A stretch of 64,000 bases of DNA from Histomonas meleagridis 2922-C6/04-290x (lineage: Eukaryota > Protista > Parabasalia). Below, piece after piece: positions 1 to 64,000 of this stretch (within the stretch, counting starts at the first letter, position 1; every line of letters starts with the position of its first letter). A program made the translations under genes and the position numbers. Below the pieces are notes generated by a model, which worked only from the letters and a program-made list of their open reading frames with translations, was not told where the DNA came from and ran no database searches. The stretch is taken from positions 1-64,000 of the forward strand of contig JAANOX010000042.1 of NCBI GenBank assembly GCA_020184695.1, written 5' to 3'.

Positions 1-441
1 ATCGTTGGATATCTGAACTGTTTTCAATTTTGGTACAACCGCTGAGAACCAGTTTATATTATTTGAACTTAACGTGGAAACATGTTATTTGTAGACAAAG
101 ACATATAAAAAGAAGACTTTATTGCCAACAAGTATTTGGTGTTTGTAATTTATATATTGAGATAGGGGATGTAAATTTTCCTTCATTTATTTCAAAGGAT
201 TCAATTCCTAACTAAGTTAACCTTATTTTAATTGATCGGAAACACTTTGGGTTTTAAATAATTTTTTTTTCAAATATTGTGCGCATATCGAGAAAAATAA
301 AAAAACAACTACAACCATACACAAGAATCCCCAAGAAGAAACATTAACGGTCAGTTTGAACCTTTTAAAAAATCAAAGAATTAGTTTAATTTTTTATTGA
401 TGAATAAAAAAAAAAAAAACATTCGATGTGAACCGATTGAA

Positions 442-479
442 AACGGTTATCGGGAGGTTAACGGTTATGGTCTTCCTTT
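442..479 (+). promoter_or_regulatory. Parabasalid M3 (HRCSGTT) x2 plus M5 (CCTTT) core promoter of RPS10
   Basis: AACGGTT at 442-448 and 460-466, CCTTT at 475-479, ATG at 487. The same arrangement precedes RPL12 and S27a. Confidence 0.75.
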
Positions 480-486
480 CTTTATT

Positions 487-930
487 ATGTTCATCCCAGC
501 TGATATCCGCAGGAAGATCCTCCGTTACTTCTTCGAGAATGGCGTTATTGTTGTCTCCGCTAACAACGCTGGAATCCATGAAGAACTTGAAGTTCTCAAC
601 ATCTACGTTTTCCAACTTGGTCGTTCATTCGTTAACAAGGGTTTCGCTAAGAAACAATATGCATGGACTCATGCTTACTATACATTAAATGACAAAGGTA
701 TTGAATATCTCCGTCGATATTTCGGTCTCCCACCACAAGCTGCACCATTAACACTTGCTCCACGCAAGGCTGACTTCCTTAGAGCCGAGCGTCCAGCAGC
801 ACGTGGCGGTCGTGGACCACGTGGTAATTTCAGCCGCCCAGGACGTGGCAATTTCCGTAACCGTAGATCTGAAGACAAGAAAGAAGAAACCGCTGAAGCA
901 CCAGCTGAAGCAGCTGCTCCAACAGAGTAA
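487..930 (+). CDS. RPS10: 40S ribosomal protein S10 (eS10)
   Basis: MFIPADIRRKILRYFFENGVIVV...YAWTHAYYTLNDKGIEYLRRYFGLP...PLTL plus an RGG-rich tail. The true ATG is 487; the track's upstream extension is promoter sequence. Confidence 0.95.
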   Translation: MFIPADIRRKILRYFFENGVIVVSANNAGIHEELEVLNIYVFQLGRSFVNKGFAKKQYAWTHAYYTLNDKGIEYLRRYFGLPPQAAPLTLAPRKADFLRAERPAARGGRGPRGNFSRPGRGNFRNRRSEDKKEETAEAPAEAAAPTE

Positions 931-1027
931 ATCAATTGATTAATTCGTTTCGATTTTTTGTTTTCTTATTTTCAACGTGCGCCACTTTTTGTTACATTGG
1001 GGTGCCCTAAAAATTGGTCTTGTAGAA

Positions 1028-2017
1028 ATGATTGAAGTGGAAACTAAATATGATAGAATTGGAGAAATAGGTCAAGGAGCATACGGAGAAGTTATCAAGG
1101 CAAGAGAAAGGAGTTCAGGTGATATTGTAGCTTTAAAAAGAATTAAACGTGGTAATTCTACAGATGGTTTTCCAATTACAACTATCCACGAAATTATTCT
1201 TCTTCGTGAGGTCAACCACGAAAATATAACTCGTCTTCGTGATGTGTTTACAGGAAAAGATCGCGACGTCTATCTTGTTTTTGATTATGCTGAATTTGAT
1301 CTTTTTTCACTTATAGGAAGACCTAATTTTTGGACCAAATCTCGAGTAATATGTTATATGCGACAACTTCTTCTTGGGCTTCTGGCATGTCATGAACGGA
1401 GTGTTTATCATCGTGATTTGAAACCTGCTAATATTCTTGTCACAGCAACAAATGATGTTAAAATTGGTGATTTTGGTCTTGCTAAACAGTATTTTAAGCG
1501 AGATTGCCAAAAAACAAGCCAAGTCATCACGGCACCTTATCGTCCACTTGAACTTTTGCTTTGTGGCCCAAATAATTCTTGTAAATATGGTCCTGAAGTT
1601 GACATTTGGAGTCTTGGTTGCATTTTTTATGAGATGATGGTTGGATATTCACCATTTTCACATGGTCTTTCGCAAGAAAAATTAAACGAAGAAAATATAA
1701 TTCTTCGTATCTTCGATATTTGCGGTCTTCCAAATGATCGAGAATGGCCAGAATGGCGAAAACTTCCAAATGCAGAAAATTTTTTCCATTTCAAGCAACA
1801 AACTTATTCTAATCTTGAAACACATCTCACTGAAGTGCTTCCGAATGATTTTCAGCCAGCGAAGTCTTTATTGCTTGGAATGCTTCAATTAAATCCAAAT
1901 GCTCGAAAATCAATCGATGAATTATTTATGCATCCATTCCTAAGATCTGTACCAGATGTAGATCCTAAAAGCATACCGAAGATTGCGATACATGAGGCAC
2001 ATAACTCAAAAAAATAA
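1028..2017 (+). CDS. CMGC cyclin-dependent kinase, CDK9/CDK12-like
   Basis: GQGAYG, VALK, PITTIHE (PITALRE-like), HRDLKPAN, DFG and YRPLELLL. First ATG at 1028. Confidence 0.9.
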   Translation: MIEVETKYDRIGEIGQGAYGEVIKARERSSGDIVALKRIKRGNSTDGFPITTIHEIILLREVNHENITRLRDVFTGKDRDVYLVFDYAEFDLFSLIGRPNFWTKSRVICYMRQLLLGLLACHERSVYHRDLKPANILVTATNDVKIGDFGLAKQYFKRDCQKTSQVITAPYRPLELLLCGPNNSCKYGPEVDIWSLGCIFYEMMVGYSPFSHGLSQEKLNEENIILRIFDICGLPNDREWPEWRKLPNAENFFHFKQQTYSNLETHLTEVLPNDFQPAKSLLLGMLQLNPNARKSIDELFMHPFLRSVPDVDPKSIPKIAIHEAHNSKK

Positions 2018-2742
2018 TCTTTATTTGTTACTAAAAATGTGATAAAATAGATTTCAATGTGAAAACATCGTTTTGTTGTGAAAAAAACATCATCGTTATA
2101 TTGAAATTTATCGGCATTTTTATGCTCATCACCAATAATTATTAAATCTTTATATATATATTATCACTCTCGATGGTGAATTTACTCTGGAAGTCATTAT
2201 GTTGGTTGACAAATAATAGTTATAATGATTCTGCGAATCTAAATATTGGAAATTTAATTAACTATTTGTTTACTAAAAATTGATTTGTAAAAATTTATCT
2301 TTCCAGCTTGGTTCATGCTGTGAATAGCTAAAGCTTACAACACAATTACAAACTGACCAAACATACCCAGCACGTAAGTGGCGAAAAGTTATTCGATTTA
2401 CAAAAAGAGCTTTAAAAAGCATTTGTGTTTCCTTATAATGTCTTTTTAACAAAGGTATGTTTATTGGGAGTTGATGTATACATTTTTTTAATGACTGATA
2501 TCAATCATTTTTAAAAAGCTTCAAAATAAAATATTTAAATAATGTTATATCATTGGTTTTACCTTTTTCATCAAAATTATAAACATACCATTGAATAAGG
2601 TTTTGGTAAAAAATTGTTATGAACAATGTTATGTGTATAATTATGAGCTTGCTTTCATGTTATCCATATGAAATCATAATTATGAAGTTAATGAACTTTG
2701 ACTATGTCTGTTTGATTATTCGTTTTCGGATTTTTTATCTTT

Positions 2743-3510
2743 ATGAAGAATCAATTATCATATCCAGAACTCTCACGAGTTGTGAAATCTCTTTCTTATG
2801 TACAGCAAACGCTATCATTAAAAGTTCCTGTTTTTACAGAAATAATTTCAACAAATAATAAACTTAATGCAACACTAAACCTTGATCAAGGATTTTATGA
2901 CAACTGTCGAATATCAGTTAAGATTTCAGCGAAGTCAGACAAAGAAGAATTTTATCATATTCAAAGTTATCCAATAGTTGAATTTAATTCAATTTTATCA
3001 ATTGTTACATCCCTGCTGCCCAAAATAAAATTCCTTTCCGAAAACCCAACTGCTCTTACGGCTACCTTTGTCAAAGATGCAATTTTGAATTTAAGAACAT
3101 GTGAAGAAATTCTTACAATTCGGAAAAAGCTTACAAACGTTGGAATATGTCCTGATTGGAACTCTGGTTTTGAAGTCCCACCAAACGATAACACTTTTGT
3201 GTCAGTATTTCCATTTCGTGAATCTCTGTATGTTACTGTATATATTGTTGAAGAAACAACGCTCAAACCACGAGAATTGCATACAAGGCCATCACCGTTC
3301 AATTTTGCAACAAATAGTGTCATCACAATCAATGGAAAAAATTACATAATTCGTCATTCGATAATCGGAAAGCAGTCACAACAATTCCTTTCACAAGTTC
3401 TCAGATGGATTAGAGATTCGATTGATGAGTTGGAGTCTGTTGTGACATTGGTTCCAAGCTTTGATGGTTTTGAGGATGATTTTTCAAACAGCGAAAACCC
3501 ATGTGATTGA
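2743..3510 (+). CDS. Rogdi/Rav2-like protein (putative)
   Basis: The C-terminal half (FEVPPNDNTFVSVFPFRESLYVTVYIV...SVITINGKNYIIRH...FLSQVLRWIRDSIDEL) follows the Rogdi pattern. The CDS itself is clear; the family is inferred. Confidence 0.55.
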   Translation: MKNQLSYPELSRVVKSLSYVQQTLSLKVPVFTEIISTNNKLNATLNLDQGFYDNCRISVKISAKSDKEEFYHIQSYPIVEFNSILSIVTSLLPKIKFLSENPTALTATFVKDAILNLRTCEEILTIRKKLTNVGICPDWNSGFEVPPNDNTFVSVFPFRESLYVTVYIVEETTLKPRELHTRPSPFNFATNSVITINGKNYIIRHSIIGKQSQQFLSQVLRWIRDSIDELESVVTLVPSFDGFEDDFSNSENPCD

Positions 3511-3851
3511 TTTGAATAAAATGTATGTTGATTTTATACGATGGGCACGATAGAGAATTATTCTGTTGACACACGATCAAAACTTTGTGAAAAAAAATTA
3601 ACAAATTACTGAGCATTCGCCAAACAGATCCAGATTTACACTAATATAAACAGAATTAAAGAAATAATAAACTCTGAAGAAATTCAAAAACAATAATTTC
3701 TCAACTTGATAAATTTTATTAATTATTTTTTTTTAAAATAATCTGAAAACAAAGAGAAACCTAATAGCACTACTGTTGAAAAGAAAAAAAGTTATTTTTA
3801 AAGAAAGAATGTGAAACACTCAAATTTTGGAAATTTAAAAAAGATGATCAT

Positions 3852-4331
3852 TTACTCGTTTGGAATTGAAATTTCTCCTGAGGTGATCTTCTTTTGAATG
3901 GCTTTAGCATTCTGACCTTCGCATTGTGCTCCCATGGCTTGGCATGTTCCAAGAACTTCTTTAACTGTTCCAGCGAGTGTCTTTGACATTGACTTATGTC
4001 TCATTTGACGAGCAATATCAATGACGTTATCAAGAGTAAGGCTACCTGTATGCTTAACATTCTTTGTCTTCTTACGATCACGATGTGGTTCTTGAAGAGC
4101 ATGAATGATAAGAGTAGATGTTGAAGGAACAACTGAGATTGTTGCTTGACGATCAACAATTGTGATTTGGACAGTGCAACGATATCCCTTATATTCTTCG
4201 GTAGCCTTAGCAACTTGTTGACCAACTTGACCGGAGTTAACACCGAGTGGACCTAGACGTGGGGCAAGCTTAGCTGTAACACCGGATTCACCTCCCCAAA
4301 CACGAACGCGGATGACGACTTCTTGGGACAT
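3852..4331 (-). CDS. RPL12: 60S ribosomal protein L12 (uL11)
   Basis: KLAPRLGPLG, VVPSTSTLIIHALQEPHRDRKK, GTVKEVLGTCQAMG. Confidence 0.97.
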   Translation of the reverse strand: MSQEVVIRVRVWGGESGVTAKLAPRLGPLGVNSGQVGQQVAKATEEYKGYRCTVQITIVDRQATISVVPSTSTLIIHALQEPHRDRKKTKNVKHTGSLTLDNVIDIARQMRHKSMSKTLAGTVKEVLGTCQAMGAQCEGQNAKAIQKKITSGEISIPNE

Positions 4332-4335
4332 CAGA

Positions 4336-4355
4336 AAAGGCCGACCATAACGGTT
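4336..4355 (-). promoter_or_regulatory. M3 plus M5 core promoter of RPL12
   Basis: The minus strand reads AACCGTTATGGTCGGCCTTTTCTG-ATG. Confidence 0.75.
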
Positions 4356-4444
4356 ATTTGACGTCGCACGTTAAATTCTATCGTTCATCAGTTTATATAA
4401 AAGTTGTATCGTTCGTATTGAATTTTGAAACGTTATTTTTTACA

Positions 4445-5143
4445 ATGTATGAAGGAGAAAATAATAATCAAAGCGTCATCGACGATCTTTGCTTAAGTAA
4501 CATACAAGGTCAGCCACCATTCCCACTTTTCTTTTCTTCAACCAAGTTTGTTGCTGCACAAATCCCTGGGATCAACGCCAATGAAACAATTTTGGTTGAC
4601 TTAGCGGCTTCAAATCCAAAACCAGCGAACTGCATCTTAAGCATTATTGCATACGAAAGAAAATTTGTTAAATCAATTGAGTTTCTTAGAACTCAAATCC
4701 TTCCTAAGGTTAAAAATAGTCAATATCAAGAATTAGACGGAGACTACATGCTAAAGCTTACTGTTCTCTGTATGAACCATAAAAAGTTACTTGTTGCTCT
4801 TGATAAAGTATTATCAAATCCCAAAGATATCATTTTGAATTTTATCAATGTTTTAGTTGACCAACCAAATCTTGTTTCTGCCCATGCTGAATATTACCGG
4901 AGATTTTTACAAGACGAAGCAATTGCAGCTGATTTTTCAACACAATATTCTGAAGAGTTTTCCTCTTCAATTGGAGGTAAAACAATCATCCAACTCATGA
5001 AATCATCGAATCAATGGATCGAGTTCATTAACAAAACATCTTTAGAACTTGCATCAAATCTTTCAAATGAGTTCCAAGATCAAAAATCCAGATTAATACA
5101 GTTTGCCTCTCTAATGAACATGATTATGACAACTGTAAAATAG
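4445..5143 (+). CDS. Helical protein, possibly a degenerate DH (RhoGEF) domain
   Basis: Clean ORF from ATG 4445. SIIAYERKFVKSIEFL, LCMNHKKLL, HAEYYRRF and TIIQLMKSSNQWI fall at DH-like spacing. Confidence 0.5.
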   Translation: MYEGENNNQSVIDDLCLSNIQGQPPFPLFFSSTKFVAAQIPGINANETILVDLAASNPKPANCILSIIAYERKFVKSIEFLRTQILPKVKNSQYQELDGDYMLKLTVLCMNHKKLLVALDKVLSNPKDIILNFINVLVDQPNLVSAHAEYYRRFLQDEAIAADFSTQYSEEFSSSIGGKTIIQLMKSSNQWIEFINKTSLELASNLSNEFQDQKSRLIQFASLMNMIMTTVK

Positions 5144-5652
5144 TTGAAATAGTTGTACTTTTTTATTTCTGAGTAAAAATTTATGTCGTCGAATTCTATT
5201 TGTTTAAACAAATAGCTTTCCATTTTTTTTCGAATTAATATCGAAATATTGAATACAAAAAACATTTTGAAATTCTTTGAATACTTCGCACAATGATGCT
5301 AGTTTTTCCCAATTCTACAGGGATAATGAAAACCCAACCCAATGAGTAAAGCTGAATTCAATACTTTATATCAAAAATGAAGTCATCTCAGTTCACCAAA
5401 ATTTTACTGTTTGAATTCACTTTAATTTTTGTATCAAACATTACTTCTCATCAATAACTAAAACCAAATGTTTTAAGAAAAATTTTTTATCTTTAGTCAA
5501 CAACTTTGCTATAATCAAAAAAATTTACAGTTCGCACTTCAATTGAAGACGATAAGATAAATCGAATTAATCTCAAATCAGATATCAGTTATGAAAATAT
5601 TTTTAATCCCTTTTACAAGTTAAAAATTATTCTTCTTTATTGAAAACATATT

Positions 5653-8600
5653 TTATTTCTTCTCATTTTCTATGATCTTTTCCATTTCATCAGAAATTTC
5701 AAGTGCCAGCTTGTAGATTTCATCACGTTTTGGTGCTCCACTCTTTAAGGACAATGCATGTATCACAACATCATTAATTGGGTTAACATGATGAGGTAAA
5801 TCTGATACGAAATAAAATGGTGCAATCGAACAAATAATTCTTGAGCGTGCATATTCTGGTGTATAATAATCTTGGAACGGACAATAGAATGGGTGATGGC
5901 TATGTCTATTTGGTAAAGGTCTTGCACATTTCTCTTTATATTTTTCGAGTATTTCGTCATTATCTGGTAAGAACCTTTCGAGATATTGCATAATTGTTTC
6001 AAGGTTTCTAAACGAAGTTAACTTTTCCCAAACCATTTCATCTACTTCACCTAATGATAACAAGTAAAATGTCTTTTCATAAAATGTTTGGGAATTTGGT
6101 AATGGCTTTTTAACTTGATCTAAAATTCCATCGAATATCTTTTGGCAATCTTTCATTTCAAGCTTATATGAATTCCGCATCCAATATAACTTATAGCCAT
6201 TATGTAATGCATTAAAAAGACTTTCAATGTCACAATTACGAAATGAATTTATTATCATCTTAATGATTTCATTTGTAAGATATTGACGACGATTTTCTTG
6301 AAGTGTTAAAAGTTCTTCGATTTTAACTTTCTTTGCATATAATTGTAAAAGAATTAATAATGACTTACGTGCATCAATAAGTTTAAATTTAGGATTTAAT
6401 TCAGATGTTTTTTCGCTAGCGATATATTTTGTTGAACGTGGATACATTATAAGTGATTGTGCAAATGCGGCTGTAAGTTCCATATCTGTTGGTGGAATAA
6501 ATTCATCATCAGGACGAATAAACTTGAAAATTGTAGAAATTAAATATAATGGAAATTGTATGTTAATATGATCAGTATAAATATGGATTCCAATTTTATT
6601 TAATTTTTCGGGATTTGAAGATTCTAAAGGATTTTGATTTTCAACATCATTAATATCTACTTTAACATCATCAAATATTTTATTTAATAAGTCAGGAAAT
6701 GCGTTTTCATCAAGAAAGATAGCTCTCATTGCAATATATTCATAAATTATTTGCTTAAATAATAATTGTACATATTCGATATCAAGTTCTTTGATTTCAT
6801 TCTTTAATTGGATAATTACATTTAATAATTTGTTAATCGTTGAACAATTATAAGGCGCTTGAGGTGATAATGCATCATAAGGAATTTCAAAGTTCTTAAA
6901 TGAAGTCTTAAATGATTCAGCAATTTCTCGACAGCCTATACTAACCATTGATTCCATCATTAAAAGTATATTATTAATTGCAGATTTTTGACTGATTGAA
7001 AGTTCTTTTGAATTTTGCTTGAATGAATTAAAACATAATGTAATAATAAAGTTACAACAAACTGATCTTGTAATTGAAGGAAGTGGTTCAATATGTCTAT
7101 GAAGTCCATAAGATATTAATGAATCGAGCCATTTAGTAGCATCCAAAATCTTTATGATATACATTCCAAGTTTATCATTAGGATAAACAATTGGAACAAT
7201 TCCTGACTTTTGATCTCGAGCAATTAAATCCTTAAATTGACTAATTTCAGTATGAGATTCAGAATGTTCTAAAATACTATAAAGTGATTCAATTGATAAT
7301 GTATAAGCAGTACTAACATCTTTCAAATGAATTGGCCATGCATCTTGCATATTGAAATCTCCATCTGGGTTTAATTCGAATAAAAATGGATAACCTATAA
7401 CAAACTTTCCAATAATTTTAAAGATTTGAATAATATCATTAGTTATATCTTCTTCATCAAATTCCATTAATTCTTCAAAAGAATCACAATATGTTTCAGA
7501 TGAACAAATACATGATATTGTTGATGAGGTTAACCAATCAAGTGAAGGGGAATCATTTTTAAGACTTTCTCCTATTTTCTTAAGATATCCAAATTCATTA
7601 TTTAAGAAATAATCAATTGCGGCCTGATTTCCTTGACATAACTTATATAATGATTTTAATGCTTTGATTGTTATTTTTCCATTCACAAAAAGTTCGGCTG
7701 AAGAAATTACAGCTCTTTTAGCTCCACGAGAAGAAGGATCAAGTCTCATTAATTTGCCTGTTTCAATGATATGTGATTTAATATCATCTTTTTCTTTTAC
7801 ATTATCAGTAACAATTTTATTTATTTCTGTTTCATCTTCAATATCATTTGAAGTTACTATCATTTCAATACCTTGAACAATATCAAAGTCACCAGATGAA
7901 ATAAGTCCTCCAATAATTGATAATATTTGTTGTCTAAATTGTTGAGAGTTTTTTGGTATAGTAAAACATAATCCATGTGTAATTTTGCTCATGATTGTCA
8001 TAGGCTTGATATTATAAGAATTTGGGGAAAAAGAAAATATTTGACACCCAATTGAATTTAAATTTTGTGCAAGTGAAACCCAATCAGATGCAAATGTGCC
8101 TTCTAATGCTTTTTTTTCCTGCTTGTATTCATTTGTCCAAGATGTACCTTGTATATGAGGTTTATCATCACTAATGAAAATGCAAATTGATGTAAGAGGC
8201 TTTCTGTAAGAGACAATGTCTGAATAGATTTCATATAAACATGTCTTATGTGCTTCAGGACCATCACCACCGCCTGTAGCACATTCCTTCTGAATAGCTT
8301 GAATAATAGTTTGAGGATTATCTTTGAAAATTGTTTTATTAATCACTTTTGGATCGCAATAATCACGAAATCCATAAAAACTAATTAATATACGTTTATA
8401 TTCTCTCTTGATAGTATTAACAATGGATATAAGATTATCTTTGATATTTGTTATCTCACTTGACATTGATCCTGTACAATCTAACGCAATGATGAGATGA
8501 AATGTTGTGGTTTTTGGATCAATAAGAATAACTTTTTCTTTTGGTGTTTCATCTTTAGATTTATCGTGTGTTGTAGAAGCAGCAAAAAGTGCACTAAATG

Positions 8601-8964
8601 TACAAGATGTATCTTTGGAAAATATTATTTTGATACCAACAAGTGAAAGTATACCAAAAGCTCGATGAAACTCTTTGGATATATTGGGAATTTCTTCTTG
8701 AAGTGTAATAGTCATTGAATCTGTTAATTTGCAAAAATGAATTTCTCCTGTTTTGAAAGTTAGAGAAGAATCAAATGAAAATATAATCGTTTTGTCCGTG
8801 ATTAGTGGAGTAATTGCATTGTCTATTTGATTAAAAACAATTAATACATCTATAGGTTCATTTGGATTTGTGTTTAGAAATGTTTTGATTTGTTTTGACT
8901 CAAAAGCTGCAGCAAAGTCTGTTGCTTCTGAAACATTTCCATATATAACAATTTTGAGGTTCAT
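5653..8964 (-). CDS. Large vWA-domain protein (1103 aa)
   Basis: MIDAS motif LDCTGSM, FYGFRDYCD, GGGDGPEAH, FISDDKPH. Initiator TCACTT/TCATA lies upstream. Confidence 0.85.
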   Translation of the reverse strand: MNLKIVIYGNVSEATDFAAAFESKQIKTFLNTNPNEPIDVLIVFNQIDNAITPLITDKTIIFSFDSSLTFKTGEIHFCKLTDSMTITLQEEIPNISKEFHRAFGILSLVGIKIIFSKDTSCTFSALFAASTTHDKSKDETPKEKVILIDPKTTTFHLIIALDCTGSMSSEITNIKDNLISIVNTIKREYKRILISFYGFRDYCDPKVINKTIFKDNPQTIIQAIQKECATGGGDGPEAHKTCLYEIYSDIVSYRKPLTSICIFISDDKPHIQGTSWTNEYKQEKKALEGTFASDWVSLAQNLNSIGCQIFSFSPNSYNIKPMTIMSKITHGLCFTIPKNSQQFRQQILSIIGGLISSGDFDIVQGIEMIVTSNDIEDETEINKIVTDNVKEKDDIKSHIIETGKLMRLDPSSRGAKRAVISSAELFVNGKITIKALKSLYKLCQGNQAAIDYFLNNEFGYLKKIGESLKNDSPSLDWLTSSTISCICSSETYCDSFEELMEFDEEDITNDIIQIFKIIGKFVIGYPFLFELNPDGDFNMQDAWPIHLKDVSTAYTLSIESLYSILEHSESHTEISQFKDLIARDQKSGIVPIVYPNDKLGMYIIKILDATKWLDSLISYGLHRHIEPLPSITRSVCCNFIITLCFNSFKQNSKELSISQKSAINNILLMMESMVSIGCREIAESFKTSFKNFEIPYDALSPQAPYNCSTINKLLNVIIQLKNEIKELDIEYVQLLFKQIIYEYIAMRAIFLDENAFPDLLNKIFDDVKVDINDVENQNPLESSNPEKLNKIGIHIYTDHINIQFPLYLISTIFKFIRPDDEFIPPTDMELTAAFAQSLIMYPRSTKYIASEKTSELNPKFKLIDARKSLLILLQLYAKKVKIEELLTLQENRRQYLTNEIIKMIINSFRNCDIESLFNALHNGYKLYWMRNSYKLEMKDCQKIFDGILDQVKKPLPNSQTFYEKTFYLLSLGEVDEMVWEKLTSFRNLETIMQYLERFLPDNDEILEKYKEKCARPLPNRHSHHPFYCPFQDYYTPEYARSRIICSIAPFYFVSDLPHHVNPINDVVIHALSLKSGAPKRDEIYKLALEISDEMEKIIENEKK

Positions 8965-10586
8965 ATTAATTTATGAAGTGAGAAATTCGTCGAGATTTCC
9001 TTTCAAAAAGTTAGAATAGGTTTAAAAAATGCCAGTAACATTCAAAAATTTTGAATGCAATTGACATGTGATATAAAATATGATAAATCTCAAGATGGAA
9101 CTAAAGAATCGGTTCAGGTTCTCATCAGACACCCTCTACATATATAAAATACTTCCAAGGTTTCAATGAAATCACCGTTTAATCTCAAAATTCAAGAATA
9201 TTGTAAAAAATACAATGAAAATAGACATATTGTTCGATGCGCAAATGAAATTGATTACAAGCAGAAGAAAGGAAGACCCTCTTTCAAAAGTTAAAACAAA
9301 TATCCCAAGATGGTAATTAAATAGAACAAATGAACAGAAAAAATTTTTGGTAATTTCTTTAAATTTTGTATTATAGAATGTTTTGAAAAGGCGTTTATGT
9401 AAGAAAACCATTTTGGGGCATATCGTTTCTATTATTTACACTGTAGCATAAATGTTAGAGAAGTTGTTTTTTTCATGTATTCTTCAAAAATGCCACTGTG
9501 TTTTTTCCCTTGTTATTATTAATTTTCGAAAAATGGAAAGAAAGACTCCAACTATTAGTGAAGATTATAATAATCAATAATGAAAATCATGGGTAAAAAG
9601 GGTAAATAAGCTGTTTGATACATTCATATGGAACTATTTGCTGCGGAATTTCATCCATTATTACTGATTTGCATGTATAACTTATGCAGCATCTCAAACC
9701 TCATTCAAAATGGCAAAAAAGTTTACAAAAGGAAAATTGTTCTTCTCAACATATTACATAATCATTCCATCGATGACAACGAAGTCAACAAAACATTTTT
9801 TAATATAATGACATAACTTATAATTAATGGCGATGAAACAACATTTACTGATTCAATTTGGTGCTATATCCAAATAATGGATGAATATATCACCAATTCA
9901 TTTATCCAAAAAAAAGAGGAAAAAAGGTGAGAGGGAAAAAAAAAGAAAAAAAAAGTGTTTTTATTTATTGGAAGTATTATGAGCTATGTATAGAATTTTG
10001 GAATGAATAGTTTATACATTGAACAAGGCTTCGGGTTGATTTATTTTCGATAATAACAAGAAAAGTGACAATAAAACAAAACATAGTCAAAAAATAAACG
10101 GTCTCTTAACGCGTAATTTTTTTTTTTTCCTTCATCATTTTAAATGAATTTTTGCATTTTTTTTATAAAATTTATTATTTTCCATACACTGCTAGCAGGA
10201 CTGTATTTTACGTAGATCAAATATGCAATATCAGCGCTTTTAAAATTAACACATTAACTAATTTTTTCAATCCCAATATTTTTCTATTATACTCTTATCT
10301 TTTTTATATCTATATCTAAATGAGTTTATTTTAAAGATTTCTTATTGTTTGCGGAACATTCTTGTCAATAATAAACATTGAGTTTTGAATTCAAAAATTA
10401 TCCATTTTTATAATCTTAATTAATTTTGAAAATCTCTTTAAAACAAAGTTGATCCCATAATAAAATTCATTAAATGTTATCTACATCGTATTTGTTATAT
10501 AATCACACTACAAAACAACATTTAAAAATGGAACATAAATTTATCCTTTATATTAACAAAATACTTTATCCAAACACATATCCGTT

Positions 10587-11732
10587 CTAGATTTGCTTTG
10601 CATTACGCCTCCTTTCAAGTCTATTTATGAACCTGGAAAAATCCAATTTTGTACGCAAGAAAATATAAACAGCCACAATAACCAAAAACAAAATGAAAAT
10701 TCCCGTTCCTTTTACGAACGGATTCATTCTCATTGTGTATATATGAATTCTCCGTTTCTCGGGACTTTCCTCTAACACAGCAAACCAATCACTTCCGCCT
10801 GTCACTTTTGTGAAGGCACTTTTTTGAAATGTTTTTGGAACAATTTCTTGATTCAAAACATCAAAATCTTTGTTAAGAATTTGCACTTTCCCATCTCTTG
10901 ATAAAGATACAATATTCTTACCAATCAGAGACATTGATTTAGCATCTGTGTCATGCGTTTGTACTAAAACCCATCCATTATTCGTGTTTTTATATAATAA
11001 AATTTTTGATACATCAAAGAAACTAACAATTACATGCTTTTCATCAAGAAACTGTATGAAAGGTGGATAAGATCGAGCTGTTAGAGGAGGATTATGGGGT
11101 AGTGTAAATGTTGCGATAAGATTTCCTTGATTATTAAAAAAATGCAAAAGAGAATTCCCTTCAACACTACTTGAAATAGTGCATATGTGAGAGCTATTCG
11201 GAGAAACTGCGACTGAAAGACCAAATAAGTTTGTCGAAACTGGCGCATTTAATGCGCGGATTTTGCGACCTTCAATAAGAAGACAATCAGATGAAGAAAG
11301 TGGTGTACAAGCAATAACTAAATTGCCTGATTTAGAAGAAGATAATGTTTCTCCATATGGAATGTTTGGATATGGAAGTTTTTGGAATTCTTCGAATGGT
11401 GGTAATAATTTTAAAATCAACGACCCTGGGTCACCCCATCGGAACGATGATGCTGGAGCAGAAGCAAAGAAACCAGATTGGAATGGTGCGATTGATCTGC
11501 CTAACGAGAAACATGGTCCATCAACAGTCTGTTCTTTTAAAATAAATGAAGGACCAATGTTATAAACGGATAAATTTGGAGGAAATGCAGAAATAGAATC
11601 TGAATTGTATGAAACAGCTAATAAATTATTTGATCCAGAAATTGTTATTGTTGAAGGTTTTGAACTTATTTTGAGTGTATGCATATGTATAATTGGTGTG
11701 GAACTTACCCCATATATGAAAGCAATCAACAT
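10587..11732 (-). CDS. Type I membrane protein with an FG-GAP/WD-like beta-propeller
   Basis: Signal-like MLIAFIYGVSS from ATG 11732; repeats LGRSIA..SAP, YGETLS and FGLSVAVS; C-terminal TM GIFILFLVIVAVYIFL and a short basic tail. Confidence 0.7.
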   Translation of the reverse strand: MLIAFIYGVSSTPIIHMHTLKISSKPSTITISGSNNLLAVSYNSDSISAFPPNLSVYNIGPSFILKEQTVDGPCFSLGRSIAPFQSGFFASAPASSFRWGDPGSLILKLLPPFEEFQKLPYPNIPYGETLSSSKSGNLVIACTPLSSSDCLLIEGRKIRALNAPVSTNLFGLSVAVSPNSSHICTISSSVEGNSLLHFFNNQGNLIATFTLPHNPPLTARSYPPFIQFLDEKHVIVSFFDVSKILLYKNTNNGWVLVQTHDTDAKSMSLIGKNIVSLSRDGKVQILNKDFDVLNQEIVPKTFQKSAFTKVTGGSDWFAVLEESPEKRRIHIYTMRMNPFVKGTGIFILFLVIVAVYIFLRTKLDFSRFINRLERRRNAKQI

Positions 11733-12127
11733 GTTTATTTTGGTCAAACGTTAGCTCAGTACTTTTGCTTATTTTCGTGAAGTGATATTGGTGGTTGAAT
11801 CAAGAATTTTTGCTATAAAATGCAAATGAAAAATAGGAAAAACATTTTTTATCCATGTTTAAAAAAGCTTATTTAAGTATTTTTAACATTATATAACATA
11901 TTATCATGTTATTTCCAAATCATATTTTGTAACATCCTTTTCAAATAGCAATTTAAATTAGTGCATAATTTAGATGTTTTAGAAGGCACTGTATTTTTCG
12001 TATATTTTTTAAGAAATGTGTTAAGTTTTTTGATGATTTTTATTCAGGTTGATGAGAGCTTAACTGTAGATAACCAAAAGTGACAGTGTAAAATTTAATC
12101 CTATAAACGTTCTTCTCAATTTGTCAT

Positions 12128-13345
12128 ATGTCTGAAACTAAAAGAGTTGTTCATTTCTTCGAGCTTCCACCAGAATCATTTCGTGGAAAAATTCCATTTC
12201 CAGTATCACAACTTATAACGCAATTACGAAATTTAAAGGCCGAAAATGTCGAAGGTTTATTTCGTTTGAACGGCTCCGATGTAAAGACAAAAGAGCTCTG
12301 TGAAGCCCTTGACCATGGTCCTGTTGAAGATTGGTCAAAGTATAGTGATGTTCATACAGTTGCTACTGCACTCAAACGATATTTTCGAGCTATGTCACAA
12401 ATTGAGCCATTAATTCCATATGATTGTTTTGACTGTGTTGTAGCAATGATGGCGCTTCGTGATGAAGAAAAAGAAATCGAAGTTTGTAAGTCAATTTTAC
12501 GCATGCTTGATAAGTCACGTTTTAATATACTTGGTTATCTCCTTGATTATCTTTACTTTGTATCAGAGAATTCCTCCAACAACTTCATGACTCCCAACAA
12601 TTTAGCCATATGTCTTGCACCAAATATATGTGTTTCCAATCAAAGCTCCTCACCCAAAATGAACGACTCCTTAGTAGCCAACAGTGCCATAGAATTTATG
12701 ATCAAGAACTACAAGAAGATTTTTACTGATTTTGACATCAACAAAATTGAATATTGCACACAAGAAGATATTCTTGAATGTTTAGCGCCACCGATCAACA
12801 TGAAACATCTTGAGTACCAAATCATGAAATGTAATCTTCGTCGAAACCATACAATCAAATTCCTTCCGACATGCAAATATTCATCATCAGCAAAATATAA
12901 GCGTCCAACTCGTCCTCCGCCACCTAAACCGGACTCAAGCATCCAACAAGTCATGAACATCTTCGATTCGTTCATCATCAAAATGGAACAAACGAAATCG
13001 ACAGTCGCCGGCTTCATCAAAGACGTCCGAAATTCCGTTTCATTGATTGAGCCAATAAACATAAAGGCGCAGCCGCCACCAATAGCAGTCGTGAAGAAGG
13101 ACGTGAAGACTGTATCGCCAGCGAGGCCGCCGCGTGTTACGCCGCCGTGTAACATGAAAAATGCGAATGAGAAACCTCATGAAAATGTAACGAGGCCAAA
13201 GACAAATAGTTCGGCACAAATACAAAAGCCACAACAAATTAAAGAGAAGCAAAAGACAGCGGGTACAACACAACCTATTAATGGACTTGTAATAAGAACT
13301 TATAGAAAAGGGAATAGGAGACCTCCAAAGGCGGCAACTGCGTAA
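12128..13345 (+). CDS. RhoGAP domain protein with Pro-rich C-terminus
   Basis: EGLFRLNG (arginine finger), VATALKRYFR, NFMTPNNLAICLAPN. Confidence 0.95.
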   Translation: MSETKRVVHFFELPPESFRGKIPFPVSQLITQLRNLKAENVEGLFRLNGSDVKTKELCEALDHGPVEDWSKYSDVHTVATALKRYFRAMSQIEPLIPYDCFDCVVAMMALRDEEKEIEVCKSILRMLDKSRFNILGYLLDYLYFVSENSSNNFMTPNNLAICLAPNICVSNQSSSPKMNDSLVANSAIEFMIKNYKKIFTDFDINKIEYCTQEDILECLAPPINMKHLEYQIMKCNLRRNHTIKFLPTCKYSSSAKYKRPTRPPPPKPDSSIQQVMNIFDSFIIKMEQTKSTVAGFIKDVRNSVSLIEPINIKAQPPPIAVVKKDVKTVSPARPPRVTPPCNMKNANEKPHENVTRPKTNSSAQIQKPQQIKEKQKTAGTTQPINGLVIRTYRKGNRRPPKAATA

Positions 13346-13567
13346 ACAAAATAATTTTTTTATTTGAAATATGATGTTTTGAATTCGGTTTGGGTTAAAA
13401 TATTGAATAAAAATAAAAATTGGAAACGTCATTTTGTGCGCATTCCATAAATTGTATGTACATTGTAGAGTCGACAAATAGTAAATTTCATTGAAAAAAA
13501 TTTTTACTTAATAAGATTAATTTAATGATATATAGGCAATTTCTAGAAATCACACAATTACAAACTA

Positions 13568-14035
13568 CTATTTCAAATAATCTTCAAGTGGCAAAAATTT
13601 CTGTTCCTCCATACATGACAACATCCACTTAAAAATATTTTTTGCATCAGAATTGATTCTTTCCATTGCCGAACTTGGGATATTAGTATTAGGACCAAAA
13701 GCATCAACATAAAAAGCAATTTTACCGCGTAAACCTTTTGTAATTATAAAGTGGTTCTGTAGTGCCTCTGGTATACCATAATATTCAGTTAATTTGCTAT
13801 ATACAAGATCACTTAAATTTTTTAAAGAGGAAGAGGCATTACTGTTTCTACCGCCAACTGTTGTAAATGTTTGTTTTCCCCATGGAGTTTGCATCCAATC
13901 TTTTACTTCATCTTTTTTATCTACCGGGACATTGGACATCATAGCGTTTGCAAATTCATCAACTACCAAATAACGTTCATATTCGGCAGGACACATAGCC
14001 ATACACACACAACCATCTCCTTCGGCGTTTATCAT
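13568..14035 (-). CDS. Hypothetical protein (~155 aa)
   Basis: Open frame from ATG 14035 with protein-like composition; no family recognised. Confidence 0.6.
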   Translation of the reverse strand: MINAEGDGCVCMAMCPAEYERYLVVDEFANAMMSNVPVDKKDEVKDWMQTPWGKQTFTTVGGRNSNASSSLKNLSDLVYSKLTEYYGIPEALQNHFIITKGLRGKIAFYVDAFGPNTNIPSSAMERINSDAKNIFKWMLSCMEEQKFLPLEDYLK

Positions 14036-14704
14036 GATAACTACTAAATATTTGCCAGAAAACTGTTTTTTTCTGAACTTTATATATATATATTGATAGA
14101 ATGCTATAAAATAAGTCAATTAAGATGATTAAAACACAAAGAACAGGAAAGACAATATATATAAATTGTAAAGAAGTTTTTTTCCCTTAATGTTTTTTCA
14201 ATGTATTTTTAATGTATTTAAACATTAACCAAAATAACTTCAACAGGGAGAAGATGGGAAATCTTTTGATACTCATGTTGTATTATAATAACATGAACTT
14301 TTTTTCTCCAAAACATTCAAGCTTGTAAAAACATAGGAACTAATCATTAAAACTTCTGTGATAAAAATAAATATTATTCTAGATTTTAACAATTAAAAAA
14401 ATCAAAAAAGTTAAAATCTTCAACATTAATGTTCTTTTATAAGAAAGATCTAACATTGCTTTAAAAAAATATGATATCTAATAGAAACATTTTTTGTTAT
14501 GAATTTTCTATAAAACCTTACAATGTTAAATTTTCTGTTTGTTGTTTTCTTACCAGAGCCAGGCACCAAAGTTACATCACTTGGGGGTTTGTACTGGACT
14601 CAAATAATTATTTCAAATATTGAATTCAGTACTAAAAAATCAAAAATTCAGAGAAGTTAAGTCAATGATATTTTTTATTCAAAAAATCAGACCATTTTTT
14701 CATT

Positions 14705-17700
14705 ATGATTCTTTATATCTTCGCAATATGTATTGCAAAAGAATTTAAATTCTCTACGTCAAGAGGTAAAAAAATTGATTTTAGAATAAATCAATCTAAA
14801 GCAATTAGATCATCAAGAAGAACTTGGGCTTATGTTTATTTTTGGCAACTTCCAAATGTGAATAAACTACGAGAACATAACATAACTCTAAATCCAAATC
14901 AAATGGTATACAAGAACATATACAAACTTTTTTTAATTCCTTCACAAATATCATATCTCAAGAGAAATAATGTTTCCTTTAGACCTCTTCAACCCGAAGA
15001 TAAAATTATTGATTTGGACGAAATTAAGAACTCAACATATTTATATGTTCGTGGTATTTTTGAGCAAGATATTGAAACAACTTTATTTAAAGTCATTTCA
15101 AGGGCAAAAGATTTCATGATTATTGAAACAAATTATCCTGAAGAAACCACTAGATATCTTAGTCAGCTTGAAGAAGTAGAATTCATCTCTAAACATAAAG
15201 AACCAAAACTATTTAATAGTATCTCCTCAGGTTTCACGCAACAAAACAATTTTAATATTACAATTGATTCTTATGGTAATCCATCATTACCACGTTATTT
15301 AGAATCAAAAGGAATTACTGGTAAGAATCAACTTGTTGCATTTTCTGATTCACCCTTAGATTACCACCATACAATGTTCGAAGACCCAAATACAACACTT
15401 AAATTTAATGAGTCAATGTTAAATCATAGAAAAATATATTATTACTTTAACGAATTTTCGGACGAAAAAGAGTTATATAAAAATTTGGTAAATGAATTAC
15501 ATGGAACTCATGTTGCAGGAATAATTGCAGGTGCTGCATCCAATTTTACGAGTAAAATTAATTCATATAATGGAGTTGCACCAGAAGCTAAACTTATTTA
15601 CTTTGGGAATGAAAATACATTTGCCAACAATTTCTTTAATCCTAATACACTTTATCATAAAATGATTTTACCTTTATTTGAGAATAGTAATTTACATGTT
15701 TTCTCAAATTCATGGGGTAATAATGAAGATGGTAATTCACCATATGCTAATTATGGTTATGATTATTTACTTTACAATGATTTTCTTGGTGAGTTTCCTT
15801 TGTTTTTATTTGCAGCGGGTAATGAAGCTGATTCTATAATATCTTATTCAATATGCTATCCATCATCAGCAAAAAATGTTTTTTCAATTGCAGCTGCTGA
15901 TACGCTTTTCTATTTCGAGATATTTGTTACTGATGGAATAAAAGAAATTCCTATTTATTTAAATGTATTATTTGCATCATTAGAAGAAGTAATTACTGAT
16001 AAAGAATTTTACCTTTCTAAAATTGATGATTTTACATTGGCTTCAGGAAGTAAAAAATATATTTTATTTGATTATGAAGTTCTGGTTTTATTTTATAATG
16101 ATAATAAAAAATTTCTAGAACTTCTAAAATCACAAATTCAAAGTTACAATATTTATATGTATATATTTGATATTTCTGCTGAAATTGGAGAAATATTCAT
16201 TGATGATATAAAAATGCTTTTAGGAATAAATACATATATGACAACACTCCAAAATGGTGTTTTAAAAGAAATGACGGGTAAAATATTATCATATGAGAAT
16301 TTCTCTTCATATGTTATGAAGAGTAATTCAAGTATTTCAAGAGCAAGTTATTCTTCATTAGGTCCTTCATATGTTGGTATTATTAAACCCGATATTATGG
16401 CACCAGGATCTTTCATGTATAGCGCAAAATCTGACTCAACACCAACTCAAGATCATGGATCAGATGATTCTGATTATATGAATCATTTAATAAGTGAACA
16501 AGGAACATCAATGGCAACACCAAATGCTGCTGGAGCAGCTGCTCTTATATCTCAATATCTATCAGATGGATATTACTTAAATGAAACAGTTAATGTAAAT
16601 CCGTTGCTTTTGAAATCGATTTTAATTGCATCAGCATCAAGAGCAGATGGAAGTTCAACACCTGATTGCGATACTGGACATGGGCTAATTGATATATCAA
16701 AAGTTTTGCCATTTAATGACACAGATTTTGGTTTAAGATTTACAAAATTATCAAGAATGAGAAAAGGAGAAACACATCATATAGGAGTACTTGAAGTGAA
16801 TAATAATAATGTTCCACTTAAAATTGTATTATGTTCACATGATACTCCACTTGAACCAGATTCATTAATTCCTATATTTTTTGATTTAGATTTAATTGTT
16901 GTTTCTCCTTCGAAAAAAATATATATTGGAAATAATAGGACACAAGATACTGAACATTTAACATTAAATGAAAAAGTTATTATTCCAATTTCAGAAATTG
17001 AAGAAGGAGAATATGAAATTCATGTAATTTTAAATAAATTAAATGAAGAAGAAGTACTTGTGCCATATGTTGTTTGTGCTGTTGGGCCATTTACACAAAA
17101 TGATACTGAATTAAATCCAATTTATATTGAAATGAATGCTACAACAAATTGCTTACCTTTAGAAAATGGAATTTGTGAAAATGGAAGGATGAAATGCAAT
17201 GAAGGATATTCAGGTCAACTTTGTAGAATTCAATTTAATGAATTTCCAAATTATAAATCTGGCTTAATTAATGTAATTCCACCAAATACATTTGTTTATT
17301 TCAAAATTTCACCTCAAGCACAATATGATAAATTACTTATTACAACAATTTGTTTAAATCAAAGTAATACAAGATCCGTAATTTGGGAACTAGGTTCGCC
17401 AGATAATTATATCCCAGTTTTAGCCGAAAATGGGAATTTAATTAATTCTTTCGGAAATAATGGATTTGATGATTTCTTAGAAGTTGATTCAAAACAGGAA
17501 CATTATTTCATGATTTCAAATAATTTTAGAGATGCAACACAATTTATTACTTGTGCATTAAATGCTCCTCATAATGGACCTTTATGTTTCTGTGAAAATA
17601 ATCAATGTACAAAATCAAAGTGTGAATATCAAAATACGTATTCAGATTTAAACTCATTATTTGGACTTTGGAGTTATGTAAACAACAGAACAATTTATAT

Positions 17701-18466
17701 TGATCATTCATATTCAATCAATCCATTATTTATGGTTTATTTCAATATTACATTAAAACTGCTGAATAAAGAAGGACCAAAACATGTAATTACAATATCA
17801 GAACCATCTAAAATTAATGGAATTAAATTAACTGCAAAAGATTTAATTCTTCAGTTAGGAGATATCAAAGAAAGTACACAAACATTTGTTATGTTCGATT
17901 ATTTGAATGTCAAAAATGTAAGTTTTATATCAAATAATCATTATTTATCAGTTCAACATCTTATTACTGATTTTGATTCATATTCAGAATCATTAATAAA
18001 GCCATATGAAGTTAATATTAGTGATACATATAATCCAATTCCTAAGATTAAAATATATAACGATTCGATTAAACTCTTTACAAAAACAAATGAAATGAAG
18101 AAATTTAACTTTGTTAAAGGAATGAATTTTACATTAATAACAAATCGTACTTCTAAATATAATATTAAAATTATTAATGGCGAAAAAGAATCTATTAAAA
18201 TTATGGATAATGTTTCAATTACAATAGTTTTCACTAACACAAATAATTGTAAAATAGAAATTGATGAATCACTTAACAACATGGTTAAAATAATTTCTCT
18301 ATATCTAGAAAAGAGCCTATTATCAAAAGGTGCGATTATTGGAATATCAATTTCTGCTGGGATTGTTGCTATAGTTCTTGTTATTATCATGATAATCGTA
18401 TGCAAAAGAAAGAAAAATTCAAATAACAGTGTAATAGGAGAGCCTTTAAGCCTTCAAAATCTCTAA
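14705..18466 (+). CDS. Membrane-anchored subtilisin-like serine peptidase (S8) with Cys-rich EGF-like segments
   Basis: Signal peptide; triad D (AFSDSPLD), H (LHGTHVAGIIAG), S (GTSMATP); oxyanion FAAGN; Cys-rich modules; C-terminal TM followed by KRKK. Confidence 0.95.
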   Translation: MILYIFAICIAKEFKFSTSRGKKIDFRINQSKAIRSSRRTWAYVYFWQLPNVNKLREHNITLNPNQMVYKNIYKLFLIPSQISYLKRNNVSFRPLQPEDKIIDLDEIKNSTYLYVRGIFEQDIETTLFKVISRAKDFMIIETNYPEETTRYLSQLEEVEFISKHKEPKLFNSISSGFTQQNNFNITIDSYGNPSLPRYLESKGITGKNQLVAFSDSPLDYHHTMFEDPNTTLKFNESMLNHRKIYYYFNEFSDEKELYKNLVNELHGTHVAGIIAGAASNFTSKINSYNGVAPEAKLIYFGNENTFANNFFNPNTLYHKMILPLFENSNLHVFSNSWGNNEDGNSPYANYGYDYLLYNDFLGEFPLFLFAAGNEADSIISYSICYPSSAKNVFSIAAADTLFYFEIFVTDGIKEIPIYLNVLFASLEEVITDKEFYLSKIDDFTLASGSKKYILFDYEVLVLFYNDNKKFLELLKSQIQSYNIYMYIFDISAEIGEIFIDDIKMLLGINTYMTTLQNGVLKEMTGKILSYENFSSYVMKSNSSISRASYSSLGPSYVGIIKPDIMAPGSFMYSAKSDSTPTQDHGSDDSDYMNHLISEQGTSMATPNAAGAAALISQYLSDGYYLNETVNVNPLLLKSILIASASRADGSSTPDCDTGHGLIDISKVLPFNDTDFGLRFTKLSRMRKGETHHIGVLEVNNNNVPLKIVLCSHDTPLEPDSLIPIFFDLDLIVVSPSKKIYIGNNRTQDTEHLTLNEKVIIPISEIEEGEYEIHVILNKLNEEEVLVPYVVCAVGPFTQNDTELNPIYIEMNATTNCLPLENGICENGRMKCNEGYSGQLCRIQFNEFPNYKSGLINVIPPNTFVYFKISPQAQYDKLLITTICLNQSNTRSVIWELGSPDNYIPVLAENGNLINSFGNNGFDDFLEVDSKQEHYFMISNNFRDATQFITCALNAPHNGPLCFCENNQCTKSKCEYQNTYSDLNSLFGLWSYVNNRTIYIDHSYSINPLFMVYFNITLKLLNKEGPKHVITISEPSKINGIKLTAKDLILQLGDIKESTQTFVMFDYLNVKNVSFISNNHYLSVQHLITDFDSYSESLIKPYEVNISDTYNPIPKIKIYNDSIKLFTKTNEMKKFNFVKGMNFTLITNRTSKYNIKIINGEKESIKIMDNVSITIVFTNTNNCKIEIDESLNNMVKIISLYLEKSLLSKGAIIGISISAGIVAIVLVIIMIIVCKRKKNSNNSVIGEPLSLQNL

Positions 18467-18828
18467 ATATCTTGAATAAATATGATATCAAGATTAATCT
18501 TTTATTTTAAAAAACAAATTGTAATTAATTTTTATAATAATGAATGACTATGTTCTATAACATGAATTTGAACGCAAATGAGTTGGGAACAATGAGTGAA
18601 ATTAAAATTGAGTCAACCCTGAAATAGAGTACATTAATCAAGGTAAAATTATCACAATATTTCAAGAATTCATATAAATTTTATCTACAAAATTGGAAAG
18701 GAAACACCAATTTACATAAAGATGGAATATCTAAATTTTTTTCCAAACACAATAATTCACAATTGATTTTTAATTGAAATTTAATGTTTTACTAAAATCC
18801 GTATTAATACATTAATGATTTTGACATA

Positions 18829-20337
18829 TCAATGGCTACTAAAGTATTCCTTTGACTTGTCACCAATTTGTGTATACATCATTAATGTATCCACGTTATA
18901 CAACAACAAGTCAAGATCGAGTAAATCAATCTTAGACTCCAAATAATTTGTTAACAATTCCTCATCGAACAGATTTGGATCTATTTCCAAATCACTCAAC
19001 TCAACCAACACAGCACTCACAAAGAATATCAACATGTTATAAGGATTCGGTGATAACAAAATCGCGGCGATCATTTTTTGTGCCTCATCAAATGTTCGCC
19101 GCATAATGAAAAGTTCCGAAATCGATTTTCTCATGAATTGGAAGTTCGTGATGCATCCTGAAAACTTTTCCATGAAATTCTTCAATTGCGGGAAATGATT
19201 CATTATTTTTTCTTCGATAATAAAGAAAAGATAATAATATAAAGGAAATGAATATCTTTCATTAGTTGCATCCATGTACATACATCGAAAGTTATAAAAT
19301 GACCAAAATATCATCGCTTCTGCTTCATCAGTATTAATTTTATTACCACGAAAATCTAAAATTGTCTTTTTATCAAGTGGTCCGCAAATATAACTTTTAG
19401 TAAAGATTAAGATCAGATTCAAATAATTATCGTTTGGCGCCCATTTTAGATAAAATCTACAGACTATGTGTTAGTGTTTAAATATTAGGGGAAAAATATT
19501 ATCATTTTCCCCCATGTTAAACATACAAGACATAAAAACATTAAAAATGATACGTTTAATCGTATCGGAGTTTATGTGAAAAGTGTCAAGTTTCGATTCA
19601 AGATATTTTGTGAATTTACGAAGAGAATCATCATTGATCCATTGATCTTCAGTAAGGATATTCCATTGCTCTTTAACACGGAGATAACTTGTGGTTAATT
19701 CTTTAGGTTCTCCATATTTTAAAAATAAGGAATTATATAAAATATAAGAATATGACTTAGACGAAAAATCTAGAGAAGAAAATAAAATTCCTTGCTGAAG
19801 CCTAGTAGTTTCTTGATCAATATAATTGAATAAATCTTTGTCTGTAACTGGTTCCTTTTTTGGAATTAAAAATGATATTGAAGATTTATGATCAAAAACT
19901 GATGGATGACAGTGATCAAAATCGAACGAAATTTTTTGCTTCATGACTTGTTGTAATTTCTTTTGATTTGGTGGAATTAGAGAGATATCTCTAATTGTCT
20001 TTTTTTCTTTTGGTCGTTCTACCATTGATATTGTACATTTTGAGGTACCTGGTATTGCATCAATTTTTGCATGTTTCTGAATAAAAGTCATTACAATTGA
20101 TAAAGATAATCTATTGTAGAAACGAATTATTCTGATATCTGATCCCTCAAGCTTTAAAAGTAATTCGCTTTCACTATATTCCATTTGTTTAAATGAAAAC
20201 AATGGATTTGATAAAAAAACGTTTGAATTATCATCAACAAATTCAATAAATGGTTTACCATTGATCTCTTTTATAGACATTGATACCTTGATTATATTTC
20301 CTGGATCAATTTCTAGTTGAACAGGATCAATATCCAT
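18829..20337 (-). CDS. TBC (Rab-GAP)-like protein, two exons (20337-19527 and 19463-18829), 481 aa
   Basis: The two track ORFs are in frame and are joined by a canonical parabasalid intron. The spliced junction reads NVFMS-F-CRFYLKW. TBC-like segments: YLRVKEQW, IFWSF, HFPQL, LIFFVSAVL. Confidence 0.8.
19464..19526 (-). other. 63-nt spliceosomal intron (parabasalid long type)
   Basis: Begins GTATGT and ends ACTAACACATAG (fused branch point and 3' splice site). Its removal deletes the only in-frame stop. Confidence 0.92.
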
Positions 20338-20426
20338 AAAAATGTTGTCTTTTGTAAAGTACTCAATATAAACACCCGTTTACTTTCTAAAGCGAACGTT
20401 AAAATCTTTGGTCGGTGGAACTGTAA

Positions 20427-21542
20427 ATGGAATGCGAAATCTGTCTTCAACAAGTACACACAAGAGTTATTCTACCTTGTGGCCACTCTAACTTTTGTTT
20501 AAAATGCTATGTTAGACTTGTAAAATGTTATAACTCACATATCTGCTACTTTTGCCAAAGAGAAATAAATTCAGAACCAATTGCAACAACTAATATGAAA
20601 ATTAGTTACGACCAGGCCAAATGGAAAGTGACAAAGCATGACAATGAGTTAAATTTAGGATATTTTGAACCACAAATCCAAAATCAAATTAATTCGTTTT
20701 TATGTTTTTCATGTATCAAATGTGATCAAAAATTTTCTAATGTACAAAATCTCGAACAACATGTTAAGCAACATCAATATTCTGTTTGTCAAATTTGTGC
20801 CGCATCAAAACGTTTTCTCCCTTGTGAAACACCTGTTTTTCCAAACAATCAATTTCTTGAGCACATAAGCCATCATCAAAAATGTCCATGTTGTAAATTC
20901 ACAGCATTTGATTCCAAAGATCTTGAAATGCATATGCTTGATAATCATTTTCGATGTGATATTTGTATCAAGCGTAACAAAGTTATTTGGTGTAACACAG
21001 CACAAGACTTAGTACGACATATTGAAAACACGCATTTCGTCTGTCATTATCCCGAATGTTCATCTGATAATTTCATTGCATTTGCAACATATGATGAACT
21101 TCGAAGACATCTTTATGAAGTACATGGCGAACGTACCACAAAAGAGCGCCCTCCGAAAGTTGTTCTTCAAGAAGATGATGAAGATCATCGCGATCAAATC
21201 ATTAGTTTAAACAATCGCTTCATGAACAAACTTCGGATTGTATTTGATGACGAATCGATAATTGACAAGCTAAAGACACAAGCAACATTACTTATACAAA
21301 ACAAAATATCTGTTCGACAATTTTATGAACAATTCTCGGAAATTGCGGGCGATAAGAAAAACGCAATTTTCACTGATATGGTCGCAATATTACCCGACCC
21401 AAAGAAAAGAGGCGAATTGTTGAGGATGCATGAGAACATGTGTACAGTGCCAAAGAATTGTATACCAAAAAGTGAATCATTACCAAATGTGGGACATAAA
21501 CAAAAGAGAAGACAGAAGAAAATGGTAATATCTTTTTGCTGA
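20427..21542 (+). CDS. RING plus C2H2 zinc-finger E3 ligase, ZNF598/Hel2-like
   Basis: N-terminal C3HC4 RING (CEIC...PCGHSNFCLKC), several C2H2 fingers (FRCDIC, HFVCHYPEC) and a C-terminal helical domain. Confidence 0.8.
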   Translation: MECEICLQQVHTRVILPCGHSNFCLKCYVRLVKCYNSHICYFCQREINSEPIATTNMKISYDQAKWKVTKHDNELNLGYFEPQIQNQINSFLCFSCIKCDQKFSNVQNLEQHVKQHQYSVCQICAASKRFLPCETPVFPNNQFLEHISHHQKCPCCKFTAFDSKDLEMHMLDNHFRCDICIKRNKVIWCNTAQDLVRHIENTHFVCHYPECSSDNFIAFATYDELRRHLYEVHGERTTKERPPKVVLQEDDEDHRDQIISLNNRFMNKLRIVFDDESIIDKLKTQATLLIQNKISVRQFYEQFSEIAGDKKNAIFTDMVAILPDPKKRGELLRMHENMCTVPKNCIPKSESLPNVGHKQKRRQKKMVISFC

Positions 21543-21894
21543 CAATGCGATATAAAGAAAATATAATGTTTTCCAATATTAAGCTTTTGGATATTCTAAA
21601 ACGGATATTTTGAATTTTTTGTTTTTAATTTTTATGTAAATAATTTCTTTCTAAAATGATATCTTTAGTTAAATATGACCAAATCAAATTGTTTTATAAA
21701 GAAAAACAATGTTTCGAATAAAATGCAATTTAAAGAAATCAATTGTTGATCTTATTGTTAATATATTTGGATGTTTAAGATTTATTGAAGACATGATACC
21801 AATGAATATAACAAATATATGTCTACAAGTGATTAATTTTTTTATTTTAAGGATGAGAACGTTTATTGATATTTCACTTCCGAGATCAACAAAA

Positions 21895-23142
21895 ATGCTA
21901 AATTTCTTTTCTCGGAATGACAAAAACATATTCATTTGGGCAGGGGTTGTACAGGAAGGTGGAATTGTTTTACTTTATTCTAATAATGAAATTGATGAAA
22001 AAGATATCAAATCTTTATCACACTTTTTTTCTCCAATAAAGAGTCAAATATCCGGCCCGCTTGACTTTGTGTTTCGTTTTAGCTCGTCAAAAAATATTTT
22101 TTATAATGTTTTTTGCCTTCTTGATCAAACATCATTCCAACTAAAGGAATTGGATACAACCAAACAATCTATTATTTGTTTAGTTTCCAGGTACTATCTT
22201 AATGAAGTTTATAATGAAATTTTAAAAACAGTTCGTACTTTATTACTTAATTCAATTCCATCAGCCAAAAACTTCCTAAAAAGCATTGTCTCGGATCCGA
22301 TTTCAATTAACTTTATTCCTTCGCTAGGTGCAGCTTCCAGAAAAACAGATTTACAAGTTGCATCATTGTCAAAATCAATAGTTAACTCTTTTGACATGGG
22401 TGTTGTTCAGCGTCTAATAATTGCTCTATTAACAGATACTTCATTTATCATTGTATCATCCAATTTATCTGAATTAACTGGTTTTTGTTATTCTCTTGTA
22501 TCGTTAATATATCCTCTTCAATGGCATCATATTTTTATTCCAATTTTACCAAAGGAATACCTCATTACATTACAATCTCCAGCTCCTTTTATAGTTGGGA
22601 TTCATTCTAGCTTAGAGTCAGAAATCCAAGAATTGGAAATTATTGGTCATATTTATATTGATCTTGATAAACGAACCTTATCACAAAATAAGCTTGAGCC
22701 TTTGCCAAAGTGGATTACCAACCTCCCTTTTTCCTTAAAGACTGGTTCAATTCAAGAAATCAGAAAATTCATAATTAGCTTAATATGTACTGCAGTTGGC
22801 GTTCAACCAGCAAACTTATGGAAGGTAACAATAGGAAGGATCTTAAAAGGAGTAAAAGGAATCAAACAAAACTCATTCCCGAGTTTGCTTGTCGGCTCCC
22901 GTACATTGCGACCGTTTATGGACTCACTCAAAGAAAAAACGGTCCCCTCGGAGTACGTTAAGATGATTTCAATGGGGTGCACAAGTCAGATCACATCACC
23001 TGCTTTCCAAAGTGTTTATGAGTTTCCATTGATAAATAAAAGAAAAAGAATTCCAATGAGATCACAGTCAAGCTCATTCACGGAAGCAAAGGCTGTAAAC
23101 TCACAATCTTCAAATACTGATGAAGCAGAATTCAGTATTTGA
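21895..23142 (+). CDS. DENN (Rab-GEF) domain protein
   Basis: LIYPLQWHHIFIPILP and LQSPAPFIVGI. The likely ATG is 21895, downstream of initiator TCACTT. Confidence 0.9.
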   Translation: MLNFFSRNDKNIFIWAGVVQEGGIVLLYSNNEIDEKDIKSLSHFFSPIKSQISGPLDFVFRFSSSKNIFYNVFCLLDQTSFQLKELDTTKQSIICLVSRYYLNEVYNEILKTVRTLLLNSIPSAKNFLKSIVSDPISINFIPSLGAASRKTDLQVASLSKSIVNSFDMGVVQRLIIALLTDTSFIIVSSNLSELTGFCYSLVSLIYPLQWHHIFIPILPKEYLITLQSPAPFIVGIHSSLESEIQELEIIGHIYIDLDKRTLSQNKLEPLPKWITNLPFSLKTGSIQEIRKFIISLICTAVGVQPANLWKVTIGRILKGVKGIKQNSFPSLLVGSRTLRPFMDSLKEKTVPSEYVKMISMGCTSQITSPAFQSVYEFPLINKRKRIPMRSQSSSFTEAKAVNSQSSNTDEAEFSI

Positions 23143-23383
23143 TTCATATAAGAATCGGAATTTTTTTTGTAATTAAATAATTGCTATCCAACAAAATTTC
23201 TTTTTTAATATGATTTGGAATTTAATTAATAGAAGTTACAATTCAAAATTTTTTATATAGGATAATGATCTAAAATAGTTACAAATCGAAACAATAAGTC
23301 TTAATTAAATTAAAATAAAAGATAACACCAAAAATCCAAAAAAAATTGCTGATTTCAAGGCCAAACAAACCTTCAGAAAACAG

Positions 23384-23398
23384 AGCGGTTTATCCTTT
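23384..23398 (+). promoter_or_regulatory. M3 plus M5 core promoter of Ubl-S27a
   Basis: AGCGGTT-TAT-CCTTT-CTG-ATG. Confidence 0.75.
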
Positions 23399-23401
23399 CT
23401 G

Positions 23402-23830
23402 ATGCAGTTGTTCATTAAGACACGCGATGGGAAGCAAATCTGTTTAAATATTGAATCAGAAAACAGGATTGAAGAAATCAAGGCTATGATTCAAACAGAT
23501 GGCTTTCTCGTCTTTGGAGGTAAAGAATTAGAAGATGGATTTTCACTTCAAGATTATGAAATTGAAGAAGACTCTGTTCTTTATGATATCCCAGAATGTG
23601 ATGGTGGTAAAAAGAAGAAGAGGAAGAAGAAGAGCTTCACAACAAAGAAGAGGGTTCCACATACCCGCAAGAAGGAAAAGATGAAGCTCCTCAAATTGTT
23701 CAAGATTGGTAAGGATGGATCTGTTGAACCACAACGTAAAGAATGTGAAAACTGCAAGGGATGCTTCATGGCCAAGCATAAAGATGGTCGTCTTTATTGC
23801 GGAAACTGCCACTTAACAATCACAAAATAA
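23402..23830 (+). CDS. RPS27A: Ubiquitin-like domain fused to 40S ribosomal protein S27a (eS31)
   Basis: Ubiquitin-like N-terminus ending in GG, then KKKKRKKKSFTTKKRVPH and a C4 finger (CENC...YCGNC). Confidence 0.93.
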   Translation: MQLFIKTRDGKQICLNIESENRIEEIKAMIQTDGFLVFGGKELEDGFSLQDYEIEEDSVLYDIPECDGGKKKKRKKKSFTTKKRVPHTRKKEKMKLLKLFKIGKDGSVEPQRKECENCKGCFMAKHKDGRLYCGNCHLTITK

Positions 23831-24043
23831 ACAACGCAAGACTTACTATACATTTTAACTTTCATGTTACTCCTCTTAGGAATTCATATGAATTTTAACG
23901 GTGGATGAACTTTGACGCTAAAAATGTTCAAACAAACACAGTCAATTTATTTTTTCTGAACCCACAGCGATTTGGCGTCAAATGCCAAAAATTGAATGCA
24001 CGCAAAGTGTCAAATGACTTCGAACTGACTTTAAATCACAAAT

Positions 24044-25297
24044 ATGTTTGCTCTTCTCTTGATAAACACATTAAGTTATATCGAGCCAATCGAGATCCCA
24101 GAAGGTCTCTCCAATGCTGATGCATGCTCAATCTGCAAGACAGTTGTTGGTGGAATCACATCATTCATGGGTAGCTCACAAGTTCAATCTGTCATCAAAC
24201 AATTAGCACTTGGTCTTTGCAACAAATTCTCTGGTTCAGGCAATGCTCTTTGCAAGACAATCGTTAACAAACTTCCAACAATCATCTCATATGCTTCCAA
24301 AGGACTTTCCAAGGCAAATATCTGCAACAAGCTTGGCCTCTGCAAGTCCAACGATGACGATGAAATCGAATACATTGAAGTTCCAGAAGGTCTTGAAAAT
24401 GGCATTGGCTGCTCAATCTGCAAGCACCTTGCTTCCACAGTTGCTCAAATCCTTACAGAAACAGAAGCCGAATCCAAAGTTCTTGAACAAGCCCAAAAGC
24501 TCTGTGCTAAATTCCCCAAGATCGGTCGTGAATTCTGCAATTCAATTGTTTCCAAGTACATTCCAAAGATCATGGAATACATCATCTCAGGCCTTACCTC
24601 ATCCGAAGTTTGCAACAAGCTCAAACTTTGCTCATCCAATGATGATGAAAATGATGATGCATATCTCGAACTTTATCTTGAAATGGACGAAGATGACTAT
24701 GTCACCGAAATCGAACTTCCATTAGGTCTTTCCAACGCAGACAACTGTGCCATCTGCAAGAAGGCTGTCGGATTTGTCTCAGCAGCAATGAAGAACAGCA
24801 TTGTCCAAGCAATCGTTAAGGCAGCAGCCACAGCAGCATGCGGTGCTATCACTAGCGGTGTTGGCGCAGCTCTTTGCAAGACAATCGTTGGCGCATCTGT
24901 TGGTCCAATCATGACATGGCTCGGCCAAAAGCTTTCACAATCAAAGATCTGCTCCAAACTCGGCTACTGCAAGGGTAACGATGTCGAAGAACTCGACTTC
25001 GAAGTTGAAGAAGAAGACGATGACGAATTAATCTACATCGAAATCCCAGAAGGATTAGACAACGCATCCGCTTGCTCAATCTGCAAGACAGTCGTCAGTG
25101 GCGTCGTCTCAATCATGAAGAACACTAAGGTTACATCACAAATCGCTAAGTTAGCTGCTAACCTTTGCAACAAGGTTCCAACACTTGCACAAGGCATCTG
25201 CAAGCAACTCGTCGGAAGCGCCCTCCCAAGCCTCATCAAATGGATCGGAAACGGACTTTCTAACCTTAACGTTTGCAAGAAGGTTCACCTTTGCTAA
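24044..25297 (+). CDS. Secreted saposin-like (SAPLIP) polyprotein with four SapB domains
   Basis: Signal peptide; four 6-Cys saposin patterns (CxxC...C...C...C...C) separated by acidic linkers; strong C-ending codon bias. Confidence 0.93.
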   Translation: MFALLLINTLSYIEPIEIPEGLSNADACSICKTVVGGITSFMGSSQVQSVIKQLALGLCNKFSGSGNALCKTIVNKLPTIISYASKGLSKANICNKLGLCKSNDDDEIEYIEVPEGLENGIGCSICKHLASTVAQILTETEAESKVLEQAQKLCAKFPKIGREFCNSIVSKYIPKIMEYIISGLTSSEVCNKLKLCSSNDDENDDAYLELYLEMDEDDYVTEIELPLGLSNADNCAICKKAVGFVSAAMKNSIVQAIVKAAATAACGAITSGVGAALCKTIVGASVGPIMTWLGQKLSQSKICSKLGYCKGNDVEELDFEVEEEDDDELIYIEIPEGLDNASACSICKTVVSGVVSIMKNTKVTSQIAKLAANLCNKVPTLAQGICKQLVGSALPSLIKWIGNGLSNLNVCKKVHLC

Positions 25298-25552
25298 ATT
25301 AGTAAACTTCTCGTAAGCTGAAAATAATGAATTTTATTTAGTGAATAATAAATTATTTTTGATCAAAAACCAGATAAAATTATTTTCTTACACATGTGTA
25401 ATAATTCTCAGAAGTCAACATCGATATATCTGATGGTTTTGAAATTGATAATTATTCATATCGACAAAGCTAAAAAATTTGATTAAAATCAATAATAAAA
25501 AAATTTAAAAGAAGTTATCATAAAATGGTTTTAAGTAATCCAATTTTTGGAA

Positions 25553-26164
25553 TTATTGGGGAATGTAATATGCATTTTGAACCTGAATAACTTGATCCCT
25601 ATCAAGAAGGATATTAAGAATAGGAGAGTACTTCGGATTATTGCCAAAGACTGCGTTTATTACTTGATCTGTCCATATTCTTCGATCCATTTTTTGGCGG
25701 AAACATAATAAAACTTCTTCAGATGTCAGCTCACGCATTTTATAAAAAACAAGGATTTCTTTGGGAACAGCAAGATTTTGTGTTGACGGATGCATTTTTT
25801 GTATTGGTTTGAGATCTTGGTCAAAACTCTTATTTGAATAAAGAGGAGCAGCTACATAAAGAACATTAAGGATAGTTTGAAGTTCAGCAGGTAAATTGCC
25901 TTTTTTGGTTTTGCAAATAAGTTCACGATTAGAAATAACTTCTCGAATATATTTTTCGAGCATTTCGGCACCGCGAAAAGAAATTTCAAGTTGAGCATAT
26001 TGCTCTATAAGTCCAGGAATTGGAGCAAGCAATTTTTTCTCAAGATTTGCTAATGCGGTTCTATATGATGCATCACGCCCAGAAGCTCTTGTCTTCTTTA
26101 ATCCAGCAAATGTTGAAGCATGAATTTGTAATTTAATTTGGATCTGTGTTGGATTGTAGCTCAT
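25553..26164 (-). CDS. IST1-like (regulator of Vps4, ESCRT-III-related) protein
   Basis: Helical N-terminus; AEMLEKY and LPAELQTILNVLYVAAP correspond to the IST1 segments MEILELY and LIWAAP. Confidence 0.65.
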   Translation of the reverse strand: MSYNPTQIQIKLQIHASTFAGLKKTRASGRDASYRTALANLEKKLLAPIPGLIEQYAQLEISFRGAEMLEKYIREVISNRELICKTKKGNLPAELQTILNVLYVAAPLYSNKSFDQDLKPIQKMHPSTQNLAVPKEILVFYKMRELTSEEVLLCFRQKMDRRIWTDQVINAVFGNNPKYSPILNILLDRDQVIQVQNAYYIPQ

Positions 26165-26261
26165 TAAAATTTGCCAAATTCAACCTAAAATCCAGCGGTT
26201 TTACAACCGGAAATGCATATTTTTATTTTTATAAAAAATTTTATATTTATAACTTTCGAAT

Positions 26262-26333
26262 GGGTGTGTAGCTCAGTGGTAGAGCGTATCTTTCGCATAG
26301 ATAAGGCCAGGGGTCCGATTCCCTTTACATCCA
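26262..26333 (+). tRNA. tRNA-Ala(CGC)
   Basis: 72-nt cloverleaf with G3:U70, anticodon arm TATCT-TTCGCAT-AGATA and a downstream T-run. The T-loop has C55. Confidence 0.9.
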
Positions 26334-26389
26334 AATTTTTTCTTTTTTGCATATTTTTTAACGGTCTACAAAATCCGTTTTTAATCCAA

Positions 26390-27454
26390 ATGAGTACACC
26401 AAATTATTCATACAGAGCTGATGCAAGGCCAATACAAGAACGGCCAAAATATCGTGAACAGGATGAACAAAATGAACGAAAATTTCGTAATATAACAGTT
26501 GATCCACGTGTTTATCATGGTTCAACCTATGAAAAACGAAATCGATATACAGAACAAATTACCAGAATACCATCAACAGCTACAAAATCAAGAAACAAAA
26601 CAGCATCTAAAACAACTGAAGTACCAACTCGTGAAGGATTTTCAGATTCTTTTGCGCAAACAGATGAATTCGATGGCACTGTTGTTATTGAGAAGAACGA
26701 AGTTAGCGTCTCTGTTCAAACCGACCCATATGTTGAAAAACCAATAATCCATCAAAAGCCAGCACCACTTCGTGCTGTTGGCGTCCGTACAAATGTCCCC
26801 AGCACAGAACTTTTTAACTTTGATATTCAAGTACGGCCTATTGTTGCCACGCTGGTCCAAAAAGCGCTTTCACAAGCCGTAATGGAATTTTCAGAAGAAG
26901 AAGAACTTGCTAATATGCGTCGATATCTTAAAGCATATGCTCAAACAGACAAAAAAGAGAAGGAATCGATTGCACGTATTGAAGCTGCGGAAGAACGAAA
27001 ATTCCAAGAAAAAGAACGTATATTACAAGAAAGACTTAAAATCGAAAAAGCTCAACATGAATTACGTTCGAAAGTTTCTGCACTTGGATATGCTGAATTT
27101 TTCATTTGGGATATCGAAAAAGATGTTATGAAACATTTGAACGATAATGGTTATTTCTATGATGAGAATGAAAAGGAGATTAAAGATAATTTCCTTGTTT
27201 GGTTAACAGATAAAATTGTTGAAGAAATACGAAAGCCTCCAATTGAAGATGAATATATTAAATGTGTTATGAACAATGTAATGAAATTAGAAAATCAAAA
27301 AATGAATGAAGAAAGAATTAATGAAAAAATTGGTAGTGATAGAAATGAAATTAATAAGTTAAGAAGTCAAAGGAAAATGATATCAGAAGATTTCGTAGCA
27401 CATAAAATAAGAGAAGTTAAAAATTCTAAAAAGAAAAAAAATGAAAATGAATAG
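26390..27454 (+). CDS. RSPH3: Radial spoke protein 3
   Basis: NITVDPRVYHGSTY, VQTDPY, ELFNFDIQVRPIVATLVQKALSQAVMEFSEEEELANM. True ATG is 26390. Confidence 0.9.
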   Translation: MSTPNYSYRADARPIQERPKYREQDEQNERKFRNITVDPRVYHGSTYEKRNRYTEQITRIPSTATKSRNKTASKTTEVPTREGFSDSFAQTDEFDGTVVIEKNEVSVSVQTDPYVEKPIIHQKPAPLRAVGVRTNVPSTELFNFDIQVRPIVATLVQKALSQAVMEFSEEEELANMRRYLKAYAQTDKKEKESIARIEAAEERKFQEKERILQERLKIEKAQHELRSKVSALGYAEFFIWDIEKDVMKHLNDNGYFYDENEKEIKDNFLVWLTDKIVEEIRKPPIEDEYIKCVMNNVMKLENQKMNEERINEKIGSDRNEINKLRSQRKMISEDFVAHKIREVKNSKKKKNENE

Positions 27455-27657
27455 AAAGCAAACAAAAAAAAATTGTTTTTCATAAAATTTGGCGAATTTC
27501 ATATTTATTATTTTGTAATAAAATTTAATATTTTCAAAATGTTTTTATTTTTTATTAATAAGAAAATTGATTGTTTTATTAAAATATTAAAAATAGAAAA
27601 AAAAAATTGACATTTTTAGTAATTGACTAGGTTTGTTAGGCATTATAATTTTCCAAT

Positions 27658-30600
27658 ATGCAAAAAATCCAAGAGTTCTATGATACAAGTTCACCAACTC
27701 AAGAAATGCTTGAAGAAACTTGGGATATTGTTGGGTCGTTGGATGTGAACTCTATTACACCAGAAGCTTTTTCTAAGATCACAATATTTTGGTCTGAAGT
27801 TGTTGGTTTACTTCAATTCCCATCAAAAAAGTTCTACACAGTAAAAGTTATGTCATCTATTATTCGCGCTTCTCAAATTGCCATAATGTTATGTAAAAAA
27901 TCACATGAACTTGGACAAAAGACAACAAAACCAATTGAGTCACTTCTTGAAATAAGCTGTGATGATATGTTTCAAGAGAGTGAACATGTAGATTTTCCTT
28001 TATCTGAAATTAATGATATTAACTCTTCCATTCAGTTTATTCAAATTGTACAGAAAAAGCTTGAATGTGGTATACCATCCATATCCGATGTCATATTATT
28101 ATCTTTATATTTTTCTATTAAATTTAATAATTTTACTGAAGATCCAGAAATAATCCAAATTATCAATGAAAAAACATCTATTGAATGCCCTGAAAAAGCG
28201 CCGACATTTACAGGAGATTTCAGTGTATTTAAAACCAAGATTAATCCATTTCATTATTTATTTGTTCGCTCACTTTTTGAGGAAATAACTGGTCAGTCGG
28301 TTATTCCTCTAATTGAAAACGATGAACTTATTGATAAAATGATTACTTCCGAATATAATCCTCAATATCCATATGTTTTTATCTATTACAAATCTTCTCC
28401 CGTTAATGTTTTTGAGCATGTTTTAGAGAATTCAATTGATTATCGAGTTGTCATTTTATTATCATTATCACATTTAATCGAATATGCTGATCCATATTTA
28501 ACCACAAATTGTATTTCCACCGAAATTAATCCAACACTAGCTTTAACTTATGTATTTTCACAAGATCGTGTTGCAAAATGTGCTCAAAACTTTTTAGATA
28601 ATTTAATGGAAAATGAGTTACCAAAAGATTGGAAAGATGAAATTTCATTTATAACGAATACAATTAAGTTACCCAAATCGATGAAGACATTGTTATTCCA
28701 ATTATCTGTTGGTGATGAATCATCGATTATTGAATTACTTAATTTTCCACAATGTATTGAATACATTGATCCAAAGAAGTCGGAAAAGATTAATATTCTT
28801 TATCATATCTTAAGCAAAGATATCATTGATTTTGATATAACGAAAGTTAATGTTATTAATGCAATTGAAATGTGGAAAATGATACAACAAAACAAAGAAA
28901 TTAATTATGAAAAAGTTTTGGAAGTTTTAGAAGAAGATTTAAATAATCGAACAAATGAAGAACTTAAAAATGATAAAATTAAAATTGCTGCAATTAAATT
29001 CGGTTGTTTCCAACATAATAAATTAACAACAAATTATTATGATAATATACCAAAAGTATTTTTAACAAATTTCATTTCTAAATTTTTGGTAATTAATTTA
29101 AACTTAATAATTATATTACATTATCCTAAAATCGAATTAAATGAAAAAATTAAAAACATTTTACAAAATTTCGTTTCACATTTTTATATTTCAGAAGAAA
29201 ACAAAAAATTAATTAATGAAAAATTCCAAATTAAATTTGATATTAATTTAGCATTTAAATCATTTAATGAAATTTATTTAAATATTACAAAAGAAATAGA
29301 ATTAACAAAGTTATTAACATCATTTATACCATTATTCAAATATAATGAATTTGTAATCTCATGTATTAAATCATTTGTTACTAAAAAAGATGAAAAAGCA
29401 TTTGATATATTATTTAGTAGTAATTTACCTATTAATATAATTGCAGAAATGGAAAAATCATTAACGAAAGATGAATTATTTGAAATCTTTTTAAGATATA
29501 CATCAACAGTTACATCACTTACATATATAAATCATTTATTAACTAATAAAGATAATGAGAATTTAATATATAGTAAAATTGGTGATTATTGTATAGAAAG
29601 GCCTAAAGAAATGATGTTATTAATCGCAAAGTTATCACCAAATAATGAACAAATTCAAACAATCATTAAATCAATTATTAAATTTAAAGAATTTGTATCA
29701 AATGATTTAATTGAATTATTATTATATTTAACTAATAATCATAAGAATATTAAATATGAACATTGTAAATGTAAACATAAAAATACAATTTCATATGAAT
29801 GGAAAGAAGATCTTAATGAAAAGAATCAAAACGAAGATGATGTTATTAATAAAGAATTCACAGGTACAATTAATCCTTATGAAGAAGAAGAACAAGTTAA
29901 AGAATGTACATATGTTAAAACAGGAGAGAAATTTATCATTCAGCCATGGTTCCGTTGTTATACATGTGGATTAAAAGGTAATACAGGATGTTGTTTAGCA
30001 TGTGCACAATTATGTCATAAAGATCATCAATTAGTATTTGCAGAAAATAGTTCATTTTTCTGTGATTGTTTTAATTCTCCATATTGTAAATTAAATAAAA
30101 ATAATAAAAATATAAATCAAAAAAGTAATGAACCAGAAAAATCTAAATTAGAAATAACTAATGAAGAAACTTTACAATTATTTTATAAAACAATTGAATC
30201 AAATATTAATAATGATAACAAAAATGTTAAAGAAGATTTAATGAAACGATTTAATCAATATTTTTCGACATTAAAAACATGTGATACAATTAGTTCACAA
30301 TTTATGTTTGAAAAAATCAAAAAAGAAAAAGAATTTCCGAATCAAAATAATTTGTTTTCTTCATTATCAACTGTATTTGAAGGAGATTTATCATTATTAG
30401 TTCGAAGATGTACAATTTCACCTATTATATTAACATGTGTAACTAATAATTATTTAATATTTTCTGATGGTACTAATTTATATAGTTATTCATTACTTAA
30501 TTTTGATTTAATTAATACATATAAATTAACTTCTCCAATATTACAATTACAAACTTCACCAAATAATAATAAGAAATTTGCTGCTTGTTCACCGAAAACT

Positions 30601-32280
30601 TTAATAATATTTGAAGTTAATGATGAAGGAATTTTAAACAAATTAAAAGATTATGAAATGGAAAAATTAATTAATTTTTCATGGATACCTAATGAAGAAC
30701 GAATTGTGTTGTTTAATGATAATGATTTTATAATAGTAAATTTAAATGATGATAATATTATTAAAATTAATATTCAAAATAAACATATTACATCATTTAT
30801 AATAGTAAAATATTTAGAGAATTATTATTGTCTTTATGCTACAGATTCATCTAAATATGGATATTTCTCATTAAATAATATTCCAACACAAATTGATGTT
30901 AATTATCGATTTATTAATGTAAGTTTCTCAGTAACATATTTAAGTTATTGTAAAGAATCCGATATAATATTTATATCAACACGTGATGATCGATTTATTA
31001 CAATGATTAAGACTAAAGACTTATTTGAAAATAATATTAATCGAACAATACGAATTAAAACATTTGAAACGCCACAAAATTTAATGTTTTTGTTTTTACA
31101 TCCTAAAGATCCATTTATATATATATTTCAACATGTATCATCATGTGGTTTAATTGCAATAAAATTTTCCACTAAAACATTTAAATATAATAAAATATCA
31201 AATAACTTTTCACATTCAGCATTACCTTTATTAGAATGCGACATGACTGAATTAACAAGTTTTGTAACAACAAATGATTTATATTATATCACTAATAATG
31301 GCGAATTACAATTATTAAATTATAATAATAAAACACAAAATGAATCAACGAATATCAACAACAATAAAATTATTAATTTCGAACCAACAAAATTTAAAGT
31401 ACCATTAAACTTTTGGATGAATTGTAATCGTACAAGTAATCATATAACTATTACGACATTTAATAATAATAATATTTCTAATTTATTAGATTTTAATAGT
31501 TATATATTTAGTAATATAAATAATAATAATAATATACCAAAGTTAATGCGTATTCAATCATCTTCATCAAATTCGGTGATTTTAGGATTTGTAATATTTC
31601 CATCGAATAAGAAAAGTTCGACACAAATATATTATAAAATATTTAATCGTTATTATAAAGGTTCAAGATATCCAATCTCAATACCATTAAAACCAAATGA
31701 AATTGGACTTAATAAATTATATACAATCGAATTCGTTAACACAAATAATAATATAAATTCGAATATTATTATTGATGGAATTCATATATATACTATGAAC
31801 ATTAATGAAATTAGTCCTAAAATTTATTTAAATAAAAATGATGAAGATGAAGATGAAACTTTCGATTGGTTTAATAATGGTAATAATATATTCGATTTCA
31901 TTGATAATGATGAAGAGAATTTCGATGATAAAAAACAAAATTTGTTATATAACTTAAGTCGTAATTTAATGAAAAATGAATTAACAAAAGAAGAAAATAT
32001 TAAAATTATTAAATATATTTATCAATATCCAAAATATGCAAAATATTGTCGAACAATTATATTAAAATCATTAAATGATAATAATAAAAATAAGATAATA
32101 AATGATTGGTGCGATGCTTTAATAGAAGTAGTGAAAGAGAAAAAAGTAAATGATTGGAACACATTGTGGAGAGATGTTATGGTGCTGCCTGATGATAAAA
32201 GAAAAATTGTAACAGAAAATATTCGAAAATTACAGCCGGTGATAGAAGGAGAATTTGCTATTGTAAATGCTTTCCTTTGA
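27658..32280 (+). CDS. UBR-box zinc-finger protein resembling the N-terminal/central part of UBR4/BIG
   Basis: CTYVKTG..FIIQPWFRCYTCGL....GCCLACAQLCHKDH...FFCDC, followed by beta-propeller-like and DOC-like beta regions. Confidence 0.85.
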   Translation: MQKIQEFYDTSSPTQEMLEETWDIVGSLDVNSITPEAFSKITIFWSEVVGLLQFPSKKFYTVKVMSSIIRASQIAIMLCKKSHELGQKTTKPIESLLEISCDDMFQESEHVDFPLSEINDINSSIQFIQIVQKKLECGIPSISDVILLSLYFSIKFNNFTEDPEIIQIINEKTSIECPEKAPTFTGDFSVFKTKINPFHYLFVRSLFEEITGQSVIPLIENDELIDKMITSEYNPQYPYVFIYYKSSPVNVFEHVLENSIDYRVVILLSLSHLIEYADPYLTTNCISTEINPTLALTYVFSQDRVAKCAQNFLDNLMENELPKDWKDEISFITNTIKLPKSMKTLLFQLSVGDESSIIELLNFPQCIEYIDPKKSEKINILYHILSKDIIDFDITKVNVINAIEMWKMIQQNKEINYEKVLEVLEEDLNNRTNEELKNDKIKIAAIKFGCFQHNKLTTNYYDNIPKVFLTNFISKFLVINLNLIIILHYPKIELNEKIKNILQNFVSHFYISEENKKLINEKFQIKFDINLAFKSFNEIYLNITKEIELTKLLTSFIPLFKYNEFVISCIKSFVTKKDEKAFDILFSSNLPINIIAEMEKSLTKDELFEIFLRYTSTVTSLTYINHLLTNKDNENLIYSKIGDYCIERPKEMMLLIAKLSPNNEQIQTIIKSIIKFKEFVSNDLIELLLYLTNNHKNIKYEHCKCKHKNTISYEWKEDLNEKNQNEDDVINKEFTGTINPYEEEEQVKECTYVKTGEKFIIQPWFRCYTCGLKGNTGCCLACAQLCHKDHQLVFAENSSFFCDCFNSPYCKLNKNNKNINQKSNEPEKSKLEITNEETLQLFYKTIESNINNDNKNVKEDLMKRFNQYFSTLKTCDTISSQFMFEKIKKEKEFPNQNNLFSSLSTVFEGDLSLLVRRCTISPIILTCVTNNYLIFSDGTNLYSYSLLNFDLINTYKLTSPILQLQTSPNNNKKFAACSPKTLIIFEVNDEGILNKLKDYEMEKLINFSWIPNEERIVLFNDNDFIIVNLNDDNIIKINIQNKHITSFIIVKYLENYYCLYATDSSKYGYFSLNNIPTQIDVNYRFINVSFSVTYLSYCKESDIIFISTRDDRFITMIKTKDLFENNINRTIRIKTFETPQNLMFLFLHPKDPFIYIFQHVSSCGLIAIKFSTKTFKYNKISNNFSHSALPLLECDMTELTSFVTTNDLYYITNNGELQLLNYNNKTQNESTNINNNKIINFEPTKFKVPLNFWMNCNRTSNHITITTFNNNNISNLLDFNSYIFSNINNNNNIPKLMRIQSSSSNSVILGFVIFPSNKKSSTQIYYKIFNRYYKGSRYPISIPLKPNEIGLNKLYTIEFVNTNNNINSNIIIDGIHIYTMNINEISPKIYLNKNDEDEDETFDWFNNGNNIFDFIDNDEENFDDKKQNLLYNLSRNLMKNELTKEENIKIIKYIYQYPKYAKYCRTIILKSLNDNNKNKIINDWCDALIEVVKEKKVNDWNTLWRDVMVLPDDKRKIVTENIRKLQPVIEGEFAIVNAFL

Positions 32281-32588
32281 GATGGAAATACTTTGTGAAA
32301 AATGAATAAACAGAAAAATGAATAAATTTGTGAAAAATAGTAAATGTATTAATCATTGCAAAAGTGATAATGTGAAAACGAATGAGAAAGTACAATTTGA
32401 TTTTTTCGCCTTCATCAAAAATGTTATGCTGATAAGGGCAAAAAGCATAAATAAAAAATTCAAATATTTCCAATTTGGGAGCACATTTTTATTAATTTAT
32501 AGTTTATTATTTACAATAAAATTCACATCTAAAATATGATGGAAAAAATTCATTTATTATTCTATTTTTTTTTTTTTTTATCTTTTTA

Positions 32589-32631
32589 CAGCACAGTAGA
32601 ACGATAGAACTTTTTGATTGGTTTACATAGA
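32589..32631 (+). repeat. Left outer TIR
   Basis: CAGCACAGTAGAACGATAGAACTTTTTGATTGGTTTACATAGA matches the reverse complement of 36809-36851 at 38/43 positions (29 of the first 31). Confidence 0.8.
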
Positions 32632-32930
32632 TATACATTCATTGCATTCTGAAATAGAACTTAATTGTTACCATATTCGATAAATTTAATGAAAACTCTA
32701 TACAGACATGGTTTCTTACGACATAATGGTATAGTATTAATTTAAATTTTAATGTTTAATGACTAAATAACGGACAAATTATTTTTAAATTTATATAGAT
32801 CAGTTAAAATGATTATATTAAATATATAAAATATCAGTAATAATTAATTGGGGTGAATATTTTCGCCACACTAATTTTATACTTATTGTATAATCGGACA
32901 TCAACCATTATAAACTGATAACATCACCAC

Positions 32931-33896
32931 CGTTTATATAACCGTCCATATTTGAAAGTAAATCAATCTATCGGTTTTCCCAATACGTTTTGTTTGCTCT
33001 TTAATCGGTGAAGGGTAATTTATTGTTGTAAAAAAACGATAGGAAATTTCAAAGAAATAATACAATTAAGAATAAAAATATAAGAATAACACAATATGAT
33101 CAACAAACAAGAGTAACAATATAAGAGTAACAATATAAGAACAACACAATATGATTAACAATATAAGATTGACAATATAAGAATAAAAATATAAGAATAA
33201 CACAATATGATTAGCAATATAAGATCAACAGCATAAGATCGACAATATAAGATTAACAATATTAGACCAACAATATTAGACCAACAATATAAGATCAATA
33301 CAATACAAGATCAATACAATATAAGATCAATACAATATAAGATCAATACAATATTAGATTAATACAATATAAGATCAATACAATATTAGATTAATACAAT
33401 AAGATTAACAATATAAGGATAAAAATATAAGAATAACATAATATGAATAGCACAATAGAATTAATAACATATGATTAATATCATAACATTCATATAATAT
33501 GTTTGATTTCAATATAATTAATGTTTAATTTATAAATAATCATAAACATAAGTATGATGAATATTATGCTTTTTATTGAATGTCCATAAGAGTACATGTT
33601 TATTGTTATACAATTTACCAAATATTTTTAGAATTTTCTAACATTACAAGATAGATTTGATTTATCATGTCACTTTTTAACAACATTTTGACACATACAA
33701 TCATTTTGGCATACAATATATCAACACAAAAAAATTGTCACGAATGTGTACCAAGCTTTAATTGAATTATTTCTTTGAAATTTCCTATCGTTTTTTTACA
33801 ACAATAAATTACCCTTCACCGATTAAAGAGCAAACAAAACGTATTGGGAAAACCGATAGATTGATTTCCTTTTAAATGAGGACGGTTGTATAAACG
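32931..33896. mobile_element. 966-bp foldback/MITE-like unit with 139-bp inverted arms (32931-33069 and 33758-33896)
   Basis: The arms are reverse complements with about 6 mismatches counted by eye. The interior is non-coding with a minisatellite. Confidence 0.85.
33070..33480 (+). repeat. Degenerate 14/16-bp minisatellite (AACAATATAAGATC / AATACAATATAAGATC)
   Basis: More than 20 imperfect copies are visible. Confidence 0.9.
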
Positions 33897-33964
33897 TACC
33901 TTCTAATTCGGAAAAAAAAGATCATAGTAAAATCCGTTTATAATTGTTTCTCATTGTTTCACTA

Positions 33965-36221
33965 ATGCAAAGTTATCAACACATAACTTTAACACCTCAG
34001 GAATTGGAAGAAATAGAAACAGCGAATGGTTTATTTTATAATGGAAATTAAACAGAAGTATATTTTAAAACTTCAGGTGATATTCACAATTTCGTCTATG
34101 ACCTCTGTAGAAATAGAGGTTTTATTCCATGCGCAAAAGACAAAAAAACGAATCAATTTGTTAGATATCGTTGTGAGTATTCTGGCGATCCAACACCAGA
34201 TGCAAAATCTTCTAAGAAAACTGGATGCCCATTTTATTTGAATACTTCTCTAAACAAAAATGGTTATCACATAACTTCATTTGATGCCAGACACAACCAT
34301 CCATTAGAACCTGGAAAAACTTCTTTAATTATTAGTCCAGAAATTGAAAGAGAAATACAAATGCTTAGTAATATTAACATAAAACCAAGGCAAATTGCTG
34401 ATATTATGGAACTTAGAGGACTAAAAATACCTTCAAATATTATAGCTGGTATAATTTATAAAGAAAGATTTTCATCCATTGATGATGAATATGAAAGCCT
34501 TTGTAAATATATGGTTGATAATAATGGAATATGTGGTCCATTTGATTATATTCATCCTGAACAAAAAATGCCTTTAAAATGTGCAATTTGGACTCAGACT
34601 GAAGATGAAAAATTAAACTTATTAAAGTTTGGAGATATAATTTTCTTTGATAGTACAGACCCTAAATTATAAAATGGATGGATTGTAATACCTGTAAGTG
34701 TAATTGATTATAATAGACACATTCTTTCAGATGGCCTTTGCTTCTTAGCATTTGAAACTGAAGAAACGATTTCATTTCTTCTATTTCAGATTTTTACTCC
34801 CGATATTGCAGAAAAAAACGATGTAATAATTACTGATGAAGATCAATCTTATAGAAGTCCAATAGCAGAAATGAATCATTCTCCATATCATGTTTTTTGC
34901 GCAATTCATAAAAGAAAAAATTTTGATCGACATCTCAAAGAAAGCGAAGTTAACAAGTTCGAAAAAGTTGAAGCAAAGAATTTGTTTTCTAAAATTTGTT
35001 ATTCAACTAACAAAAGAGAAGTTGACAATTGCTTTTCATCATTGTTTCAATTAAAAGATGCGCAATTGGTAAATTATATAAGAAAAATTCCAAATGATAA
35101 AAATTATTTTTGTAAAGCGTTCATACAAAAATGCACACTTGGCTACAATACTTCTTCAGTTGCTGAATCTATAAATCGAATAATTAAGTCTGATACAGAA
35201 AAAAATAATGTTTTTGGCGGAATTTCGTAAGAATTACAATCATTCTATGCAAAGATCATATAGAAATGCTCAAATTTCTGATTCAAAATTATTATGTCCA
35301 ATTACTTTTCCTTTCCCAGATATTTTCCAAAATGCTTCCAAGATATGTGTTATTGAAATATTTACAAATATTTTAAAATCAAAAAATTACATTATTGCTG
35401 GTAATAATAAAAATAATTATTTTGTTGTCCATAAAGAACAAGAAGAAATGAAAAATGTTGTGGAAATTAATGAATCACATATTAATTGTACATGTGGTCA
35501 TAACATTGTGTATGGATACCCATGTCCACACATTCTTTGTGTTATATTTACATTAAAATTGAATATTCCGCATACAAATTTAATTCATCCACATTGGATA
35601 ACTTCTGGGACATTACCTTTAATGACTATTGATCCTGAATCACTTTCGAAGTTAAGTAATTTTGATATAAAAATAGAACAACAAATAATTGAAAAAAATC
35701 AAAATGAAATTGATATTAGTCTTGAGAATCAAAGTAGATATTGCAATATTGTATATCTTGGTAAGCAACTTGCCAGAATTGGCTCGCTTGCTTCTGATTC
35801 TGACTATAATGACATTGTTTTTCAGATGTCAAGACTTCTATCCATAAAATCATTACCAGTAAATGCATCGAATGAACCTGAAATGGCGGTTCCACGAAAG
35901 AAAGGAAGAAAAAAGAAAAGTCAAAACGAACCAGAAGTTATAAGTGAAGATACGCCATCATGCAGAATATGTAAAAGTGAAGAACACAGAGCAGAAAACT
36001 GTTCGATATATAATTATTACATTTGGAGAAAAAACAATCCTTCCGGTCCAAAAAATAAAAATAAATGTAAAGTTTGTGGCTCACGGGGTCATAATTCACA
36101 AACATGTGACGTAAGAAGAGGAGGAGTATTAGGGATAAATGATGAAGTAATTTATTCTTTATATGGAGATATTCTTCCAAATAATATTGATAACCTAATA
36201 CTAGAAAAAAGTAATGAATAA
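33965..36221 (+). pseudogene. MULE transposase pseudogene (FAR1-like DNA-binding domain, DDE, SWIM, two CCHC knuckles)
   Basis: RYRCEYSG..KKTGCPF..HNHPL; FFDST, ITDED, CAIH, TSSVAESIN; CTCG..GYPCPH; CRIC..HRAENC and CKVC..GHNSQTC. In-frame TAA at 34049 and 34670, and a frameshift near 35200. Confidence 0.92.
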
Positions 36222-36231
36222 AAAATTCATT

Positions 36232-36657
36232 GAAATTTGTTCTGAATATATTCGATAACCAAAAATTATCATTCTGAACTAAAATGTTGGTATATTTATT
36301 ATCTCCACGTAATGAATGTACAACAATCTTATAATATTAGAGAAATTTGTTTCGAATATATTCGATAACCAAAAATTATCATTCTGAACTAAAATGTTGG
36401 TATATTTATTATCTCCACGTAATGAATGTACAACAATCTTATAATATTAGAGAAATTTGTTTCGAATATATTCGATAACCAAAAATTTTCATTCTGAACT
36501 AAAATTTTGGTATATATATTATCTCCACGTAATGAATGTATAACAATCTTATAATATTAGAGAAATTTGTTTCGAATATATTCGATAACCAAAAATTTTC
36601 ATTCTGAACTAAAATGTTGGTATATTTATTATCTCCACGTAATGAATGTGTAACAAT
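36232..36657 (+). repeat. 110-bp tandem repeat, ~3.9 copies
   Basis: TTCGATAACC recurs at 36251, 36361, 36471 and 36581; the units are nearly identical. Confidence 0.97.
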
Positions 36658-36808
36658 TGTTTGCTGACTGAAATGATCAGCTATCATTGTCAACAATCCA
36701 AAATAAATTGTTTAAGCGCCAATTAAATAATTTTCACAAAAACTTCATTGAATATCGACGTTATCAAAATGACATATTGTCAAAATTTGGTTTTTACAGG
36801 GTAAATAT

Positions 36809-36851
36809 TCGATATAAACAAATCAAAAAGTTCTATCGGTTTACTGTGCTG
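36809..36851 (-). repeat. Right outer TIR
   Basis: Reverse complement reads CAGCACAGTAAACCGATAGAACTTTTTGATTTGTTTATATCGA. Confidence 0.8.
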
Positions 36852-36863
36852 CAGAACACTGTT

Positions 36864-37322
36864 CTATAACAAGACATCCCCATAAATAAATATCATATAA
36901 AACAAATAAATATCTTTAGCATTAATATCAATTCCATTTTGTTCGAGAATATATTTAACCAGTTCAACATTACCTGATTCTACACCAAAAATTAAAATAT
37001 TTTTTGGAATTTTCGTATTTTTGACAAAATGTTTAATAAGATATAAGTTTCCAATCTTTGCTGTTTCATTAATGATATTATCATTAATTATCATTCCTTT
37101 TTCTTTCAAAAATGAAAGAACTTCATAATTTCCACTGTGAATACAATAAACTATCAAATCATTATCTGATTTTTCTTCTATTTTATTTTCATAAAGATAT
37201 TTAAAGATATCATTTAGATGAAATTCAATTGCTGTTTCATATGTATCTTCAAATGATGAATGATTTTGTTCACATAAATGAATGATTTCTTCATTTACTC
37301 CAGCTATGGCATATTTACTGAA
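36864..37322 (-). pseudogene. DUF3447/ankyrin-repeat gene remnant
   Basis: KYAIAGVNEEIIHLCEQ..TAIEFHLNDIF (DUF3447) and GVESGNVELVKYILEQNGIDINAKD (ankyrin). No ATG; stops and frameshifts upstream to ~37500. Confidence 0.85.
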
Positions 37323-38313
37323 TTATTTAGTTTAGCACAATTCATTATCTTCTTGAAAATATGATAGAGCAATAATTTGATTCTACATTAAAATGTTTAA
37401 GCTTAATCAATTGATTGTATAAATACATTTATATTCGAATTGAATTTATTGATTTCTTCAAGAGCTTTCATAAAATCTAATAATATATTAGCATTTCACC
37501 TTTTAATAGCAAATTATGAATATATCATTTGACTAATAATTAAGTTAAAAGAGTATGTGTAATTAGTGTCAATTATACTTATAATTGATTAAAATATTTT
37601 TATTCGCTTAAATTTAATATGTTATTTTCTTTGTGTCAATGAAACAATATTGAATTGCTCCTAATTAACATAAAATTTCAGCTGCCAATTTTCAACGTAT
37701 GTATTTTATTTTGTTGAATTAAATTTATTTTGATTTAAGGCTGTTTACATGGATAATTTAAAAGAAATGAATATGCAAAATGCCTTTGCTGAGTTTAGTC
37801 CATTACTTCCACTTTTCCAAAGTAACTAAAACATGCTTAATATCATTATAAATGATATTTCGAATATATTGAAGTTGTTAAACTACCAACCAGGTATAAC
37901 AAAAATAATGACCGCAAAAACAATTGTCAGAAAAAACGCATTTCTTTGTTTAATTGTTATTATAAAAATGCAGAGAAATAAATATAAATATCATTTCACA
38001 TACATCTTCTCACTCACACGAAGACTTATGGTTGATTGTTAATGCATATTATCACTTTAAAATTTCAATAATATATACAAGAATTTATTTATTTAAAAAT
38101 AATAATAGCAAAGTTCAAAGTTTAATGGAGTTAATTAACGAAATCAATTTTATTAAATATTGAGAAATTATGCGGTTTTGTATTTATAAAAAATTATTTA
38201 TTCAATTTTTCGATTCATACATACCGAAAACAAGTGTTAATAGCTAAAGAAGTTCAAATCGCTCAGACATAAATTATTCATAAGTAATGGATGTTGTGTT
38301 TTATTGATATATC

Positions 38314-41300
38314 TCAATCAACGATGTCTTGGTGTAATGTTCCTGGATTTGTGGTCGAATTGCCCTTAGATTTCCTCCTGCGAATACAAATAACAACAAC
38401 AATCACAACAATAATTACCACAACAATTGGAATAACTATCGCTAATATCGTTGTCATTGGCATTGGCGCCTTCTCTTCTTGCTTTGGCGGACGTGGACAA
38501 TTTGCGTAGCCATCCCATTGTCCCTTCTCAACATCTAAAAATTGTCCTTCAGCTTTGCAGCCGAACTTAGTTGGGTAAAATGTGTTATATGACATTATAT
38601 ATTCTGTTGGTGATCCAAGGAATGCATCGCGAGAAACAGCAACAGTTTCTTGTGTCAAATCTTTAGTTTCGTATTCTTTGTTTGTGTAATAGATACATGT
38701 GAGAGATGTGTCACCAAATGATATATCCCCAATAGATTTAACGTCATCGTGTATTGAAGCTGAGTAAAGATTTGCACAGCCATAGAATACACCAAGTTGG
38801 ATTGAAGTAACTTTGAGCGGTATGTAAACATCCTTAAGCCCAGTGCAGAATGCAAATGCGTATTGACCAATTGATGTTACATTAGTTGCAAATGAAAATC
38901 CTAAATCAGTTAAACCTGAACAATAAGCGAATGCAGCATTACCAATAGTTGAAACATTACCAAATTGAACACTTGTTAAACCAGTGCAGAATGCAAATGC
39001 ATTTTCACCAATTGTTGTAACATTGACATAGAAATCAATTGATGTTATTCCTGTGCATCCATAGAATGCATAATTATCAATTGTTGTAATGTTAATTGGC
39101 AATATTACATTACCTGTTTTAGCTGGTGGATAACAGATAACTTCTGTTAAAGCTTTGTTATATAAGACACCATCATTATTGTAGTTAGCGAATACTGAAT
39201 TATTTGAATTAACATTAATTGTTGTTAATTGAGTGCAATTGATAAATAATGGCATATAAATGGTTTCAAGTGATGCTGGAAGTGTTATTGTGGTGATAGA
39301 ACTGCAATTAATGAAGGCATCTTGATGAATTTTTGTAACAGTATTTGGAATTTCTATACTACCTAATAAAATACAATTCCTAAATGCATCACCACTAATT
39401 GTTGTTAATTGTGAATGTTTATCAAATGTAAATTGTGTTAAAGCTACACATTCAGCAAATGCACTATATTCAATTGAATTTGCTTTGCTTCCTATTAACA
39501 CAGTTTGTAAAGAAGAACAGTTTTCGAAAGAAGAAGCACCAATTTTGTTAATTACATTTGATATGTTCACACTTGTCAATGAATGACATTCATGAAATGC
39601 ATTTTTGTAAATTTCTGTAATATCTTTGGGGAAATCAAATGTTTGAAGACCCTTTGCAGGTGGGAAGCAGTATATAATTGTAATTTCTTTGTTATAAAGA
39701 ACTCCATCATCATTATCATTAGCAAATTTTGGATTACCTTCTGATACTTTGATAAACTTAAGATGCGGGCATTGATCAAATGCTAAATCATAAATTGTTT
39801 GTACAGAATTTGGAATGATAATACTTTCTAATCCTGTATTTTGAAATGAATATGCACCAATTGTTTGTACACTTTCACCTAAAATAATTGTTTTCAGATT
39901 ATTACAATTTGAAAATGCACTCTGTCCAATTGATGTTACTTTATCTGGAATGATGATGTATGTGAATGAAGTGCAATCCTGAAATGCGTAAGATTCAATT
40001 GATGTTAAACTGTTTGGTAAAACAATGTTTCCTAATGCTGTGCAGTTATTAAATGCATATTGAGGAACTTCATTGATTTCTGTATTAAATAATACATTTG
40101 TTAATGATGTGCAATTATCAAATGAACTTCGACTTATTGTATCACCTGATTTGATAACAACAGTCTTCAAATTCACACAATCAGCGAATGAATATACTTG
40201 GAATAAATAAGATCCAACTGCTTCATATGAAACTTTTTCATGAGCAGGTGGGAAGCATAGAATTTCAGATGAGCTATAAAGAATTCCATCACCAGCAATA
40301 TTCTTATAAACATTATTATCCGAGCTAACTATGATAGATTGAAGACGATAACAATGGTAAAATACATAATTTCCTATCGATGTAACAGTGGATGGGATCT
40401 TAACTTCTCTTAAAATCGTACATTCTTGAAATGCATAATTATTAATTTCTCTGACGCCCTCAGAAATTTCAACTGTTTCTAAACCACATTTTTCAAATGC
40501 ATTGTTGCCAATTGATTGATATTGCATTGGTACTTTGAGAGTTCTTAAAGAAGTACAATTATAAAATGTTTGTGATTGTATAGAGGGACTTAAATGGAGT
40601 GTTTCATTATCTTGTTCCTCAAGGATAAGTGAACTTAGTGAATAACAATTATAAAATGCAAATTGGCCAATTGATTGTACGAATGATGGAATTCTAATGC
40701 TTTGCAATCCAGTGCAATCGTAAAATGCATTATTTCCAATTGTTGACAATGTATCTCCAATGCTTACTGATGTTAATCTTACGCAACCAGTAAATGCATA
40801 TTCACCAATAGAATATATGATATTTCCAAATGAAACGGAGCGTAAGTTATAGCAATAAGCAAATGAATATTGGCTGACTATTCCAACATAGCTAAAACCA
40901 ACGCTTTGTAATGACATACAATATTGGAATGCATAGCTATCAATTGTTGTTACATTGACACCAAATGAAATTGAAACTAATGAAACGCATGATTCAAATG
41001 CATATTGAGGAACAGTCTTTATTAGATTTGGAATTGATGTACTTCTTAATAAATAACAGTTTTGGAAACAGTTAGATCCGATTGATTCAACATTTGCTCC
41101 CATGTTAACAGATTCTAATGCATAACATGTTTGAAATGCACTATCTGAAATTGTTTTAACTGAACTTGGAATTGTAACTGATTTCAAACTATAGCAATTT
41201 TGGAATGCACTTCCATAAATGACTTCTACTTTTTGGCCAATAGTTACTGTTGTTAAATTAATGCAATATAAAAATGTTTTGGTGCTAATGAAGGTAACTT

Positions 41301-42258
41301 TTGGTGGAATTACAATACTTGTCAAGTTAAGACAATTTTCAAATGCACTATCACCAATTTGCTCAACATTTGATTCAAGTGTTACTGTTTCTAATAATGT
41401 ACAGTTATAAAATGCATAACTAAGAATTAATTGTGTTGATAAAGGTACAACAACATTAAGTAATCGAGTACAGTTATAAAATGCTTTTGTACCAATGGTT
41501 GAAACACTTGGGCCAAGTGTAAGTGTTGTGATTTTAGAACAGTTTTCAAAGCAATTATGTCCAATTATAACAACTCCTGTGCCAAATGTAAGTGTTGAGA
41601 TGTTTTCACAATGTTTAAAGGCTTGGTTACCAAGTGAAATAACTGAATCGGGAATTACTAATGTGACGATTGATGTGCAATCTTCAAAAGCTGAATTTCC
41701 TATCTTTGTAACATTTTTTCCAAAGTCAACCACTAAGTTGTGACATTTGTAAAATGCATAATCACCAATCAAAGTGACTGAATCTGGAATGACAACACGT
41801 TCCAAAATTTCGCATGAAGCAAAAGCATAGTGACCAATCTTTTCAACGCTTGTGCCAATTGTCAAGGTTGACAAGTTTTTATCATTTTGAAATGCATTAT
41901 TTCCAATTGAAACTACTGTATTAGGAATAGTAATTGATAGCAAAGAAGTATCTTTGAATGCACTGCTTCCAATTTTTTGTACATTAGGTCCAATAGTAAC
42001 AGATGTTAAATTATTGCATGCCTCAAATGCTGAAGACCCAATTGTTGTTACAGTTTCTTTTATTTCAACAGACTGCAATGCAGGCCAGCTACTGAAATCA
42101 TTGTCACCAATTTCAATGAGAAATGAACCAATTATGAGCTTTTCTGTTTGATCACGATATTTATCTTTTTCAAGATAATCTATTGAGTTAGATAGTGTTA
42201 AAGTATGTGTTGATTCATCATAACCTTGAGATGTAAGAGCAAAAAGGAGCGCAAACAT
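38314..42258 (-). CDS. BspA-like TpLRR (LRR_5) surface protein, type I membrane
   Basis: Signal peptide from ATG 42258; dozens of IPxSVxxIGxxAFxxCxxL repeats; Pro-rich stalk; TM ILAIVIPIVVVIIVVIVVVICI followed by RRRK. Confidence 0.97.
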   Translation of the reverse strand: MFALLFALTSQGYDESTHTLTLSNSIDYLEKDKYRDQTEKLIIGSFLIEIGDNDFSSWPALQSVEIKETVTTIGSSAFEACNNLTSVTIGPNVQKIGSSAFKDTSLLSITIPNTVVSIGNNAFQNDKNLSTLTIGTSVEKIGHYAFASCEILERVVIPDSVTLIGDYAFYKCHNLVVDFGKNVTKIGNSAFEDCTSIVTLVIPDSVISLGNQAFKHCENISTLTFGTGVVIIGHNCFENCSKITTLTLGPSVSTIGTKAFYNCTRLLNVVVPLSTQLILSYAFYNCTLLETVTLESNVEQIGDSAFENCLNLTSIVIPPKVTFISTKTFLYCINLTTVTIGQKVEVIYGSAFQNCYSLKSVTIPSSVKTISDSAFQTCYALESVNMGANVESIGSNCFQNCYLLRSTSIPNLIKTVPQYAFESCVSLVSISFGVNVTTIDSYAFQYCMSLQSVGFSYVGIVSQYSFAYCYNLRSVSFGNIIYSIGEYAFTGCVRLTSVSIGDTLSTIGNNAFYDCTGLQSIRIPSFVQSIGQFAFYNCYSLSSLILEEQDNETLHLSPSIQSQTFYNCTSLRTLKVPMQYQSIGNNAFEKCGLETVEISEGVREINNYAFQECTILREVKIPSTVTSIGNYVFYHCYRLQSIIVSSDNNVYKNIAGDGILYSSSEILCFPPAHEKVSYEAVGSYLFQVYSFADCVNLKTVVIKSGDTISRSSFDNCTSLTNVLFNTEINEVPQYAFNNCTALGNIVLPNSLTSIESYAFQDCTSFTYIIIPDKVTSIGQSAFSNCNNLKTIILGESVQTIGAYSFQNTGLESIIIPNSVQTIYDLAFDQCPHLKFIKVSEGNPKFANDNDDGVLYNKEITIIYCFPPAKGLQTFDFPKDITEIYKNAFHECHSLTSVNISNVINKIGASSFENCSSLQTVLIGSKANSIEYSAFAECVALTQFTFDKHSQLTTISGDAFRNCILLGSIEIPNTVTKIHQDAFINCSSITTITLPASLETIYMPLFINCTQLTTINVNSNNSVFANYNNDGVLYNKALTEVICYPPAKTGNVILPINITTIDNYAFYGCTGITSIDFYVNVTTIGENAFAFCTGLTSVQFGNVSTIGNAAFAYCSGLTDLGFSFATNVTSIGQYAFAFCTGLKDVYIPLKVTSIQLGVFYGCANLYSASIHDDVKSIGDISFGDTSLTCIYYTNKEYETKDLTQETVAVSRDAFLGSPTEYIMSYNTFYPTKFGCKAEGQFLDVEKGQWDGYANCPRPPKQEEKAPMPMTTILAIVIPIVVVIIVVIVVVICIRRRKSKGNSTTNPGTLHQDIVD

Positions 42259-42957
42259 CAAGAATATTTGTGGTTGGTGTCAAGTGGAAAACCGTCCAAG
42301 GTTGTGAAAATTTGTGTGATCACTTCACAAAATTTTTTCTTAAACATCGTTTCGGTTTATCTTAATTTTATAACAATTGTAATGTGAGGTTTCCATTTAA
42401 ACCTTATTTCAATTGACGATATGTCATAATTAAGAGGGGTGACTATTCAAAAATTGTGAAAATTCTGAGAACCATGGTAATTGAGTTGTTCATAAATGAC
42501 CACCACTAGAAATCCATCTCACATTTTTATAACGATCAAAATCGTTTGAAAAGTGAGTTTTAGCGGTTCTTCGAAATGAGAGATGATTTATCTCAAATTT
42601 TTCGAAGTCAATTACTATAAAAATTGTCTTTGGATATAGCAATAAATAGATGAGATAAAATTAAATTATGTGTAAATTAATTAATAATTCATAATTCAAG
42701 GATTATTTTTGAAAATGATATCTACGAAAATTCAAAACAAACCTACTACATCTAGAATTCTCTATTTGAATATTTCTAATTATTGCAATGTTTTTTTTTA
42801 AATCTTGGAATTATTTCTGTTCACTTTAAATCCCAAAACAGAGTATAATTTTCAATCCACATAAAACCTTAAAAAATTAAAATATGTATATCATTTTTAT
42901 TTTGAGTTTTTTGTTTTTAAAAAAGCAAAGGAAAATTTTAATCGGTTTATTCAAAAT

Positions 42958-45627
42958 ATGGCTAATAAAAGACAACTTAAAGAGCATGTAATGCCAATTC
43001 TTAACAAATATAAATGCACTGCTAATCGATGCATATCAGTTAATGCTAAATTTCAAGAAAAAAAGAAGAAAAACGTTAGTTTATTAATTACAAATTTAGG
43101 GTTGTTTTTCTTAAAGAAAACATCAATTTTAAAAAATCTTAAAGAATGGAATTTTATATCATATTTAGATCTATATGAATTTGAATATATAAATGAAAAT
43201 AATGTGTTATTAAAATACTTAAGAAATAATAAATGTTTTATTGAGTATAATAATATATTAGAAATTGTTGATATTTCTGTAACATCATATTTATCACTTT
43301 ATTATCAATCACCTAAATTTAAACCATTAATTTTTACAAATTTTTCAACTAATTATAATCAAAGCTTTTCAGAATCACCAATACCTAATCTTTTATCTAT
43401 ACGATATTTAGCACAGTGTATTAGATTTGGAAACCAATATTGTGAAACTACATTAAAAATATTCGAAGAATATGAAAAATCTACAAAATATTCGATATTT
43501 TTAAATGAAAAATGCTTAACACACAAAGATTATCGAATAATTACATTTCCATTATTACATTTACCTATTCAAGCTATACGATTTTCACAATATTCACCTT
43601 ATATTATAATGAAAATATTATTAAAAATTATTAAATATAATAAAAATTTAAAAGCAATATCATTACAAAATTATTCATTTATATATTTTCATAAGTTACA
43701 ATTTAGAAATTGTTTTAAACCAACTGTTGTTAGTTGGAGTTTTTGTAATATCAATATAGGAGAAAAATTATTGAAAAAATTGATTAAAACTTTTGAGTAT
43801 TATAAAGGAGAAATTCAACAACTAATATTTAAAAAAATAGATTTCACAAAAAGCTTAGCAGAAAACATTTGTAAAGAAATTAAAAATATCCATTGTATGC
43901 AAACTATAGAAGAATTAATATTAAACAAAATTAATGTTATAAATGATTCTCCTATAGATATATATGAAATATTTATGAACACATTTCAAACATTTTTATC
44001 ATTTCATAGAATTGTTATTACATCTTGGAAAAATTTAATAAATATTGAACCTAAAAATGAATGTTTTAATTTAAGTACCACAGCGAACATTAAACAAATA
44101 GTATTATCTAAATTTATTATAGAAAATATCAAACAAGACATAATTTTCCCTTCAAATATGGTTAATTTTGAATTTAACGAATGTACATTTACATCAAAAT
44201 CATTATTTCTAATTCTTCAATCATTGTCAAAACACCCTACACGATTTGTTTTATCATTAAATAACATTAATACTAATGAATGGACAAACTTTTATGATAT
44301 ATCAAAAAAATTAAATACATTATATAAATTAATCGAATTTGATTGGTCAGGTAATCCAATACCTAATGATTTTATTCCAACATTTTTAAAGTTATTTATT
44401 AATCATGATTTGAAGTTTCTGTCAATTTCAGATTGTTTTACCAAACAACAAATTCCAGAATTAAAACAATTCTTAAAAGAATTAGCAAAAATTAAACTAT
44501 GGGGCTTAGAAATCAAAGGATTAAAACCAGAAACAATATTTGAAACAAAACTTAATGAAATTTTACCAGAACTTGAAAACATTAAAACATTAGAACATTT
44601 GAATATTTCTAATCAACAGTTCAAAAAAGATTTAGTACATTCTATAGTTAAACTAATAGAAACATTAAAAATTAATGAGTTGATTATTGATAATGTTGGT
44701 CTTGAAAAGCTTTCATATTTCTTCACATTTTACACACGTTTATTATCTATTCCAACAATTCGATGTCTTGGAAGACCTTTTATAGAATTTGATGGCAATA
44801 ATATGTTCGATGAAAATAAAATTGAAAAATTACGTGAATTTAAATCTAAACTTTGTACTACACAAATTCCATCTATTCGAAAAATTCGTGCGTCTTATTA
44901 TCAAAGCAATTCAGAAATGAGTAGATTTTTAGATTTTTTATATAGATATCCAAGTTATTTATTAAAAATATATTATGTTGATCCTTATGGAATTATGATA
45001 CGCCATCAAAATTCATTAATGATTCGTTCATTAAATGATCCTAATATAGAACAAATTAATGAATCTCTAAGTTTTCAACAAAGTAAATTTCTTTTATCGC
45101 CTTTTAATGCACCTCATAAAATTAGTGAAAAATTTGAAATTCCGTTATTTATACGTAATAATCACAAAAATTACAAATTTAATGAAAATATTATTAACGA
45201 ATTTATTGAGAATATTAATGAAGAAGAAGTTATAGAAAAATATGATAAATATATACGAAATGCAAGACAAAGTACATTTAAAAAAATTATAGGCATCAGA
45301 GAGATTTTTAAAAATTTTCAAAACAATTATCATATAAACGAAGATAAAATATTAAAATCAGAAATTAAGCCAAGTAAACCTTTTTATATAATACCACCTC
45401 AACATCTCCAAATTATTTTGAACATTTCATCAGAATTATCAGAAGAAGAATCTGAAACTAGAACAGATTATTCTCAGTTGCATACACAAAGTGAAATTTA
45501 TCAAGAAACTTCAAGCTCAAGAATGACTTTTGACAATAGTACATTTGATATGTTTATGGGTAATAAAATTAAAACAGATATGAATTTTTCAGATTCAAAT
45601 ATTTCAACTAACAACTTTTTAAAATGA
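42958..45627 (+). CDS. CARMIL-like PH plus RNI-type LRR protein
   Basis: PH-like N-terminus (VSLLITNLGLFFL) and LRR segments FDWSGNPI, LSISDC, LEHLNISNQ. Confidence 0.7.
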   Translation: MANKRQLKEHVMPILNKYKCTANRCISVNAKFQEKKKKNVSLLITNLGLFFLKKTSILKNLKEWNFISYLDLYEFEYINENNVLLKYLRNNKCFIEYNNILEIVDISVTSYLSLYYQSPKFKPLIFTNFSTNYNQSFSESPIPNLLSIRYLAQCIRFGNQYCETTLKIFEEYEKSTKYSIFLNEKCLTHKDYRIITFPLLHLPIQAIRFSQYSPYIIMKILLKIIKYNKNLKAISLQNYSFIYFHKLQFRNCFKPTVVSWSFCNINIGEKLLKKLIKTFEYYKGEIQQLIFKKIDFTKSLAENICKEIKNIHCMQTIEELILNKINVINDSPIDIYEIFMNTFQTFLSFHRIVITSWKNLINIEPKNECFNLSTTANIKQIVLSKFIIENIKQDIIFPSNMVNFEFNECTFTSKSLFLILQSLSKHPTRFVLSLNNINTNEWTNFYDISKKLNTLYKLIEFDWSGNPIPNDFIPTFLKLFINHDLKFLSISDCFTKQQIPELKQFLKELAKIKLWGLEIKGLKPETIFETKLNEILPELENIKTLEHLNISNQQFKKDLVHSIVKLIETLKINELIIDNVGLEKLSYFFTFYTRLLSIPTIRCLGRPFIEFDGNNMFDENKIEKLREFKSKLCTTQIPSIRKIRASYYQSNSEMSRFLDFLYRYPSYLLKIYYVDPYGIMIRHQNSLMIRSLNDPNIEQINESLSFQQSKFLLSPFNAPHKISEKFEIPLFIRNNHKNYKFNENIINEFIENINEEEVIEKYDKYIRNARQSTFKKIIGIREIFKNFQNNYHINEDKILKSEIKPSKPFYIIPPQHLQIILNISSELSEEESETRTDYSQLHTQSEIYQETSSSRMTFDNSTFDMFMGNKIKTDMNFSDSNISTNNFLK

Positions 45628-45859
45628 TGAATCTCATAACAAAAAGGCTTGAAGCATATAGTATTTTGAAAAAAAATCGATACAAATTTGATGATGTTTT
45701 GATTCATAATATGAATTTAATGATTTTGGAACTCTATGGAGAGAATTGGACTGATTATACAATTCAATCTATTTTCACTTATTCATATCAATTTACATAA
45801 GGAAATATAAAAAACAAAATACATAATCATAAGGACAATTTTTTAAAAATTTTTGAAAT

Positions 45860-46350
45860 CACCATGTTCATAACATCAAGGTTGGATATTTGAGTCTTTT
45901 TGGTGGTCTTTTTTTCTTTCTCACTTTTTTTAAATACAAATTTTCATTCCAAAAACTTTTTCTTGTTGTGCATATTTAACTTCGTCATAAGTCCTTTGAC
46001 TCTTTCTTCTAGTTGTTATCCATGAACGATCCCTGCATGGCCATATTCAATGTTTCTTGTAGGTCATCTGTTGCGTCCAACAAAGTGAAGATATCATTTC
46101 GCATCTTTACCTAGTTGATCGAGTTCATTGAGTTTTGTGCATTGTTTAAGTGTTACTCCTTATAGATCAGATCATCACCCAAATAGCCAACATGGAATGA
46201 GTTTCCACATAAGAAATATCGTGAAGGTATGTCACTCTTCACTTTACATGTTTTACATACTTCAGGGATTTGTCATGAAGAAGTCATTTTCAATTTGTGA
46301 TATATCGGAATTTAACTCTTCGAGTTCTTCATCGAGTTTCTTTAATGTCG
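45860..46350 (-). pseudogene. Decayed gene with a PHD/RING-like Cys/His pattern
   Basis: VCKTC..YFLCGNSFHVGYL..QCTK followed by a protein-like frame with 4 in-frame stops and two frameshifts. Confidence 0.45.
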
Positions 46351-46489
46351 TTAAAATAGATTTAAAAATAATTTACTTAAAAAGAAAACAATTAAAATTA
46401 AAAAATTATTTTTTAACATCTAAAAAAATTTTAATGTTCTGCTGTGATTTTTTTTGCTCATTTTGTACTTTCCAAAAGGAAAATTGAAT

Positions 46490-47068
46490 TTATATTATCA
46501 AAAAAATCAAAAGAAACATGAAAAACAGAAGCAAACTCAATAAAATACGTTTCACATTAATGGGAAATTTTTGACTTTTCGTCTTTGCTTGCAAAGGTGA
46601 TTGACTGCGAGAGCAGCTGCTTGAAATTGGAGTCAAATTTGGGGTTGGGAAATTTGGTGAACTTTCACGTGAAGAAGAAAGAGGAGATGGTGTTACGTTT
46701 GGTGGATGTGATTTTCTCTGCAGAGAAGGTTTTAAAGACGTCATTTCGTCATTAACATGTCCGTCATCTTTAGTCATTATTTTTGTGTGAATGGATTTAA
46801 TATGAGTTGGTGAAGGAGTTTGAGATAAATCAAATACCTGTTGTGGAGAATTTTGAAGTGAACTGTTCGAACTGCCAATCTCACGTGGGTTCTTTACAGT
46901 AAGCAAAGGACTAAATGGTATTTCAGATAGTGGATTTACTTTTGATAATAATCGAACAATTTCTCTTTTTTTAGCACCTTTCGGAATTTCAATTGAGCAC
47001 TCTTGAGCAGCAAGTCTAAGCAATGGGACCGTGTTGCTTTCTAAGTTTTCCCAATTTATGAAATTCAA
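46490..47068 (-). CDS. HeH/LEM-domain tail-anchored membrane protein; start codon unresolved
   Basis: NTVPLLRLAAQECSIEIPKGAKKREIVRLL resembles the HeH domain (TVxxLRxxLxxxxIxxPxxAKKxxLI). Ser/Pro-rich linker and C-terminal TM. No ATG before 46777. Confidence 0.65.
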   Translation of the reverse strand: MNFINWENLESNTVPLLRLAAQECSIEIPKGAKKREIVRLLSKVNPLSEIPFSPLLTVKNPREIGSSNSSLQNSPQQVFDLSQTPSPTHIKSIHTKIMTKDDGHVNDEMTSLKPSLQRKSHPPNVTPSPLSSSRESSPNFPTPNLTPISSSCSRSQSPLQAKTKSQKFPINVKRILLSLLLFFMFLLIFLII

Positions 47069-47414
47069 CTTTAGAGGGATTTTTTTTAAACGTTCTTCAT
47101 CATGATTTCATTTCAAATCGTTTTCATTTGAAAACAAAGAGATAAGACTTCTTATTGGTTTCTATTTGTGACTTATGAAACACACCCACCTCATAAATTT
47201 GCTTATAGGATACAATAATTTGATTTTCAAATATCGAAATTATCACATTAATTTAAATTGTTTGAAAATTCATTTTTTTTAAATATTATTCTTTCGTATG
47301 AAATCTATTATAATCATCATGTTTAGAACAGCAAGGAAAGAATTTTTAAAATTTATTCCAAGAAATTTTCTCTGAGTAGAACCCCCAAGACCAAACAAAC
47401 ATAGTTAATTCCAA

Positions 47415-47642
47415 ATGCTAATTCCGGTTCGTTGCTTCACATGTGGCGCAATGATTGCTAGCAAATGGGATCAATATGTCCAACTAGTTAACTCAGGAGT
47501 TCCTATAGAAGAGGCATTAAACCAATTACAAATCAACAGATATTGTTGCAGAAGAATGATGATGACTCACATCGTTTTAGCAGAGAAAATGATGCCTTAC
47601 TCTAGAACTTTAATGCCAGCGGAAGAACAACAAGAAGAATAA
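47415..47642 (+). CDS. RPB10: RNA polymerase I/II/III shared subunit RPB10 (RPABC5)
   Basis: MLIPVRCFTCG...RYCCRRMMMTH. Confidence 0.97.
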   Translation: MLIPVRCFTCGAMIASKWDQYVQLVNSGVPIEEALNQLQINRYCCRRMMMTHIVLAEKMMPYSRTLMPAEEQQEE

Positions 47643-47914
47643 ATTTTTTTTTGAGATACATAAAAATATTATAGCTTATTTTAATTTTAAAACCGTGCTG
47701 TTTATTGAACTCTACCATGTGATCAATTTTTGTTATTAGGTAATGAAGTTGATAAATTATTAATTAATTATTTTTTTTGAAAAAATTCTATTTTGAACAT
47801 TTATATTTCAAATGATGAGGAAGAATTTACCAATGATTTGAAAAACATTTAGGCTGTATTGTTCTTTTGTACCATTCAAGAAATGCATGGCGCCTTTTTT
47901 AACGTACAAAAAAT

Positions 47915-50900
47915 ATGAGGAACCAAATTCGTGAAGATCTTCCTTTTTCGGATGTAACCTATAATATTAAACTCAAAGATTTATCCTTAGAAAATTCTGA
48001 ATTAAAAGCAAAAATAGAGGACTTGGAATCAAGATTATTAATTATCAAAGAAAATCAAAAAAATGAAAGAATAAAGCATAAAAACGAAATTGAAAACCTA
48101 ACAGAGAATAATCGCATTTCACAAGAAGAAATGATTAAAAAAATTAATGAACTACAGACAAAACTTGATCAAAATTTTAACAATGTAAAAGATGATCAAC
48201 AACTAAATTTTCAAGTAAATGCATTTTTAGATTTTCTTTCTTCAAAAGAAGATCAAAATATTATGAATTTAAATCAAGCCATGAAATTGTATTCAAACCT
48301 TTTTTCTTCTATTAAAGATCACTCAGAAAAAAACAAAACTTATGAAAAACAAAACTCACTATTGTCAGCACAACTCAAAAAATTGGAAGAAAAACTTGAA
48401 AACTCAAATAATAAAATCCATTCACTTCAGAAAAAAATACGATACTTTAAACAAAATGCTTCAAATGCGGATAAAAACATAACAGAACTCACAAAAAATT
48501 TACAAAATAAGAGTAAAAATGAAGTTAGTGAACTTGAAAACACAATAAATGAACAAAACATCAAGATCCAAGAACTGACAATCGAGTTAAAGAAAGCAAG
48601 AGAACAAACAAACGAGCAAAATAAGAGTTACATTCAGGAAACATACGAATCAAAATTAACAATCCAAAATAACAAAATTGAAATATTGAATAAATCAATT
48701 GAAGAAAAAGAACAACAAATTCAAGAATTGCAAAATAAATTACAACAAACTGAAGAAAATAATCAAATATTATCTAATCTAAATAAAGAAAAAGAAAAAT
48801 TAATGATTGATCAAGAAAAGATAATCGAAATATCAAAGAATAAAATAAAAGATTATAAAATAAAGGAATCACAGCTTAAAAATGAATACAATGAACTCAA
48901 CACAAAAATTATCGAATATGAAACAAATATTCATGAATTAAAATATCAAATATCTGAACTAAAAACTAGCAAAGATCAAAAAAAAGATATTAAAGATGAA
49001 GGAAAAATTATTCAAACATCAGATAAATATAAAGAAGAAAACGAAATGTTGAAAGAATCAATTACATCTTTGGAAAAACTTATTGAATCACAAACGAATG
49101 AAATTTCAGAATTATATAAACAAAGATATGGAATTGTTCAACAACTTAATAATGTTGATTCATTTTTATTACAAAATGATTCATCTATTCAAAAGGTTCT
49201 CAAAAAATATAATTTGTTACTTAAAGACAATAAAAATTTAAAGAAAAAAATAATTCAAACTAAAGTCAGAACTAAAAACTTAATAAATTCATCCATCAAT
49301 CAAATTCTTGATCTCATTCCACAAGAACTTTCTAATGAAGTTAACAATCTGAAAAATCAATCAATTGATAAAGTAATAAATAATTTAACAAAAACTCTTC
49401 TACAACATTTCGAAGAATTAGAATCGAATAAAAACATCCAAAATGAAAATAAAGAATTAAATTATTTTAAGAAGAGATATAACGCAATACTTATGCAACT
49501 TGATGGAGCATATCGGTGCCTTAAATCTATTGCATATGGAAGGGATCAAGATTTAGATTCAAATCTTAGATCAGAATTATTGAAGTCTTGTGCAAGAATT
49601 GGATCTTTTATTGATGTTCAAAAAGAAGAATTTCCTTTACCTGAATTCAGAAAATCAATTTTTAATACTTTTGATATTAGAGATCCAGAAAATATTTCAC
49701 AAATTCTTCTTGACTTTATTCCAGAAGATGATATCTATAAAACTCCATATCATGAGTTAATTACTTTAATTTTATGTATGGTCCAAGTTAATATATTATT
49801 AAATAATAGAATTCTTTCAAATGAACAAAAATTATTTGAGTTTTCAAAAATTAGTCAACTTGAAGAAGATCATATGAATCAAATTCGTGAATTAGAGAAT
49901 TGGAAATTAGAACAAATAACAAATAATCAAAGACTTTCAAAAGTTATTTCTAAAATTTTGAATGAACAAACAAATGACTTCAAAATTCTTTCGGATCGTT
50001 TCATCGATATTTTTAGTGATGAACCAATTAGTATTATCAAAGAATCTGAAAAGAATATAATGATTGAAAATATTGATGATTTAGAAAATCAAGTTAAAAT
50101 GTTACAAAAAAGGTTAATGAAGAAAGAAAATGAAAAAAAGAAAACAGAAAAAGAAATTAGTAATAAAGATATTATCGAAAAAACCATTAAACAAAATCAA
50201 GAAATAAATGAATATAAGATCAAATTTGAAGAATCACAAAATCAATTAACTGAAATGGAATCCAAAATCTTGCATCAAAAGGAAACAAGTCAATCAACAA
50301 TTAATGATTTAACTTCTCAAAATTCTTTATTACAAGAAGAAAATCACAAACTTCATGAATACCTTAAAGAAAAAGAATCATCAATTATGGAATTAAATAA
50401 TAATAAAGAATCGCTTCAAGAAAGAATCAAAGAAATTAATCAAAAAATGCAAAAAGTTATTTCGCAGAAAAATAATTATAAACAAAAGTACAATGAAATT
50501 AGTCAAAATAACTCAATAACTTTAGCTGATTTAAAGGAAAGAAGTATTGACTTAAATTCAAAATATGAAGAGAGAATTAATGAACTTGAAACAGAATTAG
50601 AAACTGTTAAAGAATCCTTAACAAAAGCAAATGAAAACATTAATAAATTTAATAAAATTAAAAATGATCTTCAATTACAAAATGCAAAATTACAATTATC
50701 TGAAAGAACAGCATTGTTAAAAGTTAAGTCTCTTACTGATGCTTTAACTCGTGAAAAAGAAGAATCAAAAGCAAAACAATTATCTATTATGATAGATATG
50801 AAGAATCAAAATAATAAAGTTATTAATAATCTAAATGATACTATAGAAGATTGTAAAATGCTTTTGATTAAAGTTCTTAATGAAGAATTCAACTATAAAA

Positions 50901-51514
50901 TTGATGAAAACAAAGAAATAGACTTAAATAACTTGCTTTCAATTATTTATTCACAACTTAAAGAAAGAAAAGAACAACAAAATATTTCAAAAGATGTAAT
51001 AATACTTAAGAAAAGATTATGTCTTAGCCCAACAAAATCTTTAATATCTGCTTATGATACAATTTCTCAAAAACTTAATGATCAAAATGAATTTATTTCA
51101 AAGTTAAATGAACAAATTAAAACTAATCAATCAAAAATATCACAATTAGAAAAAGAAAATAAAACCTTACAACGTTATAAAAAGGAATTATCAGATTGGA
51201 ATAATTGGAGTAATTCAATGTTACATCAGATATCTGATACATCATTTCTTTTATTACCTTCAGCAGATACACGTTTCTTACTTGAAGAATCAATCTTATC
51301 TTCAATTTCACATAGATCACTTGTTAGAAAAATGAATATTTTAAGAGCAGAGAAGAAGCTTTATAAATCATCTAAACTTCAATTACTTTCACCTAAACGT
51401 GAAAAAGTCAGATCAGTACGTCCTTTAATTCTTGCTTTTATTTTTTCAAGCAGATTAATGAAAACTAGTGGGAAAATACCAATAAATTACTCATCACCAC
51501 AAAATATCACTTAA
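47915..51514 (+). CDS. Large coiled-coil protein (1199 aa)
   Basis: Long heptad-rich E/K/N/Q/L tracts, a central helical insert and a basic/hydrophobic C-terminal motif. Confidence 0.85.
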   Translation: MRNQIREDLPFSDVTYNIKLKDLSLENSELKAKIEDLESRLLIIKENQKNERIKHKNEIENLTENNRISQEEMIKKINELQTKLDQNFNNVKDDQQLNFQVNAFLDFLSSKEDQNIMNLNQAMKLYSNLFSSIKDHSEKNKTYEKQNSLLSAQLKKLEEKLENSNNKIHSLQKKIRYFKQNASNADKNITELTKNLQNKSKNEVSELENTINEQNIKIQELTIELKKAREQTNEQNKSYIQETYESKLTIQNNKIEILNKSIEEKEQQIQELQNKLQQTEENNQILSNLNKEKEKLMIDQEKIIEISKNKIKDYKIKESQLKNEYNELNTKIIEYETNIHELKYQISELKTSKDQKKDIKDEGKIIQTSDKYKEENEMLKESITSLEKLIESQTNEISELYKQRYGIVQQLNNVDSFLLQNDSSIQKVLKKYNLLLKDNKNLKKKIIQTKVRTKNLINSSINQILDLIPQELSNEVNNLKNQSIDKVINNLTKTLLQHFEELESNKNIQNENKELNYFKKRYNAILMQLDGAYRCLKSIAYGRDQDLDSNLRSELLKSCARIGSFIDVQKEEFPLPEFRKSIFNTFDIRDPENISQILLDFIPEDDIYKTPYHELITLILCMVQVNILLNNRILSNEQKLFEFSKISQLEEDHMNQIRELENWKLEQITNNQRLSKVISKILNEQTNDFKILSDRFIDIFSDEPISIIKESEKNIMIENIDDLENQVKMLQKRLMKKENEKKKTEKEISNKDIIEKTIKQNQEINEYKIKFEESQNQLTEMESKILHQKETSQSTINDLTSQNSLLQEENHKLHEYLKEKESSIMELNNNKESLQERIKEINQKMQKVISQKNNYKQKYNEISQNNSITLADLKERSIDLNSKYEERINELETELETVKESLTKANENINKFNKIKNDLQLQNAKLQLSERTALLKVKSLTDALTREKEESKAKQLSIMIDMKNQNNKVINNLNDTIEDCKMLLIKVLNEEFNYKIDENKEIDLNNLLSIIYSQLKERKEQQNISKDVIILKKRLCLSPTKSLISAYDTISQKLNDQNEFISKLNEQIKTNQSKISQLEKENKTLQRYKKELSDWNNWSNSMLHQISDTSFLLLPSADTRFLLEESILSSISHRSLVRKMNILRAEKKLYKSSKLQLLSPKREKVRSVRPLILAFIFSSRLMKTSGKIPINYSSPQNIT

Positions 51515-51566
51515 ATTTACATCAACGATCGTTTTTCAGTCAAAAAGTGGAATGAATGATTTACTT

Positions 51567-52301
51567 TCACATATAAGTGAAGTTGAATTTTCCAAAATCA
51601 TTACCAGTCGTCATCCAAATCTGGCCAACGCCAGCATCACCTAACATCATAGAGAAATTCTTATCGTCTTCAATGTTTGCTAAATAAACATATCCTTCAC
51701 CAACATCATATTGGCCTTCTTGGAAGTAAGGATATCCAAGGAGATGTGATTTTGCAGCATATCTGTTACGAACATCTTTAACAAATTCTTCCATTTCAAG
51801 ATCATCTAATCCACTTTCACGAAGTTTTTCATAATATTCCTCACTTGTTGCATCGAAATCAACGAACTCTTCCCATCTTTCAATGAGGGTTGGCTCAATT
51901 TTTGCATTAGCAATTGGTTCCTTAACAATAAGTTTATCAAATTGATCAGGAGTAAATATTAAAACTTCAATTGTATCTTCTTCATTAGATGACATGCATT
52001 CTGTACAATATAAAAACTCTACTAAAGCATTTTGATAGTTTTCAGGGAAAAATGCTTTGACTGGAGCTGGTGCATTTGAAAGATTCAAAGACAAAAGAAC
52101 TTCTTTAACTTGATGGCACTCAGAGCATTGAGGAACTTCTTTTTCTGGGAGATAAAAAATAGAACCTCCAAATTTTGAATCTAAAGGAGATGTAGAATTT
52201 TGCTTTTTGCAAACAGGATAATAACCTATTTTTGTGAAATTGTTCCTTTCGAAGAAATTCCACATCTCCTGTTCTTTGTTGTTTTGCAAAGTTGGTTTCA
52301 T
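51567..52301 (-). CDS. YwqG/DUF1963-like protein
   Basis: SKFGGSIFY, HLLGYPYFQEG, MMLGDAGVGQIW. Initiator TCACTT lies upstream. Confidence 0.75.
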   Translation of the reverse strand: MKPTLQNNKEQEMWNFFERNNFTKIGYYPVCKKQNSTSPLDSKFGGSIFYLPEKEVPQCSECHQVKEVLLSLNLSNAPAPVKAFFPENYQNALVEFLYCTECMSSNEEDTIEVLIFTPDQFDKLIVKEPIANAKIEPTLIERWEEFVDFDATSEEYYEKLRESGLDDLEMEEFVKDVRNRYAAKSHLLGYPYFQEGQYDVGEGYVYLANIEDDKNFSMMLGDAGVGQIWMTTGNDFGKFNFTYM

Positions 52302-52391
52302 AAAGTGAAGTCATTTCAATAGTTTATATTAAACATATCAATGCAAAAACAGTCAAAAAATTCACAATCAATGTGAATTTATACTTTGAAA

Positions 52392-53381
52392 ATGAAACCA
52401 AAACAATCCCTTTCATCCAAGGATTTCCAAATCCTTGAAACGTTAGGGACAGGTACATTTTCTAATGTGTATCATGCCGTACATATTTCTACAGGCATTC
52501 ATGTTGCACTCAAACGCTTATTTTGGAACAATTCACCTGATCGAATTGTTAATGAAGTACGATGGTTTCTTCAAATAGATCATCCTAACATTGTAAAAGC
52601 GCTTGCTATATTCAGAGAAGAAGATCAAGCCACTATAGTTTTTGAGTATGTTCAACATGTTCAATTTCGTCAACTTCTATCTATCATGAAATGTGACATG
52701 ATCAAAGACTATTTCCGTGGTCTTCTTAGTGCTCTTAATTATGCACATCAACATTCAATAATTCACAGAGATGTCAAACCAGCCAATTATCTTTTTAATC
52801 CTGAAACTCGGCATGGTAGCCTTATAGATTTTGGTCTCAGTGAAGAAAATCTTCATATTGAGCCACAACCCATTAGTATTGATTTAACATCAGATCCAAT
52901 TCCCAATGATGACAATGATGCTGAACTCAATTACCCCGAACAATTCCAACGCCGTCCCAAGATGGTTGCCAATCGTGCAGGTACGCGCGGCTTTCGTGCA
53001 CCCGAAGTATTAATGTCTGCATTTAACCAAAGTGCTCTCATCGACATATGGAGCGCCGGCGTCATTCTCTTATCCATCATTACGCATCGCTATCCCTTTT
53101 TTAAGTCTCCAGATGATCTCACAGCGCTTTGCGAAATCAGTGTAATTTTTGGCACGCAGAAATTACATGAGACAGCGCGAGAATGCGGTCGAAAGATAAA
53201 GTTTCCGAAAGAAATAGAGCCATTAAATCTGAGAGAAATGTGTTATGGGTTAAACGCATATATTAATGAGTTGGAATTAGATGAAAGTGTGTTCGACCTG
53301 TTAGAGAAAATGCTTGAGCCAAGGCCAAGCCAAAGGATAACTGCGGAACAAGCATTGAACCATCCGTTTTTATTGGAATAG
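52392..53381 (+). CDS. CDC7: Cdc7 (DDK) kinase
   Basis: GTGTFSNVY, NNSPDRIVNE, HRDVKPANYLF, DFGLSE, ANRAGTRGFRAPEVL, RYPFFKSPDDLTAL. Confidence 0.92.
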   Translation: MKPKQSLSSKDFQILETLGTGTFSNVYHAVHISTGIHVALKRLFWNNSPDRIVNEVRWFLQIDHPNIVKALAIFREEDQATIVFEYVQHVQFRQLLSIMKCDMIKDYFRGLLSALNYAHQHSIIHRDVKPANYLFNPETRHGSLIDFGLSEENLHIEPQPISIDLTSDPIPNDDNDAELNYPEQFQRRPKMVANRAGTRGFRAPEVLMSAFNQSALIDIWSAGVILLSIITHRYPFFKSPDDLTALCEISVIFGTQKLHETARECGRKIKFPKEIEPLNLREMCYGLNAYINELELDESVFDLLEKMLEPRPSQRITAEQALNHPFLLE

Positions 53382-53782
53382 ATATAAAATAATATGTTTG
53401 ACTAAATTTGATTTATTTTAAAAAACGAAATTTGCATTCTGTATATTGATATATAACTTTTTGTTGGATAATCATATATAAAAGCAGTAGATCTACAGTT
53501 TATTTGTAAATTTAGGTAAATTGTAAAGAAAAATAAATTTTCTTTTACATAAATAATTACATATATATTGCTTAGGATATTAATTTGTATTATTACTTAA
53601 AATGAATTTTAATAATTTGATATTTCAAAATTATTTGGAGAATGTTTATTATAATATTCAAACATAAACAAAAATTTGTTTAACTTTTTCCAGTGTCAGC
53701 CTTTCTTCATCAATGTAATTCCACTTTTTTGAATTGAATTATTTATTGAAATAAGACATGTTATGTGAAGAAAAAAGTGAGG

Positions 53783-54997
53783 ATGGAAGAGGTCGAAGCG
53801 ATTCTAGCCTCAGACCAAATACAAAATGAAGATAAGTTTCAAAAACTTATAGAAACAAAAGCGTTTAAATTATCTCCCACAGGGGTTTCTGCTTTTATTG
53901 TTCATTTTTTCCTCCAATTTCCGAATGGAAACGAATTGCTTTATAACATGATTTCTGCAATTTTTACGCATCACGAAGCAATCGGTGTCGATACTATATT
54001 AGAAATTATTTTGTTTTGGCTTAGAAGTTCTGATGAAAATTCAATAGAATATCAAATAGAATTTCTTGAAAATTTTGCTGCACATATTAGACAACTAATT
54101 AATTTGGAAGCTAAACCAGGGTCAAACATCCCAAAGTTGATAATCCATACTTTACTCGAGAAATGTTCATTTTTCATTCTTCCAGATCCAAGTACAGACA
54201 TCGTTGAAACAATGAAATCCAGGGAACTCCTTGAAAATACCACCAAGTTCAACCGAATGGAAAATTCTTTTGCTTTAAAAGGTCGAATACTTTTAGCTGC
54301 ATCCAAATTATTTCCTGTATTAGTTGAAAAGCCAGCACCAAAGAAGCAGCAAACAAATGAATTTGAGGTTGATAAAGATGAATCACTAATCTCACAAGCG
54401 CTCAAAAAGTCATCATCAAATCCAACAAATCCCCTAATTTTTAAAAGCGTTGCGCGTTTCTTGAAGAACGCTAAGTGTGTTTCGTATGAAAACAGAATCA
54501 AAAGACCACCAGCTAGAGTTTTAACATCGCTTGAAGGAATTAGTTCACAACAGCTTCAAGATCCTGAAGTATGTCTCCAAATCGCCATAATGTGTGTGAT
54601 TTTGCAACCGCCTGAAGATACAACCTTTGATGGCTTTGTTAAGGATTTTGCTTCATTATGTAAAATCGATGGGAAAATGATCCTTGATTTAGTGAAAAGC
54701 TCCATACAAACTACACTCCCAGATGTGTCCGATATGGACAAATTCCGATTTATGCAGGGAGAACCCCACGAAGAGGAAGAAGAAAAATTTGAACCAATTC
54801 TGCGACCGTTTGATGTCACTTTTCCCGATGAAACAAATCCAATGATAGAAATTTCAACAGAAAATACAATATTAGACGAAAATAATCTTAATGATTTGTT
54901 TTCTGATGATAGTTTTTATGAATGGAGAAATGCTCGATATTGTGTAGCAAATTGTATCGACAGGTTAGATCCCAATTCTTTTTCATTTTTACAATAA
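53783..54997 (+). CDS. Divergent THO complex subunit 1 (THOC1/Hpr1)-like protein
   Basis: KGRILLAASKLFP resembles THOC1 CGRIQLFLARLFP; ARVLTS...QLQDP resembles AKFLTS...QLSDS; WRN near the C-terminus. Confidence 0.6.
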   Translation: MEEVEAILASDQIQNEDKFQKLIETKAFKLSPTGVSAFIVHFFLQFPNGNELLYNMISAIFTHHEAIGVDTILEIILFWLRSSDENSIEYQIEFLENFAAHIRQLINLEAKPGSNIPKLIIHTLLEKCSFFILPDPSTDIVETMKSRELLENTTKFNRMENSFALKGRILLAASKLFPVLVEKPAPKKQQTNEFEVDKDESLISQALKKSSSNPTNPLIFKSVARFLKNAKCVSYENRIKRPPARVLTSLEGISSQQLQDPEVCLQIAIMCVILQPPEDTTFDGFVKDFASLCKIDGKMILDLVKSSIQTTLPDVSDMDKFRFMQGEPHEEEEEKFEPILRPFDVTFPDETNPMIEISTENTILDENNLNDLFSDDSFYEWRNARYCVANCIDRLDPNSFSFLQ

Positions 54998-55388
54998 AAT
55001 ATAAAAACTTGTAACCATATTAAGCCCAAAGTAACCCAATTCAAATCCAATAATTGTTTCATATATAATTAATTTTATTACTTCTTTTCCTTATTGCTTG
55101 AAGATAACATGTTCTTAATAATTTCAGCATATAAGCTCTTAATAAAATTATGTTAGTTTTAGAATTTGTTTAAAATGCTGAGAAGATAAAAAATTTACAA
55201 CATATTTTATCGTTATGAACACAGCATTGAATTCCCTCAAAACTTTTGAATTCATTTCCATTACGATAACAAATTTCTATGAACGATCGTAATTTCAATA
55301 CTCCGGAAACTATTTTTTCTTTCAATTTCCTATCGGCAAATACAACGAAAACCTTTTTTCCCCAAAATTTTTATAAAAATATTCGACC

Positions 55389-56633
55389 TCAAAGGAGGTA
55401 CATTTCGCTTTTTGGCACCTTTGCAACCACGTTACTTTCATCTATACATTCGTAAGTTGCGTCTTCTTCATTCTCCTTTACGACAGCAACGAATCTTTCG
55501 TTATTCACAGCAAAATTCGGGTCTTTATATGAAGCCTTAAGGACGCCGAGCTTACTCCCAATGACCTCGACAAACGAAGATGGCACAAACCCAATTTTGC
55601 CCCATCCGCAGAGCAGCGCGAGGATCCAATCTTTGCCGCTCTCCATTTGCTCCATCAGATATATCCTTCGGCCCTTCTCGAGCGGCAACTCGCTTGCGGA
55701 TTCGGGGCGGAAGTTCGCCTTCGCGACGGCGGCCTGCAGTGGGAAGTAAAGGAATTTGAACCTTGGAATGTAGATGCGATCTGGCATTGTGAATCGACTC
55801 GAGAACTTGAAGCGCTCGAAATGAGGAACTTCAATATCGACAAAGTGGAAGTTGGCGGACTTAGTAAATGAGTTAAAGTCGGAATCGAAGTCGATTTTGG
55901 AACAAAGCTCATTAAGCTTATTGGATGTGACTTGAATGGATTGGACAAGAACACCAACCTTCTCAAGGTAAGGCTTAAAGACTCTTTGACAAAGTTCTGA
56001 CTTGGCTTGTACTTCACTCTCATTGATGGAATTGATATGGCGAGATGTGGCTGACTCCATCTCATCAGTGGAAACTTTAAGGGCTTCACGTGCAGGAAGG
56101 AAATCGCCAAGACACTTGGAATAGCTTTGCCAAAGGTTGGTAAGAGTTCTCTTCATTGAAGATTTTGATGTTTTTTGTGCAATTGACTTTGAAACGTAAT
56201 CATTGATTTTGTTTGCAGCATCAAGAAGTTGTGTGTGATATGTAAAAGTTGTGGTAACTAATTGCTTATCAATATCTTCTGAGGTATTTACACGCATATC
56301 AGAAATGGATTTGTTCTTCTGCCTTTTTTCAAGTATCTCTTTTAAGGCAGCAAACTCTTCGTTCTTAAAACATGTCGCAAAATTGGTATATGCTGCATGA
56401 ATTGACTCCATGGTGATAGAAATTTGCCAAACTGCATCAAATAGCGAACCTGGAAAGCCAGGTATGTAATCTTCTACTGACTGTGGATTATAACGACTTT
56501 GTTGCAAATCAAATGATGGTTGTCCATATTTTTTGAAAAGTTCAATTGTTTGTTCACATATCTTAACAATTAGGTTGTATTCCCTGGTTGCAGATTCGAA
56601 ATGTGAGTCGATTACTTCTTTCTTTGACATCAT
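55389..56633 (-). CDS. F-BAR/BAR-like protein with an SH3 domain and a degenerate second SH3
   Basis: Helical N-terminal ~300 aa; AVAKANF..ELPLEKG..W..GFVPSSFVE. Confidence 0.8.
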   Translation of the reverse strand: MMSKKEVIDSHFESATREYNLIVKICEQTIELFKKYGQPSFDLQQSRYNPQSVEDYIPGFPGSLFDAVWQISITMESIHAAYTNFATCFKNEEFAALKEILEKRQKNKSISDMRVNTSEDIDKQLVTTTFTYHTQLLDAANKINDYVSKSIAQKTSKSSMKRTLTNLWQSYSKCLGDFLPAREALKVSTDEMESATSRHINSINESEVQAKSELCQRVFKPYLEKVGVLVQSIQVTSNKLNELCSKIDFDSDFNSFTKSANFHFVDIEVPHFERFKFSSRFTMPDRIYIPRFKFLYFPLQAAVAKANFRPESASELPLEKGRRIYLMEQMESGKDWILALLCGWGKIGFVPSSFVEVIGSKLGVLKASYKDPNFAVNNERFVAVVKENEEDATYECIDESNVVAKVPKSEMYLL

Positions 56634-57015
56634 GGAAGGAAATTTTTGCTGTAAAAACTTACGAAAAAGCGGTTATGATAAACAAACGGTCGCTAAATTT
56701 TTAAACTCCACAGTACGAGAAAGGAACGAAATTACCAAAAACCATATATAGTTCTTTCAATATTATAAAATATTATTTCTTATTTTGAAATGGGTTTATC
56801 AATCATGGATTTCTGAAAAAAATTGCTTGATCAATTTTTTTCAACTAGACTAAATTATGAGTTATAAAAATATTTCAAGAACTAAATCTTATCATTTATC
56901 TTCATGTGCTCTAAGATAAATTCTACCATTACGATTCTAGGAACATTTATGCTTTTGAATTCAATTCAATTCAATTGGCCGATAGAGAATTCCATTAGAA
57001 ACATCGAATCCTGTT

Positions 57016-59907
57016 TTGATTTCGATTGGCTCTTCAATTAATTATGTTTTTAATGTAACAAAGGCAAATCAAAAGTCTTTATTACTTTCGGCATCAGGTG
57101 GTTGGTTTTTAGTAAGAATAATAATTTTATTGACTCAATTTCAAATCGATGAATTAAACAAAAAATATCATGTCTTTTTTAAATCACAAGATATGATCCA
57201 ACCAGGATGGTATCAAATGTACTTGAATGAAACTCAAATTAATTATTTATTAAAAAATAAAATTGCCGAATTATATCCTTTTCGAAATAATAACAAAGTC
57301 AATCTAAATCATGACTCTTATTTGGTATATGCACATTCGGAATGGGATCCAGGGATTCCATTTTTAAAATTATCAGATAATTTATACTCAATTTCAAATA
57401 TATCAAATGTTATATATGATAAGCAAGTTTTACATATAAGTGAGCATACTAAGCCAAAGCTTGAAAATATTTATTCTGCTGGTTTCCTTCAAACAGGAAA
57501 TAGATATCCTTCTATTGAAAATGACAGATACAGAATTCCAAGACCTCTACATCTTATTGGGTTAGACGGGAAAGGACAAGTTGTTACTGTAGCTGATACA
57601 GGTGTTGATACGAATCATTGTTTTTTCTTTGATCCAAATACGCCAGTTACATATGGTAAAATCAATTTAAAACATCGTAAAATTATTCTTTATGATAACA
57701 TTGCAGATAAGTACGATCCTGAAAATGGACATGGTTCTCATGTTTGTGGCATCATTGCTGGCAAATCTTTTTGTTCTCATTGTGGTATTTCTTCTTTTGA
57801 TGGTATTGCTCCAGGAGCACTTCTTTATATGCATGATTTAGGAGATCTTAAAAAAGGTTCACAAGATTTTGGTGATGTTTCTCTTCCATTTTACGTTGAA
57901 AGGATGGAGTACGTTAACTCACATATATCGTCGAATAGTTGGGGCTTTGCAAAACAACATGAAAATGTTCGTCAAGCATATTCTGAAGCTGCGTATTATC
58001 ATTCCGATAAAATATTTATATTTGCTTGTGGTAATAGTGGGAAACCATATACAATTTTTGTCCCAGCTAATTCAAAAAATGTATTATCAATTGGATCAAT
58101 TTCAACTATTTATCAACCACCAAAAGGTAATTCATATTATTTAATTGTGGATAATCAAAAATTTAAACTTAACCAAGTTTGTGGTGATTCAATTTATGAA
58201 TCAATATTTCTAAATCCATCGATTTTTATTATCAATATGCCAATTGTATTTAATAAGACCGAAGCCATAAATGGAACAATTTTTATTTCTAATGAAAATA
58301 TTGATATTTCATTAATAAACTCGAGTATAATTATATTAAAAAAACAAAAGAACAAAAAATGCCCTTCAAATTCATCAAAACTAATATTATATATGGAAAA
58401 TCCAATAAATATTAATTCGACAGATCCAAAAGGCACAATTATACCTTATTTAAATGAAAACCTTTCACCTCTAACTAAACATGGCTTATCTTCGCAAGGT
58501 CCAACAGAACTTGGATATATAAAACCAGAAATTGTTGTACCTGGTTCACGTATTACAAGTGCACGTGCGCAAAATCCTCTTAAACCAATTAAAGCCACAT
58601 GTTCCACAGCTGAATTATCTGTTAAATCAGGAACGTCAATGGCTGCTCCTGCAGCTGCAGGACTTATTGCAATTGTTCGCCAATATTTTGTTGATAAATG
58701 GTTCCCATATTTAACAGAAAACACTGGAGTAGAAGTAATTCCTTCTTCAAGTTTAATGAAAGCATTTATCATAAATAGTGCAAATCCTTTTTTAGATCCA
58801 TTAATAACAGGATTTGGTATACCTGTTCTTTATGAAGGTTTAGGATTTACTGGTTATGGAATTCGATTTATTAATAATATTTCAATTGGTTCTAATCAAC
58901 ATCATTTATATAATATTTTAATTACGAATAATTCGATGCAATTAAAAATTACTATGTCATATTTGGACCCACCTTTACCTTCGTCAACATTTTTACCATT
59001 ATTTGCTGATCTTGATTTAGTTATAGTTGATCCGAATGGTACTGTTTATCATGGCAATGATTTAAATGATGAATTTTCGACAACCGAAAAAGTTATTATT
59101 CAGAATCCATCAATTGGCAATTATGAAATTCATGTTATTTCTTCTAATTATCCATTAAATACTGTTGCTTTATATTCTATTGTAATTCATGGCGGATTTA
59201 ATATTACTGATTTTAATGAAAATCCATTGTTTTTAAATAAAACAATTCCTCAAAATTGTAATTTTAAATGTAAATCGGGAAAATGTAAAAATGGAATTTG
59301 TGTTTGTGATTCAAATTCACATGGATTTAATTGTAATGTTCCAATTGATGATGTCATTATAGGAAAAGTTTATCATATTGACGTAATGCCTCGAATTGTT
59401 TATTACAAAAAGTTTTTCCCTTATGATAAAAACATTTCCGTTTCCTTTAAATGTTATAATAATCAACATAATTGTATTATATGTTTTAACTTTGACCTCG
59501 TTCCTGCTAAACTTACAGAGCCTGGAAACATTTGTTATACGCATAATGAATCAAATGAAAAGATTATTTCATTTGATGATGAAAATTTAGCAAAAATTAA
59601 AAAAGGAAAACCAATTCACGTTTCGATGTATGCAATAACAGACCAAAAATCATATATCGAATTTAAGGTTTTGGGGAAAGTTTATGATGCTTATGGTGAT
59701 AGTATTAATAATTATCAAAGAGCAATTGTCATTTTAGTGTTAATAATTATTGTTTTGATTGTTATTATTATTGTTTTTATTTTTGTAATGAAAAGAAAAA
59801 TAAATGAGTTCGATGAGAATATGGTACAAGTTGATCATCATAATGCTGAAGAATTGATTCCAATCGAAATAGACGAACAAAAGGATGGAGAAGAAGAAGA
59901 TGAATAA
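57016..59907 (+). CDS. Second membrane-anchored subtilisin-like S8 peptidase; 5' end unresolved
   Basis: VADTGVD, HGSHVCGIIAG, FACGN, SGTSMAAP; EGF-like Cys module; C-terminal TM. First in-frame ATG is only at 57193. Confidence 0.9.
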   Translation: MISIGSSINYVFNVTKANQKSLLLSASGGWFLVRIIILLTQFQIDELNKKYHVFFKSQDMIQPGWYQMYLNETQINYLLKNKIAELYPFRNNNKVNLNHDSYLVYAHSEWDPGIPFLKLSDNLYSISNISNVIYDKQVLHISEHTKPKLENIYSAGFLQTGNRYPSIENDRYRIPRPLHLIGLDGKGQVVTVADTGVDTNHCFFFDPNTPVTYGKINLKHRKIILYDNIADKYDPENGHGSHVCGIIAGKSFCSHCGISSFDGIAPGALLYMHDLGDLKKGSQDFGDVSLPFYVERMEYVNSHISSNSWGFAKQHENVRQAYSEAAYYHSDKIFIFACGNSGKPYTIFVPANSKNVLSIGSISTIYQPPKGNSYYLIVDNQKFKLNQVCGDSIYESIFLNPSIFIINMPIVFNKTEAINGTIFISNENIDISLINSSIIILKKQKNKKCPSNSSKLILYMENPININSTDPKGTIIPYLNENLSPLTKHGLSSQGPTELGYIKPEIVVPGSRITSARAQNPLKPIKATCSTAELSVKSGTSMAAPAAAGLIAIVRQYFVDKWFPYLTENTGVEVIPSSSLMKAFIINSANPFLDPLITGFGIPVLYEGLGFTGYGIRFINNISIGSNQHHLYNILITNNSMQLKITMSYLDPPLPSSTFLPLFADLDLVIVDPNGTVYHGNDLNDEFSTTEKVIIQNPSIGNYEIHVISSNYPLNTVALYSIVIHGGFNITDFNENPLFLNKTIPQNCNFKCKSGKCKNGICVCDSNSHGFNCNVPIDDVIIGKVYHIDVMPRIVYYKKFFPYDKNISVSFKCYNNQHNCIICFNFDLVPAKLTEPGNICYTHNESNEKIISFDDENLAKIKKGKPIHVSMYAITDQKSYIEFKVLGKVYDAYGDSINNYQRAIVILVLIIIVLIVIIIVFIFVMKRKINEFDENMVQVDHHNAEELIPIEIDEQKDGEEEDE

Positions 59908-60067
59908 AATGTTTATATTTTTTGGAATTTTGTTTTGTTTCATTACTTATAAAATATATTATCGATAATTGATGATTTAAAAAATGAATGTGAAGCCAAA
60001 GTCTCAAAGAGTTTATGAATAAAATAGTTTTGGTGTATTTTTATTTTACTTAAAAGTTGTTTCTCGC

Positions 60068-60220
60068 TTATTTTGTATCTTTCTTTGCAAGAAGATATGT
60101 TGGATCAACTGGTAATTTAATATTATCATTGTGCTTGATACAAATAGGGCAGCGCCATTCGAATGGTTTAGTCATTTCATATCCGCAAACAGGGCATTTT
60201 TCTTTAGTAACTCCGGGCAT
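60068..60220 (-). CDS. Putative 50-aa CxxC...CxxC zinc-ribbon microprotein
   Basis: MPGVTKEKCPVCGYEMTKPFEWRCPICIKHNDNIKLPVDPTYLLAKKDTK*; below the track's 60-aa cutoff. Confidence 0.4.
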   Translation of the reverse strand: MPGVTKEKCPVCGYEMTKPFEWRCPICIKHNDNIKLPVDPTYLLAKKDTK

Positions 60221-60494
60221 GTGCTATAATGGTCATAAAATTCACAATGTCTGTTTGATCTTCCAAATGCCAAAGAATTCGCATATCTTTCAACTTATTT
60301 TAAGATAAATACATCGTATGTACTCAATTGCTTTTTACTCGCTTATGGTTTTGGTAACCATTGCTTAGGAAGGACTATCGTTTTATTGATACTATTTATT
60401 GAAATGAGATTTCCCTTTTTAGTTATATTTTAATTTGAAAACAAATAAAATTCTATAGTTATAAATTAATTTATTTAAAAAATATTTGTTTTGT

Positions 60495-61262
60495 TTATTG
60501 ATAAATACGTGTTCCAAGATTTCCGATATAATCAAATGTATCAACGAAAAATTTTATTACTTTTCCTGCAATTGAATCTTCTGGGAAATTAAGGTGTTTG
60601 AACCACCTTCCAATTGATCCCCAAACAGCAAGATGATTTGTGCTTGTTACATAACTGAATAAAACAATCCAAAAAGCAAATACAGCAAATGTCAAAATGG
60701 AGATAAATGAAAAATCTGTGAACATTAATACTAAGTATTGGAACAAAAGAATGATATCAAGGATTGCTGGTACCTTTGCTAAAATAGTATTAGATGTTAC
60801 ACTGCGAATTCTTTCACTTATAGATGGATCAGTTTCTCCGACTAATGGAATTAAATCACTTAAAATGTAATTCAAAATATTGATTCCTAATGTTATGATG
60901 TAGAATATAACTAAAAGGATTGGTGTAGCTTTTGAGAAACTGATTAAAAGCAAGAATATAATGTAGTGAAAATGAATAGATAATAATAACAATTTTGGAG
61001 TGAACTTATTGTTATTATTATTTAACATGTTTTCTACAAGACCTATAGCGTGTTGTAGTATTGTAGTGACTATAAAAAGTATTCGAAAAACTTTGAATGT
61101 TTTACCAGTTCCAAATGTCAAAAGTAATAAGCAGGCAAAAATTAGCGCTGCAAAAGAACAAATATGGTAAAGGTGGTGTGATAAACTTGAAGGCAAAATT
61201 TCATCTGGTTTGTTTTGTTGATTTTCGAGAAGCGGGCTGTTTTCATTAACGTCTTCGTCCAT
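60495..61262 (-). CDS. TMEM33/Pom33-like multi-pass membrane protein
   Basis: Five to six hydrophobic segments; LLLSIHFHYIIF resembles LLEDSCHYLLY; SYVTSTNHLAVW resembles the Pom33 C-terminal amphipathic region. Confidence 0.6.
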   Translation of the reverse strand: MDEDVNENSPLLENQQNKPDEILPSSLSHHLYHICSFAALIFACLLLLTFGTGKTFKVFRILFIVTTILQHAIGLVENMLNNNNNKFTPKLLLLSIHFHYIIFLLLISFSKATPILLVIFYIITLGINILNYILSDLIPLVGETDPSISERIRSVTSNTILAKVPAILDIILLFQYLVLMFTDFSFISILTFAVFAFWIVLFSYVTSTNHLAVWGSIGRWFKHLNFPEDSIAGKVIKFFVDTFDYIGNLGTRIYQ

Positions 61263-61664
61263 TTTATGTCACTTTTCTTATTCATATATGAAACTTGTGG
61301 ACACAAGTTTTGGATATCTTTCTTTTCTTATGAGAGGTTTCATAGAAATCTAAGACATAAACGTAATGCACACTCATCCCTATAAAATTAATGAATAAAC
61401 TTTAAACTTTTAAGTTAAAACTGTATGATTATAAAAAAATTATTTTCTTAAAAATATTAAAATTAATAAAAAATATTCAAACTAAGAAATAAAAAGTATA
61501 TACTTGAAGACATTTATCAATATTTTTATAAATTTAATAAATTTTTATTAAATATTTAATGAATAAATAAAAAATTATTCTGAATTATATATAGATCTTC
61601 ACATATATTGTAAAAACCGTAAAAAATTATAATTATAGATATAATTTTCAAACAATTCATGTAA

Positions 61665-61736
61665 GGGTGTGTAGCTCAGTGGTAGAGCGCTACATTTGCA
61701 TTGTAGAGGCCTGGGGTTCGATCCCCCACACATCCA
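61665..61736 (+). tRNA. tRNA-Ala(TGC)
   Basis: 72-nt cloverleaf with G3:U70, CTACA-TTTGCAT-TGTAG, a GTTCGA T-loop and a T-run terminator. Confidence 0.97.
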
Positions 61737-61891
61737 TTTTTTAAATTTTTTGGGATATGAAACATCTCACTTTTTAGGAAAGAGTTATTCACTTTTGTAT
61801 TTTTCTTGGAAAAACTATCGCCCGGTGACAAGTAAAGTTCTGTAAATGAAATATTGAATAGTTTATGAAGTGGTGAATTGATTGGATGATG

Positions 61892-61919
61892 TTCACCGAG
61901 CATTTAAATCTCCGGTGAA
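61892..61919. repeat. 28-bp near-perfect dyad TTCACCG-AGC-ATTTAAAT-CTC-CGGTGAA
   Basis: 7-bp perfect outer arms and a palindromic 8-bp core, 27 nt upstream of ATG 61947. Confidence 0.7.
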
Positions 61920-61946
61920 AAGTTTCTTTAGATAATCATTTTTATA

Positions 61947-62375
61947 ATGTCAGAAGCACAAAAGATACAAAGTGCACCAAATATGGAAGAAGCAATCCGT
62001 GATCGTCATGTAAATGGATTCAAGAACTGGAATGGTGGGTATGAAGGATGGTTAGATTGGTGTAATACATTATACGAACCAGATGCACATTATAATGTGT
62101 ATGGCCATCGATTAACATTACAACAATATAAAGATATGATGGGACAACTTTTCCAACATTACACCATGGAACTAGGCGAATTCGATAATATGATTATTAA
62201 GGATGATTGGGCAGCAATTCGCTACAGTGTTAAGGTAAAGAATCTTGATACAAATGAAGAAATCTTACAACATACTATGGAATTTGTTAACTTTAAGCAA
62301 AACCCAGAGCCTGTAGGTGTACGCGTTGTTGAAGGCTGGGCTCTTTCCGACAGTCCTCTTTCTGCTAAACACTAA
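61947..62375 (+). CDS. SnoaL/NTF2-like fold protein
   Basis: WCNTLYEPDAHYNVYG, FDNMIIKDDWAAIRY, TMEFVNFK..RVVEGWA. Confidence 0.75.
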   Translation: MSEAQKIQSAPNMEEAIRDRHVNGFKNWNGGYEGWLDWCNTLYEPDAHYNVYGHRLTLQQYKDMMGQLFQHYTMELGEFDNMIIKDDWAAIRYSVKVKNLDTNEEILQHTMEFVNFKQNPEPVGVRVVEGWALSDSPLSAKH

Positions 62376-62508
62376 AACTTTCTTGAATAAGATTTTCGAC
62401 CGTTTATCATCAAACGTTATTGTGATTTGAATACTTTAAATGGTCGAATACTTAATTTGAATCAGTAAATGCTCAGCCAAAAAATGCCTTTATGAGATCA
62501 TTTTTTTA

Positions 62509-64000
62509 ATGTCAGCAATTGGTATTGATCTTGGTACAACTTACAGTTGTGTCGGTGTCTTCAGACACGGTCGTGTCGATATTATCGCAAATGATATGGG
62601 TAATCGTACAACCCCATCTTATGTTGCATTCACCGAAGATGAACGTCTTGTCGGTGATGCTGCTAAGAACCAAGCTGCCATGAACCCAACAAACACAGTT
62701 TTCGATGCAAAGCGTATGATTGGACGTAAATTCAGTGATCCAGTCGTTCAAAAAGATATGCAACACTGGCCATTCAAGGTTGTTCGTGGTGATGCAGATC
62801 GTCCAAGGATTCAAGTTCAATGGAAGGGTGAAACCAAACAATTCTACCCAGAAGAAATCTCAGCTATGGTTTTAGGTAAAATGAAGGAAATCGCCGAAAG
62901 CCAACTTTCCAACAAAGTTACTGATGCTGTTGTTACAGTTCCAGCCTATTTCAACGATGGTCAACGTCAAGCCACCAAAGATGCAGGTGTTATTGCCGGT
63001 CTCAATGTTCTTCGTATCATCAACGAACCAACAGCCGCTGCTATTGCCTTCGGTCTTAACGAAAAATCCGACAACGAACGTCATGTTCTTATCTTCGATC
63101 TTGGTGGTGGTACATTTGATGTTTCCCTACTTGATATCGATGGTGGTATGTTCGAAGTGCGTGCCACAGCAGGTGATACACATCTTGGTGGTGAAGATTT
63201 TGATAACCGTATGGTTAATTACTTCGCAGATCGTTTCCAAAAGAAGTTCAAATGCGACTTAAGACAATCGCCACGTGCACTCCGTACATTACGAACAGCA
63301 TGCGAACGTGCTAAGCGAACATTATCCACAGCCACATCCGCATCAATTGTCTGCGATTCATTATATGAAGGCCATGATTTCATGGATAACATCTCACGTG
63401 CTATGTTCGAGAACTTAAATGATGAACTTTTCAGATCAACAATGAATCCAGTCGCACAAGTTTTAAGGGATGCAAACATGTCAAAGTCCGATGTCACTGA
63501 TATTGTTCTTGTTGGTGGTTCATCACGTATTCCACGTGTTCAACAATTGTTACAAGACTTCTTCAATGGTAAGCAGCCATGCCGTGGTGTTGATCCGGAT
63601 GAAGCAGTTGCATATGGTGCAGCAGTACAAGCAGCAATTATCAAAGGTGATACACACGAAGAAATCAAAGATATCTTATTGTTAGATGTTGCTCCACTTT
63701 CATTAGGTATCGAAACAGCAGGTGAAATTATGACAGTGCTGATTCCACGTAACACAACAATCCCATGCAAGAAGTCAAATGTCTTCACAACATTCTCCGA
63801 TAACCAGCCTGCAGTTACAATCAAAGTATACGAAGGAGAACGTTCACGAACACGCGACAACAACTTACTTGGTACATTCGATTTAACGGGTATTCCGCCA
63901 GCACCACGCGGCGTTCCACAGATTGAAGTTACATTCGATGTTAATGCCGATGGTATTATGAATGTTTCGGCACAAGATAAGTCAACAGGTAACGTGAAGA
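62509..64000 (+). CDS. HSP70: Cytosolic Hsp70, partial (runs off the window end)
   Basis: [77 protein letters not shown]. Absent from the track because there is no stop inside the window. Confidence 0.98.

Follow-up and report, generated by a model that had tools for sequence, protein, structure and literature searches.

A predicted 63-nt Type A spliceosomal intron with an internal hairpin in an unannotated PH-like and TBC-fold gene of Histomonas meleagridis

The 64-kb stretch of Histomonas meleagridis DNA analysed here, referred to as the window, has a GC content of about 29% and carries uninterrupted genes for RSP3, DENN, RhoGAP and saposin-like proteins, a kinase and a subtilase, a gene content that fits an intron-poor flagellated parabasalid. 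On its minus strand the list of open reading frames contains a 288-codon ORF (20337..19471) and, in the same frame, an open frame that runs on to 18829; the sole stop between the two is a TAA (19473..19471). This TAA lies within the ACTAAC of a fused 12-nt branch-point and 3' splice-site motif, ACTAACACATAG (19464..19475, minus strand), and the minus strand from 19526 to 19464, read directly, consists of GTATGT, a further 45 nt and ACTAACACATAG. We interpret these 63 nt (19464..19526) as a phase 1 spliceosomal intron of the parabasalid Type A, with its 5' splice site GTATGT at intron nt 1-6 (19521..19526) and a predicted branch A at 19471, which places it 7 nt from the 3' end. Cutting between 19527 and 19463 gives a 481-codon ORF without an internal stop, in which the predicted splice junction reads TCT T|TC TGT; in longer context it is ATGTCTT followed by TCTGTAGA. 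The original prediction had been made from the letters of this sequence, and it quoted the 63 nt, the GTATGT donor and the fused acceptor exactly as they stand. It was equally accurate in placing TCTT before the junction and TCTGT after it, which our cut reproduces in frame, in giving the intron a length divisible by three with the TAA of the branch-point motif as the only in-frame stop, and in expecting retention to truncate the protein in mid-domain, translation in that case stopping at residue 288, within the TBC-like domain.

The predicted coding sequence (minus strand, 20337..19527 joined to 19463..18829) specifies a protein of 481 aa. Exon 1 (811 nt, 19527..20337) begins with an ATG at 20337..20335 and comprises 270 codons and the first base of a split codon; it specifies a PH-like module at the N-terminus (approximately residues 5-90) and the start of a TBC-like helical domain (from about residue 193). 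Exon 2 (635 nt, 18829..19463) completes the split codon with its first two bases, continues for 210 codons to the stop (18831..18829) and encodes the remainder of the helical domain. The matching public locus lies on contig WSYJ01000140.1 of the Histomonas meleagridis assembly GCA_020186115.1, which is tabulated as 2922-C6/04-10x (PMC13735942), and the public gene calls for that assembly have nothing annotated between approximately 15928 and 20927 of the window, a stretch made up of the candidate gene and part of a 1253-aa S8 peptidase ORF. The upstream ORF of 288 aa had no match in a word-indexed protein search, not even to itself, and the protein collection contains no product of the locus, spliced or unspliced. 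The neighbouring ZNF598-like gene has an ORF of 371 aa, which is absent from an exact look-up because the public call is shortened to 204 aa. Loci L002-L005 keep the ZNF598/S8-peptidase neighbourhood without a homologue of the candidate gene.

That the two open frames belong to one gene is indicated by their homologues. When the downstream piece was searched exhaustively with phmmer, 14 relatives were recovered, several of which are proteins of 451-478 aa that the piece matches only in their C-terminal 185 or so residues. By BLASTP, residues 6-270 of the upstream piece match residues 15-277 of one relative, P0011 (E = 9e-23), and residues 16-202 of the downstream piece match residues 294-478 of the same protein (E = 9e-31). 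Two others, P0014 and P0024, give the same collinear two-piece match, and extrapolating both BLASTP matches leaves exactly one junction codon between the pieces. The window protein is approximately 28-32% identical to its best homologue, and in a MAFFT alignment its spliced form crosses the junction without a gap, the full-length homologues that align in this way including five uninterrupted ones. Removal of the intron thus restores a continuous frame that is collinear with the homologues. A retained intron would amount to a 21-residue insert, which all nine homologues lack (9/9 in the MAFFT alignment); stop-codon read-through with such an insert was considered and rejected. It had been recognised beforehand that orthologues encoded as two separate genes would speak against a hidden intron; P0014 and P0024 are single uninterrupted ORFs in gut metagenome contigs, and therefore relatives encode the whole protein as one gene.

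The position of the intron is shared within the gene family. P0011 comes from the same Histomonas genome and is a paralogue of the window gene (GPJ56_000051, contig WSYJ01000030.1), and its annotated gene spans 111 nt beyond its coding sequence; this annotated intron (locus L006, 3833-3943, 111 nt) has the form GTATGT...CCTAACCCACAG. Three metagenomic relatives share the position: L007, from an organism with 54% GC (258-312, 55 nt, GTATGT...GCTAACTCACAG), L011 (184-258, 75 nt, GTATGT...ACTAACACATAG, with a 12-mer identical to that of the window) and L012, a close relative of the paralogue (1020-1121, 102 nt, GTATGT...GCTAACACGCAG). Together with the window intron (19526..19464, minus strand, 63 nt, GTATGT...ACTAACACATAG), these interrupt the same codon in phase 1, in a context of S or T before the intron and C-M after it. 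At this site the acceptor ACTAACCCACAG is also present in L013 and L014, with no donor within the 256 nt of upstream sequence at hand, and the contig of P0018 presents a 277-aa ORF, then 99 nt, then a 201-aa ORF. Since codon and phase are common to the paralogue and the relatives, the intron is ancestral to the parabasalid gene family and has been lost in several of its members.

The original Type A motif of Trichomonas vaginalis is reportedly that of Vanacova 2005. Type A introns of this species have been revisited in several papers (PMC6260720, PMC12316389, PMC13548475), of which one gives the validated consensus GTAYGT{42,104}ACTAACACAYAG (PMC13548475) and another reports 7 nt as the distance from the branch A to the 3' splice site (PMC6260720); an older definition set the spacer between the two motifs at 41-178 nt. 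The consensus is that of T. vaginalis and the host here is Histomonas meleagridis, and the window intron conforms to each of its elements: GTATGT (19526..19521) satisfies the 5' splice site GTAYGT, the fused 12-nt motif is ACTAACACAYAG with the predicted branch A at 7 nt, and the spacer of 63 - 6 - 12 = 45 nt is inside the range of 42-104 nt. With Type A signals, collinear homologues and a shared intron position all in agreement, the proposal that a parabasalid-type intron joins the two ORFs is well borne out. We consider it very probable that this is a genuine U2-type trichomonad Type A spliceosomal intron, in a predicted PH-like and TBC-fold gene, whose hairpin would take about 27 nt out of the path between the splice signals, and we infer that the 63-nt intron is actually spliced. 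The class of intron is already known, and an instance of it is expected.

The hairpin in the 63-nt intron is real. A stem of up to 11 bp had been described, and it does exist (intron nt 14-24 with 29-39, two G-U pairs, a 4-nt loop, -12.9 kcal/mol), but the ensemble prefers, at 0.79 against 0.21, a pairing offset by one (nt 13-22 with 32-41, a 9-nt loop, -13.2 kcal/mol). The arms of this inner stem are UGGGGGAAAA (nt 13-22, 19505..19514) and UUUUCCCCUA (nt 32-41, 19486..19495), both on the minus strand. Folded without constraint, the intron reaches a minimum free energy of -16.8 kcal/mol (z = -3.97 against shuffles), with 0.9% of real 63-nt segments of the window folding as well, so that the folding calculation suggested as a check upholds the stem. 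The unconstrained structure adds an outer 7-bp helix, also present in the centroid (U6-A50 pair probability 0.99), between nt 4-10 (19517..19523), which take in the last three nucleotides of the donor hexamer, and nt 46-52 (19475..19481), which end on the first A of ACTAAC. This optional helix partly covers the donor and the branch motif, and it could hinder splicing as easily as help it.

Constrained folds, in which the splice signals are kept single-stranded following the procedure of Hudson et al. 2019, give the window intron -13.2 kcal/mol (z = -2.9) and reduce its raw 63 nt to an effective length of 36 nt. The fold removes about 27 nt, close to the shortening of about 26 nt that had been foreseen, and the idea behind it is already published: hairpin shortening of long introns has been described for T. 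vaginalis, Giardia and Spironucleus, long T. vaginalis introns folding to splice-boundary distances of 25-44 nt with a median of 37 (PMC6679479), and it has also been taken up elsewhere (PMC12316389). Treated in the same way, the homologous introns shorten from 111 to 23 nt in L006 (z = -3.3), from 55 to 32 nt in L007 (z = -0.4), from 75 to 43 nt in L011 (z = -2.8) and from 102 to 34 nt in L012 (z = -4.2). Fold potential thus goes beyond that of shuffles in four of the five, the stem of the GC-rich L007 being no better than shuffled sequence, and the spread of lengths across the five falls from 56 nt raw to 20 nt after folding.

The alternative that survives best grants that the intron is real and holds that its stem has no role in splicing, being a product of drift in AT-rich, unconstrained sequence; the match to an effective length of 25-44 nt would then be a coincidence of short introns. 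We regard this as a substantial possibility, if not the one that we favour. About 1% of ordinary genomic 63-mers fold equally, the L007 stem does not rise above shuffles, and the effective lengths still spread from 23 to 43 nt. Nor could compensatory covariation of the stem, which had been put forward as a check, be shown: the stems of the five introns cannot be aligned, L006 with L012 excepted, and RNAalifold on this sole alignable pair yielded no shared structure, since the stems are not preserved in the MAFFT alignment. Against an incidental hairpin, however, are the four homologous introns out of five that fold with z between -2.8 and -4.2 from unrelated interiors, the contraction of their length range from 56 to 20 nt, and the occurrence of the same pattern in the long introns of T. 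vaginalis, Giardia and Spironucleus (PMC6679479). The structural hypothesis is supported as a pattern that predicted folds display across homologous introns, and it is not new.

In the mechanism that we propose, the spliceosome would recognise GUAUGU as an extended signal at the 5' end together with the fused ACUAACACAUAG, and branching would take place at the predicted A, 7 nt away from the 3' splice site. The interior hairpin of 10-11 bp would remove about 27 nt and leave the splice signals about 36 nt apart, which is the spacing typical for structured long introns in T. vaginalis, and by analogy with these we infer that the hairpin may aid splicing. A broader reading, offered tentatively and in our view rather unlikely, is that this is an ancient, position-conserved site in a parabasalid-specific family with a PH-like domain and a finger-less TBC domain, at which stems turn over and a distance of roughly 25-45 nt between the 5' splice site and the branch is what selection maintains. 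If it were true, the series would lend itself to a comparative test of whether structure assists splicing by a reduced spliceosome. It would bring together five introns with defined ends, 55-111 nt long, relatives that lack the intron, and one relative (L013/L014) whose donor would be more than 256 nt away or elsewhere; the set might even capture a shift from cis- to trans-splicing of the kind proposed for Giardia. Homologous introns at a single position are a better substrate for a structural hypothesis than are unrelated introns.

It had further been suggested that retention of the intron is regulated, a length of 3n and a single TAA making it a switch between the full protein and either a truncated PH-only, half-TBC product or a target of nonsense-mediated decay. 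Translation of the retained form would indeed end in mid-domain, at residue 288, but we find no support for regulation and think it improbable. Wherever the fused motif ends a phase 1 intron, its CTAAC puts a TAA in the frame of the downstream exon, and therefore any such intron of 3n length has an in-frame stop, as do all four of the homologous 3n introns (4/4); a single stop that follows automatically from this geometry is therefore not evidence of regulation. The length of 3n is itself unconserved, the L007 intron being 55 nt.

Less probable still, and in our opinion very unlikely, is that the locus is a pseudogene, disabled by a nonsense codon and unspliced, its splice-like signals being relics or chance. 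The locus has no public gene model and its product is absent from the protein collection, as might be expected of a pseudogene, but annotation is missing for its neighbours too, the S8 peptidase ORF being uncalled and the ZNF598-like gene truncated, and the absent model looks like an annotation gap. The exons are otherwise free of stops through 481 codons, and homologous genes have an intron at the identical codon. Chance is also a poor explanation for a stop that is part of an exactly matching 12-mer, with an equally exact donor lying 63 nt upstream: under a first-order Markov model of the 64-kb window, the analytic expectation is 0.0075 occurrences per window for the 12-mer ACTAACACAYAG on both strands and 0.00036 for GTATGT paired with the 12-mer. 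The 12-mer occurs once in the window even when one mismatch is allowed, and a relaxed scan of the window for CTAAC-N4-AG found no second site with a donor. Only at two places in the window does one stop alone separate two open frames that are each 150 codons or longer, and the intron lies at one of them. The other, at 34670, was considered as a second hidden intron and rejected, having no splice signals; it is a true nonsense break in a FAR1/MULE/SWIM transposase-like gene, and it does demonstrate that a nonsense-broken ORF occurs in this window.

The remaining alternative, that the two ORFs are separate adjacent genes, can be given almost no credence: prokaryote-style gene callers do split homologous loci in two (P0012, P0013, P0018 and P0026), but introns at the same site explain those split calls, uninterrupted homologues of 451-478 aa cover both parts, the predicted TBC fold runs unbroken through the junction, and no intergenic space separates the two ORFs, the downstream one having its first Met some 50 codons in.

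The original prediction had called this a TBC gene, a claim that stands at the level of fold and falls short at the level of sequence signature. Pfam searches with the two pieces gave no TBC match at E up to 1, the five full-length homologues had no match to RabGAP-TBC (PF00566), and phmmer of each piece against the PDB returned nothing meaningful. A family profile against the PDB had TBC1D15/TBC1D17 as its top three matches, which are weak (E = 0.006-0.2) and fall around the Arg-finger region, motif B (E = 0.006 for TBC1D15). An AlphaFold model of the paralogue P0011, computed from an 18-row family alignment that includes the two pieces from the window, has a pLDDT of 84.6 and a pTM of 0.70, and its best Foldseek match is again TBC1D15 (E = 2e-6, TM normalised to target 0.66-0.67), with more than ten further TBC matches that include TBC1D24, TBC1D1, RABGAP1L, TBC1D20 and Gyp1p. 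The N-terminal module of the same model, seven strands plus a helix, matches the PH domains of SHARPIN, CARM1-N and TBC1D2. By the predicted fold of the paralogue and the weak profile match, then, this is a TBC-like family, at approximately 10-12% identity to solved TBC domains.

The catalytic motifs are another matter. In the weak profile alignment (E = 0.006) the family sequence 'lEaaIeks' stands opposite 'IEKDVNRT' of TBC1D15; at the IxxDxxR positions so aligned, the family has A, N or S for the Asp and S, K, G or Q for the Arg, and the window protein reads LESKLDTF. The alignment of the profile to the PDB ends just short of the YxQ motif; the window protein has 'NYLN' at roughly the expected place, and the family alignment contains no invariant Gln past the junction. 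Because the Arg-finger motif is missing in the family, we describe it as TBC-like and not as RabGAP; the protein probably either is TBC-like without catalytic activity or is a GAP that has diverged very far, and it is probably not a canonical dual-finger GAP. On this alignment and model the intron lies in mid-domain, between the degenerate motif B and the expected place of motif C, immediately beyond the helix that comes after the degenerate Arg finger.

What is new here is a missing Histomonas gene model, together with the intron instance itself, the reach of the Type A grammar into Histomonas and a set of homologous introns that share one position. The Histomonas meleagridis genome paper gives 573 predicted introns and contains no splice-motif analysis, and we found no motif-validated intron catalogue for this species in the papers that we consulted. 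The present case also shows that real introns which the published ab initio annotation has missed, or lists together with unsupported ones, would be recovered by a motif-guided scan for GTAYGT...CTAAC-N4-AG.

The structural features of this gene and its intron have counterparts in other systems. Among proteins, TBC1D15/TBC1D17 (PDB 5tub, 5tuc, 9si6) and the P0011 model have the all-helical TBC fold in common, and the placing of a PH-like domain ahead of a TBC domain is a likeness to TBC1D2; unlike TBC/RabGAP proteins, however, the Histomonas family has neither a PF00566 match nor the conserved Asp and Arg of IxxDxxR. The closest analogue as a gene is the paralogue GPJ56_000051, which has a like domain layout, is collinear over its full length, carries its intron at the same codon and phase, and also combines a GTATGT donor with an internal hairpin, in its case a long one; it differs in being annotated, with a 111-nt intron ending in CCTAACCCACAG, whereas the window gene is unannotated and its 63-nt intron has the canonical 12-mer.

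As an intron, the window sequence shares with the Type A introns of T. vaginalis the GTATGT donor, the fused 12-nt ACTAACACAYAG and a branch A at 7 nt, and both are rare introns in otherwise intron-poor genomes. With CCTAACCCACAG, GCTAACTCACAG and GCTAACACGCAG, the homologous introns depart further from the motif than the T. vaginalis consensus allows. Our observations extend the Type A intron grammar of T. vaginalis to the Histomonas lineage, and with it the pattern by which hairpins shorten long introns; they leave the picture of metamonad splicing unchanged, the mechanism having been in print since 2019. The structured introns of Hudson et al. 2019 (PMC6679479) and the window intron alike exceed 50 nt and hold a stem-loop between single-stranded signals, and the effective 36 nt of the window intron compares with 25-44 nt, median 37, published for T. 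vaginalis. The functional role of the stem is a prediction in that study as it is here. That study, however, dealt with unrelated introns within each genome, whereas the present series consists of five introns that are homologous, share one position and come from different organisms.

The orthologous long introns of the Histomonas paralogue locus (L006:3833-3943) and of its close relative (L012:1020-1121) have in common the stem-forming blocks CGATAG/CTATC and AAAAGTG/CACTTTT, whereas their loops differ (ACGATC in L006 versus CCAAACTGA in L012) and a 13-nt insertion further distinguishes them. No double compensatory changes separate the two sets of stems, but the combination of constant stems and variable loops fits a structural constraint. 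In the family member represented by L013:1-268 and L014:1-97, the corresponding phase-1 position has ACTAACCCACAG as its acceptor, and no GTAYGT-like donor occurs within the 256 nt of AT-rich contig sequence upstream of it. It is possible that this intron is much longer, that its donor has diverged, or that the donor is encoded elsewhere.

Elsewhere in the window there are two tRNA-Ala genes on the plus strand, with anticodons CGC (26261-26334) and TGC (61665-61736). The former lies within the 5' extension of a mechanically called 413-aa RSP3 ORF; since the public RSP3 model (354 aa) begins just downstream of this tRNA, the true start of the gene is probably located after it. A transposase-like reading frame at 34052-36221 (plus strand), with weak Pfam matches to FAR1 and MULE and to a SWIM zinc finger in the next ORF, is interrupted by one in-frame stop codon (TAA, 34670-34672). 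A search for splice signals near this codon found none, and the frame is probably a decaying Mutator-like element. Composition is unusual in two further segments, which probably consist of coding sequence that is rich in repeats or of low complexity. In segment 28001-32000, GC drops to 0.216 over a 1540-aa ORF at 27658-32280; in segment 48001-52000, AT skew rises to +0.234 over a 1199-aa ORF at 47915-51514.

The candidate TBC-like gene itself falls within a gap in the public gene calls of GCA_020186115.1 (window 14705-21542; L001:1-5615) and has no model there; nor does the 1253-aa subtilase (Peptidase_S8) ORF at 14705-18466, and of the ZNF598-like RING/PAH gene (371-aa ORF, 20427-21542) only the C-terminal 204 aa are called. 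Metagenome/Logan contigs from a relative (L002-L005, 7.6 kb) contain no homologue of the candidate gene. They do place a ZNF598-like gene and a 1191-aa Peptidase_S8 gene within a few kb of each other, as in the window, but in a different arrangement in which a WD40 gene separates the two; this looks like partial microsynteny among parabasalids.
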